From: Parcubacteria group bacterium Gr01-1014_30 | GTDB lineage: Bacteria > Patescibacteriota > Minisyncoccia > Minisyncoccales > 2-12-FULL-40-12 | NCBI GenBank assembly: GCA_007376185.1 | Contig: VMFS01000008.1 | Location: 1 to 50,692 of the forward strand | Direction: 5' to 3' | DNA length: 50,692 nt | Shown here: positions 1 through 50,692 of the stretch, one piece after another | Layout: each line of letters begins with the position of its first letter | Numbering within the stretch: the stretch's first letter is position 1 | Notes under the pieces: model-generated | Database searches by the model: none | What the model was told of the DNA's origin: nothing | The model's input: only the letters and a program-made list of their open reading frames with translations | Made by a program: the position numbers and the translations under genes

Positions 1-130
1 GAGGCAGAGCGAGTGATGGGGTAAGTGATGGGGTAAAAGCTCTATTCAAAATCAAAACTTTCTGCTAAAGTAAGTCCAAGCGGTGTTGTAAACACACTCC
101 ACAGTTCAATGAGAAAACCGCAAGAACTCA

Positions 131-1249
131 ATGATTAAACGCCCTCGAGCTGTAGCCCAAGAACTGCTGGGTTTGGCAGGCGTTAAAATAAACGGTAAAA
201 AGCCTTGGGACATACAGGTGCACGATAGCAGGTTTTTTGTTAGGGTTTTTCGTTCGGGCTCTCTTGGCTTGGGCGAGTCGTATATGGACGGCTGGTGGGA
301 TTGCTCCCGTTTAGATGAGTTTTTTTATAGAGTGTTGCGGTATCGCTTGGATGAAAAAGTTAAAATGAACTGGCCTCTGCTTTGGCGAGCGGCCCTGGCA
401 AAAGTTTTTAACAACGAAGCTGAAAGTCGGGCTTTTGTTATTGGCGAGAGACACTACGACAAGGGCAACGATTTGTTTGAAGCCATGCTCGGCAAAACAA
501 TGGCTTATTCTTGCGGCTACTGGTTAAAAGCCAGGAACTTGGACCAAGCCCAGCAAGCGAAGTTTGATTTAATTTGCCGAAAACTTGGTTTGAAGCCCGG
601 AATGACGATTTTGGACATTGGTTCTGGTTGGGGAACTTTTATGAAATACGCCGCTCAAAAGTACAAAGTCAAGACCGTTGGTATAACCGTTTCCAAAGAG
701 CAGGCAGAACTCGGCAAAAAATTGTGCAGGGGTTTGCCCATTCAGATAAAACTGACGGATTGGAGAGGCCTTGAAGGCAAGTTTGACCGCGTTGTTTCTG
801 TGGGAATGTTTGAGCACGTCGGCCATAAAAACTACCGCGCTTTTTTTCAAAAGGTAAGCCGTTGCCTTAAAGACGACGGTTTGTTTTTACTGCATACAAT
901 CGCCAATCACAAATCAAAGGGGGTAACAGACCCATGGACCGCAAAATATATTTTTCCAACGGGGCACTTGCCGTCAATTAAATTACTTGGAGCCGCTATT
1001 GAAAAGTTTTTCGTTGTTGAGGACTGGCATAATTTTGGTTCGGACTACGACAAAACCCTAGTGGCTTGGCATCAAAACTTTGAAAGAAGCTGGCCAAAAC
1101 TGGAAAAAAAGTACGGCCAAAGATTTTACCGAATGTGGAGGTATTATTTGCTGTCTTGCGCAGGTCTCTTTCGTGCCAGAAGAGCCCAGTTGTGGCAGAT
1201 TGTGCTTTCCAAGCACGGACTTTTGGGCGGCTGGAGACCGGTCAGGTAA
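131..1249 (+). CDS. cfa: Cyclopropane-fatty-acyl-phospholipid synthase
   Basis: LGLGESYMDGWW, HYDKGNDLF, SAM motif LDIGSGWG, SVGMFEHVG, YIFP, WRYYLLSCAG. Confidence 0.95.
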   Translation: MIKRPRAVAQELLGLAGVKINGKKPWDIQVHDSRFFVRVFRSGSLGLGESYMDGWWDCSRLDEFFYRVLRYRLDEKVKMNWPLLWRAALAKVFNNEAESRAFVIGERHYDKGNDLFEAMLGKTMAYSCGYWLKARNLDQAQQAKFDLICRKLGLKPGMTILDIGSGWGTFMKYAAQKYKVKTVGITVSKEQAELGKKLCRGLPIQIKLTDWRGLEGKFDRVVSVGMFEHVGHKNYRAFFQKVSRCLKDDGLFLLHTIANHKSKGVTDPWTAKYIFPTGHLPSIKLLGAAIEKFFVVEDWHNFGSDYDKTLVAWHQNFERSWPKLEKKYGQRFYRMWRYYLLSCAGLFRARRAQLWQIVLSKHGLLGGWRPVR

Positions 1250-1253
1250 ATTT

Positions 1254-2375
1254 TTATGTCAGCACAGAAGGTAGGGCGTTTTTTTCTAGCGCTCTTTTTA
1301 CTTCCATTGCGCAGCGCTCACCCGTTGAGACAGGTTTTCCCCAAAGATACCCTGTGTAGGGTGTAGCGACAATTCCTGGAGAACCCGGCAGGCGGCAGCT
1401 GACGTCAAAAACCACAAAGCTCTTTTTGGGCGGTCCTGGTACAACAAAAGTTTGTAGCGCAAAAGGGCCAATTACCCCAGGAGGCGAAAACTTTTTTGTT
1501 GTTTCAACAAAACGCTCTCCGATTTCAAAAACGTCAGCCAACATTGATTCAAGCAAAGTGGCGGCAATGTGTCCGGCTTCTTCAAATTTTAGATGAAAGT
1601 TTTTTTCGGCGTCTTCTCTGAAGGGCGAAGGCAAGTGGGAAAGTCCTTCAATATTGGTTTGGCGTCTCGTGTCAGAACCCATAAACTCAAGCCGTTTGTG
1701 AATGGGGGAGTAAAAATAATTTAGGTTAACTTGGACACCGGCAATAAACTCTTCAATAACTGCCTTATCAAGCGCTTCTTTGGTGAATACGTTTTCAGAA
1801 ATTAGTTTTTCGCTCTTTTGGCGAAAGTCCTGTAAGTTTGACGCCAGGAAAAACGCCCTTTCAAAGCCGCGCTCTTTTTCCAAAACCTTAACCATTACCG
1901 GCCTGTCTATATCTTCTGGTTTTTTGTAAAAGCGCGGGATTTTGATGTTTGCGGCCAAAAGCAGGTCGTACTGGTTTGGGTGTTGCCCTTTTTCTTCTAT
2001 TTTCAGCAAGTAGCGGTTGCCAAAAAGTGGTACTTCAAATTTTTTCTCAATGGTTTCGTAGTCAAAATCAAGATACACTTGAAACGAGCGGTGAGGGAAA
2101 AAGAGCGCGTTTTTTTCACGGAGTTTTTCTTGGATATCCTCTTTCAAAATATCCTTGAAAGAATCAAGAACCAAGACTTCGTCAACGCAACCCAAGCCCG
2201 CTTTTTTCAGGTAATAATTCTCGTAAACTTTTTCCCTGCCTTTTTGGCAGACAACAAGCGTTTTGAAGCCCTGCTTTTTGGCGCCAGAGCAAAGGTCCAA
2301 CGCCGAGTGCGAACCCAAAACAGTCAAAGTCAGCTTTTTCAAGTCGTATTTCCGCAAAATTGATTTCAAATCCAT
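1254..2375 (-). CDS. purP: PurP-like ATP-grasp protein (FAICAR synthetase family, DUF1246/DUF1297), paralog 2
   Basis: LGSHSALDLCSGAKKQGFKT, ERGFERAFF, GPFALQ, DVSCRLPGSPG match archaeal PurP-like proteins. Confidence 0.85.
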   Translation of the reverse strand: MDLKSILRKYDLKKLTLTVLGSHSALDLCSGAKKQGFKTLVVCQKGREKVYENYYLKKAGLGCVDEVLVLDSFKDILKEDIQEKLREKNALFFPHRSFQVYLDFDYETIEKKFEVPLFGNRYLLKIEEKGQHPNQYDLLLAANIKIPRFYKKPEDIDRPVMVKVLEKERGFERAFFLASNLQDFRQKSEKLISENVFTKEALDKAVIEEFIAGVQVNLNYFYSPIHKRLEFMGSDTRRQTNIEGLSHLPSPFREDAEKNFHLKFEEAGHIAATLLESMLADVFEIGERFVETTKKFSPPGVIGPFALQTFVVPGPPKKSFVVFDVSCRLPGSPGIVATPYTGYLWGKPVSTGERCAMEVKRALEKNALPSVLT

Positions 2376-3376
2376 TATCCAAGAACTTCTTGTAGGCGGT
2401 TTTCCGCAATCGCAGTTTTTATTTCTCTTGCGATTCTTCTGCCGGTTGTCATTGCTTGGCCGTGCTTGAAGTAAGAATAAGGCGAGTAGGGGACTGAAAT
2501 ATTGGTTCCTGCAACGATGCGCGCTGATATCTCAATAACGTGGAACTCCAGGTTTTCAGGCACAATGGTTTCCAAACAAAAGGGACCGTACAAGCCCCGG
2601 CCGCCAATTAAACGTTTTGACGATTCAACCAGTTTTTCCCCCATTTGCAGAGCTTTGGCCAGCATTGATTCTCTTAAAGTCAAGGGAATGTTGCCCACTA
2701 CCACGAAAGAGGGTTCAACTTCAATATGCTCTTGGCCTTTGAGCGGAATTCTGCCCAAAGAGTCAACGTTTGTTTCATAGCGTTTGTCGACCGACATAAT
2801 TTCAACTTGGCCCGAAAGAGGGGAGGCAAAGTAGTGAATGTAAATTGGCGCGCCGATGACGTATTCTTGAATCACGTGAGGCCGGCCTTTAAAAGCTGCT
2901 ATTTTCTTTTTGAATTCTTTGGGGTTGTGTGCCACAAAATATCCCTTGCCGCCACGAGCGCCGTAAAATTTTACAATGACAGGGCCTTTGATTTCAGAGC
3001 CGTCTTTGAACTCATGGGGAACTTTAATTTTGGCGTCAACAAGCCATTGGCGTTGTTTTTTTCTGTCTTGCTCCCAGTCCAGAACGTCTTTTGAGCCGAA
3101 AGTGGGAACCTTCATTTTTTTGTTTTCTTTGAGCCCCAAGTATGCCACGAAAGAGCCGTGGGGGACAATGATGACGTTTTTCTTGATTAACTCTTTTTCA
3201 AGCGCAAAAAAATCGCGCCATTTCGCGATTTCTTTTACCTCATCAATGAAAGAGTAGCCGCGGTAGAACTTTGCCATATCTTTTGTGGCAACGGCCAAGG
3301 TGTTAAAGCCCTCTTCTTTGGCGCCTTTCAAAATTTGCAGGCAGGAGTGTGAGCCAAGAGTGGCAATTGTGTACAT
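2375..3376 (-). CDS. purP: PurP-like formate-dependent FAICAR synthetase, paralog 1
   Basis: IATLGSHSCLQILKGAKEEGF, PHGSFVAY, GARGGKGYF, GPFCLE, EISARIVAGTN; ATG at 3376 lies 8 nt after TGCTATAAT. Confidence 0.9.
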   Translation of the reverse strand: MYTIATLGSHSCLQILKGAKEEGFNTLAVATKDMAKFYRGYSFIDEVKEIAKWRDFFALEKELIKKNVIIVPHGSFVAYLGLKENKKMKVPTFGSKDVLDWEQDRKKQRQWLVDAKIKVPHEFKDGSEIKGPVIVKFYGARGGKGYFVAHNPKEFKKKIAAFKGRPHVIQEYVIGAPIYIHYFASPLSGQVEIMSVDKRYETNVDSLGRIPLKGQEHIEVEPSFVVVGNIPLTLRESMLAKALQMGEKLVESSKRLIGGRGLYGPFCLETIVPENLEFHVIEISARIVAGTNISVPYSPYSYFKHGQAMTTGRRIAREIKTAIAENRLQEVLG

Positions 3377-3511
3377 GTTTAGCAATTATAGCAGAAAACA
3401 AAAACCCCGCACAAGCGGAGTTTTTCGGGCCGGTGTTGATATTGGATAATGCTACGACAATCAACTACAAAAAACAAGCGATCGCTGATTTTTGGTAATC
3501 AATAGTTTATA

Positions 3512-3541
3512 TTGACAAACGAATCTATTATGTGTTATGCT
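3512..3541 (+). promoter_or_regulatory. sigma70-type promoter for the orphan ORF
   Basis: TTGACA (3512-3517), 18-nt spacer, TGnTATGCT; followed by boxA-like GCTCTTTG. Confidence 0.6.
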
Positions 3542-3612
3542 AGCGCATCGGCTCTTTGGGAATTAAATATCGACGAGGCCGGCAACGCCGATCGAGGATG
3601 GAGGATGAGAGA

Positions 3613-3912
3613 ATGGATAATAATCAGGTCGTTGGAAAACCACTTCATGTCACGATCGGTGAATGGTTCGATCAGGCCCTCAACGATGATCAGCCTTATG
3701 CGGCGTGTATGCTTCTGATGATCCTTCAAGGGAGCAAGCTACCGGCGAAGGCGGCTCAAGAGGTGGTTGCCGTTCTTGAATCTCCGAAGATCGCGAAGAA
3801 GATAGAGAACGTTATCACAGTGTTGACGGCTGATGGCGAGGAGAAAGACGATGGTTATGAGCTTGAGGCGGAACTTGCCAAAACGATTGTTGACCTCCGA
3901 GGCCGATCGTAG
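3613..3912 (+). CDS. Hypothetical helical protein (about 99 aa)
   Basis: Open frame; GGAGG 8 nt before ATG 3613; own promoter and downstream GC hairpin. Confidence 0.65.
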   Translation: MDNNQVVGKPLHVTIGEWFDQALNDDQPYAACMLLMILQGSKLPAKAAQEVVAVLESPKIAKKIENVITVLTADGEEKDDGYELEAELAKTIVDLRGRS

Positions 3913-3936
3913 TATCCAGCGGTTATATCTATAAAT

Positions 3937-3968
3937 GGGCGCGCAAGTTTTGCGCGCCCTGTTAATTT
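3937..3968 (+). terminator. Intrinsic terminator-like hairpin
   Basis: GGGCGCGCAA-GTT-TTGCGCGCCC followed by TGTTAATTTT. Confidence 0.55.
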
Positions 3969-4015
3969 TGCTACACAATTGAACCATGGTTTTTTTGTGT
4001 AGCAACTTCTTTCTT

Positions 4016-4048
4016 GGGCTTGTGCTAAGTCCGACTTAGCACAAGCCC
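4016..4048. repeat. Palindromic repeat, related copy at 14177-14208
   Basis: GGGCTTGTGCTAAGT-CCG-ACTTAGCACAAGCCC perfect inverted repeat. Confidence 0.75.
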
Positions 4049-4056
4049 TTTTTTGG

Positions 4057-4860
4057 TTAGAGCGAAAACAGGTTGCGCAATAAGTAAGCGACTGTCAGGG
4101 GGCCGACGCCGCCTGGAACCGGGGCGACAGCTCGTGCCACTTTTTCCACGCTTTCTGTGTCAACGTCGCCCTTGATTTGGTTATTGTCTAAAGCTGCGCC
4201 AACGTCAATGACCACGACTCCTTTTTTAATCATACCTCCTTGAATTAGGTAGGGTCTTCCCGCGCCAGAAATGACAATATCTGACTTTTTAGTGAGTGCG
4301 GCAAGGTTCTTCGTGTGAGCCGTGGCCATGTGAACAGTGGCTTTTTGCTGAATAAGCCAAATTGCCAAGGGTAAGCCAACCAAGCGCCCGGCACCAACCA
4401 CGGTTACTTCAGAACCCTGTAACTTAACTCTTGCTTCTTGCAAAAGCCGAGCGACTGCGGATACAACCGGAGGTTGCATCAAGCCTCCCAAAACAAACTT
4501 GCCGAAAGCCGAACTGGAAAGTACGTCAACGTCTTTTTCAGGCGGAATGCAGTCAAGCACGGCTTGCATTGCCACATGAGAAGGCAGGGGCAGTTGAACA
4601 ATCATTCCGTCAACCTCTTCTTGAGCAGCAACCTTGCTAACAGCTTTGTTCAACTCATTTTCAGAAAGGGAATCTGTCAGTCGTTCCAACTTCACTTTAA
4701 CTCCAAGCTCTGCGGCCTTTTCCTGCTTTTTCCTAACGTAAGACGAGGAAACCTCATTTTGGCCAACCTGAACTATGGCGAGACACCTCTTTTGCCTCGC
4801 CGCAACCGGTTTTAACTCCTCAATGATTTTATTCGCTATTTCCTTGCCCAAAAGAAGCAT
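4057..4860 (-). CDS. folD: Methylenetetrahydrofolate dehydrogenase/cyclohydrolase
   Basis: YVRKK, GMIVQLPLP, PEKDVD, PVPGGVGPLTVA. Confidence 0.93.
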   Translation of the reverse strand: MLLLGKEIANKIIEELKPVAARQKRCLAIVQVGQNEVSSSYVRKKQEKAAELGVKVKLERLTDSLSENELNKAVSKVAAQEEVDGMIVQLPLPSHVAMQAVLDCIPPEKDVDVLSSSAFGKFVLGGLMQPPVVSAVARLLQEARVKLQGSEVTVVGAGRLVGLPLAIWLIQQKATVHMATAHTKNLAALTKKSDIVISGAGRPYLIQGGMIKKGVVVIDVGAALDNNQIKGDVDTESVEKVARAVAPVPGGVGPLTVAYLLRNLFSL

Positions 4861-5422
4861 ATTGTTTTTGTATCGCTTCCAAAAGCGCTTCGCCCTCCAG
4901 CTTTTGAACTTTTTCTTTTAACGAATCAACCGTGTCGTTCTCTTCAACTTGGCATTTTTTCTGAACCAGTATTTTGCCCGTGTCTTTGCCCTTGTCAACC
5001 AAGTGAGCTGTGCAGCCGGTTTCTTTGATGCCTGAGTCAAGCACGGCTTGGTGCACTTGCCTGTCCATTAAGCCCGCAAAAGCCGGCAAAAGCGACGGGT
5101 GGATGTTAATAACTCGGCCCTCCCACCTTTTTACAAACTCATCTGAAAGCCATCTCATATAGCCAATCAATAAAATGACGTCTGCTTTTTTTTGTTCAAG
5201 AATCTTTGTGATTTCTTTGTCAAACTCTTCTCTTGATTTTTGTGCCGGGTCAATGAAATGGTTTTCAATTCCGTGGTTCTTGGCCCTTTCCAATATATAC
5301 GCGTCTTTTTTATCGCTGATGACAACTGAAACTTGGGCTTGGAGCCGTCCTTCTTCAACGGCGTCAATAATGGCTTGCATTACCGTTCCTCTTGTTGAAC
5401 CGAGAACCGCCAAGTTTATCAT
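4829..5422 (-). CDS. purN: Phosphoribosylglycinamide formyltransferase
   Basis: LAVLGSTRGT, INIHPSLLPAF, ETGCTAHLVD; ATG at 5422 overlaps purD stop (ATGA). Confidence 0.93.
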   Translation of the reverse strand: MINLAVLGSTRGTVMQAIIDAVEEGRLQAQVSVVISDKKDAYILERAKNHGIENHFIDPAQKSREEFDKEITKILEQKKADVILLIGYMRWLSDEFVKRWEGRVINIHPSLLPAFAGLMDRQVHQAVLDSGIKETGCTAHLVDKGKDTGKILVQKKCQVEENDTVDSLKEKVQKLEGEALLEAIQKQYASFGQGNSE

Positions 5423-6687
5423 AATACCTTTCCAATGTCGCTTCTGTGGTAAAGAGGACCTTTGACTTTTTGGATTTCGGCCTCCGAGATTTTTTCCGCT
5501 TCTCCAATTGTGTCGGCAATTCCTAGAGCAGCTACGGCTCTGGAGCCGGTGCAGTACCACTTTCCTCGTTTTTCTTCCACTCCGGCAAAATACAGACGGC
5601 TCATATCGGCTTCAGGGGGAGGTGTTATCACGGCGTCTTTCACGGGATTGTCGGGGTGGCCTTCCGGCACCGCGTATTTGCAAACCGTGGCTTTTTTGGC
5701 GAAGATAGCTTTGTCTTGCGACAAACGGCCTTCAACGATTGCAAAGCAAAGCTCAAGGAAGTCGGACTCCAGCAAAGCGAGAACGTTTATTGCTTCCGGA
5801 TCCCCAAAACGAGCATTGTATTCAATGAGCCGCACCCCGTCTTTTGTTTTCATAAAGCCGCCGTATAGAATGCCCCTGTATTTTTTGTTAAACTTTTTTT
5901 TCAAAGCCGTAACTGTTTCCTCGTTAATCTCACGGGCTCTGGCAATATCTTGGTCCGTCAAAAAGGGGAGTTTGTGGTTTACGTCAGAGTAACTGCCCAT
6001 GCCTCCGGTTTGAGGGCCTTTGTCGCCTTCCAGGAGCCGCTTGTGGTCTTTGACAAGGGGCATATGAGCTAGGTTTTGGCCATCAGAAAAACTCATTAAA
6101 GAAAACTCCGGGCCTGAAAGGCGCTCTTCCACCAAGAAACCTCTGCCTACTTGTAAAATCTCGCGGCACCAGGCAAGGGCTTCTTTTACGTCTTTCAAAT
6201 GGGCTCCCGAAAGTTTCACTCCTTTGCCTCCCATCAAACCGTCGGCTTTTACAGCGTAGTTGCCTTGCAGTTCTTCCACCCACTCTTTGACCCCTTCCAA
6301 AGAAGAAAAATATCTGTGTTTTGGCGAGGCGTCAATATGGTATTCAGCCAAAAGATTGCGGCAAAATGACTTGCTGGTTTCAATTTGGGCCAGTTCTTTT
6401 TCTGGTCCGACCGTTGGGATACCCGCTTCCAAAAGTGCGTCGGCAACGCCGGCTTCTAAAGGGGCTTCAGGGCCTACGACGGCAAGCTTAGCCGTAACTT
6501 CTTTCGCATACCCAACAACTTCAGCAGGATTTGTTATATTGCCAACTCGCAGATCCGCGGCCTGCTCGGTAATGCCAGGATTTTTCCAGGGGCCTAAACA
6601 AAAAACTTCAGGTCTATACCTGGAGTGCAAAAGAGTTCGGACTAGGGCCTCTTCTCTGCCGCCTGAGCCAACAACAAGCGCTTTCAT
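5419..6687 (-). CDS. purD: Phosphoribosylamine-glycine ligase
   Basis: VVGSGGRE, VGPEAPL, KADGLMGGKGV, GPQTGGMG, EYNARFGDPE. Confidence 0.96.
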   Translation of the reverse strand: MKALVVGSGGREEALVRTLLHSRYRPEVFCLGPWKNPGITEQAADLRVGNITNPAEVVGYAKEVTAKLAVVGPEAPLEAGVADALLEAGIPTVGPEKELAQIETSKSFCRNLLAEYHIDASPKHRYFSSLEGVKEWVEELQGNYAVKADGLMGGKGVKLSGAHLKDVKEALAWCREILQVGRGFLVEERLSGPEFSLMSFSDGQNLAHMPLVKDHKRLLEGDKGPQTGGMGSYSDVNHKLPFLTDQDIARAREINEETVTALKKKFNKKYRGILYGGFMKTKDGVRLIEYNARFGDPEAINVLALLESDFLELCFAIVEGRLSQDKAIFAKKATVCKYAVPEGHPDNPVKDAVITPPPEADMSRLYFAGVEEKRGKWYCTGSRAVAALGIADTIGEAEKISEAEIQKVKGPLYHRSDIGKVL

Positions 6688-8180
6688 ACTTTTATTGGAG
6701 AAACAGCCCGTTCCTTGGTTCGGGCTTTTTCAACGGCGAGCATTGACTCTTGAGTAACGTCTTGGGTTACGTACCAGCCGTCAAGATATGGCATTGATAG
6801 ACGGGATATTTTGTGATTTCCTTTTCTGGTTACCGCTTCCACCAGCCCCTCAATGCTTTGGTACATTAAGATGTCGGCTTCAATGTACTGCCTGACCTCT
6901 TCTTCAGTTTTGTTTGCCGCTATCAATTCGTTTTTTGTGGGAATGTCTATACCGTAAAAATCAGGGAACTTTATTGGCGGGCAGACCACCAAGAAATACA
7001 CTCTTTTGGCGCCAAAATCGCGCAACAACCTGACCACTTCCCGGCTCGTGGTTCCCCGCACAATGGAGTCGTCAACAACTATCACATTTTTGCCGCGAAT
7101 CTCAAATTTTTGCGGCGTCAGTTTTCTGCGGATTGATTTCTCCCTCGTTTCCTGAGTGGGCATAATGAAAGTTCTGCCCACGAACGGATTTTTGTAAAAA
7201 CCTTCAGAGTATCTTACGCCCAACTGACCGGCTAGCGCCAGAGCCGCGGTGTTAGCGGAGTTGGGCACTGGAATAACTACGTCAGGTTTAATTGAAGGGT
7301 AAAGCTTTTTCCATTTTCTTGCCAAGTTCTGGCCCATGCGCAGCCGTGATCTGTATACGCTGACGTCGTTGATGAGAGCGTCAGGCCTTGCAAAGTAAAC
7401 ATATTCAAAAACGCAAGGCGTCAAGGACTCAGACCTTAGCACTTTCCGGTACATTTTTCCTTCTTGGTCAACGAAAAACACCTCGCCGTTCCCAACATCT
7501 CCCATGAACTTGAAGCCAAGGTGGTGGTACATAGTGCCTTCAGAAGAAAAAATATAGTCCTCTTTTCCCTGGCCATTTTTTCTGGCGCCCCACACAAGCG
7601 GCCGAATTCCGTGGGGATCGCGAAAGGCAAAGAGCCCTTTGCCTTTGATCACGCCAACTACCGAATAGCCGCCTTTGGTCTTTTCATACACGGCTTCAGT
7701 TGCCTTGCACACCGTTTCAAAAAAATCACCTCCTCCGCCGGATTCGGCGGAAGGGTGAGTTTCAAGTTCTTTTGCGAACACGCGGCACAAAACTTCAATG
7801 TCGGAGGTGGTTTCAAACTTGATGCCCTGGTTTTTCATTTCTTGATAAAGCTCGTAGTAGTTTGTCAGATTTCCGTTGTGGTTCATGGCAACGCAGTATT
7901 TTCCCTCAAAACAAAAGGGCTGCGCGTTTTTTAAGCTTTGAGCAGACCCTGTGGTTGAATATCTTGTGTGGCCGATGCCCCAGTCGCCTTTCAATCTTTT
8001 CACGTTGGCGTCGTGAAAAACTTCTCTTACAAAACCCGCCCCTTTTTTCAAGTGAAAAGAGCCGTCAGAAGTAAGCATGCCAGCTGCATCTTGCCCCCTG
8101 TGCTGTAAATGCACGAGGCCATCATAGAGTTCAGGCGCCACTGGTTTTCCTTTGGCGTGAATTCCAATAATGCCGCACAT
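6684..8180 (-). CDS. purF: Amidophosphoribosyltransferase
   Basis: MCGIIG, LQHRGQDAAG, GHTRYST, CVFEYVYFARPD, VDDSIVRGTT. Confidence 0.97.
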   Translation of the reverse strand: MCGIIGIHAKGKPVAPELYDGLVHLQHRGQDAAGMLTSDGSFHLKKGAGFVREVFHDANVKRLKGDWGIGHTRYSTTGSAQSLKNAQPFCFEGKYCVAMNHNGNLTNYYELYQEMKNQGIKFETTSDIEVLCRVFAKELETHPSAESGGGGDFFETVCKATEAVYEKTKGGYSVVGVIKGKGLFAFRDPHGIRPLVWGARKNGQGKEDYIFSSEGTMYHHLGFKFMGDVGNGEVFFVDQEGKMYRKVLRSESLTPCVFEYVYFARPDALINDVSVYRSRLRMGQNLARKWKKLYPSIKPDVVIPVPNSANTAALALAGQLGVRYSEGFYKNPFVGRTFIMPTQETREKSIRRKLTPQKFEIRGKNVIVVDDSIVRGTTSREVVRLLRDFGAKRVYFLVVCPPIKFPDFYGIDIPTKNELIAANKTEEEVRQYIEADILMYQSIEGLVEAVTRKGNHKISRLSMPYLDGWYVTQDVTQESMLAVEKARTKERAVSPIKV

Positions 8181-8187
8181 AGAATAA

Positions 8188-9369
8188 TTAAGTTAGTATA
8201 AAAAGTTTTTCCGGACTTTGCAAGTGAGAACCAAGAGAGTTCAAGAATCTTACGGCGTAAGCTCCGTCCAAAATGCGGTGGTCAAAAGTTAAAGAGAGAG
8301 GGAACTTTTCGTCTCTTATGCGCCCCAAACCCAAAATGGCGGCTTCCGGATAATTTATAATCGGAGTCGCAAAAACTCCACCCAAGCTGCCGTAGTTTGT
8401 TATTGTGAAAGTGCCGCCTCTCATTTCTTGAATGTCCAACTTCTTTTTGCGCGCTTTGTTGGCTAACTCAACTATTTCTTTGGCAATGTCCAAGCAGTTT
8501 TTCATATCCACTCCTTTAACCACTGGTACCACCAGCCCCTCGCCGTCAACGTCAACGGCCACGCCAAAGTTATAGTACTTTTTGACTATCACTTCCTGCG
8601 CTCCGTCGTCAAAACTGGAGTTAAGCAAGGGAAACTCTTTCATTCCTTGCCAGCAAGCTTTCATAATAAAAGGGAGAAAAGTGAGCTTTATGCCTTTTTT
8701 CTCGGCTTTGGCTCCTTCTTTTTCCCTGAACTTTACCAGTTTCTTTACTTCCGGTTCGGACATTATTGTTACTTGCGGAGCTTTCAGCCAGGCCTCTGTC
8801 ATGTGCCTTGCCGTAACCCTTCTTATGTTGTTCAAAGGAACGTAGTCAACATAGCCCCATAAGTCGTATTTTCTCTTTTTTTTGATTTCAGGTTTTTTTA
8901 CAACGGGTAGATCTTTTTCTGTTATTCGACCGCCGGGGCCCGTGCCCTTAATTTTCGCTAAATTAACTCCAAGCTCTTTTGCCAGTTTTCTGACCGAGGG
9001 TGTTGCCAGCGTTTCTCCTTCCGCGGCTTCTTCCAAGTATCCGACGGCGCCCGCCGCCTTCAATTTTTGAGCGCGCGGAGGTCTGTCCTCCGCCGTTTTG
9101 GAGTTCGTTTTGGCCGCTGAAACAGTTTTTTCTCCTTTTTCGCCGACAACGAAAAGTACTTCGCCGACTTTAACTGTTTCACCTTCCTTAAAATTGATTT
9201 TTAGTATAGCTCCTTCAAAAGGAGAAGGAATTTCAGCCACGGCTTTGTCGGTTTCAACCTCTCCCACTGCTTGGTGCTCTTTGATAAAATCGCCCTCTTT
9301 TACGAGCCACTTAACAATTTTTCCTTCTTCAATCCCTTCGCCAATGTCCGGGAATTTAAACTCTTTCAT
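8188..9369 (-). CDS. pdhC: 2-oxoacid dehydrogenase E2 (dihydrolipoamide acyltransferase)
   Basis: Lipoyl domain VETDKA, E3-binding ATPSVRKLAKELGV, catalytic FDHRILDG. Confidence 0.92.
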   Translation of the reverse strand: MKEFKFPDIGEGIEEGKIVKWLVKEGDFIKEHQAVGEVETDKAVAEIPSPFEGAILKINFKEGETVKVGEVLFVVGEKGEKTVSAAKTNSKTAEDRPPRAQKLKAAGAVGYLEEAAEGETLATPSVRKLAKELGVNLAKIKGTGPGGRITEKDLPVVKKPEIKKKRKYDLWGYVDYVPLNNIRRVTARHMTEAWLKAPQVTIMSEPEVKKLVKFREKEGAKAEKKGIKLTFLPFIMKACWQGMKEFPLLNSSFDDGAQEVIVKKYYNFGVAVDVDGEGLVVPVVKGVDMKNCLDIAKEIVELANKARKKKLDIQEMRGGTFTITNYGSLGGVFATPIINYPEAAILGLGRIRDEKFPLSLTFDHRILDGAYAVRFLNSLGSHLQSPEKLFILT

Positions 9370-9372
9370 ATC

Positions 9373-9410
9373 TTACGAAATTACGAAATTTATACGAAAA
9401 TACGAAATTT
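9373..9410. repeat. Short tandem TACGAAA(T) repeats between pdhB and pdhC
   Basis: TTACGAAATTACGAAATTTATACGAAAATACGAAATTT. Confidence 0.65.
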
Positions 9411-9415
9411 TTTCA

Positions 9416-10390
9416 TTAGAACGCCATTACCTTCTCTACCGCTACTATAATCTTTTCTTTATCCGGAATGTAGTAGTTTTCCAAGCGCGCAAGGGGCATT
9501 GCAGTGTTGGGCCCCGCAACTCTCAAAACAGGAGCTTTCAGGTTCAAAATCGCTTCTTCTTGAATCACGGCAGCCAACTCTGAGCCGAAACCGCAGGTTT
9601 TGGGCGCCTCCTGAACTATAACACATCTGCCGGTTTTTTTGACAGAACGCAAAATCGTTTCTTTGTCCAGAGGCGCCAAGCTCAACAAATCAATAATTTC
9701 AATTGAGTATTTGTCAACCAAGTCCTCGGCAGCAGACAGAACAACTCTTTGAAGAGCCCCCCACGCAATTATTGTAACGTCTTTACCCTCTTGCACAAGG
9801 TCTGCCTTACAAAGGGGTAAGGCGTAAGGCTCCTCGGGCACTTCTTCTTTTATTGCTCTGTAAACTTTTTTTGGCTCCAAAAATATAACGGGGCTTGTCT
9901 CGCGCAAAGCGGAAACCAGCAAGCCCTTGGCGTTATACGGGCGCGAGGGGGCTAAAACCTTCAAGCCCGGAATGTAGCAGAAAAATGTTTCCAATGATTC
10001 TGAATGGTGCTCGTAGGCCTTAATTCCTCCTCCATGCGGCACTCTTAAAACTAAGGGACACGAATACTTGCCTTGACTCCTCCTTTTTATGCGAGCGGCG
10101 TGATTGTAAAGCTGGTCCAGCATTGGCAGGGAAAATCCGTCAAACTGAACTTCTGGAACCGGTCGAAGGCCGGCAACCGCTAAGCCAATAGAAACTCCCA
10201 TAATTCCGACTTCCGCCAAAGGAGTGTCAATAACTCTTTCTTGGCCAAACTTTTGCCATAGGCCTTCTGTCACGCGGAAAACCCCGCCGTTTTTCCCAAC
10301 GTCTTCGCCCAACAAAATAATTTTCGGGTCTCTTGCCATTTCCTGCTCAAGAGTGGTTCTAATTGCTTCTACGAGATTTAGTATGGGCAT
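9416..10390 (-). CDS. pdhB: Pyruvate/2-oxoacid dehydrogenase E1 beta subunit
   Basis: GEDVGKNGGVFRVT, DTPLAE, EHHSES. Confidence 0.92.
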   Translation of the reverse strand: MPILNLVEAIRTTLEQEMARDPKIILLGEDVGKNGGVFRVTEGLWQKFGQERVIDTPLAEVGIMGVSIGLAVAGLRPVPEVQFDGFSLPMLDQLYNHAARIKRRSQGKYSCPLVLRVPHGGGIKAYEHHSESLETFFCYIPGLKVLAPSRPYNAKGLLVSALRETSPVIFLEPKKVYRAIKEEVPEEPYALPLCKADLVQEGKDVTIIAWGALQRVVLSAAEDLVDKYSIEIIDLLSLAPLDKETILRSVKKTGRCVIVQEAPKTCGFGSELAAVIQEEAILNLKAPVLRVAGPNTAMPLARLENYYIPDKEKIIVAVEKVMAF

Positions 10391-10394
10391 AGGT

Positions 10395-10640
10395 TTAAAC
10401 TCGAAATTCGAATATCGAAATTCGAAACAATATCTAAATTCTAATTTCCGAAATTAAAAACATGATTAGAATTTCGCTGAGGGCTTCGCCCTCCTCTCAC
10501 GCCTCGTTCAGCTTTGCTAAACTTCGGCTTTAGAATTTTGGTCATTGGGATTTGTTTCGGATTTCGTGCTTCGTGCGCCGAGTTTCGCGAAGCGGAACGA
10601 GGCGGGAAAGGAGACGAAGTCTCAGCGACCTTCGGATTTT
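10395..10640. repeat. Composite repeat: heptamer hairpin element with two nested inverted copies of a second repeat
   Basis: Arms match the 16S V1 and rnhB inserts; 10475-10529 and about 10576-10627 are reverse-complement homologs. Confidence 0.75.
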
Positions 10641-11619
10641 ATGGAATATATTTAAACATATCTTCCGCTTTTGGCAGGGGAGTTGCCTCAAACTCTGCCA
10701 CCTCTTCTTTCACTTTCTGTTGGGCAGAATCAAAAATTTCTTTTTCTTCTTTTTTGGAAAGCAGCTTCTCTTTTTTCATATATTTTGCGAGGCGCAATAA
10801 AGGATCTTTTCTCTTCCAGGAGTCAACTTCTTTTTGGCTCCTGTATCTTTTCCAGTCGTCGGCCGTGGTGTGGCTTTCTAAGCGATAAGTGTAGCACTCA
10901 ATAAAAGTGGGACCTCCTCCTTTGCGGGCTTTGTCACAGGCGTCCTTGGTCGCCTTGTAAACGGCCAAGGCGTCGTTGCCGTCAACCAAAACTCCTTCAA
11001 TGCCGCAGGCCTCGGCTTTTTTGACAAAACTTTCAGAAGCCGTCTGGCGAGATGTCGGTACCGAAATAGCCCACTGGTTATTTTGGCAAATGAAAATGCA
11101 GGGAACTTTAAAGACCCCCGCGAAATTTATTCCTTCATGAAAGTCGCCCTTGCTCGTAGAACCCTCGCCAAAGTAAACAGCGCAGACAGATTTTCTTTTT
11201 TGCAGTTTTTGCGCCCAAGCGATACCAACGGCATGAGGAATATGGGAACCTATAGGGATGGTCGGGGGCAGAGCTTGAATTTCTTTTGGAATTTCCATGC
11301 CTCTTTCATCGCCAGCATAGTACAGGTACAGTCCTTTCAAAGGAAATCCTCTGGCAAGCAATACGCCGTGGTCTCGGTAAGTTGGCACAAACCAGTCGTC
11401 ATTCTCGAAAACGACCGAGGAGGCAACCTGACTGGCTTCTTGACCCAAAAGGGATGCAAAGGTTAGCATTCTCCCTTCTCTTTGAAGTTTCAAGGCAATA
11501 TCGTCAAAAACGCGGCTCAAAACCATGAGCTCATAAATTCTTTTGAGTTCTTTTGCAGCGATTTTAGGCAGCCCTTTTTTATTTACGATTTTCCCTTCCG
11601 AGGAGAGAAACTGCAGCAT
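10639..11619 (-). CDS. pdhA: Pyruvate/2-oxoacid dehydrogenase E1 alpha subunit
   Basis: GQEASQV, PTYRDHG, ThDP motif variant GEGSTSKG...QNNQWAIS, TYRLESHTTADD. Confidence 0.92.
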   Translation of the reverse strand: MLQFLSSEGKIVNKKGLPKIAAKELKRIYELMVLSRVFDDIALKLQREGRMLTFASLLGQEASQVASSVVFENDDWFVPTYRDHGVLLARGFPLKGLYLYYAGDERGMEIPKEIQALPPTIPIGSHIPHAVGIAWAQKLQKRKSVCAVYFGEGSTSKGDFHEGINFAGVFKVPCIFICQNNQWAISVPTSRQTASESFVKKAEACGIEGVLVDGNDALAVYKATKDACDKARKGGGPTFIECYTYRLESHTTADDWKRYRSQKEVDSWKRKDPLLRLAKYMKKEKLLSKKEEKEIFDSAQQKVKEEVAEFEATPLPKAEDMFKYIP

Positions 11620-11666
11620 TGTATGATTATAACAATAAACAATAAAGGTCTCAACAAAGAGACCTT

Positions 11667-12542
11667 CTAAGAAATTGTGGATTCCAGGTAAGTACTGGGC
11701 TTAACTTCCGCCAGGAAGTCGGCAATCTCAGGAACAATGCACCTGCCGTTCAAGTAAAAATAGCAAACGCCCCGCGAAGTGTAATGGGGCTGATCTTGGA
11801 GTGGTTCAGCCGCAAGCTCTGCTGCGCGTCGGTGAACCTCCACATCTTCCTCTGGCGCCAAGCTGTCGTTGTAAACTTCGCAGCCGTAACTCGTTGCAAT
11901 CGCCCCAGCCAGAAACGCCTTAACCAATTTAGGATAAGACTCTCTGAAGTGTTTAATACAGGCCAGAGAGCGTTTGGCCGGTTCAAAGAACTCTTTCAAG
12001 CTCCGGCCGTTTGTACGCAATACTGCAAGCATTTCTTGTAAACCGCTAGTGGGCAAGTCGTAACGAATGCTCGCTTCAACAGCTACGACCTCCCGCTTTA
12101 TAACTTGGCCGGAATTTCCCAAAGTTTTTAATCTGTCAGAATCCACGACCAAATTATCCGGCTTGTAAAAAACAGCCGGAATCCCTAACTGTCTCAAGGC
12201 TTTGGCAGAGGCCTCACAAATTTGCCTTCTCAAATCGTCCAGCTTTGTCGGAAAATGCGAACGCGGTCCGGCAAGCGTGAAAACAATGTAACTATCGTCC
12301 AGATACACTGCTTGGCCGCCCGAGAGCCGACGCATTACTCCAATGCCCCTCTTTTGGCACTCGGCCAAGTCAACGTCTAGGGCTATATTCTGGGAACGAC
12401 CCACCAAAACAGAGGGAAACCATCTGGTAAAAGCTAGGGTAAATTCTCCTTGAGCCGCCTTTTCAAGTAGGAACTTGTCAAGAGCAGTGTTGTACAAAGC
12501 GTTTGCCGGCGGCAAATCCAAAATGCGGCACTTTTTTGCCAT
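11667..12542 (-). CDS. Lipoate-protein ligase A family protein
   Basis: SVLVGRSQ, VMRRLSGGQAVYLD; next to the pdh genes; AAAGGAGGTGA just upstream of ATG 12542. Confidence 0.8.
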   Translation of the reverse strand: MAKKCRILDLPPANALYNTALDKFLLEKAAQGEFTLAFTRWFPSVLVGRSQNIALDVDLAECQKRGIGVMRRLSGGQAVYLDDSYIVFTLAGPRSHFPTKLDDLRRQICEASAKALRQLGIPAVFYKPDNLVVDSDRLKTLGNSGQVIKREVVAVEASIRYDLPTSGLQEMLAVLRTNGRSLKEFFEPAKRSLACIKHFRESYPKLVKAFLAGAIATSYGCEVYNDSLAPEEDVEVHRRAAELAAEPLQDQPHYTSRGVCYFYLNGRCIVPEIADFLAEVKPSTYLESTIS

Positions 12543-12557
12543 ATTCACCTCCTTTCT

Positions 12558-12824
12558 TTACTGGCCTTTAGCCCACTCCTTAAACTTTTCGTAAGAAGTT
12601 GAACCGCAAATCCACTTGTTTGCTTTTTTGTTGTAAAAGAACGGAACTCCACCGCAATAACCTTTATCAAGTTCTCGCATTATATTCAAGTTGTCAGTAT
12701 TGTGCCAAACCTCCAATCTTTCAATTTTTAAACCCTCCTCTTTTTCCAGTTTTTCAATTAAGGGCTCCATTTCTCTGCAGTGGACGCATTCCGTCCCGTA
12801 AAACTCAATTAAATCTTGTGGCAT
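12558..12824 (-). CDS. Thioredoxin/glutaredoxin-like protein
   Basis: FYGTECVHC active site, GVPFF cis-Pro motif. Confidence 0.85.
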   Translation of the reverse strand: MPQDLIEFYGTECVHCREMEPLIEKLEKEEGLKIERLEVWHNTDNLNIMRELDKGYCGGVPFFYNKKANKWICGSTSYEKFKEWAKGQ

Positions 12825-12865
12825 ATTTATATGGTACCAAAATATTTATAAAATAGCAACGCCCT

Positions 12866-13441
12866 TTAGCTTTGTACTTCTTTAATTAACCTTTCCGTAA
12901 GTGCTTTAGGGAGGCCCGCAACGCTGTCAATATCTCCTTCAACTCTTTCATAGAAATCCGCCTCCTTAAAAGAAGGGTCGTTTATGCAGAACCCTCCGGC
13001 GCAGGTAAGAACAACATTGGAAGCTGCCCACTTGCGGATTTTTTCTTCGGCCAAGGGACGAAAATACACTTTGGCTATATCAACCCCCTCACTTCTTTTT
13101 TTATTGGCGGTGTTCAAAGCCACCACTGCCGTAACGGCTTCAGCCGGATATTTATTGTAGCCACGCAAAAACTCTTCTGCCTCTCTGGCATCGCGTGGTT
13201 TTTCCAGTATTACTCCGTTACAAATAATTACCTGGTCGGCCGTAATCAAAATTGCGTCTTCCCTAATTTTTGGCAAAAGCGCGTCGGCTTTGGCTTTAGC
13301 CAAAGCCAAGGTCAGTTTTTTCGGGTCACCAAAGCGCACTGCCTTTTCGTCAATATCGGCAACCATAACTTTAAATTCATATCCCATTCTCTCCAATATC
13401 TCCTTCCTCCACTTTGATTGAGAACCTAAGATTATTTTCAT
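12866..13441 (-). CDS. maf: Maf family nucleotide pyrophosphatase
   Basis: IILGSQSKWRKEIL, DIDEK, LAKAKA, ITADQV, EKP. Confidence 0.9.
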   Translation of the reverse strand: MKIILGSQSKWRKEILERMGYEFKVMVADIDEKAVRFGDPKKLTLALAKAKADALLPKIREDAILITADQVIICNGVILEKPRDAREAEEFLRGYNKYPAEAVTAVVALNTANKKRSEGVDIAKVYFRPLAEEKIRKWAASNVVLTCAGGFCINDPSFKEADFYERVEGDIDSVAGLPKALTERLIKEVQS

Positions 13442-14163
13442 AACTTTTTTACAAACTCAACGGCGTTTTGGAAAACTTTCAGGCCGGCGCCTGCGGATAT
13501 TTTTTCGCGAGTCCAGCGCGGGTGGTTTTGCGAGTACAAAAAAGCGTCGGGGTGAGGCATAATCCCAAAGATTCTGCCAGTATCATTGCAAACTGCGGCA
13601 ATGTTCAGTTCTGAGCCGTTTGGGTTGGCCGGGTAACCGGCCAACTCCCCTTTCTCGTCAACATACTGCGCCACAATCTGGAGTTTTGCGTCCCCCGAAA
13701 TATACTTTCCCTCTCCGTGGCGCACCGGCAAGTAAAGCCGGTCAATGCCTTTGGTAAAAATGCAGGGAGAGTCCTGATTTATTTTAAGATAAACCCATCT
13801 GTCTTCAAACCTGCCCGAATCGTTGGCAAACAAAGTTCCCGGAAGAACGCCCAATTTCACCAATGCCTGAAATCCGTTGCAAATGCCGATTATTAAACCT
13901 CCTTTTTCAACAAAAGCGGAAAGCTGGTCTTGCAAGTTATATTTAATTTTTACGGCCAGAACTTTTCCCGCGCCCAAGTCGTCTCCAAAAGAAAAGCCCC
14001 CGGGCAGAGCCAAAATTTGATAGTCCGTCAGCTTTTTCTCACCACTAATCAACTGATTTAGGTGGACTCTTTCGGTTTTAGCTCCTGTCAAGTCAAAACC
14101 ATGTTGCACCTCCTCGTCGCAGTTGATTCCATATCCGTATAAAATTAAAGCTTTGGGCGTCAT
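13438..14163 (-). CDS. purQ: FGAM synthase glutaminase subunit
   Basis: GINCD, PGGFSFGDDLGAG, GICNGFQ, HGEG, GIMPHPD. Confidence 0.93.
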   Translation of the reverse strand: MTPKALILYGYGINCDEEVQHGFDLTGAKTERVHLNQLISGEKKLTDYQILALPGGFSFGDDLGAGKVLAVKIKYNLQDQLSAFVEKGGLIIGICNGFQALVKLGVLPGTLFANDSGRFEDRWVYLKINQDSPCIFTKGIDRLYLPVRHGEGKYISGDAKLQIVAQYVDEKGELAGYPANPNGSELNIAAVCNDTGRIFGIMPHPDAFLYSQNHPRWTREKISAGAGLKVFQNAVEFVKKL

Positions 14164-14180
14164 AAATAATCTGTTAGGGC

Positions 14181-17120
14181 TTATGCTAAGCCCGGCTTAG
14201 CACAACCTTGTTTAAAAGTTTTTTGCCAGGTTTCTTTTAAGTTATGCAGGATTTCCTGAATTATCACTTTTCCTTTGTAAGTAATTTTTAGAGTTTCGTT
14301 TTCTTTAACCTCGCCGATTTTCTGAAAAACACTTCCTTTCAAAGAGGCTTCAAACTTTTTAACGTTTTCCGGAGAAACCGTTAACAAAAATCTGCCTGCC
14401 GATTCCGAGTACAAAATCTTATCCGTTCTTTCCAAGTTGTCATTCGGAACTTTGTCCAAATCAACTTCCAAACCATAGCCGCCAGCAAACGCAATTTGCG
14501 CCAAGCCCACTGCCAAGCCGCCTTTGTAAAGGCCGTGGGCTGACTTGACATAACCCTTTTCAATCGCCTGCGATAATCCGTTGTATAGTTTGATAAAATT
14601 TCCCGCGTCAACTTTCGGAACGTTCAACCCTAACTCACCCCTCATTTCGTAATATTCAGAACCGCCGAGCTCGTCTCTGGTTTCTCCCAAAACATACAAA
14701 AAATCCCCGGGTGTTTTCACGTCCATTGTTACACATTTCTCAACATTGTCTATTTTTCCCACGGCCGTGAATTGCAGCGTGGGAAGGGCGGAGAGCCGCT
14801 GTTCTGTGCCTTGAGCGTCTTTCAAGGTTCCGTCCATTGACATTGAGTCCTTGCCCGAAACGCAAGGCGTCTTGAAAGTCAGAGTGAAATCGTAAAGCGC
14901 CTGGTTAGCTCTTACGAGTTGGGCAAGTTTGTATTTGGCGTTTTGGTTTTGATGCGAGGGAAGGGGACTGGGCCAGCAAAAATTGTCGTTGAGGGCTATT
15001 TGTTTTAAACTTCCGCCCACGGCAATGATTCTTCTTATTGCTTCGTCAAGCGCCAGAGCTGCCATCCAGTAAGTGTCAATTTTGCCGTAAATGGGGTTGA
15101 TTCCGACAGACACGGCAATGCCTTCTTTGGATTCAAAAGAGGGCCTCAAGACCGCGGCGTCAGAAAAAACATCGCTGTCTTTGCCCACCAAATGTTTGAC
15201 AACGCTTTTGCCCTGAACCTCATGGTCAAACTGCCGCACGATAAACTCCTTACTTGCAATGTTGATGCGACCGAGCACTTCTACAAGCGCCTTGCCGTAA
15301 TCAGAAGGTTCTTGAAGGTTTGGTTCAGAAAGTCCTCTTTGCTCTGGACTCAGCCACTCGGCTTCCAATTCCATTTGCGGAACTCCGTTGTGTAAAAAAT
15401 CCATGTCCAGGTCAGTCACGGTTTTGTCTTTATAAACGCAGTGAAACTTTCTAGAGTCAGTAAATTTTCCGACAACAGTCGCTTCAACATCGTGTTTTTT
15501 GGCGAGCTTCAGTAGTTCTTCAATTTTTGATGGCTCAACGGCTGAAGTCATTCTTTCTTGGGATTCTGAAACGAGAATCTGCCAAGGGTCAAGCCCGGAG
15601 TACTTTAGAGACACTTTATCCAGCCATAGTTCAAAACCGCCTGAAAATTTCGCCATTTCCCCGACGGAAGAAGACAGGCCCCCGGCGCCGTTGTCTGTTA
15701 TGCACTTTAAAAGTCCGAAGTCGCGAGCTTCCATCAAAAAATCGTACAGTTTTTTTTGCGTGAAAGGGTCACCAATCTGAACATGCGAGGAAGATATTTG
15801 TTCCCCCGACTCCATTGACGACTCCGTTGCCCCGTGAATGCCGTCAATGCCAACCCTACCGCCTGCCATGAGGATCAAGTCGCCCGGGTCTGCCCTTTTT
15901 TGGTGGCTTGGCTTCCCTTTTATTTTTAATGGAATCAAGCCGCCAGCAGACACGAAAATTGCGGGCTTTGCCATGTATCCTTCGTCAAAAAAAGTTATTC
16001 CGTAGACGGTTGGCACTCCGCTTTTGTTGCCGCCCGACTCAACACCCTTTCTAACGCCTTCCAGTAAGCGCTTAGGGTGTATCTTGGGTTTCAATTCGCC
16101 AGAATAAAAGGGATTTCCAGTGCAAAAACCGTAAGTTCCAAAAATTAAATTGCACCCAAGTCCCGCTCCCATAATGTCTCTGTAAACTCCCACAATGCCG
16201 GTTTCAGCACCCCCAAATGGCTCCTCTGCTGAAGGACTGTTGTGTGTTTCGCATTTTACAGCCAAGAGCAAGTCCTTGTTAAAACGCACCAGGCCCGCAT
16301 TGTCCCACAAAACCGAAACAACCCAAGACAGTTGTTTTGCGAGCTGTTTTGTTGAGCTCTTGATAAAAGTGTCAAACAGGCCATCTATTTCTTGAATTTT
16401 TTCTCCATCGTTATATTTTATTTTTGCGTTAAAAATTTTGTGCTTGCAGTGTTCAGACCACGTTTGCGCCAGGGCTTCAAGTTCTGCATCAGTTGCCTTT
16501 CTACTGCCGAAGTATTCTTTGATTTTTTGTATCTCTTGTAGATTCAAAGCCAGCTTTCGGTCGCTACTTATTTTTAGAAGCTGGTCGTCTGTAACGTTTA
16601 GGTTAATCGTTTCAACTCTTGGTTCATGGTGAATCTTAACTCTTGGGACCGGTAAAACGGAACCAACAGACCAGCGTTGAATTAGTTCATTTGCCAAAAG
16701 TTTTTTGGTGATTGTTTCAAGATTTTTTTCGTTTAGCCCTTCGCCAACAATGAGATATTTTTTTGAAGTATAGACACTTTTATCTTCCGAAAGTTTTATT
16801 TTCAAAATGTCTTCTATCGCTTCCTTGGCTCTTTGACCCACGTTGTCGGTTACTCCGGGCTTAAAACCAACTTCCAGATAAGTGTAGGAGTCATCAGATA
16901 AAGGTTTATCAATGCTGAATTCTTGAACCAAAGGGTTAGAAAAAAGATTTTCTCCGAGAAATTTAAGATCGGCTTGAGGTAAGTCAAAATCCAAAGTATA
17001 AACGTCAAGCGCACTCACTTTTTTTACAGTGTATTTTAGCTCATCTAAAATTTGCCGGGCCAATTTTTCCCCGGCAACGTCTCTGAAGTTTGGTTTTAAG
17101 TAAACTTCAATGCGATGCAT
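14181..17120 (-). CDS. purL: FGAM synthase large subunit with N-terminal PurS-like extension
   Basis: QTWSEHCKHK, ETHNSPS, DNGAGGLSS, SESQERM, SGKDSM. Confidence 0.95.
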   Translation of the reverse strand: MHRIEVYLKPNFRDVAGEKLARQILDELKYTVKKVSALDVYTLDFDLPQADLKFLGENLFSNPLVQEFSIDKPLSDDSYTYLEVGFKPGVTDNVGQRAKEAIEDILKIKLSEDKSVYTSKKYLIVGEGLNEKNLETITKKLLANELIQRWSVGSVLPVPRVKIHHEPRVETINLNVTDDQLLKISSDRKLALNLQEIQKIKEYFGSRKATDAELEALAQTWSEHCKHKIFNAKIKYNDGEKIQEIDGLFDTFIKSSTKQLAKQLSWVVSVLWDNAGLVRFNKDLLLAVKCETHNSPSAEEPFGGAETGIVGVYRDIMGAGLGCNLIFGTYGFCTGNPFYSGELKPKIHPKRLLEGVRKGVESGGNKSGVPTVYGITFFDEGYMAKPAIFVSAGGLIPLKIKGKPSHQKRADPGDLILMAGGRVGIDGIHGATESSMESGEQISSSHVQIGDPFTQKKLYDFLMEARDFGLLKCITDNGAGGLSSSVGEMAKFSGGFELWLDKVSLKYSGLDPWQILVSESQERMTSAVEPSKIEELLKLAKKHDVEATVVGKFTDSRKFHCVYKDKTVTDLDMDFLHNGVPQMELEAEWLSPEQRGLSEPNLQEPSDYGKALVEVLGRINIASKEFIVRQFDHEVQGKSVVKHLVGKDSDVFSDAAVLRPSFESKEGIAVSVGINPIYGKIDTYWMAALALDEAIRRIIAVGGSLKQIALNDNFCWPSPLPSHQNQNAKYKLAQLVRANQALYDFTLTFKTPCVSGKDSMSMDGTLKDAQGTEQRLSALPTLQFTAVGKIDNVEKCVTMDVKTPGDFLYVLGETRDELGGSEYYEMRGELGLNVPKVDAGNFIKLYNGLSQAIEKGYVKSAHGLYKGGLAVGLAQIAFAGGYGLEVDLDKVPNDNLERTDKILYSESAGRFLLTVSPENVKKFEASLKGSVFQKIGEVKENETLKITYKGKVIIQEILHNLKETWQKTFKQGCAKPGLA

Positions 17121-18117
17121 AAGACATTTTTTTGACAGTTTCTTTCAAGGATAGCTCAGCTCCCATTTTTTCGCCAGTTCGGGCCTGGGCGTCAGCCAAA
17201 TACATTTCGCTTACCAGTTTACGAAAATCCTCGGGCAGGGAGGGAGGTTGGGGGCAAAACTTTTTCCAATCTTTTATTCTTTGCTCCTCGGCTTTTAGTT
17301 TCGCTTCTTCCACTTGTCTTTTCCAACTGCCTTCTCTCAAAAACCAATTTCTGATAAATTGTTTACTGAAATCAACAAACTTGCCTGGCTCAGTTTCCAC
17401 CATAAATCTGTCTTCGTCTAAAGTGCCCACAACGTCAACAACAACAAAATAGCCATTTTGGTCTTTTGCAATTTCTATTTTGCCGTCGTAGTGCAAAAGC
17501 CCAACTTTTTCTGCGTGTTTTGTGACTATTTCTTCAACTTTAAGCGCCAGTTCCTCCAATTTTTCAAATTCTTGCGGAGTAAGCCCTGCCAAAACTTTTG
17601 CTTCTTCTTTAGTCAAAACCCTGTCGGTTTCTTCAAGTTTCGTGGAATAACTTATTTTTGCGCGCGGAAGTTTTTTGTTTGGCTCTGGCATTTCATCATA
17701 GCCCAATTCTTGCCAGGTTCTTTTGCCTTGTTTTATTTTTTTGAGGTCCGAACTTTCAGGATGAGTGTAAACCCTGAAAATTATTTCAATGGGCAAAAGA
17801 TAGTTTCTTGACCCTTGAGGAACTTGCGTGTATGGCTCCGGTACGTTAAACAGAGCAACGTTCATTTGCGTTGGACTTGCCATGCCAAGATAATGCGTTT
17901 TTATCCCCTCTGCCTCTAAAACCTCAAAATGTTTTTTGGCTACAGCCGCCATTGCCAGCCCCTTTTTCTCAATCGGGTCTGCCAAAAATTGCCCCCAGTC
18001 AAAAACCGAAAAATAATCCAAAAACTCAAAAACGCCTTTGCCCGGTTTTTCTTTTGTCGGTTCTACAAAAACAAAAACATTTTTTGCCGACCCCTGATAA
18101 ATTCTGATTGGCTGCAT
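17107..18117 (-). CDS. purC: SAICAR synthetase
   Basis: GSAKNVF, FSVFDWG, YSTKLE, DGKIE, DVVGTLDEDRF, SKQFIR. Confidence 0.9.
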   Translation of the reverse strand: MQPIRIYQGSAKNVFVFVEPTKEKPGKGVFEFLDYFSVFDWGQFLADPIEKKGLAMAAVAKKHFEVLEAEGIKTHYLGMASPTQMNVALFNVPEPYTQVPQGSRNYLLPIEIIFRVYTHPESSDLKKIKQGKRTWQELGYDEMPEPNKKLPRAKISYSTKLEETDRVLTKEEAKVLAGLTPQEFEKLEELALKVEEIVTKHAEKVGLLHYDGKIEIAKDQNGYFVVVDVVGTLDEDRFMVETEPGKFVDFSKQFIRNWFLREGSWKRQVEEAKLKAEEQRIKDWKKFCPQPPSLPEDFRKLVSEMYLADAQARTGEKMGAELSLKETVKKMSYASH

Positions 18118-18136
18118 AAAATTAAACTACTAATTT

Positions 18137-18772
18137 TTATTTCTCTGCCCAAAGACTAATCCATTTAACATCTTTTCTTCTCAATTCGTCGGGAAAAATT
18201 CTTGTGATGATTATACTAAATCCGGCTTTTTTCACAAGTCGCTCAAGTTCACTGCTTGAAAAATAAACAAATAATCGCTTTTCGCCAACTGACAATCTTT
18301 CTGCTTTGTATCTTGCTCCCTTACCTTGTTTAACCCTAATATGTAATTTACCTTTTGATTTTAAAATTTTATAAAATCCTTTTAATGCTTTAGGAATATC
18401 TTTTTTCTTAATGTGCAAGAGAACTGCGTTAGCCCAGACAGCGTCAAAGTAATTACTTGGGAAATTCAGGTTAAACAAGTCCATTTTAATAAACTTAGCT
18501 TGCGGCATATCGCTCCTTGCCTCTCTTAAAAATGAATCCACCAAATCAATCCCAACAACCTTAAAGCCCTTTTGTAAGAATCTTTTGGAGTCCCTGCCGG
18601 TGGCGCAACCAATGTCCAAAACTCTGCCTCCTTTTGGCAAAATCTTAACAAACTCTGGAAATTCTTTCACCTTTATGTTTTTTATCCCCTTGGTATACTT
18701 TGATCCCAGCTTCTCGTATGTTTGTATTGTTCTCTTGTAGATATCTTTCCCCGAGCTTAAAAGTTTTGCCAT
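18137..18772 (-). CDS. Class I SAM-dependent methyltransferase
   Basis: VLDIGCATGRD, FDAVWANAVLLH; AT-richer than its neighbours. Confidence 0.88.
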   Translation of the reverse strand: MAKLLSSGKDIYKRTIQTYEKLGSKYTKGIKNIKVKEFPEFVKILPKGGRVLDIGCATGRDSKRFLQKGFKVVGIDLVDSFLREARSDMPQAKFIKMDLFNLNFPSNYFDAVWANAVLLHIKKKDIPKALKGFYKILKSKGKLHIRVKQGKGARYKAERLSVGEKRLFVYFSSSELERLVKKAGFSIIITRIFPDELRRKDVKWISLWAEK

Positions 18773-20103
18773 TTTTTTATTATTTGTTCGGTTTTTTCAG
18801 TGGATAGGCCTGTGTACTTTTTGTAGTCCATTATTTTTTCCAACTCTTTTTTTTCAAGATATTTTAATACTTCTTTGTTTTTGGCGAGAACTTCTTTCAA
18901 GTGTATGTTTTTTGATAATGCCTTGTGCGAACTCTTTCTTAAAATATCGTGCGCTTTCTGCCTTACCATGCCTCTTTTTGTAAGCTCCGTGGTGAGGGCT
19001 TCTGCCATTATGGCGCCTTTTGTTAGTTCAAGGTTCTTTTTCATATTTTCCGGAAAAACCTTGAGCCCTTTTACCACTTTATTCATTCTTTCCAAAACAT
19101 CGTCCATTAAAACAAAAATAGTCGGCAATAAGCTTCTTTCAGCCGCAGAGTTGGTTAAATCCCTTTCGTGTTCCAAGGCGATGTTTTCAAGAGCTGGTCC
19201 CACGCAAGACCTGATGACACGGCAGTTGCCGCAAACGTTTTCTGCGTCAACCGGATTTCGCTTTTGCGGCATTGCCGAAGAACCGACTTGTTTTTCGCCA
19301 AAGGGTTCTGAAACCTCGGCTATCTCTGTTCTCTGGAGATTACGGATTTCTTTTGCAATTTGCTCACAGGTGCCAGCCAGTATTGCCAAGTCGCAAACCA
19401 CTCTGGCTATGTTCTCTCTTGGAGCAACCTGGGTGCTTATGTCGGCGGCTTTCAGTCCCAGTTTTCCCATTATTTTTTTCTCAACCGTTTGGCCATTTAT
19501 CCCAAGAACCTGCTGTGCCGCGAATGTCCCTACGGCTCCAGAAAATTTTCCAACAATATTTTTTTGATTTTGCCGCAATGCCTCCAAATCGTTTCCTATT
19601 TTATCTGCGTAGTTGGCAAACTTAAAGCCAAAAGTGATGGGCAGCGCGTGCTGGCCGTGCGTTCTGCCAACCATAATGAGGTCTTTGTGTTTTTTGGCCA
19701 AAGTCAAACAGCTTTTCAAAAGTTTTTTACCCTTTGTCAAAATAACGTCAAGCGCTTCTTTTGTTTGAAGCGCCTGAGCCGTGTCAACAATGTCGTAGCT
19801 GGTGGCAGCCAAGTGAACGTATTTGCCCGATATGCCAGAAACCTCGGTTAAGGCCTTTACAACTGCCATTAAGTCGTGTTTTGTTTCGCGCTCTATCACT
19901 TTAACTCTCGCAAGCTTTACAAATCTGACATTCGCCTTTTTTCTGATTTCTCTGGCGACTTCTTTTGGTATTTTGCCAAGCTCTGCCAAGGCCGCTGTTA
20001 AGGCCGCCTCAACTTTTAAGTAGAGGTTCAGGCGCACTTCCTCGTCAAAAATCTTTCGCATCTCTGGCGAGCCGTAGCGATAGTCAATGGGGTGAATGCT
20101 CAT
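18757..20103 (-). CDS. purB: Adenylosuccinate lyase
   Basis: GRTHGQHA, GSSAMPQKRNP, ERDLTNSA. Confidence 0.96.
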   Translation of the reverse strand: MSIHPIDYRYGSPEMRKIFDEEVRLNLYLKVEAALTAALAELGKIPKEVAREIRKKANVRFVKLARVKVIERETKHDLMAVVKALTEVSGISGKYVHLAATSYDIVDTAQALQTKEALDVILTKGKKLLKSCLTLAKKHKDLIMVGRTHGQHALPITFGFKFANYADKIGNDLEALRQNQKNIVGKFSGAVGTFAAQQVLGINGQTVEKKIMGKLGLKAADISTQVAPRENIARVVCDLAILAGTCEQIAKEIRNLQRTEIAEVSEPFGEKQVGSSAMPQKRNPVDAENVCGNCRVIRSCVGPALENIALEHERDLTNSAAERSLLPTIFVLMDDVLERMNKVVKGLKVFPENMKKNLELTKGAIMAEALTTELTKRGMVRQKAHDILRKSSHKALSKNIHLKEVLAKNKEVLKYLEKKELEKIMDYKKYTGLSTEKTEQIIKKWQNF

Positions 20104-20180
20104 AGGTATGTTTTATGCTCGGGAAGCGACATTTCGGCACACGCGCTCATCAAGTTTTTGCGAAGCAAATAAGATATAAA

Positions 20181-20328
20181 ATAGAGGATCAGCAACAAGT
20201 TTCAGGACAGCTCTCGCAGGTCTTTTAGCATGGTTCCGCCCAAGCGGATAAAAGGCCGAGAGCGCAGGTCGCCAAATCTCGCTGGGATTTGGACGACCGG
20301 TGAACTGAAACTTCGTTGCCGATCCTAT
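20181..20328. repeat. Structured three-way-junction element, copy 1 (homolog at 35744-35877)
   Basis: Closing stem AGGATCAGCAACAAGTTTCAG/CTGAAACTTCGTTGCCGATCCT with two internal hairpins. Confidence 0.7.
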
Positions 20329-20789
20329 AGCTCTCGGTTATCTCTTTCAATTTTCTCCGCCATTTTCTTTCGGTAATCTTGCAGCTTTTTTTTCAGGTCG
20401 TCATCCTTCAAAGCAAGAATTTCAATCGCCAATAGCGCCGCGTTTTCTCCTCTGTCAATCCCAACTGCAGCCACAGGAATGCCAGGGGGCATCTGGACAG
20501 TTGCCAAAAGCGCATCAAGGCCTCCGAGCTTTGAGTCAATCGGCACTCCTATTACCGGCTTTGTTGTTTTTGAAGCTATGACTCCAGGCAGAGCCGCCGA
20601 CAAACCCACGATGGCCACAAAAATATCGGCCGCGGAGTTTTTGACAATTTCCTCAACCTTTTCAGGACTTCTGTGCGCAGATGCTACGAAAGCTTCGTAC
20701 TTCACCCCAAACCCTTCAAGAACCAACTTACACTTTTCAAGAATCGGTTTGTCAGAGGCGGATCCCAAAATTATTGTTACTTGCGCCAT
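20325..20789 (-). CDS. purE: N5-CAIR mutase / AIR carboxylase
   Basis: [29 protein letters not shown]. Confidence 0.95.
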
Positions 20790-20793
20790 AAGT

Positions 20794-21822
20794 TTAGAGT
20801 GTTATTATTTTATCTTTATACTTGATAACGATTTTATTTTCAAGGGTAACTCTTCCGATTATTTCGGCTGACTGTCTCTCTTTTTTCAGAATAGCCAAAG
20901 CTGGAATCGTGTCGCGCTCGCGAAGGATTAGAGCAAACCCCCAACCCATATTAAAAGTTTTAAACATTTCTTTGTTGGAAACCTTGCCTGTTTTTTGAAT
21001 CAAGTCAAAAATCGGCTGGGGTTTGAAGTTGTCAAACTCAAAACCCAGAGAGTCCTTCATTAGGTTTTGAAACTTCAAATACGCGTCGCCCGTAATATGC
21101 ACCGCTCCCAAAATCCTGAACTTTTTAGCGGCTTTCAAAAACTGCCTAACGTAAATCTTTGTGGGTTCCAAGCACGTCTTAAACAAAGAGCGGTCAAACC
21201 CTTTCGGTTTTGCGGAAAAATCAAACTTGCCGCCCCATTTTTTGAACAGGACTTTTCTAGCAAGCGTAAACCCATTTGAATGGAGGCCGGAACTTCGCAG
21301 TCCAATCACAACGTTTCCCGCCTTTATTTTTTCTCCGGTGATTATGTCTTTCTTTTTCACCTCTCCGACGCAGTCGCAGTTTATGTGGTAGGGGACTTTC
21401 AAGAGTTCCGGCACGTCGGCTGTTTCCCCGCCCACCAAAGGACAACCAGCGCGCTCAGCTCCCAAGATCAAACCTTTTTGAAGCTCCGAGAAAAGTTTCG
21501 GGTCGGATTTTTTAAGGTCAATTATGTCGGTAAAAGCTATTGGCCTTGCCCCGCACCTTATGCAGTCGTTCACGACCATGGCAACGGCGTCAATTCCAAT
21601 GGTGTCGTGTTTTCTTGCGGCTTGCGCTAAGAGAACCTTTGTTCCCACGCCGTCTGAGGTCTTAACGTGATAAACATTTTTTCCGACGGGGTAAAGAAAA
21701 TTGAAAGGAGTTTTTATGATGCGACTCTTGCTGGTTCCAAAAGTCGCTGAAATAACTTTCAGCGACTTTTTTGCTTCTTTCCTTAGATTCCTGCTGACGC
21801 CTGCTCGGGCGTAGGTTTTCAT
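20794..21822 (-). CDS. purM: AIR synthetase
   Basis: [36 protein letters not shown]. Confidence 0.95.
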
Positions 21823-22964
21823 ATAAATATCTCTATCTTTGCTTTGGCGCGGAGTTCGGCTATAACTTCTTGCAGCTCAACCTGGAGTTTTTGGGAAATA
21901 ATAGATTGTTCAATTTGTTCTCGTACTTCAGTAAGTTCTTGCGTTTCTTGGGCGGGGAGGCCTTCGTAGAAATCTTTCACTTCCTGTTCCTCGGCCACTA
22001 TACTTCTTTCTTGGATCAAGATGCCAAAATACTTGTCAAAAATAACCATTTTTTCTATCTCTTTTTTCAGTTCTTGACGAGAAGTTTCTTCCTGGCTGAG
22101 GGCTTGTTCAAACTCTTCCTCCGTGGGAAACTGCGCCAAGATTTGCCCAAACTGATTTTCAACTTCCGCCTCGTCCGCCGCAACTCCTCTTTGGTTCGCG
22201 TCCTGGAACAAGAGAACTTCGTTTATCATTAAGTCCAAAACCTGACGCGCTTGGACAGTGTTGACTTGGGCAGGTTCGGTCTGCAGCATTCTTTCAAGGC
22301 GTGAATCAAAAACGTCTTTGGTAATTTTTTCTCCGTTTACTACTGCCACGGCCTTTTGCGACGCAAAAGGTAGAACAGGAGAACCAAATATAATGAACGC
22401 TGCAACCACGGAGGCCAGAGCTACTATGGCGAATGACGCTATAGCCGGTTTTCGCCAAAAGTTTGCTAGCCAGCCTGAGGACATTCGGCTGAGCTCAGTT
22501 AAAGCCCCTGCCGAAGGGTCATTTTTTTGCTCTGTGTATTCCAGGCGATAAAACTTGCGGTTACTATACACCCCCCGTTTTTTAAGCAAAGAAAATCCTA
22601 GTTTTTTGTAAAAGTCGCCCGTTTCGTACTCGTAAAAGGCGTAGGCGCGCAGGGCTTGGACTTTTTGTTCTTTTGCCGCGGACTTGGCAAACTCCACTAA
22701 CTTTGTGCCGATGCCCCGACCCCGAAATTTCTCCGCAACGGCCAGCGTCTCAATATACATTATATTGTCGGCCTTCTTTCTCAAGCTGATTACGCCTACA
22801 ACTTGGTTTCTGTCCTCGGCAACGAAGTATTCTCCTTTTTTAATCTGGCTTTTGACAAACTCCTCGTCCGCCCAAATAAATCCTGGGACGTCCAAGCGAA
22901 GCGCGCCGATGATTTTTAAAATGTTTTTTCTGTCTTTCTGAAGTGCTTTTCTGATACCAACCAT
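21819..22964 (-). CDS. GNAT acetyltransferase fused via a TM helix to a SurA-N-like chaperone domain
   Basis: FRGRGIGTKL acetyl-CoA motif, FYKKLGF; hydrophobic segment; VAVVNGEKIT...VLDLMINEVLL. Confidence 0.75.
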   Translation of the reverse strand: MVGIRKALQKDRKNILKIIGALRLDVPGFIWADEEFVKSQIKKGEYFVAEDRNQVVGVISLRKKADNIMYIETLAVAEKFRGRGIGTKLVEFAKSAAKEQKVQALRAYAFYEYETGDFYKKLGFSLLKKRGVYSNRKFYRLEYTEQKNDPSAGALTELSRMSSGWLANFWRKPAIASFAIVALASVVAAFIIFGSPVLPFASQKAVAVVNGEKITKDVFDSRLERMLQTEPAQVNTVQARQVLDLMINEVLLFQDANQRGVAADEAEVENQFGQILAQFPTEEEFEQALSQEETSRQELKKEIEKMVIFDKYFGILIQERSIVAEEQEVKDFYEGLPAQETQELTEVREQIEQSIISQKLQVELQEVIAELRAKAKIEIFI

Positions 22965-23016
22965 AAGTCCATTTTACATGTTTTTTGCTAGAGGGCAACC
23001 CCTACAGGGTGGGTAC

Positions 23017-23045
23017 TTGACAAATCTAAAAGTATATGCTATAAT
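23017..23045 (+). promoter_or_regulatory. Consensus sigma70 promoter with extended -10
   Basis: TTGACA-17 nt-TATAAT preceded by TGC; boxA-like TTCTTTGAAAA about 25 nt downstream. Confidence 0.85.
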
Positions 23046-23049
23046 GGCT

Positions 23050-23586
23050 TATAAGCGGAAAATAAGAGAGTTTCTTTGAAAATAATAAAGCAATAGAGAG
23101 AGGGGCAAAATTACTGCGTAATTTTGCGGGTTCTAACCTTGGGGAGGTTATATGTTAAACCCTGGGCTTGCTGACCCTTCCTTTTAGGAGGGGTCAGCAA
23201 GAACTCGCAAAGCGAGTTAAATGCGGCCTTCTCTTGGCCGCTTATTTAGTTCTTTCAGCTGAGTGGCACAACCTTCCTGAGTTTATCAAGGGAGGGCGCA
23301 GCCCCGGCACAAGGGCCAACCCTTGTCAACACCTGGTGTTGACAAGCGGCCAGTCACCCGCCTTCGCTCTGCTTCGCAGAGCTTCGGCGAGGTAAAAAAT
23401 TGAGTGCTCCTGACTTGCCTCGCCGAAGCTCATGCGGAGGCGGGACCCGCGAGTCGGGACCGGAGAAGAAAAGATTGTTCCTCGGTCTCGGCTCGCGAGG
23501 AGCCCCGCACCAGAACAAGTTCGGTGCGGGGCAGGCCGAACAGCACACAACAACATCGCCCGCCAGAGGCTGGCAGAGGAGGAGAG
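23050..23586 (+). ncRNA. Putative long structured leader or ncRNA
   Basis: Back-to-back hairpins, e.g. CTTGCTGACCCTTCC/GGAGGGGTCAGCAAG, CTTGTCAACAC/GTGTTGACAAG, GCCCCGCACC/GGTGCGGGGC; no credible long ORF. Confidence 0.45.
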
Positions 23587-23793
23587 ATGACAGAGCAGAA
23601 GAAAATACCGTACCGCTACCTTGTTGGCTGGATGGCACAAAACGATAGAGGGTTCGCTCACGGAACCCTAATCGTCAACCAATCCCACAGGATTCAAAAC
23701 GACGAGGATTTGATTGCCATACGAGACTTCGTCAGGAAAGAGGTAGGGCACCCGACGGCTTACATCACGGCGTTCAGCCGTTTCGAGGAGTAG
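23587..23793 (+). CDS. Small hypothetical protein (68 aa)
   Basis: AGGAGG before ATG 23587; globular composition MTEQKKIPYRYLVGW...AFSRFEE. Confidence 0.7.
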   Translation: MTEQKKIPYRYLVGWMAQNDRGFAHGTLIVNQSHRIQNDEDLIAIRDFVRKEVGHPTAYITAFSRFEE

Positions 23794-23832
23794 AGGCGCT
23801 GACCTGCGCCTCCCCGCGCAACGCGGGGCAAA

Positions 23833-23938
23833 GGGTTGAGCACTCAGCCCAAGTCAAAGTTCAGGGGAGGCGAGCAAATTCGCTTCGCCTCCCACCCTTT
23901 TCCGAGTTCCGACACAAAGTCGGGATTCAGAAAAGGGG
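23833..23938 (+). repeat. Conserved post-ORF structured module, copy C
   Basis: GCACTCAGCC; GGAGGCGAGC/GCTTCGCCTCC; CCGAGT...ATTCAG stem. Confidence 0.6.
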
Positions 23939-23986
23939 ATAGAAGTTCATTGAAACGCCGCCAGAGGGCGGCAGAAAGGAGGGCCC

Positions 23987-24622
23987 ATGAAGGCCCTAAT
24001 GGTCAGCGCCGCCCTCGCGGCGGCAATGGTAGCGGCGCTTCCGCTCGAAGCGGAAGCGCAGTACGGCGGCTACTACCCCACGCTTGAGGCGTGGGGTAGG
24101 GCCGGGGGGTACGGGTACGGCGGGTACGGTGGCTACGGCTACGGGTACCCGTACCGGGTCCTGTGGCAGGCCCCGGGCGTCAAGTTCCACTTGGAACTGG
24201 TGCCAGAGGACGAGATCGCCCTCGTCAAGAGGGGAATCGTGACGGTTAACGGGGCCGAGGTTGGCCTCGTAAATCGGCACGACGGCTGGTGGAACGCCCC
24301 CATCCAGGTGGCCTCAGGCCATCATGAAGTGGGGGTTGTTCTGGAAGACGGTCGCGTCTTCCAGACCTCAGTATTCGTGCAGCCGTTTCAAGTGCTGCAC
24401 GTGTACCTGCGGTTTCCGCCGGTTGGATCCCAGCCCTCGGCGCCACCACCCGCTCCAGCGTCCTCCCCGCCGGAGGCCGCGCCGCCAGTGCCGCAGGCCC
24501 CGGCTCCCAGACCGGCGCCTGCGCCGGCGCCGCCTGCCGCGGCGCCCGCGGCAGACGAGTGTGCTCACCTGTCGCAATATCCAACCCTTTTGGGTTGGTG
24601 TGCGGCTGGTCGGCGTAAGTAG
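23987..24622 (+). CDS. Secreted protein: signal peptide, Gly/Tyr-rich segment, PEGA-like beta domain, Pro/Ala tail
   Basis: AAAGGAGG before ATG; AEA signal cleavage; VTVNGAEVG...SGHHEV. Confidence 0.75.
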   Translation: MKALMVSAALAAAMVAALPLEAEAQYGGYYPTLEAWGRAGGYGYGGYGGYGYGYPYRVLWQAPGVKFHLELVPEDEIALVKRGIVTVNGAEVGLVNRHDGWWNAPIQVASGHHEVGVVLEDGRVFQTSVFVQPFQVLHVYLRFPPVGSQPSAPPPAPASSPPEAAPPVPQAPAPRPAPAPAPPAAAPAADECAHLSQYPTLLGWCAAGRRK

Positions 24623-24662
24623 CCAGCCAAGTTCCGGACTGGCGACCGACGCAAGTCGGAGT

Positions 24663-24785
24663 ATACACCACGCGCAGGCAAAGCACTCGCCGACGTGTGG
24701 GAGGAACAAAAGGAGGAAGCAACTGCAACACGCTTCCTCCCCAACTCCGAGTTCAGGTATGCGAATACGTGGATTCAGAGTGGGG
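24663..24785 (+). repeat. Conserved post-ORF structured module, copy A
   Basis: CCACGCG/CGTGTGG, GAGGAACAA, GGAGGAAGC/GCTTCCTCC, CTCCGAGT/ATTCAGAG. Confidence 0.7.
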
Positions 24786-24889
24786 AAACCCCAGTAGTAG
24801 AACGCTTCGCGTTCACTACAGGGCAGGGTTCTTTGCAAAATAAAAAAACAGCCAAGGACGGCTGAAAAGATAAATTGATTTTGAACTGA

Positions 24890-25174
24890 TTATTTCTGTT
24901 TTGCTTCAAGCATGCTTACGCGCCTTTCCAGGATGACAAACTCATCGCGTGAAACTTTTTGCTTCAAATCGTTTTTTATGACTTCAAGGTCAAGTTTAAT
25001 AACTTCCAAAGTTTCGCTGTTGGCCACTACTTGTTCTGCAACGGTTTGAATTTGGCCTTTCAAATCTTCAGTCATAACGTCAAAATGACGCTTGATTTCT
25101 CCAGTCTTTTCGTCAAAATGCCGCTTGGTTTCGTCTTTATACTCGCCTAAAATTTTTCTGATGTCGTCTACCAT
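24890..25174 (-). CDS. Small coiled-coil hypothetical protein
   Basis: Heptad pattern, EFVILERRVSMLE; TGCTACCAT -10 box 7 nt upstream of ATG. Confidence 0.75.
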   Translation of the reverse strand: MVDDIRKILGEYKDETKRHFDEKTGEIKRHFDVMTEDLKGQIQTVAEQVVANSETLEVIKLDLEVIKNDLKQKVSRDEFVILERRVSMLEAKQK

Positions 25175-25378
25175 ATATTTAATGGTAGCAATTGGAAGTT
25201 AAATGTCAAATGCAATGCTTCAACTGAACTCACGAGTTTTGCTCGCGGGTTCTGAGAGGCAGTTCTTTCAAAAGTTTCGCGGTCTTGGATAAGCCCTGAG
25301 CTTGTAGAAGGGTTTGTCCGAGGCCGCGATGACCGCGGCGCTCGACAGTTCCCGCCGAAGGCGGGGGAGGAGAGAAGT

Positions 25379-26083
25379 ATGGTAGGACCGTTTTCGGTTT
25401 TGATTTTTCTTGCGATGATCGCCGTGTCAACGGCGAACGCGCAGACTCCAGACGATGACCAAGGCGGCGTTACCGCCTCGGCCAACGCCTGGCTCGACCT
25501 CTTCGTCGGACCCGACGGCGACGTGGTTTACCCCCAGTATATGTTCAGAGTGGCGACGGAGAACATTGTTGTGACGGGCTACGGATTCTGGGAACGGGCG
25601 CCAAATGAGCCCGACTTCACAAACCACGTGAATACGGTCACCTACCAGCCATTTTCAGCTTTATCTTTGCGAGCTGAAACCGGCGGACGTACTCGGGATT
25701 TCGAGATTCGCTCGCCTCGGGGCGGTGCGATTACCATTCCGCCAGCGGCGTTCTTCCAGGTCGGGCCGCAAGTGAACCTGCACCGGTTGGGCAAGTTCAA
25801 GGGACTGGACTATATGGTTCTCTCCTACCTGCCCCACCTGGCCGGGATCCGCCCAAACAATACCATCCTCGCGGGCGGCACCACGCGGCTCCCTGTCATG
25901 CGGGGAATCGCGGTCTCGGTGGAGGGCTACCGCCGGTTCTTCCCGGAGGGAGCGGACTACGCCGAGTACTGGTTTCTCGTGCACCCCACTCGTACCAACG
26001 GGCACATGGGCTTTGGCGTCTTCTTCCTCCAGGATGGGAGGGCGAAGAGTCTCGGCTTCGGCGTGCGACTGGAGCCGTTGTAG
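25379..26083 (+). CDS. Secreted protein, probable beta-barrel fold
   Basis: GGAGGAG upstream; signal peptide ending ANA; alternating hydrophobic strands, C-terminal LGFGVRL. Confidence 0.72.
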   Translation: MVGPFSVLIFLAMIAVSTANAQTPDDDQGGVTASANAWLDLFVGPDGDVVYPQYMFRVATENIVVTGYGFWERAPNEPDFTNHVNTVTYQPFSALSLRAETGGRTRDFEIRSPRGGAITIPPAAFFQVGPQVNLHRLGKFKGLDYMVLSYLPHLAGIRPNNTILAGGTTRLPVMRGIAVSVEGYRRFFPEGADYAEYWFLVHPTRTNGHMGFGVFFLQDGRAKSLGFGVRLEPL

Positions 26084-26094
26084 CGGAAAGTAGA

Positions 26095-26218
26095 ATACAA
26101 ACCGCGCATGGCATGCATTCAGCCATGGCGCGGGAGGAACAACAAGGCGGAGGCAATAAACAGCGCCTCCGCCCCATCTCCGAGTCCTCAAACAAAAATT
26201 TGAGGGTTCAGAGCAGGG
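26095..26218 (+). repeat. Conserved post-ORF structured module, copy B
   Basis: CCGCGC/GCGCGG, GAGGAACAA, GGCGGAGGC/GCCTCCGCC, CTCCGAGT/GTTCAGAG. Confidence 0.7.
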
Positions 26219-26271
26219 AAGTAAGTTAAAGATTAGAGGCCCGCCTTCGTCCTTCGGGCTACGGCTAGGCA

Positions 26272-26346
26272 AGGCCGGAGGCGCTTTTGCGGCGGGATAG
26301 AACCCTCTCTCCCTGCCGTGGGAGCGCCTGCGGCCTTTTATTTTTT
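26272..26346 (+). terminator. Long hairpin plus U tract closing the island
   Basis: AGGCCGGAGGCGCTT...GAGCGCCTGCGGCCTTTTATTTTTT. Confidence 0.6.
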
Positions 26347-26375
26347 GCCAAACAGCTCTTGATTAGGTGCGGGGG

Positions 26376-26404
26376 TTGACAAAAGTTTTTGGCAGAGTTA
26401 ATAT
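26376..26404 (+). promoter_or_regulatory. rRNA promoter
   Basis: TTGACA-17 nt-TAATAT; boxA-like GCACTTTGAAAA at about 26584-26595. Confidence 0.7.
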
Positions 26405-26810
26405 GCAATTAGAAAGGTTAATAAGCCAAAGATATGGCAAGAGAAAAAGAGACAAAGTGTAACTGTGGAGGCGGTTGCGGATGCGGCGGTAACTGCGGTT
26501 GCTAATGATTGGTTGATAGAAAAAGTTAGGTTGAGAGCTCACGAGGTCTCTTCGTGGGTTTTTGTTTCCGCCTGATTCGGAAAGCACTTTGAAAAGTTAA
26601 AATTAACAGCTGGTAATATCATAAATACCGACCCACTTCGGAAGGGGGTCGGGGAAACCCACAGGTTTCCCCGTGTAGGAAAACAGGCTTTCGCCGAAAG
26701 GCGAAAACGTTAGAAACCGAGGGTTTCTAAAGAGCGGCGTAGTGAAACGAGCCGCGACCTGATTATATATTACCACTGAGTCAGTTTTTTAGAGTTGCCT
26801 CGACATACTT

Positions 26811-28448
<1,638 letters not shown>

Positions 28449-28764
28449 TTTTAAAGTTGTCGACTGGAATTGGTTTGCGAGAATTCTCAAACTAACTCCA
28501 AGGTGTTGGTCTTTGCACCTAAAAGGAAGACCTCGAGGCAACTCTAAGAAACTTACTCAGTAACTCAAATCAGTTCGCGGCACGCGCGATTATTAAATGT
28601 CGCTTTCGCGACCGCGCTTAGCCGTTCTTTAGAAACCCTCGGTTTCTAACGTTTTCGCCTTCGGCGAAAGCCTGTTTTCCTATACGGGGAAACCGGATGG
28701 TTTCCAGGTCGGGAGTTTCCGCTCTTGGTAAAATTAAGCAGATTGTTTTTTGCAGCTAAAGGCT

Positions 28765-28856
28765 TAAAATCCCCCGTGGTGGAAAAATAGGAAGAAGCGT
28801 TAGCGACTGACGTAAGAAACCGAAGGTTTCTTAAGCCGGGGGTCGGGGGATTTTAT
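28765..28856. repeat. About 90-bp MITE/REP-like element, copy 1
   Basis: Termini TAAAATCCCCC/GGGGGATTTTA; inverted homolog at 33289-33372. Confidence 0.75.
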
Positions 28857-28930
28857 GGGCGTGTAGTTTAGTGGTAAAACACGGTCCTGATAAGACCGAA
28901 TCCCAAGTTCGATTCTTGGCATGCCCACCA
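28857..28930 (+). tRNA. tRNA-Ile(GAT)
   Basis: GGGCGTG/CATGCCC acceptor stem, CGGTC-CTGATAA-GACCG anticodon arm, GTTCGA T loop, encoded CCA. Confidence 0.96.
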
Positions 28931-28958
28931 GAACCATAGTGTATTACAAAATATTACA

Positions 28959-29138
28959 ATGAAGAAAGGAAAGATTCAAAAATTTCAGAGCAGGTGTAAC
29001 GTTGAACTCCTCTTGAGAAACGTTAAAAAGCATGCCGGCAAGGGTGGCACGCAAGACCTCTCCAAACGCCACGACCGTTACATCTATCGTCATTTTGACA
29101 TGGATTATCCAAAAAACAACCTGTCGCTTTATCGCTAA
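28959..29138 (+). CDS. 59-aa antitoxin-like peptide (below the ORF-track cutoff)
   Basis: Manual translation MKKGKIQ...GGTQDLSKRHDRYIY...; the DLSxxHDxYxY motif recalls VapB-like antitoxin C-termini. Confidence 0.45.
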   Translation: MKKGKIQKFQSRCNVELLLRNVKKHAGKGGTQDLSKRHDRYIYRHFDMDYPKNNLSLYR

Positions 29139-29172
29139 TTTCGACTCTTGCCATGCCCAAAGAGTACTACAT

Positions 29173-29322
29173 ATGATTAAGAAAATAATTCTTTCCTTAA
29201 TTATTATCTATTTAGGGGTAGGAGTATACTTGGCATTCCAATTTTCTTATTCTGTTGATTTAAGCACTCGGTTCTCTGTGATACTAGGTTGGCCGTTATT
29301 ATTCTTTTGGCCTATAAACTAG
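29173..29322 (+). CDS. Small membrane protein (49 aa)
   Basis: MIKKIILSLIIIYLGVG...ILGWPLLFF, two hydrophobic stretches. Confidence 0.55.
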   Translation: MIKKIILSLIIIYLGVGVYLAFQFSYSVDLSTRFSVILGWPLLFFWPIN

Positions 29323-29427
29323 TGCAAGGAAAACTGCAAGCTACTTCTCTTATTCAAGATTTTTTGCTAACGTAGGTTCTAGCCGAATTGTATCAATGCA
29401 CTTGATGTAACTTCGCGAACTGATATA

Positions 29428-29940
29428 ATGGAAAAAGGAAAAATGGAAAACAAAGCCGACAAAATAATTGTTTTTGTGGAGATTCCGAAGGGTTCGGTAA
29501 ACAAATACGAGTTTGACGAAGAGTTGGGCGGCATAAAATTGGACAGGAGCAACTACGGCCCCATGCACTGGCCTTTTGAGTACGGGTTCATTAAAGACAC
29601 CAAAGGTGAGGATGGTGATCCGCTTGACTGCGTTTTACTTTCGGTTTATGCAACTTTTCCCGGTTGCCTGGTTGCTTCAAGAGCCATAGGCATGCTGGAA
29701 ATGGAAGATGAAGCCGGTATTGACCATAAAATTCTGGCTCTGCCCGAAGAGAAAGTTGACCCGAGAATGGCGCACATAAAGGAACTTGACGATTTGCCAG
29801 AGCACACAAAAAAGGAGGTAAGAGAGTTTTTTGAAAATTATAAAAATTTGGAGCCGGGCAAGTGGGTGAAACTAAAAGATTTCAAAGGTCAAAAAGAAGC
29901 TGAAAAAATAATTGAAGAAGCGAAAAAAAGGTCAAAATAA
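29428..29940 (+). CDS. ppa: Inorganic pyrophosphatase (start may be 29443)
   Basis: EIPKGSVNKYE, DGDPLD, FFENYKNLE. Confidence 0.95.
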   Translation: MEKGKMENKADKIIVFVEIPKGSVNKYEFDEELGGIKLDRSNYGPMHWPFEYGFIKDTKGEDGDPLDCVLLSVYATFPGCLVASRAIGMLEMEDEAGIDHKILALPEEKVDPRMAHIKELDDLPEHTKKEVREFFENYKNLEPGKWVKLKDFKGQKEAEKIIEEAKKRSK

Positions 29941-29960
29941 CTAAAACCTAATATCTAAAC

Positions 29961-31064
29961 ATGAAAACAACTTTATCAATCATCAAGGCAGACATAGGGT
30001 CAATCGGGGGTCACATCAAGCCCTCTGAAAAACTTTTTGAAACGGTCAAAAGTTACGTTGAAAAAAAAGGGAAAGGATTGTTTATTGATTCTTACGTCGG
30101 ATACACCGGCGACGATATCGCAATTTTAACGACACATAAAAGAGGGCCCTTGGATTCAAAAATACATAAGTTGTGTTTTGACGCATTTATGACCGGCACC
30201 AAAGTTGCCAAAAGCCAAGGCCTTTACGGAGCCGGACAGGACTTGTTGGTGGAAGCTTTCTCTGGCAACGTTCGCGGCATGGGCCCTCAAGTTGCTGAAA
30301 TGGAAATTGAAGAGAGGCCGGCCGAACCTTTCTTAATGTTTGCCGCCGATAAGACGGAGCCCGGCGTTTACAACCTTCCTTTGTACTTGAGTTTTTGCGA
30401 CCCTTTTCACTGCGGGGGTCTTTTGTTGTCTCCGGTTCTCAAGAAAGGATTCAAGTTTGTGATAATGGACGTGGCTTACACAAAAGCCGACAGAATTATT
30501 GAACTGGTTACTCCAGAGGAAACCTATGACATCGCCGCGCTCTTGCGCGACACCGGGAGGTTTGTGGTTGAGTCAATATGGTCAAGAGCCACTGGGGAGC
30601 AAGTTGCTTCTGTCAGCACAACAAGATTGCACAACATTGCCGGAAAATACACAGGGAAAGACGATCCCGTGATGTTGATAAGGTCGCAAAAAGATTTCCC
30701 GGCAACCGGAGAGATTTTGTCGCCTTACACCATTGCGCATTACGCGGCTGGAGATTGTCGCGGTTCTCACAATGTTGCCGTGATGCCGGTTAAAAAAAAT
30801 TCCAGCATTTCTTTCTTTGACGGGCCTGTCGTTGTTTCAGCTTTGGCTTTCTCAATGCAAAACGGAATTTTAACCGAACCAGCTGACTGCTTTGACCACC
30901 CTTATTGGGATTACGTAAGAGAAAAATCCGCCAAAAAAACGGAAGAAATGAGAAAACAGGGTTTTGTGGGACCTGCTATGCTGCCAATGACCGAGCTTGA
31001 ATACACGGGCGTGATGGAGACCTTGAAGGTTCTCGAGCAGAGGTTTAAGACCAGAGCCAAATGA
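29961..31064 (+). CDS. fbp: Bifunctional fructose-1,6-bisphosphate aldolase/phosphatase (FBPase class V)
   Basis: IKADIGSIGGH, GLYGAGQDLL, DKTEPG, RLHNIAGKYTGKDDP. Confidence 0.94.
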   Translation: MKTTLSIIKADIGSIGGHIKPSEKLFETVKSYVEKKGKGLFIDSYVGYTGDDIAILTTHKRGPLDSKIHKLCFDAFMTGTKVAKSQGLYGAGQDLLVEAFSGNVRGMGPQVAEMEIEERPAEPFLMFAADKTEPGVYNLPLYLSFCDPFHCGGLLLSPVLKKGFKFVIMDVAYTKADRIIELVTPEETYDIAALLRDTGRFVVESIWSRATGEQVASVSTTRLHNIAGKYTGKDDPVMLIRSQKDFPATGEILSPYTIAHYAAGDCRGSHNVAVMPVKKNSSISFFDGPVVVSALAFSMQNGILTEPADCFDHPYWDYVREKSAKKTEEMRKQGFVGPAMLPMTELEYTGVMETLKVLEQRFKTRAK

Positions 31065-31069
31065 GCGGA

Positions 31070-31127
31070 GCGAAACCCCGCCCTCTATGCCTAATGTATT
31101 AATTTTTCATATGCTTAGAGGGCGGGG
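31070..31127. repeat. Inverted-repeat element, probable empty derivative of the GIY-YIG element at 50590
   Basis: GCGAAACCCCGCCCTCTATGC identical to 50590-50610; closed by TAGAGGGCGGGG. Confidence 0.7.
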
Positions 31128-31143
31128 TGCTCCTTTTAGTCGC

Positions 31144-31941
31144 ATGCTTACTCTCGCGGCAAAAAAAAGAGAGGACGTCGGGAAAAAAGTGAAAGCCCTT
31201 CGCAAGAAGGGCTTTCTGCCCGCGGTTTTGTACGGCCCAAAAGTCAAGGCCGCGCCTTTGCAAGTGGGCTTGAAGGAATTTGAAAAGGTTTACTTTCAAG
31301 CAGGGGAGTCGTCTTTGATTTCTCTGGAAGTACACCCCGTTAGAAATAGCGAGGGCTCGTCCCATACCAGTTCGCTACGGGACAGGCAGCGTAAAATTTC
31401 TAATGGGGCAGAAGGTAAGAAGTTTCAGGTTTTGATACACGACGTTGAAAGAGACCCTTTGACTGACAAACCCATACACGTTGATTTTTACCAGCCGGAC
31501 TTGGAAAAAGAAGTGCAGGCCAAAGTTCCGTTGGTTTTTGAAGGGGATTCCCTTGCTGTCAAAGAACTTGGCGGCACTTTAGTGCACAACATTTCTGAAG
31601 TTGAGGTAAAAGCCCTTCCCCAAAAACTGCCAAAGGAAATACTTGTGCAAGTGGTCAGTTTGAAAACTTTTGAAGACCACATTTTGGTTAAGGACTTGGT
31701 TTTGCAAGAAGGTGTGAAAATTTTGAAAGAGCCAGACGAAATCGTGGCTCAGGTCGTCCCTCCCACCAAGGTTGAAGAAGAGCTTGAAAAACCGATTGAA
31801 GAAAAAGTGGAAGAGGTAGAGAAAGTAGAGAAACCTGCCAAAGAAAAAGAACTCGCAGAAGAAGAACCATCCCCTGGTAAGCGCGAGGGCGCCAAAGCCG
31901 CTTCTGGCAAGGATGCCAAAAAAGAGGCCAAAAATGCGTAA
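31144..31941 (+). CDS. rplY: 50S ribosomal protein L25/Ctc with a 26-aa palindrome-derived insert
   Basis: LRKKGFLPAVLYG, IHVDFY, VPLVFEG, GGTLVH. Confidence 0.93.
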   Translation: MLTLAAKKREDVGKKVKALRKKGFLPAVLYGPKVKAAPLQVGLKEFEKVYFQAGESSLISLEVHPVRNSEGSSHTSSLRDRQRKISNGAEGKKFQVLIHDVERDPLTDKPIHVDFYQPDLEKEVQAKVPLVFEGDSLAVKELGGTLVHNISEVEVKALPQKLPKEILVQVVSLKTFEDHILVKDLVLQEGVKILKEPDEIVAQVVPPTKVEEELEKPIEEKVEEVEKVEKPAKEKELAEEEPSPGKREGAKAASGKDAKKEAKNA

Positions 31942-33292
31942 AGTTCTAATTGTTACCTTGATACTCGTTCTGAGTTTGCCGCTATTTTTTGTCTCTTCTC
32001 AGGAGGACTGTGGCACGAGGCAAGAGTGCGAGGCCTTGCTGCAAGAGCTTGAAGAACAAATTAAACAAATAAGCGCCTTGGAAGGGGCAACAGAGCAGGA
32101 AATAAAGACGCGTCAGTCGCAGATTTCGGCAATCCGCTCAAGGATAAACCAGCTTGACTTGCAGATTCGCCGCAGCAACATAGTCATTCAGGATTTGGGT
32201 TTGCAAATTCAGGATACCGAAGGTTCAATTGAAGCCACGACCGTCAAAATTGGCGAGGAGCGCCAAAAACTGGCCCAAGTTTTAAAAACAATTTACGAGG
32301 AAGACCAAAAATCGCTTTTGGAAGTGCTGTTGTCTGAAAGCTCGCTTTCCGTTTTCTTTGACAATTTAATGGCTTTGGAAAACTTGGATCAGAGAAACAG
32401 CGAGCTTTTAGACGATATAAAATCGTTGAAGGCGGAGCTGGAAGCGCAAAGGGAGAAACTTGACGGAGAAAGACAAAGTCTGACCACGCAGGTGAAAGCC
32501 CAGACCCTTCAAAAACAAGAGTCAGAAACCGCAAGGAAGGAACAGGAGCAGTTACTGCGGATGAACGAGACCCAGTATAAATTATATGTTCAGCAGAGGC
32601 AGCTGACCGAGCAAAGGGCTGCTGAAATCAGGGCAAGATTGTTCCAGTTAGCCGGCGTTCCCGACGTTGAAGCGCCCACTTTTGGCCAAGCTCTTGAAAT
32701 GGCTCAGTGGGTGCAACAGCAAACAGGGGTCAGACCCGCGTTTTTGCTGTCAATCATAACCCAAGAATCGGCTCTGGCAAGAAACGTTGGACAGTGTTAT
32801 TTATCAGACACAAGCTCTGGAAAAACTTACAATATCACAACAAATAGGGAGTTTCGCAGAGGCATTAATCCGTCGCGTGACCTGCCAAGATTTTTACAGA
32901 TAACGCAAGAGTTAGGTCGTGACCCGTTGCGAACGCCGCTTTCTTGCTGGATTGACGTTGGCAGGGGACCGAACTTTGGCTGGGGAGGAGCTATGGGTCC
33001 AGCCCAGTTCATTCCCTACACCTGGATGACAATTCGCGACAAAGTTTCTTCAATTACCGGGAACACGCCAGCCAATCCTTGGAGCGTGCGTGATTCTTTC
33101 TTGGCGGCCGGAATTCTTTTGCGCGATTTGGGTGCAGATTTCAACGAAGCACGTGCCGCGGCCAGATACTTTGGCGCCTCCACGCCTTTCCCTTACAGCA
33201 GCACGGTAATGACTCGAACCAGGTGTATGGACACTTTCATAAGTCAGGGAACCTTGTCGGATCAATGCGAAAGATTAGTATTCAACCCATAA
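31934..33292 (+). CDS. Secreted coiled-coil protein with C-terminal lytic transglycosylase domain
   Basis: Signal peptide, long coiled coil, IITQES, GGAMGPAQFIPYTW. Confidence 0.85.
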   Translation: MRKVLIVTLILVLSLPLFFVSSQEDCGTRQECEALLQELEEQIKQISALEGATEQEIKTRQSQISAIRSRINQLDLQIRRSNIVIQDLGLQIQDTEGSIEATTVKIGEERQKLAQVLKTIYEEDQKSLLEVLLSESSLSVFFDNLMALENLDQRNSELLDDIKSLKAELEAQREKLDGERQSLTTQVKAQTLQKQESETARKEQEQLLRMNETQYKLYVQQRQLTEQRAAEIRARLFQLAGVPDVEAPTFGQALEMAQWVQQQTGVRPAFLLSIITQESALARNVGQCYLSDTSSGKTYNITTNREFRRGINPSRDLPRFLQITQELGRDPLRTPLSCWIDVGRGPNFGWGGAMGPAQFIPYTWMTIRDKVSSITGNTPANPWSVRDSFLAAGILLRDLGADFNEARAAARYFGASTPFPYSSTVMTRTRCMDTFISQGTLSDQCERLVFNP

Positions 33293-33372
33293 AATCCCCC
33301 GACCCCCGGCTCAAAAAACCTTCGGTTTTTTGGGTCGCCTCGCTCTCATTTTTTCCACCACGGGGGATTTTA
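33289..33372. repeat. MITE/REP-like element, copy 2 (inverted)
   Basis: ATAAAATCCCCCGACCCCCGGCT...CCACCACGGGGGATTTTA is the reverse complement of 28765-28856. Confidence 0.75.
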
Positions 33373-33384
33373 CGCCTGCGGCGA

Positions 33385-34476
33385 TTACGCACGTAGCGCT
33401 TCAACCATTGGCTCAAGTTTGCCTTCCATAACTTCCTCAAGATTGTGCCAAGATTTTTTAAGGCGATGGTCAGTAACTCTGTCTTGGGGGAAGTTATAGG
33501 TCCTTATTTTTTCAGCTCGCTTAGCTCCACCTATTTGCTCTCGCCTTTTTCCGGAAATTTTCTGTTCCTCCGCAGTTGTTTTTTGTTCCAAAAGTTTTGC
33601 CTCCAAAATGCTTAATGCGTTTTCTTTGTTCTGCAGCAAACTGCGTTCAGTTTGTGAAGTAACAACCAAGCCTGAAGGCAAGTGAGTGATTCTGACGGCG
33701 GTCATCCGTTTGTTTACGTACTGGCCTCCGGGGCCCGAAGCTTTGTAAGTGTCAGTTTTCAAGTCGGCGGGATTTACGGCAATTTTACCTTTTTTGGGTT
33801 TTGGCAAAACAGCAACCGAAACCGTAGACGTGTGGACTCTTCCGGATTTTTCTGTTTTGGGTATTCTTTGAACTCTGTGTACTCCGGCTTCTGATCGCAT
33901 TTTTGAAAAAACGTTCTCCCCGGATAGTTCAAAAACGATTTCTTTGAAACCTCCGATTTCGGTCGGGCTTGAATCCAAAATACTTTGCTTCCAGCCCGCA
34001 GACTGCGCGTATTTTGAGTACATTCTAAAAAGGTCGGCCGCAAAAAGACCAGCTTCTTCTCCGCCCGTTCCAGCTCTTATTTCAACAATTAGAGACTTGT
34101 ATTCGGGTATTTTTTTCTCGCCAAGTAAAAGATTTTTCAGCTCTACTTTCAGCTGTTTTTCTCTGTCTTGAAGTTGGGCTGTTTCTGATTCAGCCAGCTG
34201 AACTAAATCCTGTTCCTCTCTGGCAGAAATTATGGCTTTGTTTTCTTCAATTTTATTCATCAACTCTTCAAGTTCTTTTTGCATTTCAATTATTTTTTCC
34301 AAGTGCGCTTTTCTTTTTGACAACGCTTCAAATCTTTCCCAATCCGAAATCAGCTCAGGCGAACCGAGCTGTTCCAAGATTTCTTCGTATTCTTTTACGC
34401 GAGCCTTAGCGAAGCGTGAAGAGGAATCTTTAGATTCATCGCCTTTAACACTTTTTATGTCAGCCGCGTTCATCAT
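33385..34476 (-). CDS. prfA: Peptide chain release factor 1
   Basis: EIRAGTGGEEA, HRVQRIPKTE (PxT), GPGGQ, IRTYNFPQDRVTDHR. Confidence 0.95.
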   Translation of the reverse strand: MMNAADIKSVKGDESKDSSSRFAKARVKEYEEILEQLGSPELISDWERFEALSKRKAHLEKIIEMQKELEELMNKIEENKAIISAREEQDLVQLAESETAQLQDREKQLKVELKNLLLGEKKIPEYKSLIVEIRAGTGGEEAGLFAADLFRMYSKYAQSAGWKQSILDSSPTEIGGFKEIVFELSGENVFSKMRSEAGVHRVQRIPKTEKSGRVHTSTVSVAVLPKPKKGKIAVNPADLKTDTYKASGPGGQYVNKRMTAVRITHLPSGLVVTSQTERSLLQNKENALSILEAKLLEQKTTAEEQKISGKRREQIGGAKRAEKIRTYNFPQDRVTDHRLKKSWHNLEEVMEGKLEPMVEALRA

Positions 34477-35686
34477 ATTCTCTTTTAACTTTTTGCAAAA
34501 ATTTATCAAACTTCATTTGCCCTAGATTTCCTTTGCCCCTCTGCCTGACGCTCACTTTTTTTGCTTTTTCTTCTTTGTCACCGACCACCAAAAGATAGGG
34601 GATTTTTTGAACCTCGCCCTCTCTGATTTTCTTTGCAACCGTTTCGTTTTCGTCTTTCACAATGTAACGAAACCCGGCCTCGTTACATTCTGCGGCCACT
34701 TTTTCTGCGTATTTGTTGTTGCGAGAGGCGATGGGGATTATCCAAATCTGCTCAGGCGACAGCCACAATGGCAGGGCGCCGTTTAAATGTTCAAGCAATA
34801 TGCCTATGAATCTTTCAAAAGAGCCCAACATTGCGCGGTGTATTACCACGGGCCTTTTTCTTGAGCCATCTTTATCAACGTATTCCAAGGCAAAGCGCTC
34901 TGGCACTTGAAAATCAATCTGCACTGTGGCAATTGTCCACTCTCTTTCAAGCGAATCTGTGACATTGACGTCTATTTTAGGTCCGTAAAAAGTTCCGTCT
35001 TTTTCGCGCAGTTCATATTTTACTTTGCTTTTTTTGAGAGCTGTTTTTAGCGCCTCTTCTGCTTTTTCCCAGAGACGAGGGGAGCCTAAGGCCTCATCTG
35101 GCTTTGTGGCCAAGCGGAAAAAAGACTTGAAACCAAACATTTTGTGGATTTTTAAAGCAAGTTTTAGCAGAGAGCTTATTTCTTTTTCAATCTGCTCTGG
35201 ACTACAGTAAATGTGAGCGTCGTCTTGCGTGAATTGATAAAGGCGGAAAAGACCTCCCACAGAGCCAGAGACCTCTTTGCGGTGCAGGCGGCCCGTTGGT
35301 TCAGCCAAGCGCAAAGGCAGATCTTGGTAGCTTCTGATGCGGCTGGCGAAAATCAAGTGGGCTTCGGGGCAGTTCATTGGCTTTAGCCCTTGGGCTTCAT
35401 TGCCTATTTGGAATTGGAACATGTTGTCCTTAAATTTTTCCCAGTGGCCCGATTTTTCCCAAAGTTCTTTTTTGACGAGAATGGGAGTTGAAACTTCGCC
35501 GTAACCCATTTTTTCGTTCTCTTCTCGTATGAGTTTTTCCAGTTCTTTGTAAATTACCATTCCTTTTGGATGCCAAAAAACGGCCCCGGGCGAAACGTCG
35601 TGGAAAGAAAAAAGGTCAAGTTGTTCCCCCAATTTGCGATGGTCTGGTTTCTCGCCCTGAGCTTGTCGAAGGGTTTTCTCTTTCAT
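34460..35686 (-). CDS. thrS: Threonyl-tRNA synthetase, short form without the N-terminal editing domains
   Basis: DHRKLG, KPMNCP, QDDAH, FYGPKID, IHRAMLGSFERF; ATG 35686 follows TGCTAAAAT. Confidence 0.95.
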   Translation of the reverse strand: MKEKTLRQAQGEKPDHRKLGEQLDLFSFHDVSPGAVFWHPKGMVIYKELEKLIREENEKMGYGEVSTPILVKKELWEKSGHWEKFKDNMFQFQIGNEAQGLKPMNCPEAHLIFASRIRSYQDLPLRLAEPTGRLHRKEVSGSVGGLFRLYQFTQDDAHIYCSPEQIEKEISSLLKLALKIHKMFGFKSFFRLATKPDEALGSPRLWEKAEEALKTALKKSKVKYELREKDGTFYGPKIDVNVTDSLEREWTIATVQIDFQVPERFALEYVDKDGSRKRPVVIHRAMLGSFERFIGILLEHLNGALPLWLSPEQIWIIPIASRNNKYAEKVAAECNEAGFRYIVKDENETVAKKIREGEVQKIPYLLVVGDKEEKAKKVSVRQRGKGNLGQMKFDKFLQKVKREYDERG

Positions 35687-35743
35687 ATTTTTTGATTTTA
35701 GCACAAATTGGGGTTTACGCAACCTATGTGTAGTAGAAAGCTC

Positions 35744-35877
35744 GGCACACAAGTTCCCGTTCACCGGTAGTCGCCTCGTCCAGCGACTCGGCGCTATCTG
35801 CGTTCTCGGCAGTTTATTCGCCTACGGCGAAACCGTGCTAAACTGCCTGCGAAAGCTGTCCGGGAAACTTGTATGCC
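35744..35877. repeat. Structured three-way-junction element, copy 2
   Basis: Reverse complement aligns to 20190-20320 with compensatory substitutions. Confidence 0.7.
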
Positions 35878-35894
35878 TCGCTTCGGGTAATGAA

Positions 35895-37721
35895 CTACAC
35901 CACCTCTGCCTGATAACACTTTTCACAATATACAATTTCGGGACGCTCTTGAGCATAACTTGTCTCAAACTCGTTGGGACACTTGTCTTGCCCGTGGAAG
36001 TGTTGGGCGGTGTTTGTATATTGGAACTTGGAACTTGTTTCTGATTTCGAATTTCGAATTTCGGATTTCCCGCCTGCGCACATACAGCTGCGTTTCCAGA
36101 GTTTCAACGGGTTGCGCTGTCGCAGGCGGGCGTAGTGTCTGCAGTTGGGGCAGAGGCGGGGTAAAGGCAGGTTCATCTTTTTGTAGAACTGGAGTTCTAG
36201 CTCAATAATCTTGAAAGCTGTGGCGCATTGTTCGTTGCAAACCGCCGATGCGGTTTGCCCTGAGCTTGTCGAATGGGCGCATTGTATAACCTCGCCAATA
36301 ATGTCTTCTTTTACGTCTTTGATGTGGTCGGGGAGGTCTTCTGTTTTGATGTCTGACTGGTAGGTTCTTTGTTCAGGGTCTTTCCAGGTGTAACCTTGCT
36401 CTGTTGCTTGTTCCTTGGTCAGGGGGAAGTATTCCTGGGCTATGGTTTCGTTGTAGGCGAAGGGTGAGAGTTCTGGCGGGAAGAACTCGCCGTATCTGTA
36501 CACTCTTCCTTTCTTGTCTGTGTATGGCATCGCATTCATATGTTCTATTATCTTGGGAATTAGTGTTTCGTACTCTTCCTTGGTGTATTGTTTGTTGAGG
36601 ATGCAGTATTGTTTATTGCGAAGGCCGACGCAACCAAAAAGATAAGAACAGTTCTCGCAGTTAAAACAATAATTTGTGTCTCGACAAGTATAAACAACAA
36701 TACTAAATCTTTCTTTGTAGCCAGTCACACCTGTATCTATGCCCTCATAAAGTAATTCACACACTACTCCTACTCCATATCCGTCATATGAGTCTTTCAA
36801 CCCAAGACCCCCATTAGCAACATATTTTGAATCTTCAACATCATCGTATAAATCAAAGCAGGCATAACAATTCTTCATATTGCGACAGTGGTTGCCAGTA
36901 ACATTAACTGTATTGATAAATTGAGCAAAACGACGAGGAAATCTGGTTAAAGAGTCATAAAATTCTTTTTGCAATTTTTGTTTTACTTCATAACTGCCTA
37001 AATCATATTCGTTCATTTTTTCTTTATATTGCTCGTGAGAGTAAGGTTTATTAAAAACATAATATTGTTTGTTCCTAAGGCCAATACAACCAAAGCAGTC
37101 AGCACAATTTCGACAATCATACAAAAAAGCTGAGTTAATACACGAACTACAATCTTGACTAAATTCTAATCGATAACTTTTTTCACAATTTATCGTTTCG
37201 TAACACAACTCATTATTAACACCCGCTCGAGAATCGGAAATATCTTTACTTCGTGTTTCTTGGGCTCCATAAAGCACATTTTCGCACTCCCATGAAGCAA
37301 AAGTAAGATAACAGTTTTTCATATAACCGACATGATTTGTATATGGACTATCTATAACATTATTTGAAAACACATTAGGAACAGGGGTATTTTTCAGCAA
37401 TTCGTTAAATTGTATAAAAAAAGACTTTGAGAAATCATACTCTTGCCCACTTTTAAGTGGATCCCACGCATTTGACCACCAATAATCCCTTTCATAAACT
37501 ATAAATGGCACTTCTGGCGCATAAATACTGACGACGTTTTTACCAAAAGCGTCTTTACGACGATAGAGTGTTCGCTCATTCCGCCAAGCCATACGGCGTT
37601 GTGATCTACACTCCGGGCAAAAAGTTGGCGGCGGGACTTTGATTTTCTCGTAAAAGTTAAAATCTTCCTGCTCAATGCGGAACTCATGACGACAATTTTG
37701 ACATTGCCTTTTTTCTTCCAT
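35895..37721 (-). CDS. Cys-rich zinc-ribbon protein of a CPR-type family (608 aa)
   Basis: CQNC, PPPTFCPECRSQRR, repeated CFGCIGLRNKQY, LPRLCPNCRH, VYCEKCYQAEVV. Confidence 0.85.
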   Translation of the reverse strand: MEEKRQCQNCRHEFRIEQEDFNFYEKIKVPPPTFCPECRSQRRMAWRNERTLYRRKDAFGKNVVSIYAPEVPFIVYERDYWWSNAWDPLKSGQEYDFSKSFFIQFNELLKNTPVPNVFSNNVIDSPYTNHVGYMKNCYLTFASWECENVLYGAQETRSKDISDSRAGVNNELCYETINCEKSYRLEFSQDCSSCINSAFLYDCRNCADCFGCIGLRNKQYYVFNKPYSHEQYKEKMNEYDLGSYEVKQKLQKEFYDSLTRFPRRFAQFINTVNVTGNHCRNMKNCYACFDLYDDVEDSKYVANGGLGLKDSYDGYGVGVVCELLYEGIDTGVTGYKERFSIVVYTCRDTNYCFNCENCSYLFGCVGLRNKQYCILNKQYTKEEYETLIPKIIEHMNAMPYTDKKGRVYRYGEFFPPELSPFAYNETIAQEYFPLTKEQATEQGYTWKDPEQRTYQSDIKTEDLPDHIKDVKEDIIGEVIQCAHSTSSGQTASAVCNEQCATAFKIIELELQFYKKMNLPLPRLCPNCRHYARLRQRNPLKLWKRSCMCAGGKSEIRNSKSETSSKFQYTNTAQHFHGQDKCPNEFETSYAQERPEIVYCEKCYQAEVV

Positions 37722-37724
37722 AGT

Positions 37725-37970
37725 TTACTTTGAATGGGGAGTTATGGCAATAATTTTGTAAGTATCTTTTTCTATTCTAAAATAAAAACGATAGCCAAGC
37801 GTAACTCGAGCTTGCCAAATATCATTAGCTTCGTCGTATTTTTTAGCTCGCAAAGAAGGGTGTCTTAAGTTTTGAACAAGAAGCGGCAGCTTTTGGTCAA
37901 AGGCCTTGCGAATGTTTAGAGGTATTTTAGCATACTGCCTTTCAAATTGAGGGGTAAATTCAGCTCTCAC
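37725..37970 (-). CDS. RelE/ParE family toxin
   Basis: FTPQFERQY, RHPSLRAKK, WQARVTLGYRFYF; GTG start overlaps the antitoxin stop. Confidence 0.8.
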   Translation of the reverse strand: MRAEFTPQFERQYAKIPLNIRKAFDQKLPLLVQNLRHPSLRAKKYDEANDIWQARVTLGYRFYFRIEKDTYKIIAITPHSK

Positions 37971-38221
37971 TTAGTAGATGGTTTGTTATACTTTTTTGCC
38001 CGGCGATGGAGATAACGAATAGCTTCCTTCGCTGAGCTAAAAGTAGGGGATACTCGTCCTTCTCTTAAATCGCGCAGACCTTCTTCAATGGCCAGGTCTG
38101 TGGCGCTTTTTGCTTTTTTGGCGGTTTTCTCAAAACGCAAAAAGCGCTCGTACTCTTTGCGAGGAATTATCACCAGATCTTTTTCCTTGACGATTTCTTT
38201 GGGAATAGTAATGGTTGCCAT
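37967..38221 (-). CDS. Cognate antitoxin
   Basis: LVIIPRKEYE, AIEEGLRDLREGRVSPTF; directly upstream of the toxin. Confidence 0.75.
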   Translation of the reverse strand: MATITIPKEIVKEKDLVIIPRKEYERFLRFEKTAKKAKSATDLAIEEGLRDLREGRVSPTFSSAKEAIRYLHRRAKKYNKPSTK

Positions 38222-38241
38222 ACTTTATTATACCATACATT

Positions 38242-41200
38242 TTAACTTTCCACAATTTCCTGGACGTCTTCGCAGATTATTTTGGGGACGCCGTCACGGT
38301 TGTCAACACGGCCGGAAACGAAAACGACTTTGTTTTCCTGAAAAGCCAAAGGGTTTTTCTCAATGACTGAAGGAAAAGCCACCATTTCAATTTTGTCGGT
38401 TAAGTCCTCCAGTTTCAAAAAAAGCATTGGTCTGCCGGTTTTGGTGATTATTTTTTTGATTGATGAAATCACGCCGCCAACTTTGACTCTTTTGTTGATG
38501 AAACTCGCCGATATTTTACTTATCGCCAAAACTTTTTGTTCAAGAATTTTTCTGAAATCTTCCAAAGGGTGCGAGCTCACAAAAAGCCCCAGCAACTCTT
38601 TTTCCCAGCTTAACTTTTCTTGTTTTGTTGCAGGCAGGGCAGGAGTCAGAGTAAAGCCGTTGTTAAAGTTATCGCTGCCGTCAAAAAGCCCTTTTTGGCC
38701 GTTTGATTTTGTTTTTTGGCTTTCTCTTGCCATTTCCAGGAGCCGCTCCAGGTTGGCCAAAAGCTGGTTTCTTTCGACCAGCTTGTCAAAGGCGCCGGCT
38801 TTAATCAAACTTTCCATTGATTTTTTGTTTAGATCTTTTGAGGCCACTCTTTTGACAAAGTCAAAAATTGAGCTAAAAGGGCCTTTGTTTTTTCTTTCTT
38901 CCACAATCGCCTCCACCACGTTGTGCCCCACGTTTTTAATTGCCAATAAACCAAAACGAATTTGCTTTGGCGGCACAACCGTGAAGTTTTTCAAGCTTTC
39001 GTTGACGTCGGGCGGCAAAACCTCTATACCCATTTTTTTGCACTCTGAAATCAGAAAACCGATTCTTTCAACGTCGGCTTTTTCAGACGTCAAAACCGAA
39101 GCCATATACTCAACAGGGTAGTTTGCTTTTAGGTAGGCGGTTTGGTAAGCGATCAAAGCGTAGGCAGCCCCGTGCGCGCGGTTGAAGCCATATCTTGCGA
39201 AAGGCAAAACCCAGCGCCATATTTTTTTGGCCGTGCTTTCTGGAATGCCGTTTTTAATCATGCCTTGAATCAGTTTTTCTTCCTGGGCGTCCAGAAGTTT
39301 TTTGATTTTTTTGCCCACGGCCTTTCTTAAAGTGTCGGCTTCAGACAAAGTGAAACCCGCGAGTTCTCTGGCTATTTCCATTAACTGTTCCTGGAAAATG
39401 CAAACTCCATAAGTTTTCTCCAAAATGGGTTTTAGCTTTGGATGCATGTATTCAACTTTCTTTTTCTTGTGCTTGCCCGAGATGTAGTCGGGTATAAACT
39501 GCATTGGCCCGGGTCTGTAAAGAGAAACCATTACTATAATGTCTTCCAGTTCAGTCGGTTTTAATTCTTTAAGGTATCTTTGCATCCCCGATGACTCCAG
39601 CTGGAATACGCTTGTGGTTTCTCCCTTTTGCAGAAGTTTGAAGGCGGCTTTGTCGTCAAGGGGAATGCCCTGAATGTCAATGCTTTTGCCTCTAACTTTA
39701 TATATTCTTGCCAGCGTGTCTTCAATTATGGTGAGGTTTTTCAAGCCGAGAAAATCCATTTTCAAAAGACCCAGGTCTTCAACGGAGTGCATTTCGTACT
39801 GCGTAACAATGGTCTGGTCGTTTTGAGTCGGGTGCTGAAGAGGCGTTATGCTTTCAAGCGGCTCAGAAGAAATTACGACTCCGCAGGCGTGGGTTGAAGC
39901 GTGTCTAGCGCAGCCCTCAAGTTTTTTGGCGAGATCAATCAGTTTTGTGGCTTGCGGATCTTCTAAATAGACCTGGCGAAACTCTGCAACCTGGGCCAAA
40001 GTTTGATCCAAAGTCAAGCCAAAAGGAATCATTTTGGCGATTTTGTCGCAGTACAAATAGGGGTAGCCCAAAGCCCTGCCCACGTCGCGGATTACGGCTC
40101 TCGCGGCCATTGTTCCGAAAGTTATGATTTGCGCCACCTTGTCTTTTCCGTATTTTTGGGCTACGTAGTTTATGACCTCGTCTCTTCTTCTGTCGGTGAA
40201 GTCAAGGTCAATGTCGGGAGGCGATATTCTTTCCGGGTTGATGAAGCGCTCAAACAAAAGATTGTATTTTAGCGGGTCAATGTTGGTGATGTTGAGCAGG
40301 TAAGCCACCAAAGAACCCCCTACAGACCCGCGGCCCGGCCCCACAACTATGCGGTTTTGCTTTGCCCAGTTCACAAAGTCCTGCACAATAAGGAAATAAG
40401 AGGCAAAGCCGGTTTGCTTTATCGCTTGCAATTCGTAGTCCAAGCGTTCAAGAATCACTTTGGCCGGTTTTTTTCCATATCTTTTTTCCAAACCCTGCAG
40501 GCACAACTCTTTTAAGTAGCCGTCGGCGGTTTTTCCAGGCGGCGTTTCAAACTTAGGGAGTTTTGTTTTACCTAGCTCAAACTCAAAATTGCACTCCGTT
40601 GCGATTTTTTGCGTATTTTCAAGAGCTTCAGGAACCTCTTTGAAAAACTCTGCCATTTCTTCCGGGCTTTTAAGAGAAAAATCGTCCTGCCGCATTGACA
40701 AGCGCTCTGGGTCTTTTGGGTCAGCCCCGGTGTTGATGAGCATCAAAATGTCCTGGGCTTGGGCATCTTCTTTTTTTAAGTAATGCGAGTCGGCCGTGGC
40801 AACCAAAGGTATGCCGGTTCTTTCTGAAATATCTATAAGCACCTGGTTGACGTTTTTTTGGGCGGGAATGTTTTCGTGGTGCTGGAGCTCCAAATAGAAA
40901 TTGCCCTTGCCGAAAATTTCCTGATATTTCAGGGCCTGTTCTTGGGCTTGGGCGCTTTTTCCAGCAAGTATTAACTGCGCCACCTTTCCCTGAAGACAGG
41001 CAGAAAGCGCGATTAACCCTTCTGAATGCTCTTTGAGCAGTTCTTCGTCAATTCTGGGTTTGTAGTAAAATCCTTCAAGAAAAGAGCGCGTGATAAGTTT
41101 TACCAAATTTTTGTAGCCCTTTTCGTTTTTGACGAGTAGAATCAAGTGATATCTTTTGTCATCTATGTTTGGCCTTTCCTGAGTGTGGCCTTCAAAGGCC

Positions 41201-41409
41201 TGGTAGAGTTCCGCGCCAATTATGGGCTTTATGCCTTCTTGCTTGGCTTTTTTGTAAAACTCAACCGCGCCGTAAATATTGCCATGGTCGGTTATTGCCA
41301 GAGAGTCCATTCCAAGCTCTTTGACGCGCTCGACCAGTTGGTCAATTTTTGGCAGGCCGTCCAAAAGCGAGTAGTGCGAATGCGTATGTAAGTGGGTAAA
41401 TTTTGGCAT
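38242..41409 (-). CDS. dnaE: DNA polymerase III alpha subunit
   Basis: HLHTHSHYSLLDG, GPGRGS, PPDIDLDF, KMDFLGL, YGFNRAH. Confidence 0.97.
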   Translation of the reverse strand: MPKFTHLHTHSHYSLLDGLPKIDQLVERVKELGMDSLAITDHGNIYGAVEFYKKAKQEGIKPIIGAELYQAFEGHTQERPNIDDKRYHLILLVKNEKGYKNLVKLITRSFLEGFYYKPRIDEELLKEHSEGLIALSACLQGKVAQLILAGKSAQAQEQALKYQEIFGKGNFYLELQHHENIPAQKNVNQVLIDISERTGIPLVATADSHYLKKEDAQAQDILMLINTGADPKDPERLSMRQDDFSLKSPEEMAEFFKEVPEALENTQKIATECNFEFELGKTKLPKFETPPGKTADGYLKELCLQGLEKRYGKKPAKVILERLDYELQAIKQTGFASYFLIVQDFVNWAKQNRIVVGPGRGSVGGSLVAYLLNITNIDPLKYNLLFERFINPERISPPDIDLDFTDRRRDEVINYVAQKYGKDKVAQIITFGTMAARAVIRDVGRALGYPYLYCDKIAKMIPFGLTLDQTLAQVAEFRQVYLEDPQATKLIDLAKKLEGCARHASTHACGVVISSEPLESITPLQHPTQNDQTIVTQYEMHSVEDLGLLKMDFLGLKNLTIIEDTLARIYKVRGKSIDIQGIPLDDKAAFKLLQKGETTSVFQLESSGMQRYLKELKPTELEDIIVMVSLYRPGPMQFIPDYISGKHKKKKVEYMHPKLKPILEKTYGVCIFQEQLMEIARELAGFTLSEADTLRKAVGKKIKKLLDAQEEKLIQGMIKNGIPESTAKKIWRWVLPFARYGFNRAHGAAYALIAYQTAYLKANYPVEYMASVLTSEKADVERIGFLISECKKMGIEVLPPDVNESLKNFTVVPPKQIRFGLLAIKNVGHNVVEAIVEERKNKGPFSSIFDFVKRVASKDLNKKSMESLIKAGAFDKLVERNQLLANLERLLEMARESQKTKSNGQKGLFDGSDNFNNGFTLTPALPATKQEKLSWEKELLGLFVSSHPLEDFRKILEQKVLAISKISASFINKRVKVGGVISSIKKIITKTGRPMLFLKLEDLTDKIEMVAFPSVIEKNPLAFQENKVVFVSGRVDNRDGVPKIICEDVQEIVES

Positions 41410-41431
41410 AAGTATGTTATAGTATTTTAAT

Positions 41432-42205
41432 ATGAAAGGGCCTGATTTTCAAGAAGAGAAAAAGTTGTGGAGAAGGGGATATAAATATGTTGTGTGTTTG
41501 GACGAAGTAGGTCGCGGCTGTTTGGCTGGACCCGTGGTCGCCTGCGCCGTAATGATAATAAATCCCAAGCACGAAGCACGAAATCCGAAACAAATCCCAA
41601 TGCTCCAAATTCGAAATTCCAAACGATTTGGAAAATTGAAAAATTGGAATTTAGATATTGTTTCGAATTTCGATATTCGAATTTCGAATTTAAAGATTAG
41701 AGATTCCAAAAAACTTTCGCCAAAGGCACGGGACATGTTTTACAAAATTCTGATTTCACACCCAGATATTAAGTGGGGAACAGGCAGGGTTTATCCAAGA
41801 GTGATTGACCGCATCAACATTTTTGAAGCAACAAAGTTGGCAATGGCCCGAGCTATACAAAATTTAGCGCAAAAATATCAACTACAAAAAACAAACGATC
41901 GTTCACAAATTGTAGGTAATGGTTTTTTTATTTTGGATGGGAATATGAAGTTGAACCTGCCGATTCCGCAAAAGGCGATTGTGAAAGCGGATGAAAAAGT
42001 TTTTTCCTGCGCGGCGGCCTCAATCATTGCTAAGGTTAGCAGAGACCGTTTGATGCGAAAATACCATAAAAAATATCCCGAGTACGGCTTTGACAAACAC
42101 AAGGGCTACGGAACAAAACGCCATTTAGTTGCGTTAAGAAAGTTCGGGCCGTGTGAGCTTCACAGGAAGAGCTTTTGTTTGGCTTTTTCAAAGGCGGGGT
42201 TTTGA
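41432..42205 (+). CDS. rnhB: Ribonuclease HII with two repeat-derived in-frame inserts
   Basis: DEVGRGCLAGPVV, DSKKL, AAASIIAKVSRD, HKGYGT, LHRKSF. Confidence 0.94.
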   Translation: MKGPDFQEEKKLWRRGYKYVVCLDEVGRGCLAGPVVACAVMIINPKHEARNPKQIPMLQIRNSKRFGKLKNWNLDIVSNFDIRISNLKIRDSKKLSPKARDMFYKILISHPDIKWGTGRVYPRVIDRINIFEATKLAMARAIQNLAQKYQLQKTNDRSQIVGNGFFILDGNMKLNLPIPQKAIVKADEKVFSCAAASIIAKVSRDRLMRKYHKKYPEYGFDKHKGYGTKRHLVALRKFGPCELHRKSFCLAFSKAGF

Positions 42206-42206
42206 C

Positions 42207-42234
42207 TTGACAAGTGGTTTTGCTGTGCCATACT
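42207..42234 (+). promoter_or_regulatory. sigma70-type promoter
   Basis: TTGACA-16 nt-CATACT with TGn extension. Confidence 0.55.
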
Positions 42235-42312
42235 AAAAGTAGCGCAAGTTGTAAATTAAATAACTGAAAAAACCCGCCCGAAGCTTTAGCTTTTGGGGAA
42301 AGGAGGCCAGAC

Positions 42313-42837
42313 ATGGCTAGCAGAACGCGTCTGTTCGTCGCGGCGCTGGCTTTAATGGCTGGTGCCTGCGTAGGGAGCGGGAATCCAGCCTCGCCAACGA
42401 CGCCTATTATAATCCCGCCGGGTGCAATCGTGCATTGGGTGCCAGTGGCCGGGTCCAACCGACCATTCCGGTGGTGGATCGTATCACTTGATCCGCCAAA
42501 GGGCTCGCGACTCGAAGTCGGCCAGAGTTTTAAGGCCATGATTGGATGCGAAGGGCCGAGCGGATACAGCTACGCTCTGAAGGAGGAGTTTTCCAGCGGT
42601 CCAGGTACTGACTGGATTAGGATAACATCCGGTCAAAGCATGGGGCTGATAAGCGATTGTTTTCGTGGTAGTATGGAGGGTCTTAACAGTACCCTAAGGT
42701 CAACAGGGTACCCTGACTTATCCCACTATCGCTTCTCGGTCTGGACTGAACCGGGGGAGATTATAATAAACCCCGATATTCGTCCGCCGGACCTTGTCGT
42801 TGACGAGCGGATCGACTGGACGATTAATAGGGGGTGA
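42313..42837 (+). CDS. Putative lipoprotein, orphan
   Basis: AAAGGAGG upstream; lipobox-like MAGAC followed by SGNPASPTTP linker. Confidence 0.72.
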   Translation: MASRTRLFVAALALMAGACVGSGNPASPTTPIIIPPGAIVHWVPVAGSNRPFRWWIVSLDPPKGSRLEVGQSFKAMIGCEGPSGYSYALKEEFSSGPGTDWIRITSGQSMGLISDCFRGSMEGLNSTLRSTGYPDLSHYRFSVWTEPGEIIINPDIRPPDLVVDERIDWTINRG

Positions 42838-42854
42838 ATTAGATGCAAATGGTT

Positions 42855-42885
42855 CGGGGCGATCTTCAAAGTCGCCCCCTTCTTT
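42855..42885 (+). terminator. Intrinsic terminator
   Basis: GGGGCGA...TCGCCCC-CTTCTTT. Confidence 0.55.
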
Positions 42886-42939
42886 ATCCACAGGGGCTTG
42901 TTAATGTGGAATTGGTTTTTAAGCTACAATAAATAGTAG

Positions 42940-43401
42940 ATGACTCAAAATATTAACAGAAAAATAATTTTTGCGGCCTTAATTTTAATTTTAGTTTTAC
43001 TGTTTTCGTTTTATTTATACAGGTTTTTTAATCCGTCTGAACCGGCCCTTTCATTTCAGATAGATGGCCGGATTGAGGAAGTTAAGGACGGTTTTGTCAT
43101 AGTTTCCGGAACAGTTAAGTCATTAGATCCGGATGACTTGCGTCGGGAAAGCAAAAGTATTGAGTTTGAGATTACCCCCCAAACTGTCTTTAAAACCAAT
43201 ACCCTTGTCATTACTGCAGAACAACTTCAGAGCGGAGAAACTTTCAGTCCGGAAACCAAACAAAAATCAGGCGACGCTTCTGCCTTAACCGACAATATGG
43301 TTGTCCAGGTTTGGAGCAAGGACGACCTGTTTACTATCAAAAAAGCAACTGCCGTTGAACTTCACTATATTTCCTATGACATTAGCTACCCTGCGCAATA
43401 A
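42940..43401 (+). CDS. Membrane-anchored hypothetical protein (OB-fold-like)
   Basis: N-terminal TM; IDGRIEEV...FEITPQTVF...LTDNMVVQV. Confidence 0.75.
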   Translation: MTQNINRKIIFAALILILVLLFSFYLYRFFNPSEPALSFQIDGRIEEVKDGFVIVSGTVKSLDPDDLRRESKSIEFEITPQTVFKTNTLVITAEQLQSGETFSPETKQKSGDASALTDNMVVQVWSKDDLFTIKKATAVELHYISYDISYPAQ

Positions 43402-45199
43402 ACGCCTATTATTAATCCTCATCATTTTTTTAGCAAGCTTCTTTTTCTTTGACGAAATTGAGGCTTGTTCTCGCACTGTTCAGGGCGGTGGACAAAAGTC
43501 ATGCGAAGAGTTTCCGCCTGGGAATCATCATATAACCTCTGCTTTTGCTGATTGGACCATTGACGGCGGGAATGACGACAGCGGCTATTTTGTTATCTGC
43601 GCCGGGCCTCCAGGGGGTGGTTCTGACGCGCAATGCCATACTGAAGCATGGAGTGACCGAGGAGCATGGTCGGGTGGCTGGACTCTCACTGATGGATCGC
43701 CCGGTAACTGGACATGGGCAAAAACTGACGTTGTTGTGAGCCTTCTGGGGGCCAATTTTGTTCAAGCTACATCGGTCTTAGGCATTAACACGGCTCAACC
43801 TTCTGTTGATATAGGGTGTAATTTTCAGAACAATTGTACGATTGCTAATAATACTTCCGCCACGCTGCAATGGTTTTCTTCCGGTAATCCCTGGTCCTGC
43901 AGCGCATCGGGCGATTGGTCAGGGGGTAAGCCATTGAGCGGTTCTGAATCAACAGGCAATTTAACTTCAAGTAGAACTTATAGTATAACTTGTTCAAATC
44001 CAACTGGTTCGAATAGCGACAGTACGACTGTTACCGTCGGCGCACCACCACCACCGCCACCGGTTAGCTGCAGTCCGAGTTCAAGTGGGATTATAGCCGG
44101 GAGCTCGGCTACCTTCACTGCTGCCGGAGGTAATGGCAGCTATTCATGGTCTGCTCCGGGCGGATCTCCGTCATCCGGGACTGGTAGTTCTTTTACCGCG
44201 ACTTATACTACTTCCGGAACATACTACATTACTGTTTCTAGCGCCGGCCAATCTGATATTTGTACGCTTGGAGTAACAACTCCGCCTCCTACCTGCGGTA
44301 ATGGAGTGAGAGATCCAGGCGAAGCCTGTGATAATGGCGCGAGCAATGGCGCTTGCCCCAGGACCTGTAGCAGTGTCTGTACTGTTAATGATTGTGGCGG
44401 GGGCGGAGGAGGCGGGGGCGGTGTCTGCGGTGACGGAGTGGTAAATTCAGGCGAGCAGTGTGATTTAGGTTCAGGTAACGGCGCTTGCCCTAGTACCTGT
44501 AGCAGTACCTGCACCAACAATAGTTGTACAGCAGTAGTCAGCTGTATTGATGATTCTTTCATTAATTTTATATCCCCACCGCCGTCTTCGGTGACTCCGG
44601 GGCAGGTGATGAATTTTAGCGTTGGCGGCCTTAATACTGGCAATACTCGCTGGTGGCACCCTTCTGTTTATGCGATTGAGAAAATCTCTGGTGGCGTCCC
44701 GGTTACCAGCACTACTAATGAAGGCGGATGTTCGCCAGGCACCATTGATTATGCTCCAGTTTGTTTTGATAAATTTCCGGGCGATAGCCAGAACTGGACT
44801 TTTAGTATTACGGCTCCGGTAGCGCCGGGTGACTATTCTTTTCAGATGAGGATGGTCCATGCCCCTACCGTGGGCGCAATTGATGCTATTTATTTAAAGC
44901 CTGACGGGACCACTTGCCCTGCTCCAGCTGTTTATACCTATTTTGGGAATACTTTGTCATCAACTATAAATGTTAGTTCACCTTCTTGCAGCGGTGGAAT
45001 AGATGTTGGTTTAAGAATTCGCGATAACGGCCAAACCCGGGCGGGGGCGGTTAAAACTGACCTGACTACTTCAAAACTAAGAATATATAAAAACAACACA
45101 ATATACGCTGTTGTGCTGGTTGACCCGGGCTCAAGCGAGGCCTCCAGAATGAACGTTCGCGTTGACGGCCAGACAAGGGCTTTGTGCCTTCTGCCTTAA
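43376..45199 (+). CDS. Secreted Cys/Gly/Ser/Thr-rich surface protein with two Cys-rich repeats and Ig-like domains
   Basis: Signal peptide; CGNGVRDPGEACDNG and CGDGVVNSGEQCDLG; FSITAPVAPGDY. Confidence 0.82.
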   Translation: MTLATLRNKRLLLILIIFLASFFFFDEIEACSRTVQGGGQKSCEEFPPGNHHITSAFADWTIDGGNDDSGYFVICAGPPGGGSDAQCHTEAWSDRGAWSGGWTLTDGSPGNWTWAKTDVVVSLLGANFVQATSVLGINTAQPSVDIGCNFQNNCTIANNTSATLQWFSSGNPWSCSASGDWSGGKPLSGSESTGNLTSSRTYSITCSNPTGSNSDSTTVTVGAPPPPPPVSCSPSSSGIIAGSSATFTAAGGNGSYSWSAPGGSPSSGTGSSFTATYTTSGTYYITVSSAGQSDICTLGVTTPPPTCGNGVRDPGEACDNGASNGACPRTCSSVCTVNDCGGGGGGGGGVCGDGVVNSGEQCDLGSGNGACPSTCSSTCTNNSCTAVVSCIDDSFINFISPPPSSVTPGQVMNFSVGGLNTGNTRWWHPSVYAIEKISGGVPVTSTTNEGGCSPGTIDYAPVCFDKFPGDSQNWTFSITAPVAPGDYSFQMRMVHAPTVGAIDAIYLKPDGTTCPAPAVYTYFGNTLSSTINVSSPSCSGGIDVGLRIRDNGQTRAGAVKTDLTTSKLRIYKNNTIYAVVLVDPGSSEASRMNVRVDGQTRALCLLP

Positions 45200-45286
45200 A
45201 GGTCGTGTTTGGCAGAGGGATAATGGTTTGTTATAATATAAGGGTTGGTGCTATAATAATTAAATAAAAATAAAAAGTATAAAAAC

Positions 45287-46741
45287 ATGAGAAAAAACTC
45301 AATTTTCTATCTTAACTCCGCGCTTTTTATAATCGTTGCGCTGACAGCTATAAACGCCTTTAGTTTGCCGGGGCACGGTGTTATTAAATGGGCGATGGCT
45401 CAAGTCAATGTTATAACAGGCGAAGGGACGATAAACTACCTTGCCCGTTTTGCCGGCGCCCAGAACCCGTCTTACCAAATAGGGGATTCCGTAATATATG
45501 AGGACAGTTTGGGCAACGTGGGCATCGGGACGACGGGGCCTAACAGCAAGCTGGATGTAACCAGCGGTGTAGATGAAATCTTGCGTCTAACCCGCACCGG
45601 CGCGACCTACCCGACTCGCTTCAGGATGGGCACCGACGGCGCTATGGTTATCAGCAACAACAATGCCGACATTGTGACCGTGAGATCGGGCAACGTGGGC
45701 ATCGGGACGACGGGGCCAGTCGGACCCTTGACTTTGGCGGCTGCTACTGCTGGTGCTCGTGTGACGCTGACCTCTACCGGCTCGACGAACGACAACACCC
45801 CGCGTCTTGAATTCTACGGAGGCACCCCATCCAACACTAACAATAAAGTAGGTCCTGCTATCCAAGGTGTATCTGAGGGCACCTGGGGGCGCCATGCTCT
45901 TGTTTTCTACCAGCACGACGCAAATGATTACACGACCGAATCCGAGGTCTTGAGAATAACATCAAACGGCAACGTCGGCATCGGGGTGACGGGGCCGACG
46001 GCAAAGCTGCACATAGGCGGTACGGCGGGAACAGATGGGATAAGATTTCCGGACGGCACTCTTCAGACTACCGCGGCAGGAGCCGGAGCCGGGTTATGGG
46101 CCCCATCTGGTACTAATATTCACAACACTAACTCCGGCAACGTGGGCATCGGGACGGTGAGCCCCGGGACTGCGTTACACCTCAGCAGGCCAAGCAGCGG
46201 GCTGGCCAGCGGCATGGACGTCGCGTGGTTCGTGAACGCGTCCGGCGGCAGCACGCGCATGGTATTTGGAGAGGGGTTAAGCGCCAACCAGTTTGGGACG
46301 TTGATCTGGGATGCCGCCAACAATCTGACCAGCCTCGGCACCGAACAGAACAACCAGCTGGTCAATCTCACGTTGGCCGGCAACGTCGGCATCGGAACGA
46401 CGGGGCCGAATACAAGACTTCAGATTGGCGCTGGTGCTGCCAGCGGCTTGGCGGAAGGACTAACTATCTACAGCGGATTTCCGACCATTTATTTTAGAGA
46501 TTCCGACGAACAATCTGCCATGATTCACGTGAACAGTAATCGGATGTATTTTCTAAGCGGTAGCGGATCGAATGATCCGGGAGGCGGAAATAACTGGGCT
46601 TTACCTCCTGGCGCTCCTGATTGGCCTCTTTGGTTAGAGATGACTACTGGTAACGCGCATTTTGGCAGAGGGGTGGTTTTGACTCCTCTTCCTGTTGACC
46701 CACCCAATTTGACAGACGGGATGATGTGGATGAGGCAATAG
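45287..46741 (+). CDS. Secreted fibre/adhesin-like protein with five GNVGIG repeats
   Basis: GNVGIG(T/V) x5; DGIRFPDGTLQTTA. Confidence 0.82.
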   Translation: MRKNSIFYLNSALFIIVALTAINAFSLPGHGVIKWAMAQVNVITGEGTINYLARFAGAQNPSYQIGDSVIYEDSLGNVGIGTTGPNSKLDVTSGVDEILRLTRTGATYPTRFRMGTDGAMVISNNNADIVTVRSGNVGIGTTGPVGPLTLAAATAGARVTLTSTGSTNDNTPRLEFYGGTPSNTNNKVGPAIQGVSEGTWGRHALVFYQHDANDYTTESEVLRITSNGNVGIGVTGPTAKLHIGGTAGTDGIRFPDGTLQTTAAGAGAGLWAPSGTNIHNTNSGNVGIGTVSPGTALHLSRPSSGLASGMDVAWFVNASGGSTRMVFGEGLSANQFGTLIWDAANNLTSLGTEQNNQLVNLTLAGNVGIGTTGPNTRLQIGAGAASGLAEGLTIYSGFPTIYFRDSDEQSAMIHVNSNRMYFLSGSGSNDPGGGNNWALPPGAPDWPLWLEMTTGNAHFGRGVVLTPLPVDPPNLTDGMMWMRQ

Positions 46742-46749
46742 GGTTTGAC

Positions 46750-46774
46750 CTATAACCTATAACCTATAACCTAT
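46750..46774. repeat. Heptamer tandem repeat (CTATAAC)3
   Basis: CTATAACCTATAACCTATAACCTAT running into the next start codon. Confidence 0.7.
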
Positions 46775-47573
46775 GACCAAAAGTTTTTTCTCCTCACCTC
46801 GAATCACTACAACTTTTTTGCTTTTGGTTCTTTTGGCGTTTTTGTTTAACTTGAATTTTGATGCTTTCAGAGCCGGAGCGCAAGCTCCGCAGGTAGTGGG
46901 GGAGGGACAGCTCGGATTTTTGCCAAAATGGGTTACTCCAACCACGTTTCCGCCAACGGCAACCAACTTATCAGTTAATCAGCCCCCCTTCTGCTTGGTG
47001 CCAGACCCAGTAGCTTTTTTCTCGTGGGACTTTAGCGACCCAGACCCGTGGGACAGCCAGTCCTCGTACCAAGTTCAGGTTGACAACAACTCAAACTTTT
47101 CTTCTCCAGAGCACGACTCCGCCAGAATTTCATCTCCTTCGGGAAATTATGCCACGCCCCAGGGCACGCTGTCTTACAACACGACCTATTACTGGCAACT
47201 AAAGGTTTGGGACCAGCAGAACAATGATTCAGGTTGGATAGCAGATTCTTCTTTTACCACGCCTCTGCATCGTTATCCTTCGGTTGACTTTATCTGGGGT
47301 CCTTTGGGCCCGGCCCAGGGCGAGGAAGTCAGATTTTTTGACCGGTCAACTTGTTATGATGCTGACGGCCAATGTGATTCCTGGGTTTGGGCTTTCCAAG
47401 ACGGAAATCCTTCTTCTTCCACGCGCCAAAACGCGACCACTACTTTTGGTTCCACCGGTCAAAAAACCGTTACCATTGAGGTCAATGACTCTGACGGCTT
47501 TTCCTGCCAGGCAATAGACACAATCAACGTTAGACTTCCTCTGCCCGACTGGAAGGAAATTCTGCCGCCTTGA
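46773..47573 (+). CDS. Secreted protein with FN3-like and PKD domains
   Basis: FSWDFSDPD, YQVQVD, YYWQLKVWD, FFDRS...WVWAFQDGNP. Confidence 0.82.
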   Translation: MTKSFFSSPRITTTFLLLVLLAFLFNLNFDAFRAGAQAPQVVGEGQLGFLPKWVTPTTFPPTATNLSVNQPPFCLVPDPVAFFSWDFSDPDPWDSQSSYQVQVDNNSNFSSPEHDSARISSPSGNYATPQGTLSYNTTYYWQLKVWDQQNNDSGWIADSSFTTPLHRYPSVDFIWGPLGPAQGEEVRFFDRSTCYDADGQCDSWVWAFQDGNPSSSTRQNATTTFGSTGQKTVTIEVNDSDGFSCQAIDTINVRLPLPDWKEILPP

Positions 47574-47587
47574 TAGCCAATAGCTAA

Positions 47588-50245
47588 ATGATTACCCGTT
47601 TTCTAAGAAACAACCTGTTTTCTTTCTGGTTTCAGTGGCAGTTTTTAATGGTTCCCAAAACCATTTTGCGCGCCTGGGGAAATTTTTTGAGGTTTAACTT
47701 CAACTATTTTTCAATTTTCGTACTCATCAAAACGTTTTTTGCTCCGTGGCACAAATACAAGATGTCCTACGGCAGGCGTTTGGACCCGTGGAGATACTTT
47801 GAAGCATTTGTTTTCAACTCAATGTCGCGCGCAATCGGAGCCTTTTTACGGCTCTTTTTCATTGGTCTTGGCATTTTGGGCGAGCTCGTTCTTGTTTTTG
47901 CCGGAGCTTTATTTTTCATCTGCTGGCTTGTTTTGCCAGCTCTTTTGGCGCTGTGGTTTTTGTTTGGTTTTTGGCTATTGTCCGTTAACGAGATTTTCGC
48001 GCTAATTGTTCTTTTGTCGGCTTTTGGTTTAGCTTTTTTATACGCAAAGGGCTTGTTTGACTTCAGGATTGAAAAGCCGCGAGGCAATTTGGCTTTTGAG
48101 GTTGCCAGGGCTATTGGCAAATCCAAGAGAAACTCCTGCCGTTTGCTTTATTTTCTTATTTCCGACAATCCAAAAATGAACTTTATATTCTCCCGAGCCC
48201 TTCTAGATAAAGAAGAAATTAAAAAAAAGTTAAAAGAACATTTTAAGGAGTCAGAGTCCGGGGACTTTAATGAGATTATTTCAGAGGCGCTGAAAATGGC
48301 TCAGGCAGGGGGGGTAGTTGGAATAGGAGATGTGCTTCGCGTTTTGGCAAGGCGCAACAGCGTTTTTCAGCAAATTTTAGTTCAAAACGATTTGAGGCCC
48401 CAAGATATTGACAACTTGGTCAGGTGGCAGGAATATCTTGAGGAAAAAATTTCAGAAAGAAGAAAATTCTGGGAGTGGAAAAGCCTGGTAAAAAAAGGAA
48501 GCTTGGCAAAACAGTGGACCGCGGGCTATACCATAACTTTGGACCGGTATTCAACCGACATAACCGCTCTTTTGAAAAAACAGGGTTTCCCGGAAGTAAT
48601 CGGGCATAGAGCAGAGTTTGAGTCAATGGAGAGAATTCTTTCCCAAAGAGAAAGCAGAAACAGCGTTTTAATAGTAGGGGAGCCGGGCTCGGGGCGCAGG
48701 AGTATAATAAGAGAATTGGCTCAAAAGTGCGCTTTGGGCCAAAGCCTGCCCGAGTTGAACTACAAGAGAGTGGTAGAACTCAATCTGCCTCCTTTGCTTG
48801 CGCAGACGGAAGCCGAAGAAACCGAAAGTTTGTTGGATGTCATTTTCCGCGAAGCGGTTTTTGCCGGCAACGTAATTTTGGTCATTGACAACTTTCATAA
48901 CTTTGTGTCGAGGGCAGCAGGACCCGGAGTCGCGGACATTTCCGGCCAATTGCTTCCTTTCTTGCAGTTGCCGCAGTTTCAAGTGGTGGCAATAACCAGT
49001 TTTGAACACTTTCACAAAGTCATTGAGCAAAACTCTCAGCTCTTTGCTCTTTTTGAAAAGGTTGATGTTTCGGAAATTTCTGTTGAAGAAACTTTCATAC
49101 TTTTGGAAAGGTTGACTTTGGTTTTGGAAAGAAAGTTTAAAACGTTCGTTTCTTATCCGGCTCTCGGAGCTATTGTAAAAATGGCGGATAAATACCTGCC
49201 GGCAATCCCTTTTCCCGAGAAAGCGACTGATTTGCTGGAGTCGGTTGTTATTCGCGCTTCACAGCTGAAAGAAAAAGTCGTTTTGCCATCGGACGTGGCG
49301 AACATTGTAAGAGAGAAAACCCACATTCCGGTTGGTGAAATTGAATCCAAAGAGCGCGGTGTTTTGCTCAATTTAGAGAAGTTGATTCATCAAAGAATCG
49401 TTGATCAGGAAGAAGCGGTCAAAGAGGTGTCAACGGCCTTAAGAAGGGCGAGGTCTGAAGTGGAAGCAAGAAAGGGGCCAATGGGGAGTTTTTTGTTTTT
49501 GGGGCCAACTGGCGTGGGTAAAACAGAAACGGCAAAAGCGCTCTCAGAGGTTTATTTTGGCTCAGAGCAAAGAATGATTCGGCTTGATATGTCAGAGTTC
49601 CAAGCGCTTTTAGATATTCCGCGGCTTTTAGGCGGCGTGGGGCAAGAAGGTCTTTTGACAACTCCGGTCAGAGACAATCCTTTCTCCTTGGTACTTTTGG
49701 ACGAACTTGAAAAAGCCCATCCCAACATTCTGAACTTGTTTTTGCAGGTTCTTGACGAAGGGCATATTACCGACGGCACCGGCCGCAAAGTTGATTTTAA
49801 AAACTCAATAGTCATTGCCACCTCAAACGCCGGCTACCAAGTGATTTTGGAGGCCTTGCGGCGGCAGATTGAGTGGGCGCAGATAAAAAGCAAGATTTTG
49901 GACCGCCTCTTTGCCGAGGGAGTTTTTCGGCCAGAGTTCATCAACCGATTTGACGCTGTAGTGGTTTTCAAACCATTGAGCAAAGAAAACCTGCTGGATG
50001 TTGCTCAACTTCTTTTGCAAGGGTTGAAGAAAAACCTTATTGAAAAAGGAATTGAGTTTCTTGTTACCGAAGCGCTGAAAGAAAAAATGGCTGAGCTCGG
50101 CTACAGCCCGGTTTTCGGCGCGAGGCAAATGCGAAGAGTGATTCAAGACAAGGTGGAAAATGTTCTGGCTCAGGCCATTTTGTCCGGCCGGCTGACACGC
50201 GGCTCAAGGGCCGAAATTAACCCTGAAACCTTTGAGCTGAAATAA
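47588..50245 (+). CDS. ClpA/ClpB-family AAA+ ATPase with N-terminal membrane domain
   Basis: Degenerate first Walker A GEPGSGRR, second GPTGVGKT, LDELEKAH, FRPEFINRFD, FGARQMRR. Confidence 0.88.
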   Translation: MITRFLRNNLFSFWFQWQFLMVPKTILRAWGNFLRFNFNYFSIFVLIKTFFAPWHKYKMSYGRRLDPWRYFEAFVFNSMSRAIGAFLRLFFIGLGILGELVLVFAGALFFICWLVLPALLALWFLFGFWLLSVNEIFALIVLLSAFGLAFLYAKGLFDFRIEKPRGNLAFEVARAIGKSKRNSCRLLYFLISDNPKMNFIFSRALLDKEEIKKKLKEHFKESESGDFNEIISEALKMAQAGGVVGIGDVLRVLARRNSVFQQILVQNDLRPQDIDNLVRWQEYLEEKISERRKFWEWKSLVKKGSLAKQWTAGYTITLDRYSTDITALLKKQGFPEVIGHRAEFESMERILSQRESRNSVLIVGEPGSGRRSIIRELAQKCALGQSLPELNYKRVVELNLPPLLAQTEAEETESLLDVIFREAVFAGNVILVIDNFHNFVSRAAGPGVADISGQLLPFLQLPQFQVVAITSFEHFHKVIEQNSQLFALFEKVDVSEISVEETFILLERLTLVLERKFKTFVSYPALGAIVKMADKYLPAIPFPEKATDLLESVVIRASQLKEKVVLPSDVANIVREKTHIPVGEIESKERGVLLNLEKLIHQRIVDQEEAVKEVSTALRRARSEVEARKGPMGSFLFLGPTGVGKTETAKALSEVYFGSEQRMIRLDMSEFQALLDIPRLLGGVGQEGLLTTPVRDNPFSLVLLDELEKAHPNILNLFLQVLDEGHITDGTGRKVDFKNSIVIATSNAGYQVILEALRRQIEWAQIKSKILDRLFAEGVFRPEFINRFDAVVVFKPLSKENLLDVAQLLLQGLKKNLIEKGIEFLVTEALKEKMAELGYSPVFGARQMRRVIQDKVENVLAQAILSGRLTRGSRAEINPETFELK

Positions 50246-50259
50246 CTACAGTTTATTTG

Positions 50260-50290
50260 TAAAAACGCCCAAGACATATTGGGCGTTTTT
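50260..50290. terminator. Bidirectional terminator-like hairpin
   Basis: AAAAACGCCCAA...TTGGGCGTTTTT. Confidence 0.65.
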
Positions 50291-50294
50291 GGTT

Positions 50295-50442
50295 TGTGCA
50301 TAATCTGTGGATAAAAAGCTCTCTTCATCTTAATTTGACGGTTGTTAAGGTGGGTTGACTCTATGTTACGAAATGAGGTAAAGTGATTACAGGTGGGGAA
50401 TTGTGGATAACTATGTGGAAAAGTCCCTTAATCTGTGGATAA
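50295..50442. promoter_or_regulatory. DnaA-box cluster
   Basis: TGTGCATAA 50295; TGTGGATAA 50306, 50402 and 50434; TGTGGAAAA 50414. Confidence 0.7.
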
Positions 50443-50613
50443 CCCCGCCTCCTATCCCTCTATTTCAGTTTATTGAACTATACCAATTTTATTCTCCACT
50501 AAAGACCAGGAGTAAAACCAATGGCTTAGGAGGCGGGGCCAGCTCTCTTAGCTGAATAAATTTACCTTAATTTAGAGAGCTGGCTTCAAGCGAAACCCCG
50601 CCCTCTATGCTGT

Positions 50614-50692
50614 ATGTATTATGTTTATATAGGTAAGCAGAAAAGTAATGATAAATTTTACATCGGTTATACTAAAGACTTAATACAGCGAA
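50614..50692 (+). CDS. GIY-YIG nuclease family protein, truncated by the window end
   Basis: Manual translation MYYVYIGKQKSNDKFYIGYTKDLIQR. Confidence 0.8.
   Translation, partial: MYYVYIGKQKSNDKFYIGYTKDLIQR

Follow-up and report, generated by a model that had tools for sequence, protein, structure and literature searches.

A covarying RNA stem family brackets Shine-Dalgarno-led genes in a patescibacterial order

Integron attC cassettes are characterized by RYYYAAC/GTTRRRY core sites, the integrase IntI, and an imperfect hairpin for each open reading frame (ORF). Long-range pairings between 5' and 3' loops include the kissing interactions of plant-virus 3' CITEs and the docking-site/selector pairings of Dscam. 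The early mRNA of phage T7 is described as a polycistronic precursor of ~7000 nt with five RNase III signals (PMC3867540; PMC1540722). A subgroup of Parcubacteria without the anti-Shine-Dalgarno (anti-SD) sequence has also been described (Tsurumaki et al. 2022, PMC9297842).

We analysed a stretch of 50,692 nt (the window) from Parcubacteria group bacterium Gr01-1014_30, in which an original prediction had placed a consensus promoter, three ORFs, and three structured modules. All of these were confirmed at their places (Table 1). The locus follows the order promoter, boxA-like box, leader, n repeats of a unit (5' hairpin, SD, ORF, a first hairpin H1, linker, and second stem H2 that may be missing, last stem H3, and boxA-like box), and terminator. 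This grammar is present from promoter to terminator in both islands of the genome, as well as in relatives. The second island, on contig C1, carries three further modules, and the two island promoters share 90% identity. The genome thus contains exactly six full modules, each located 3' of the stop codon of a strongly SD-led ORF (6/6). Scaffold similarity between the islands ends at the ATG and restarts at the stop codon, the ORFs being different; the 5' hairpin and SD of ORF1 also recur upstream of two unrelated C1 ORFs. The leader of a related genome (G002) holds a shortened homologue of the conserved leader block. The box GTTTCTTTGAAAA is similar to GCACTTTGAAAA at position 26584 in the 16S leader. 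The lone H3 was spotted by eye because it resembles H3 in the second C1 module; since it precedes ORF3, ORF2 and ORF3 are each flanked by H3 on both sides. The 94-aa insert gene has a paralogue on C9 and stands outside the cassette grammar. The original prediction had missed the reverse-strand insert (24890-25174), the lone H3 (25218-25259), and the boxA-like boxes, as well as the loop-complementary site in the leader, the C1 island, and the absence of the anti-SD. In one DNA sequencing run, which may share its DNA source with the assembly and is not independent of it, the island contigs have an even depth near 13; the search of sequencing runs for the island listed no RNA run.

Table 1. Coordinates of the island features and of the 16S rRNA tail in the window
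Feature	Position	Strand	Remarks
Sigma-70-type promoter TTGACA-17-TATAAT	23017-23045	+	TTGACA 23017-23022; 17-nt spacer; TATAAT 23040-23045
boxA-like box GTTTCTTTGAAAA	23070-23082	+	One also in the C1 leader
Conserved leader block: GCTTATTTAGTTC, GCTGAGTGGC ... GGCGCAGCCCCGGC	23231-23323	+	76% identity to C1
Predicted docking site AAAAAATTGAGTGCTCC, in leader	23394-23410	+	Top partner of every H1 loop
Second leader site TTGTTCCTC	23475-23483	+	Complementary to the GAGGAACAA linker
5' hairpin and SD (GGAGGAG) of ORF1	23557-23586	+	
ORF1, 68 aa	23587-23793	+	GC3 0.66
Module 1	23833-23937	+	H1 23833-23850 (loop GAGCACTCA); H2 23864-23893; H3 23895-23937
boxA-like box, then 5' hairpin and SD (AAGGAGG) of ORF2	23945-23986	+	Box 23945-23955
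ORF2, 211 aa	23987-24622	+	GC3 0.75
Module 2	24668-24783	+	H1 24668-24700; linker 24701-24709; H2 24712-24740; H3 24741-24783
boxA-like box after module 2	24828-24838	+	
AT-rich insert, 94-aa gene	24890-25174	-	GC3 0.41; without SD
Lone H3 stem and boxA-like box	25218-25272	+	H3 25218-25259; box 25262-25272; upstream of ORF3
5' hairpin and SD (GGAGGAG) of ORF3	25351-25378	+	
ORF3, 234 aa	25379-26083	+	GC3 0.74
Module 3	26102-26217	+	H1 26102-26133; linker 26134-26142; H2 26146-26173; H3 26174-26217
Terminator-like terminal hairpin and T-run	26272-26346	+	74% identity to C1 island end
16S rRNA gene 3' tail GATCATTAAATTT	28439-28451	+	Without anti-SD

The modules consist of two layers, i.e., a last stem, H3, that belongs to a wide family, and a rarer first hairpin with a leader-complementary loop. 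On the sense strand, none of 200 shuffles was as stable as module 1, 2, or 3 (z = -8.6, -5.4, and -6.5, respectively), and in full modules H3 is predicted to stack on H2. Modules 2 and 3 match each other at E = 1e-5 (blastn against the genome), the linker GAGGAACAA occurs twice, as had been described (24701 and 26134), and the H2 stems of the three window modules covary, also as described. A strict pattern of the whole module found this genome alone among 401 genomes of the order, and a looser one added G002 (2/400). H3 is a new covarying RNA family, with a stem of about 20 bp (19 modelled pairs). Aligning 24 copies showed 90.8% of cells to be paired and changes on both sides in 14 of the 19 pairs; the covariation score was reached by 0/500 shuffles, and slid controls were 40 to 64% paired. 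The proposal that structure is under selection is supported. The result was similar for 82 model-fitted rows, which include 10 opposite-strand duplicates. Stem length is fixed, and an invariant A-U pair (82/82) adjoins a position that is G-U in 51/82 rows. The C-A mismatch reported earlier is indeed present in all three window copies of H3, but it is not kept across the family, where the position is U-A in 33, C-G in 32, and unpaired in 12 of 81 rows. G-U pairs outnumber A-C pairs on the sense strand (117 vs 29), a bias partly built into the model. Against Rfam 15, one search matched nothing but the beginning of the 16S (best other E-value 1.2) and the four island loci gave only tRNAs, which supports the novelty of the module relative to Rfam.

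H3 matches were found in 43/121 genomes of the order and in 5/137 outside it, a contrast confounded by the training of the model on order genomes. In genomes outside the training set, 17 of the 24 best matches have the end of an SD-led ORF within 260 nt upstream (1/24 on the flipped strand; mean 4.0 and maximum 8 at random positions). Among new matches, an SD-led ORF lies within 150 nt upstream in 27/43 (4/43 on the flipped strand). The proposed association with the 3' ends of SD-led accessory ORFs is supported. H3 is also found upstream of genes (at 25218 here and in the leader of G149), upstream of separate U-tailed terminators, and in promoter-led units without an ORF (G061 and G118); G053 has tandem arrays of four units. 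Because H3 stands ahead of genes as well as ahead of separate terminators, it brackets units rather than acting as the terminator. Model R2 included the boxA-like tail, so the enrichment of a boxA-like box behind H3 is circular. The majority of SD-led genes here lack a module, and model R1 found none at three relatives of ORF3, which are SD-led stand-alone units; the module is therefore not obligatory. A viral scan returned 14 loci, none of which fitted model R1. The 52 loci of a metagenome scan, which did not reach close metagenome relatives, were all chance matches, the best three lying inside a coding gene.

The leader site AAAAAATTGAGTGCTCC is the best partner of all six H1 loops in this genome, and the corresponding leader sites are the best partners of the G002 and G003 loops (8/8 tests); with shuffled loops, it was the best partner in 0/24. 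The A-tract-led motif of the site has exactly two genomic occurrences, one in each island. In G003, where the loop was chosen by eye, both loop and leader site are altered and complementarity is kept. Folding predictions place the G003 site mostly, and the G002 site partly, in paired parts of the leader. The second G003 module has no leader-complementary loop, and for the G067 loop, whose module is at the end of a contig, the predicted docking site was not found. A second leader site, TTGTTCCTC, is the best partner of the GAGGAACAA linker for modules 2 and 3 (-14 kcal/mol); pairing of this type is weaker in C1 and not consistently the best.

Of the three ORFs, originally called orphans, only ORF1 is a true one. 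ORF2 has a signal-peptide-like start, a Gly/Tyr stretch, a PEGA-like domain, and a Pro-rich tail; its nearest Atlas clusters are mostly from Acidobacteriota (scores 0.89), which is a lead only. ORF3 shares a barrel family with 15 other proteins, and its two named relatives are proteins of Patescibacteria. It is predicted to be an outer-membrane beta-barrel with an N-terminal signal helix: the AlphaFold2 model (pLDDT 92) has a helix at residues 4-20 followed by about 12 long beta-strands, with amphipathic alternation clear only in some strands. The structural matches listed are all membrane barrels, nearly all of the outer membrane, including CopB in the Atlas (TM 0.73); PDB matches are also barrels, at low TM (0.24-0.48), and the ORF3 profile found no PDB sequence below E = 0.067. 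Omp85/BamA was found in 0/121 genomes of the order. GC3 is also high in the ORF3 relatives (0.62, 0.63, and 0.53), mostly above that of their neighbours. The SD-led genes of this genome include ordinary enzymes (i.e., a lipoate ligase, a NUDIX protein, an RNase J-like protein, and a CDP-alcohol transferase).

The most likely reading, to which we give about an even chance, is that H3 is an RNase III-type boundary signal yielding single-gene unit mRNAs. The genome encodes RNase III (rnc; E = 5.5e-40) and NusB; rho was not found in it. RNase III holds about 22 bp, usually with a GC or CG pair between the cuts (PMC6212723), and 65/81 H3 rows have such a centre pair. Both centre positions are paired in only 51/81 rows, compared with about 90% at in vivo sites of Escherichia coli (PMC6212723). 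The A-U/U-A flanks of H3 match the preference for such pairs beside the cut, and stacked helices are described as possible substrates, with bulges leading to single cuts and protective 3' hairpins (PMC1540722); no clear distal box could be placed in H3. The island would be transcribed as one RNA and treated in the manner of a stable RNA, and boxA/NusB would be renewed behind every H3. H3 stacked on H2 would form the substrate, and the cut would probably be set by a two-pair centre between the U-A and the invariant A-U, with about 9 bp on either side. A centre mismatch would favour one nick that leaves a protective 3' hairpin, the products being single-gene, end-protected mRNAs, and the loop-leader pairing may tie 3' ends to the leader, one module each time or in trans. 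Resemblance of H3 to the pre-16S stem did not reach significance, the joint score (11.0) not exceeding background (90th percentile 11.6; training copies 15.8-36.9). The pre-16S stem was the best leader site in 3/3 genomes scored (second-best site in one), near the background 90th percentile; the pre-23S stem looks unlike H3.

If H3 went uncut, it might serve as a double-stranded handle by which an RNA-binding protein (a non-cutting RNase III or another) sorts, stabilizes, or exports mRNAs. The fixed length, the invariant A-U (82/82) with its adjacent G-U (51/82), the frequent centre mismatch, and the ORF-less promoter-led units in G061 and G118 would all suit a handle, and RNase III action without cutting has been described (PMC3867540). 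Yet a bare tag need not flank genes on both sides or precede a separate terminator, and no candidate binding protein was found; we consider a handle unlikely. A different question, compatible with RNase III cutting, is which ribosome reads the products. The cell itself may use them, with the SD either read by way of what remains of the 16S tail or acting within the 5' hairpin, and with the module only tuning mRNA stability. The SDs beside H3 pair with the own 16S tail in G053 (-5.4 to -9.5 kcal/mol; 6/6) and G085 (-6.6 and -4.4 kcal/mol), H3 matches are present in G464, where the anti-SD is canonical, and in G459, from a family with such an anti-SD, and some SD-led genes here are the ordinary enzymes mentioned above. 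Against this, the five island SDs measured pair with the 16S tail of this genome at only -0.1 to -0.3 kcal/mol despite textbook spacing, which is weaker than core genes (median -1.1); the predicted outer-membrane barrel has no known insertase in the order (Omp85, 0/121), and GC3 stays high in the ORF3 relatives. Own use is plausible, if somewhat short of an even chance. Among order genomes with a readable 16S end, 51/53 lack CCTCCT or a near form, and the two that keep one have no H3 match; the 16S ends of G473, G459, and the three genomes with ORF3 relatives were not located. The 16S without an anti-SD, together with a predicted barrel in an order without BamA, makes translation by the host a live reading. 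A host (foreign) ribosome would be the single most coherent reader of these mRNAs in this genome, although we regard this as doubtful. More doubtful again is the fuller view, in which an epibiont with ribosomes unable to use SDs would transcribe genes of host style as stable RNA, and the unit mRNAs cut at H3 would be bundled by loop-leader pairing, as in the assortment of segmented RNA viruses, and would pass into an attached host.

Recombination, processing, and RNA sorting or export had been offered as roles for the module. Processing at H3 fits best, and sorting or export is left open. Recombination would make each module a DNA site in an integron-like cassette system, as the break of scaffold likeness at the ATG and its return at the stop codon of differing ORFs, the four-unit arrays of G053, and the folding of modules as DNA on both strands might suggest. 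However, no module combined RYYYAAC directly behind the stop codon with GTTRRRY at its distal end (0/6, with two stray internal matches), and H3 shows the sense-strand G-U bias. The earlier remark that the window has no integrase or reverse transcriptase can be extended to the genome (97% complete): its sole tyrosine recombinase is Xer-like (215-218 bits for Xer models vs 88 for TIGR02249, cut-off 265) and is encoded on another contig, and reverse transcriptase (PF00078) was found in 0/1 genome searched. Joints in one island-bearing DNA run, which may be the source DNA, match the C1 paralogue or are weak. As neither a match to Rfam nor an attC core, an integron integrase, or a reverse transcriptase was found, cassette recombination is unsupported, and we judge it very unlikely. 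Even less probable is that modules are REP-like selfish hairpins or weak terminators gathered in accessory regions. The genome is full of mobile hairpins, several of them in the leader, but the modules number just six, undispersed, in one orientation, and all behind SD-led stops; purines and a boxA-like box, not a U-run, come after H3, and separate terminators lie at the island ends. Retro-elements (retron, DGR, and group II intron) were rejected, there being no reverse transcriptase in the genome, as were group I/II introns, hammerhead, tmRNA, SRP, and RNase P, for which neither a core by eye nor an Rfam match was found.

The SD-led genes of anti-SD-less Patescibacteria, so far unexplained, hereby gain a searchable RNA grammar, comprising a covarying stem family in about a third of the order genomes searched and a hairpin predicted to dock on the leader. 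The standing question of how such epibionts affect their hosts thereby becomes testable. If hosts read the unit mRNAs, prokaryote-to-prokaryote mRNA delivery would be a parasitic strategy, in which host ribosomes and BAM would make the proteins (e.g., an outer-membrane pore) and H3-flanked genes would reveal the host through their codon bias and SD flavour. If they do not, the grammar still represents an undescribed processing system for accessory genes.

Among known systems, integrons resemble the islands in their tandem variable single ORFs, with an imperfect hairpin after each and one promoter. The islands differ in having neither core sites nor IntI, in their conserved sense-strand G-U pairs, and in a scaffold that includes a common 5' hairpin-SD and a boxA-like box. 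As with CITEs and Dscam, a conserved 3' loop complements one 5' site and several 3' loops would compete for the dock; here the setting is bacterial chromosomal mRNA, and the likeness is one of pairing layout. rRNA operons share the boxA-like box, present both in the leader of the 16S and behind each H3, and a U-tract-NGAG arm that H3 has in common with the pre-16S stem in four genomes, whereas the stem likeness is at background level and the island cargo is protein coding. The Parcubacteria of Tsurumaki et al. are matched by the 16S without CCTCCT; the available part of that report (PMC9297842) makes no mention of SD-led accessory genes or a 3' module. In T7, as here, a stem of about two turns lies between genes of one transcript, and the irregular centre is predicted to lead to a single nick with a protective 3' hairpin, with unit mRNAs as the predicted product. 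The H3 boxes fit the E. coli rules only partly, and cleavage here is predicted. In contrast to the T7 signals, H3 is a chromosomal, order-wide repeated family that is tied to SD-led accessory genes, is followed by a boxA-like box, and in one family is joined to a predicted leader-docking hairpin.

Re-examination of the sequence bore out the original prediction of a promoter, three open reading frames (ORFs), and three trailing modules at every position claimed for them in the island. The three modules each fold as hairpins H1, H2, and H3 (z scores of -8.6, -5.4, and -6.5), with none of 200 shuffles equally stable. In an Rfam scan of the window, the neighboring 16S rRNA gene was the sole match, and none was obtained for the modules. 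The window is contig C8 of a genome (G000; 769 kb, 97% complete) that gene content and the named relatives of ORF3 place in Patescibacteria. On contig C1, this genome has a second island in which different ORFs sit in a like scaffold: a promoter (90% identical), leader blocks, the 5' hairpin-Shine-Dalgarno (SD) unit, three modules, and the terminal hairpin. The likeness between the islands ends at the ATG and returns at the stop codon. In this genome, covariance model R1, made from the six full modules, gave strong scores for exactly these six and nothing comparable elsewhere. Because R1 was built on them, their matches are by construction, and the real result is the lack of dispersed module copies. 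All six modules lie 3' of a strongly SD-led ORF (-10.5 to -12.4 kcal/mol versus the canonical 16S tail). Both islands are broken after the second module by opposite-strand AT-rich genes, and the first C1-island ORF is a pseudogene or an assembly error.

Table. Coordinates of the islands and associated features
Feature	Location	Strand	Remarks
Window island	window 23017-26346		
Leader repeat	window 23102-23222		Hairpin-rich; further copies on C2, C6, C9 and in G002
Window insert	window 24890-25174	-	94-aa protein; paralogue on C9
Second island	C1 9066 to 6099	-	Sequence likeness to window island
First C1-island ORF	L001 (G000:C1) 8643-8317	-	Lipoprotein-like start; in-frame TAG at codon 19
C1-island insert	L001 7164-7653	+	Gene pair resembling toxin-antitoxin (judged by eye)
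Repeat around 16S gene	window 26653-26803 and 28533-28705		Long, almost perfect inverted repeat
23S gene	L205 (G000:C9 57752-62168)		Covers 4.4 kb; unlinked from 16S; insertions likely
Lipoate ligase gene	window 11670-12542	-	SD-led
RNase J-like protein gene	L023 3111-4604		SD-led
Four-gene locus	L022 (G000:C9 10268-14230)		SD-led genes with signal or TM; different repeated leader, no module; one with OmpA-family domain (E 6.5e-7)
16S end	G041:C15 2809-2852		Canonical or near-canonical anti-SD, or misbinned 16S
16S end	G035:C15 652-695		As for G041
ORF-less H3 unit	L139 (G061:C8 near 39022-39105)		Promoter-led, 300-600 nt
ORF-less H3 unit	L145 (G118:C1 near 154109-154429)		Promoter-led, 300-600 nt

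R1 matches were detected in 17 of 150 relatives, mostly to H2-H3; a few, such as those in G006 and G137, were judged to be chance. G003, from the same family as G000, contains the entire grammar twice, in tandem. In an alignment of 24 H3 copies (A7), 90.8% of cells are paired and both sides have changed in 14 of 19 pairs; the covariation score was equaled in 0 of 500 shuffles and slid controls were 40 to 64% paired, statistics that kinship can inflate and that derive from copies selected as hairpins. An H3 model including a boxA-like tail (R2) matched 43 of 121 genomes of the order Minisyncoccales (six being training genomes) versus 5 of 137 outside it. Among the 30 R2 loci returned, 24 remained after removal of six from training genomes, and at 17 of these an SD-led ORF ended ≤260 nt upstream of H3; the flipped strand gave 1 of 24, and random positions averaged 4.0. 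A wider set of 41 loci yielded 82 H3 matches, or 72 once opposite-strand overlaps were removed, with 43 outside the training loci. Of the 43, 27 had an SD-led ORF ≤150 nt upstream (4 flipped), and 35 had one on either side (11 flipped). A boxA-like box follows H3 in 20 of the 43, the box being part of R2. H3 also occurs 5' of genes and 5' of separate terminators, and G053 carries four units in tandem. The ORF-less units L139 and L145 are possible non-coding RNAs using the H3 signal.

The module is genuine, and as an RNA family it is new. In the mostly open-access, main-text literature searched, we found no account of the module, SD-led cassettes, or Patescibacteria transferring mRNA; motif tables in paper supplements (e.g., PMC5737381) could bear on its novelty, despite the lack of an Rfam match.

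Both island leaders contain AAAAAUUGAGUGCUC, a motif complementary to the H1 loop (consensus RWGCAYUYR); it occurs twice in the genome. This site is the best partner island-wide for all six H1 loops, and a homologous A-tract site is the best loop partner in G002 and G003 too; shuffled loops picked the leader site in 0 of 24 cases, and shuffled leaders contained such a site in 2 to 3% of trials. In G003, loop and site are both altered, the loop having been chosen by eye and the site being predicted to be mostly paired locally. The linker of modules 2 and 3 is also complementary to a leader site. H1 with the linker was recovered by pattern in 2 of 400 genomes, plus G067, in which the module lies at a contig end and no predicted dock for the loop was found. 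In one family, the predicted leader docking would be a layer added to the boundary signal.

The 16S rRNA of G000 ends in GGATCATTAAATTT, and GGAGG or AGGAG precedes only 21 of its 479 long ORFs. Five measured island SDs pair with this genome's own tail at -0.1 to -0.3, versus a core-gene median of -1.1. Of the 53 order genomes in which the 16S end could be read, 51 lack the anti-SD, and it or a near form is present in 48 of 48 genomes outside the order, where a stricter pattern was used; anti-SD loss in a Parcubacteria subgroup has been published (PMC9297842). No H3 match was found in the two order genomes whose binned 16S ends carry a canonical or near-canonical anti-SD (G041 and G035). GC3 values of the window ORFs (0.66, 0.75, and 0.74) fall in the top 1 to 2% of core ORFs (mean, 0.47), and those of two C1-island ORFs are 0.53 and 0.76. 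Outside the islands, the otherwise SD-less G000 has further SD-led genes (see the table).

A search of 5.8 billion clusters turned up nothing related to ORF1. For ORF2, six relatives were found, and a PEGA domain is present in the weakest of them; the Atlas clusters closest to ORF2 likewise consist of PEGA proteins, for the most part from Acidobacteriota (0.89; a lead only). The 15 relatives of ORF3 include two named ones, both Patescibacteria proteins. Its AlphaFold2 prediction comprises a leader helix and a barrel (pLDDT 92); its structure matches in the Atlas, with TM up to 0.73, are barrels of the outer-membrane type, as are the PDB matches listed, but at low TM (0.24 to 0.48). A search for Omp85 that was positive in 7 of 14 controls found none in the 121 order genomes. 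Three ORF3 relatives are SD-led units, stand-alone or operon-terminal, with GC3 values (0.62, 0.63, and 0.53) mostly above those of their neighbors, and no R1 module was found at these loci. At L044, in a record titled Saccharibacteria, an ORF3 relative lies amid SD-less core genes that resemble the core genes of this order; the record may be mislabeled.

The original prediction had also offered recombination as a role for the module; an integron-like site is unsupported, with no core sites, integron integrase, or RT found. The boldest reading, translation of island mRNAs by the host cell to which the epibiont attaches, we regard as conceivable and on balance doubtful. Its strongest rival is use of the SD-led cassettes by the organism itself, which is favored by SD pairing with the residual 16S tail in G053 and G085 (-4.4 to -9.5; two H3 matches in G085 had no ORF), by H3 in lineages that have an anti-SD, and by the ordinary enzymes encoded by several SD-led genes of G000, whereas pairing in G091 is only -0.1 to -4.3. 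The GAGGTGA-type SD of these genomes could suit an archaeal host equally well; class members parasitize methanogens (PMC10936435, PMC13293708, and PMC12281837).

The most likely function of the module is that of an RNase III-type unit boundary, a reading that we hold to be evenly balanced, in which RNase III would cut the island transcript at H3 between units. G000 encodes rnc and nusB; rho was not found in it. The likeness of H3 to the pre-16S stem is no higher than background. The inner stem of the 16S-flanking repeat, CAGTTTTTTAGAGTTG / CAACTCTAAGAAAC, is almost identical in G053 and G091. Both center pairs are formed in 51 of 81 H3 rows versus about 90% of Escherichia coli RNase III sites (PMC6212723), and no clear distal box of RNase III type was recognized in H3; the fit is thus partial, so we infer cutting at H3 with about equal chances either way. 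The H3 layout, a two-pair center between a U-A and an invariant A-U pair with ~9 bp per side, agrees with the footprint and preferences of RNase III (PMC6212723 and PMC1540722; also PMC11780869), and H3 parallels the early RNase III signals of phage T7 (PMC3867540).

Follow-up and report, generated by a model that had tools for sequence, protein, structure and literature searches.

Strong Shine-Dalgarno sites on an accessory gene class in a Parcubacteria genome whose 16S rRNA gene lacks the anti-Shine-Dalgarno tail

What could read strong Shine-Dalgarno (SD) sites in a cell whose 16S rRNA gene ends without the anti-SD (aSD)? The question is raised by a contig of 50,692 nt from Parcubacteria group bacterium Gr01-1014_30, a small groundwater bacterium of the parasite type, hereafter the window (the whole stretch of DNA analysed). 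The window is contig C8 of an assembly of 769 kb in 11 contigs, 97% complete, against which gene absences were judged. An initial annotation, made from the letters of the window, described the unusual 16S end together with six SD-led genes, and proposed that these genes were recent acquisitions, that a second 16S copy retained the aSD or, speculatively, that the mRNAs were built for host ribosomes.

The 16S rRNA gene and its 3′ tail

The 16S locus comprises the following features.

26376..26404, plus strand: predicted sigma-70 promoter of the 16S gene, TTGACA-17-TAATAT (from sequence)
26584..26595, plus strand: boxA-like motif GCACTTTGAAAA of the 16S leader, taken as the native standard for the motif upstream of SD genes (from sequence)
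26811..28451, plus strand: 16S rRNA gene, sole copy in the assembly (Rfam RF00177, 1355.8 bits; whole-genome blastn)
28438..28450, plus strand: 16S 3′ tail GGATCATTAAATT after helix 45, without CCTCC (from sequence; identical in a contig of run X1)

The gene terminates in GGAUCAUUAAAUU, and GGATCACCTCC is absent from both strands of all 11 contigs. Among forty relatives surveyed from the order, a 16S match was obtained for 23 and the tail could be read in 18; CCTCC was found in none of the 18 (one has ATCTCCT) and in none of four further order genomes. The 16S gene without an aSD tail is thus confirmed as the initial annotation had it, with GGATCATTAAATT at 28438-28450 and a loss that is order-wide. 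The search for other 16S copies, which it had proposed, was made by whole-genome blastn and detected no further full-length copy in the 11 contigs; a second copy retaining the aSD is not supported, given the single full copy and the order-wide absence of the tail.

From run X1, a Logan contig spans 28414-28655 with 0 differences, although X1 may be the source sample and hence is not independent. Further X1 contigs, likewise with 0 differences, run from the purine operon into the SD genes (22489-24694) and from the barrel gene into the 16S promoter (25115-26674). Among the 18 runs listed, the stretch is present only in X1 (DNA); RNA run X2 matches conserved 16S parts only. A second rrs or a mis-assembled 3′ end was rejected in view of the single copy, the relatives without CCTCC and the X1 contigs without differences.

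Loss of the aSD, described in the initial annotation as known in some lineages, has already been published for Parcubacteria, according to the relevant passages of Tsurumaki et al. (2022, RNA 28:1041, PMC9297842). In addition, uL1 (PF00687) was not found in the 97%-complete genome, while 14 of 14 control genomes were positive. The combination fits the published Parcubacteria subgroup, described in those passages as having, like this genome, a 16S without CCTCCT and no uL1; placement in Parcubacteria/Minisyncoccia is further suggested by the 769-kb genome size and by homologs in named Patescibacteria. The passages concern rRNA only and contain no SD-bearing gene class, SD conservation or boxA leaders.

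Several other features of the rRNA genes were observed. Just past the promoter, the 16S leader holds a 23-aa Cys/Gly-rich ORF (26434-26505, plus strand) with six cysteines, metallothionein-like by eye. A palindromic repeat of ∼130 nt, of which there are many dispersed copies, is inserted in 16S helix 6 (26898-27028); one copy lies in frame within rnhB/RNase HII (41560-41691) and another in the 23S region (C9:61855-62014, 94% identical over 160 nt). In this genome the rRNA operon is split: only tRNA-Ile follows 16S (window 28857-28930), and 23S is located on another contig (C9 ∼58800-62150) with its own promoter and boxA-like site.

SD-led genes, their leaders and their products

The SD units of the window and their parts are as follows.

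3512..3912, plus strand: SD unit with promoter 3512-3541, weak boxA-like motif 3551-3563, SD GGAGG 3600-3604 and 99-aa ORF 3613-3912 (no Pfam match)
11667..12555, minus strand: lipoate-protein ligase 11667-12542 (PF21948) with SD AAAGGAGGTGA at 12545-12555
23017..23082, plus strand: promoter TTGACA-17-TATAAT at 23017-23045, then boxA-like TTTCTTTGAAAA at 23071-23082 (from sequence)
23053..23586, plus strand: 534-nt multi-hairpin leader ending in a hairpin and SD AGGAGG 23577-23582 (z = −10 vs shuffles)
23587..23793, plus strand: SD-led 68-aa ORF (no Pfam match)
23945..23982, plus strand: boxA-like GTTCATTGAAAC 23945-23956, hairpin at ∼23957, SD AAAGGAGG 23975-23982 (from sequence)
23987..24622, plus strand: SD-led 211-aa ORF with signal-peptide-like N-terminus and GC3 of 0.75 (from sequence)
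24620..24790, plus strand: 3′ trailer common to the unrelated SD genes C1:6897, C1:7842 and window 25379 (73-91% identity)
25262..25372, plus strand: boxA-like GTTCTTTCAAAA 25262-25273, hairpin 25351-25367, SD GGAGGAG 25366-25372 (from sequence)
25379..26083, plus strand: SD-led 234-aa protein, predicted outer-membrane-type beta-barrel with signal peptide (structure model)
42207..42837, plus strand: SD unit with promoter-like TTGACA at 42207, hairpin, SD AAAGGAGG 42299-42306 and 174-aa ORF 42313-42837 (from sequence)

All six SDs noted in the initial annotation are present where it placed them and score −9.3 to −12.9 kcal/mol against the canonical tail; the other 35 of the 41 called window genes score −5.8 or weaker. 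The two GC hairpins that it placed at ∼23561 and ∼23958 both exist, the first being imperfect.

Genome-wide, strong SDs occur on ∼40 of 658 genes (∼5% of the genes). We compared 40 SD-led ATG genes with 618 confident others, as called by a simple gene caller of our own (starts may be wrong, GTG/TTG starts are missed); the 40-gene class includes ∼3 false calls and ∼4 housekeeping genes. In a count free of gene calls, AGGAGG followed by ATG at a spacer of 4-5 was observed 30 times vs 7.6 expected from other spacings (p = 6e-10), and AAGGAGG-N3-6-ATG has 20 occurrences vs 5 for the reversed pattern. The SD genes are spread over at least 9 of the 11 contigs and share scaffolds.

Two aSD-less relatives, G033 and G034, have SD classes of 32 and 40 genes. 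SD frequency by gene class, a check named in the initial annotation, separates core from non-core genes: 2 of the 254 genes common to both G033 and G034 are SD-led vs 36 of the 306 found in neither. The class of ‘orphan’ genes proposed there is real and non-core, but its members are not true orphans, since homologs were found (15 for the 25379 protein, 10 for 23987 and 29 for the ligase, all at ≤68% identity). GC3 of the SD class is 0.60, 0.38 and 0.35 vs 0.47, 0.28 and 0.27 for the genome (this genome, G033 and G034, respectively), so that the class tracks each genome. By its sequence, the genome has two expression grammars, with its own genes SD-less and ∼40 accessory genes SD-led, many of the latter downstream of a consensus promoter and an rRNA-type boxA-like motif.

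Pairing with the genome's own 16S tail gave no gain for the SD class at any of four tail lengths, and a variant SD matching this tail was rejected for lack of enrichment. A −10 box adjoins the start in none of 40 SD genes vs 153 of 521 others; because the box often stands directly before the start, many non-SD genes may use leaderless or short-leader messages, as this sequence pattern suggests. Hydrophobic N-termini (12/40 SD genes vs 67/269 non-SD non-core genes) are not clearly enriched, and enrichment of signal peptides or lipoboxes in the SD class was not shown.

Most SD genes stand alone behind a promoter 50-540 nt upstream (TTGAC[AT] in 16/28 vs 49/370). A k-mer search of their leaders produced GCACTTTTACAA, which is near the boxA-like word of the 16S leader and also near the gamma-proteobacterial boxA consensus GYTCTTTAANA given in passages of PMC5725501 (the consensus here is G[CT][AT]C[TA]TT[TGC]A[AC]A). 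By sequence comparison, this motif downstream of the promoter appears to be the same as that in the rRNA leader. It was found at 12 of 31 SD genes vs 0 of 370 others, the motif having been derived from the SD set itself. Among 17 strict intergenic hits, 11 lie directly before an SD gene, one lies in the 16S leader and one precedes an operon with an SD-led second gene. Of the nine distinct units that combine a promoter with boxA, eight run directly into an SD gene and one into an SD-led ORF on C1 that a stop breaks after 18 codons; boxA units with a decayed SD are almost absent. The motif held weakly in the hold-out genome G033 (3/29 SD genes vs 1/311), where an unseeded motif search returned the boxA-like word GTTCTTTTGAAA, and failed in hold-out G034 (1/35 vs 3/252), whose SD genes adjoin an element that is present in 10 copies and has a terminator at its end.

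Hairpins of ≤−9 kcal/mol are located just before the SD in 13/37 SD genes vs 24/370 others, and a terminator is located downstream of 15/37 SD genes vs 67/618 others. Unrelated ORFs have common 5′ leaders and 3′ trailers (73-96% identity). For instance, the promoter and boxA unit at 23017-23082 has a 90% identical paralog at C1:9066-9000, the spacer at 23945-23982 has 84% identity with a leader on C1 that belongs to an unrelated SD gene, and parts of the 534-nt leader are dispersed palindromic repeats. NusB is encoded (PF01029, E = 2.5e-33); Rho (PF07497) was not found in the 97%-complete genome. With a boxA in the 16S leader and no Rho found, boxA need not mean export.

Other arrangements of such elements were also seen. 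Locus L028 (C1:6700-9070, minus strand), a paralog of the window 23017-24790 scaffold, bears unrelated ORFs. The first SD-led one encodes a lipoprotein-type signal and is cut short by a stop after 18 codons, beyond which the frame stays open for another 89. An element of 100 nt, a possible pseudoknot followed by a long hairpin (window 23102-23222), has copies 75-78% identical at C2:56406-56630, C6:47775-47869 and C9:34413-34485. In G034, tandem arrays of small SD-led ORFs (L067:11300-17800 and L081:11100-16950) have a conserved element of ∼55 nt before each ORF, in 10 copies, whose terminator end overlaps the next promoter. Integron cassettes were rejected for these arrays since attC boxes did not fit by eye, and a regex match of the G034 element with window 23129 is probably coincidental.

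Pfam searches with 36 SD-led proteins gave 10 convincing matches: LplA, RNase J, polyprenyl synthase, NUDIX, PyrF, PyrE, SPFH, SLT, OmpA-like and response regulator. An eleventh product is a CDP-alcohol phosphatidyltransferase. For PyrF, PyrE and the polyprenyl synthase, all SD-led, the same genome also encodes paralogs without an SD, and a second RNase J-like gene lies on C2. The lplA gene is the sole LplA/B gene of the genome and is located between a glutaredoxin-like gene and pdhA.

The 25379 protein is predicted, by structure modelling, to be an outer-membrane beta-barrel with a signal peptide. Its AF2 model is all-beta (pLDDT 92); every one of the 14 PDB structures that Foldseek matched at E ≤ 0.001 is an outer-membrane barrel, with low TM of 0.24-0.36, and its Atlas model matches CopB (TM 0.73). 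Named members of its family are Patescibacteria. The 23987 protein, whose 10 homologs have 47-68% identity over residues 20-150, could be PEGA-like, which we treat as a lead only (nearest Atlas clusters PEGA, Acidobacteriota, score 0.89). The 42313 protein has a lipoprotein-type signal as read by eye, which the regex did not match. BamA, Lgt and LspA were not found in the 97%-complete genome.

On the minus strand of window 1254-22964, a large cluster of genes for de novo purine synthesis is intermixed with a pyruvate dehydrogenase (PDH) cluster, which is unusual for Patescibacteria. The purine cluster includes two PurP-like DUF1246/1297 genes, and all genes there are SD-less except lplA.

Persistence of SD sites among orthologs and across the class

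The lplA gene is present in 2 of 300 order genomes. In G002, a genome of the same family whose 16S is not in the assembly, the order grx-lplA-pdhA-pdhB is kept at 58% aa identity. Identity at four-fold sites is 0.49 for lplA and 0.58 and 0.37 for its neighbours (near-saturated silent sites); the SD is kept with a different spacer (−10.3). In G144, which has a tail without CCTCC, the lplA SD scores −8.2. At their ATG starts, the neighbouring PDH and glutaredoxin genes score no stronger than −5.2. An exact-word search for lplA in a genome-contig collection gave no match.

The pyrE set consisted of 80 loci. We sought 16S tails for 50 genomes and could read 28, 13 without and 15 with CCTCC. An SD core of at least 4 nt precedes pyrE in 12 of the 13 aSD-less genomes, while ∼1.1 would be expected if the sites were neutral (median four-fold identity in these genomes 0.43; background SD core in 76 of 659 genes), and in 10 of 14 scorable aSD-bearing carriers. 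Six of the 13 ‘aSD-less’ carriers retain a 3-base UCC remnant; the seven carriers without it all have the SD core, mostly weak (−5.6 to −10.7). In the own order, six of seven stand-alone pyrE copies with a clear start score −6.0 or stronger (47-74% identity). Two aSD-less Kaiserbacteria in a supported clade keep the pyrE SD at four-fold identity of 0.51. Neutral decay of SDs in orthologs, the outcome that the initial annotation had set against its own proposal, is not what was found: the lplA and pyrE SDs are kept at near-saturated silent sites.

For the whole class we took 201 genomes with 106 readable tails, sorted into tail types by eye (kin are not independent), and measured the excess of AAGGAGG-N3-6-ATG over the reversed control per Mb. 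The median excess is 9.5 for a perfect aSD (40 genomes, 18 families), 21.1 for a near-perfect one (n = 17), 25.0 for a partial one (n = 15) and 20.6 for no aSD (34 genomes, 23 families). By family, with own-order genomes pooled, the values are 16.3 for none vs 11.3 for perfect (p = 0.90). Within the own order the excess is patchy, with a median of 3.3 per Mb in 17 aSD-less genomes and values above control in 9 of the 17. By this motif count, it is clear that loss of the aSD does not make the SD class smaller.

In the 25379 family, SD-like starts (−5.6 or stronger) occur at eight of nine metagenome loci, three of them near-identical, at 41-61% identity. Several loci lie among Patescibacteria-like core genes. 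Two further SD families were found in none of 300 order genomes, and their one match in the class (G402, partial tail) has an SD of −10.2.

The loss of the aSD, the SD class, its conservation and, in this genome, its tie to boxA are shown here by sequence analysis. Separately, the prfB frameshift site CTT TGA C (C10:43390-43420; L087 and L068 in the other two genomes) has a small hairpin directly upstream in all three genomes, but only in this genome does the stem contain an SD-like word.

Candidate readers of the SD sites

The explanation that we favour, though tentatively and as somewhat short of probable, is that the SD-led mRNAs are kept untranslated in the parasite and are read by ribosomes of the host cell. 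Of the proposals in the initial annotation, the speculative one on host ribosomes came out of testing as the best-fitting candidate. Selection on SD sequence and spacing needs an anti-SD, and the host would be the nearest source of one. The boxA-like motif fits host reading because boxA marks RNA made apart from translation, and a diderm host would fit because the products need BamA or Lgt/LspA, neither of which was found in the parasite.

We infer Nus binding, transfer and host translation, which could be arranged as follows. NusB-NusE would bind boxA and treat the transcript like rRNA; a transcript so marked would be made uncoupled from translation and kept off native ribosomes. In E. coli suhB, boxA represses translation from up to 100 nt away, as passages of PMC5725501 describe. 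The 5′ hairpins and shared 3′ trailers may stabilise the SD-led transcript. The mRNA, or self-contained cassette DNA, would reach the host cytoplasm at the attachment site, where host 30S subunits would recognise the SD by pairing. Translation there would yield envelope proteins (barrel, lipoprotein-like, OmpA-like, lytic transglycosylase) as well as second copies of PyrF, PyrE, RNase J and polyprenyl synthase. These host-made products would remodel the host, as phage auxiliary genes do. As for delivery, VirB4 (PF03135) was not found, with a control positive in only 1 of 14 genomes, and no route was identified.

Several observations count against host reading. As the sole ligase beside PDH, behind a native-style gene, lplA suggests use inside the parasite. 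The pyrF-pyrE pair is a recent import with a mixed tree, two SD families occur in 0/300 order genomes, the own-order SD excess is patchy, and the boxA motif was weak in G033 and failed in G034. Hydrophobic N-termini not clearly enriched, one broken SD ORF and the UCC remnants belong to the same side.

A stronger version, which we hold with more doubt, is a virus-like programme: boxA-tagged, hairpin-protected, SD-led mRNAs from dispersed genes would be made in the parasite, shielded from its ribosomes and delivered into the host, whose translation would turn them into envelope proteins and duplicate metabolic enzymes, with the aSD loss as a sorting device and the SD as an address label. The parasite ribosomes would have given up the anti-SD and so be orthogonal to SD-led messages. 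If this were true, the SD would identify host-acting genes in any genome of the class.

Rather unlikely, in our view, is that the parasite reads the purine box with its own ribosomes, which would manage without an aSD by means of an adaptor (a protein or a Nus factor) or an mRNA channel that favours purines; boxA and SD would then form an internal regulon for accessory genes. The single-copy lplA co-located with PDH, the presence of NusB and the tie of boxA to the SD class all agree with such a reader, as does helix 26 beside the SD helix, reported in passages of PMC9297842 to be highly conserved in Parcubacteria. However, the SD class does not pair with the own tail, and its SD sequence and spacing match canonical aSD geometry. 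The prfB sites of the three genomes have the hairpin, not an SD, in common, and the barrel and lipoprotein-type proteins could not mature without BamA, Lgt and LspA. CsrA and bS21 were not found (the control for bS21, PF01165, was positive in only 6/14). Two specific readers were rejected: CsrA as a GGA reader, since it was not found in the 97%-complete genome, and a trans-acting anti-SD RNA, since no conserved free CCUCCU RNA stood out by eye among 64 intergenic CCTCCT sites.

The prospect of a mobile cassette pool spread among Patescibacteria by natural competence, with SDs selected in aSD-bearing lineages and left as neutral relics here, is about equally slim. The pool draws on the presence of ComEC, on the SD-class GC3 above the genome mean, on SD families absent from the order and on one broken SD gene. 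The pyrF-pyrE cassette is a recent import: its DNA is 83-91% identical to other Patescibacteria and it is patchy, being present in 9/300 order genomes and 0/4 family genomes. In its tree, carriers with and without an aSD are intermingled, so that selection may in part have taken place during transit. Passages of PMC12455944 state that HGT in Patescibacteria comes mostly from other Patescibacteria. Against neutral relics, the SD of syntenic lplA persists although the gene has diverged at silent sites as much as the genes beside it, and the two Kaiserbacteria keep the pyrE SD at four-fold identity of 0.51; boxA units with decayed SDs are almost absent, SD-class GC3 tracks each genome, and aSD-bearing genomes of the class are no richer in SDs, so that no larger reservoir is visible. 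The proposal of recent acquisition thus applies to some units (pyrF-pyrE and two other families, but not lplA) and does not account for the class as a whole, because SDs persist in orthologs at near-saturated silent sites and the pyrE donors are largely aSD-less themselves. In the pyrE tree, nine Verrucomicrobia/Chthoniobacterales genes (L130, L140, L142, L144-L146, L149, L163 and L169), none with an SD, form a clade among Patescibacteria (support 92, unstarred).

Entry of host ribosomes or 30S subunits into the parasite, by cytoplasmic continuity or scavenging, and translation of the SD class there would explain lplA beside PDH together with SD selection, and host-cell invasion has been suggested for a DPANN parasite (bioRxiv 10.1101/2023.02.24.529834); we nevertheless judge it quite improbable, as it leaves barrel and lipoprotein-type products without BamA, Lgt and LspA unexplained. 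An artefact (mis-assembled 16S end, unassembled second rrs or foreign DNA binned in), for which one could cite an assembly 97% complete in 11 contigs and a sole confirming run that may be the source sample, is hardly credible given CCTCC in 0/18 and 0/4 order relatives, X1 contigs bridging 22489-24694 and 25115-26674 with 0 differences and SD genes on at least 9/11 contigs with shared scaffolds.

Organisms without an aSD in general have no SDs, according to passages of Amin et al. (2018, PMC6107228); the bulk of genes here is alike, but a minority class keeps strong SDs, apparently under selection. Bacteroidetes and this genome are alike in that most genes are SD-less and few have strong SDs. 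In Bacteroidetes, rpsU is reportedly an exception. There the aSD is present but masked, being sequestered by bS21, bS18 and bS6 (Jha et al. 2021, PMC7797042), whereas here it is gone from the 16S gene and bS21 was not found. The boxA/NusB-NusE-NusA-NusG-SuhB system has boxA in rRNA leaders and suhB mRNA (passages of Baniulyte et al. 2017, PMC5725501); likewise, boxA-like motifs are located here in the 16S leader and in 5′ leaders before SDs, and NusB is present. Unlike in that system, Rho was not found, about a dozen accessory genes and not one Nus-factor gene are involved, and binding is only putative.

Searches of the open-access literature brought up no paper that describes such an SD class in Patescibacteria, or its boxA leaders, or translation by a host; the passages of PMC13059738, PMC10746230, PMC12641178 and PMC9723584 are not relevant to the SD class. 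The aSD loss is already known; what is out of the ordinary is an apparently selected SD class that has boxA leaders but no native reader. The present analysis adds that this SD class coexists with an aSD-less 16S in one assembly, tests its orthologs against their divergence at silent sites, compares SDs by tail type throughout the class, and reports barrel or lipoprotein-type products without maturation machinery. We found no counterpart to an SD class apparently under selection though own ribosomes cannot pair with the SDs. Any reader of these SDs would be new, whether host ribosomes (which would mean mRNA delivery from one bacterium to another), ribosomes captured by the parasite or a reader that needs no aSD. 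Promoter, boxA and SD mark ∼5% of genes as candidates for host-acting functions, and the class makes it testable how Patescibacteria act on hosts.

Phage genes, including auxiliary metabolic genes, are self-contained cassettes with a host-type promoter, SD and terminator. The SD class resembles phage auxiliary genes in its self-contained cassettes, duplicate metabolic enzymes and envelope proteins; unlike phage genes, the SD cassettes belong to a cellular organism and lie one by one at scattered places in its chromosome. The class also has a stop codon preference: TAG ends 22 of 40 SD genes vs 133 of 621 others (p = 8e-6), and this bias, absent from G033, is seen again in G034 (12/40 vs 56/432).
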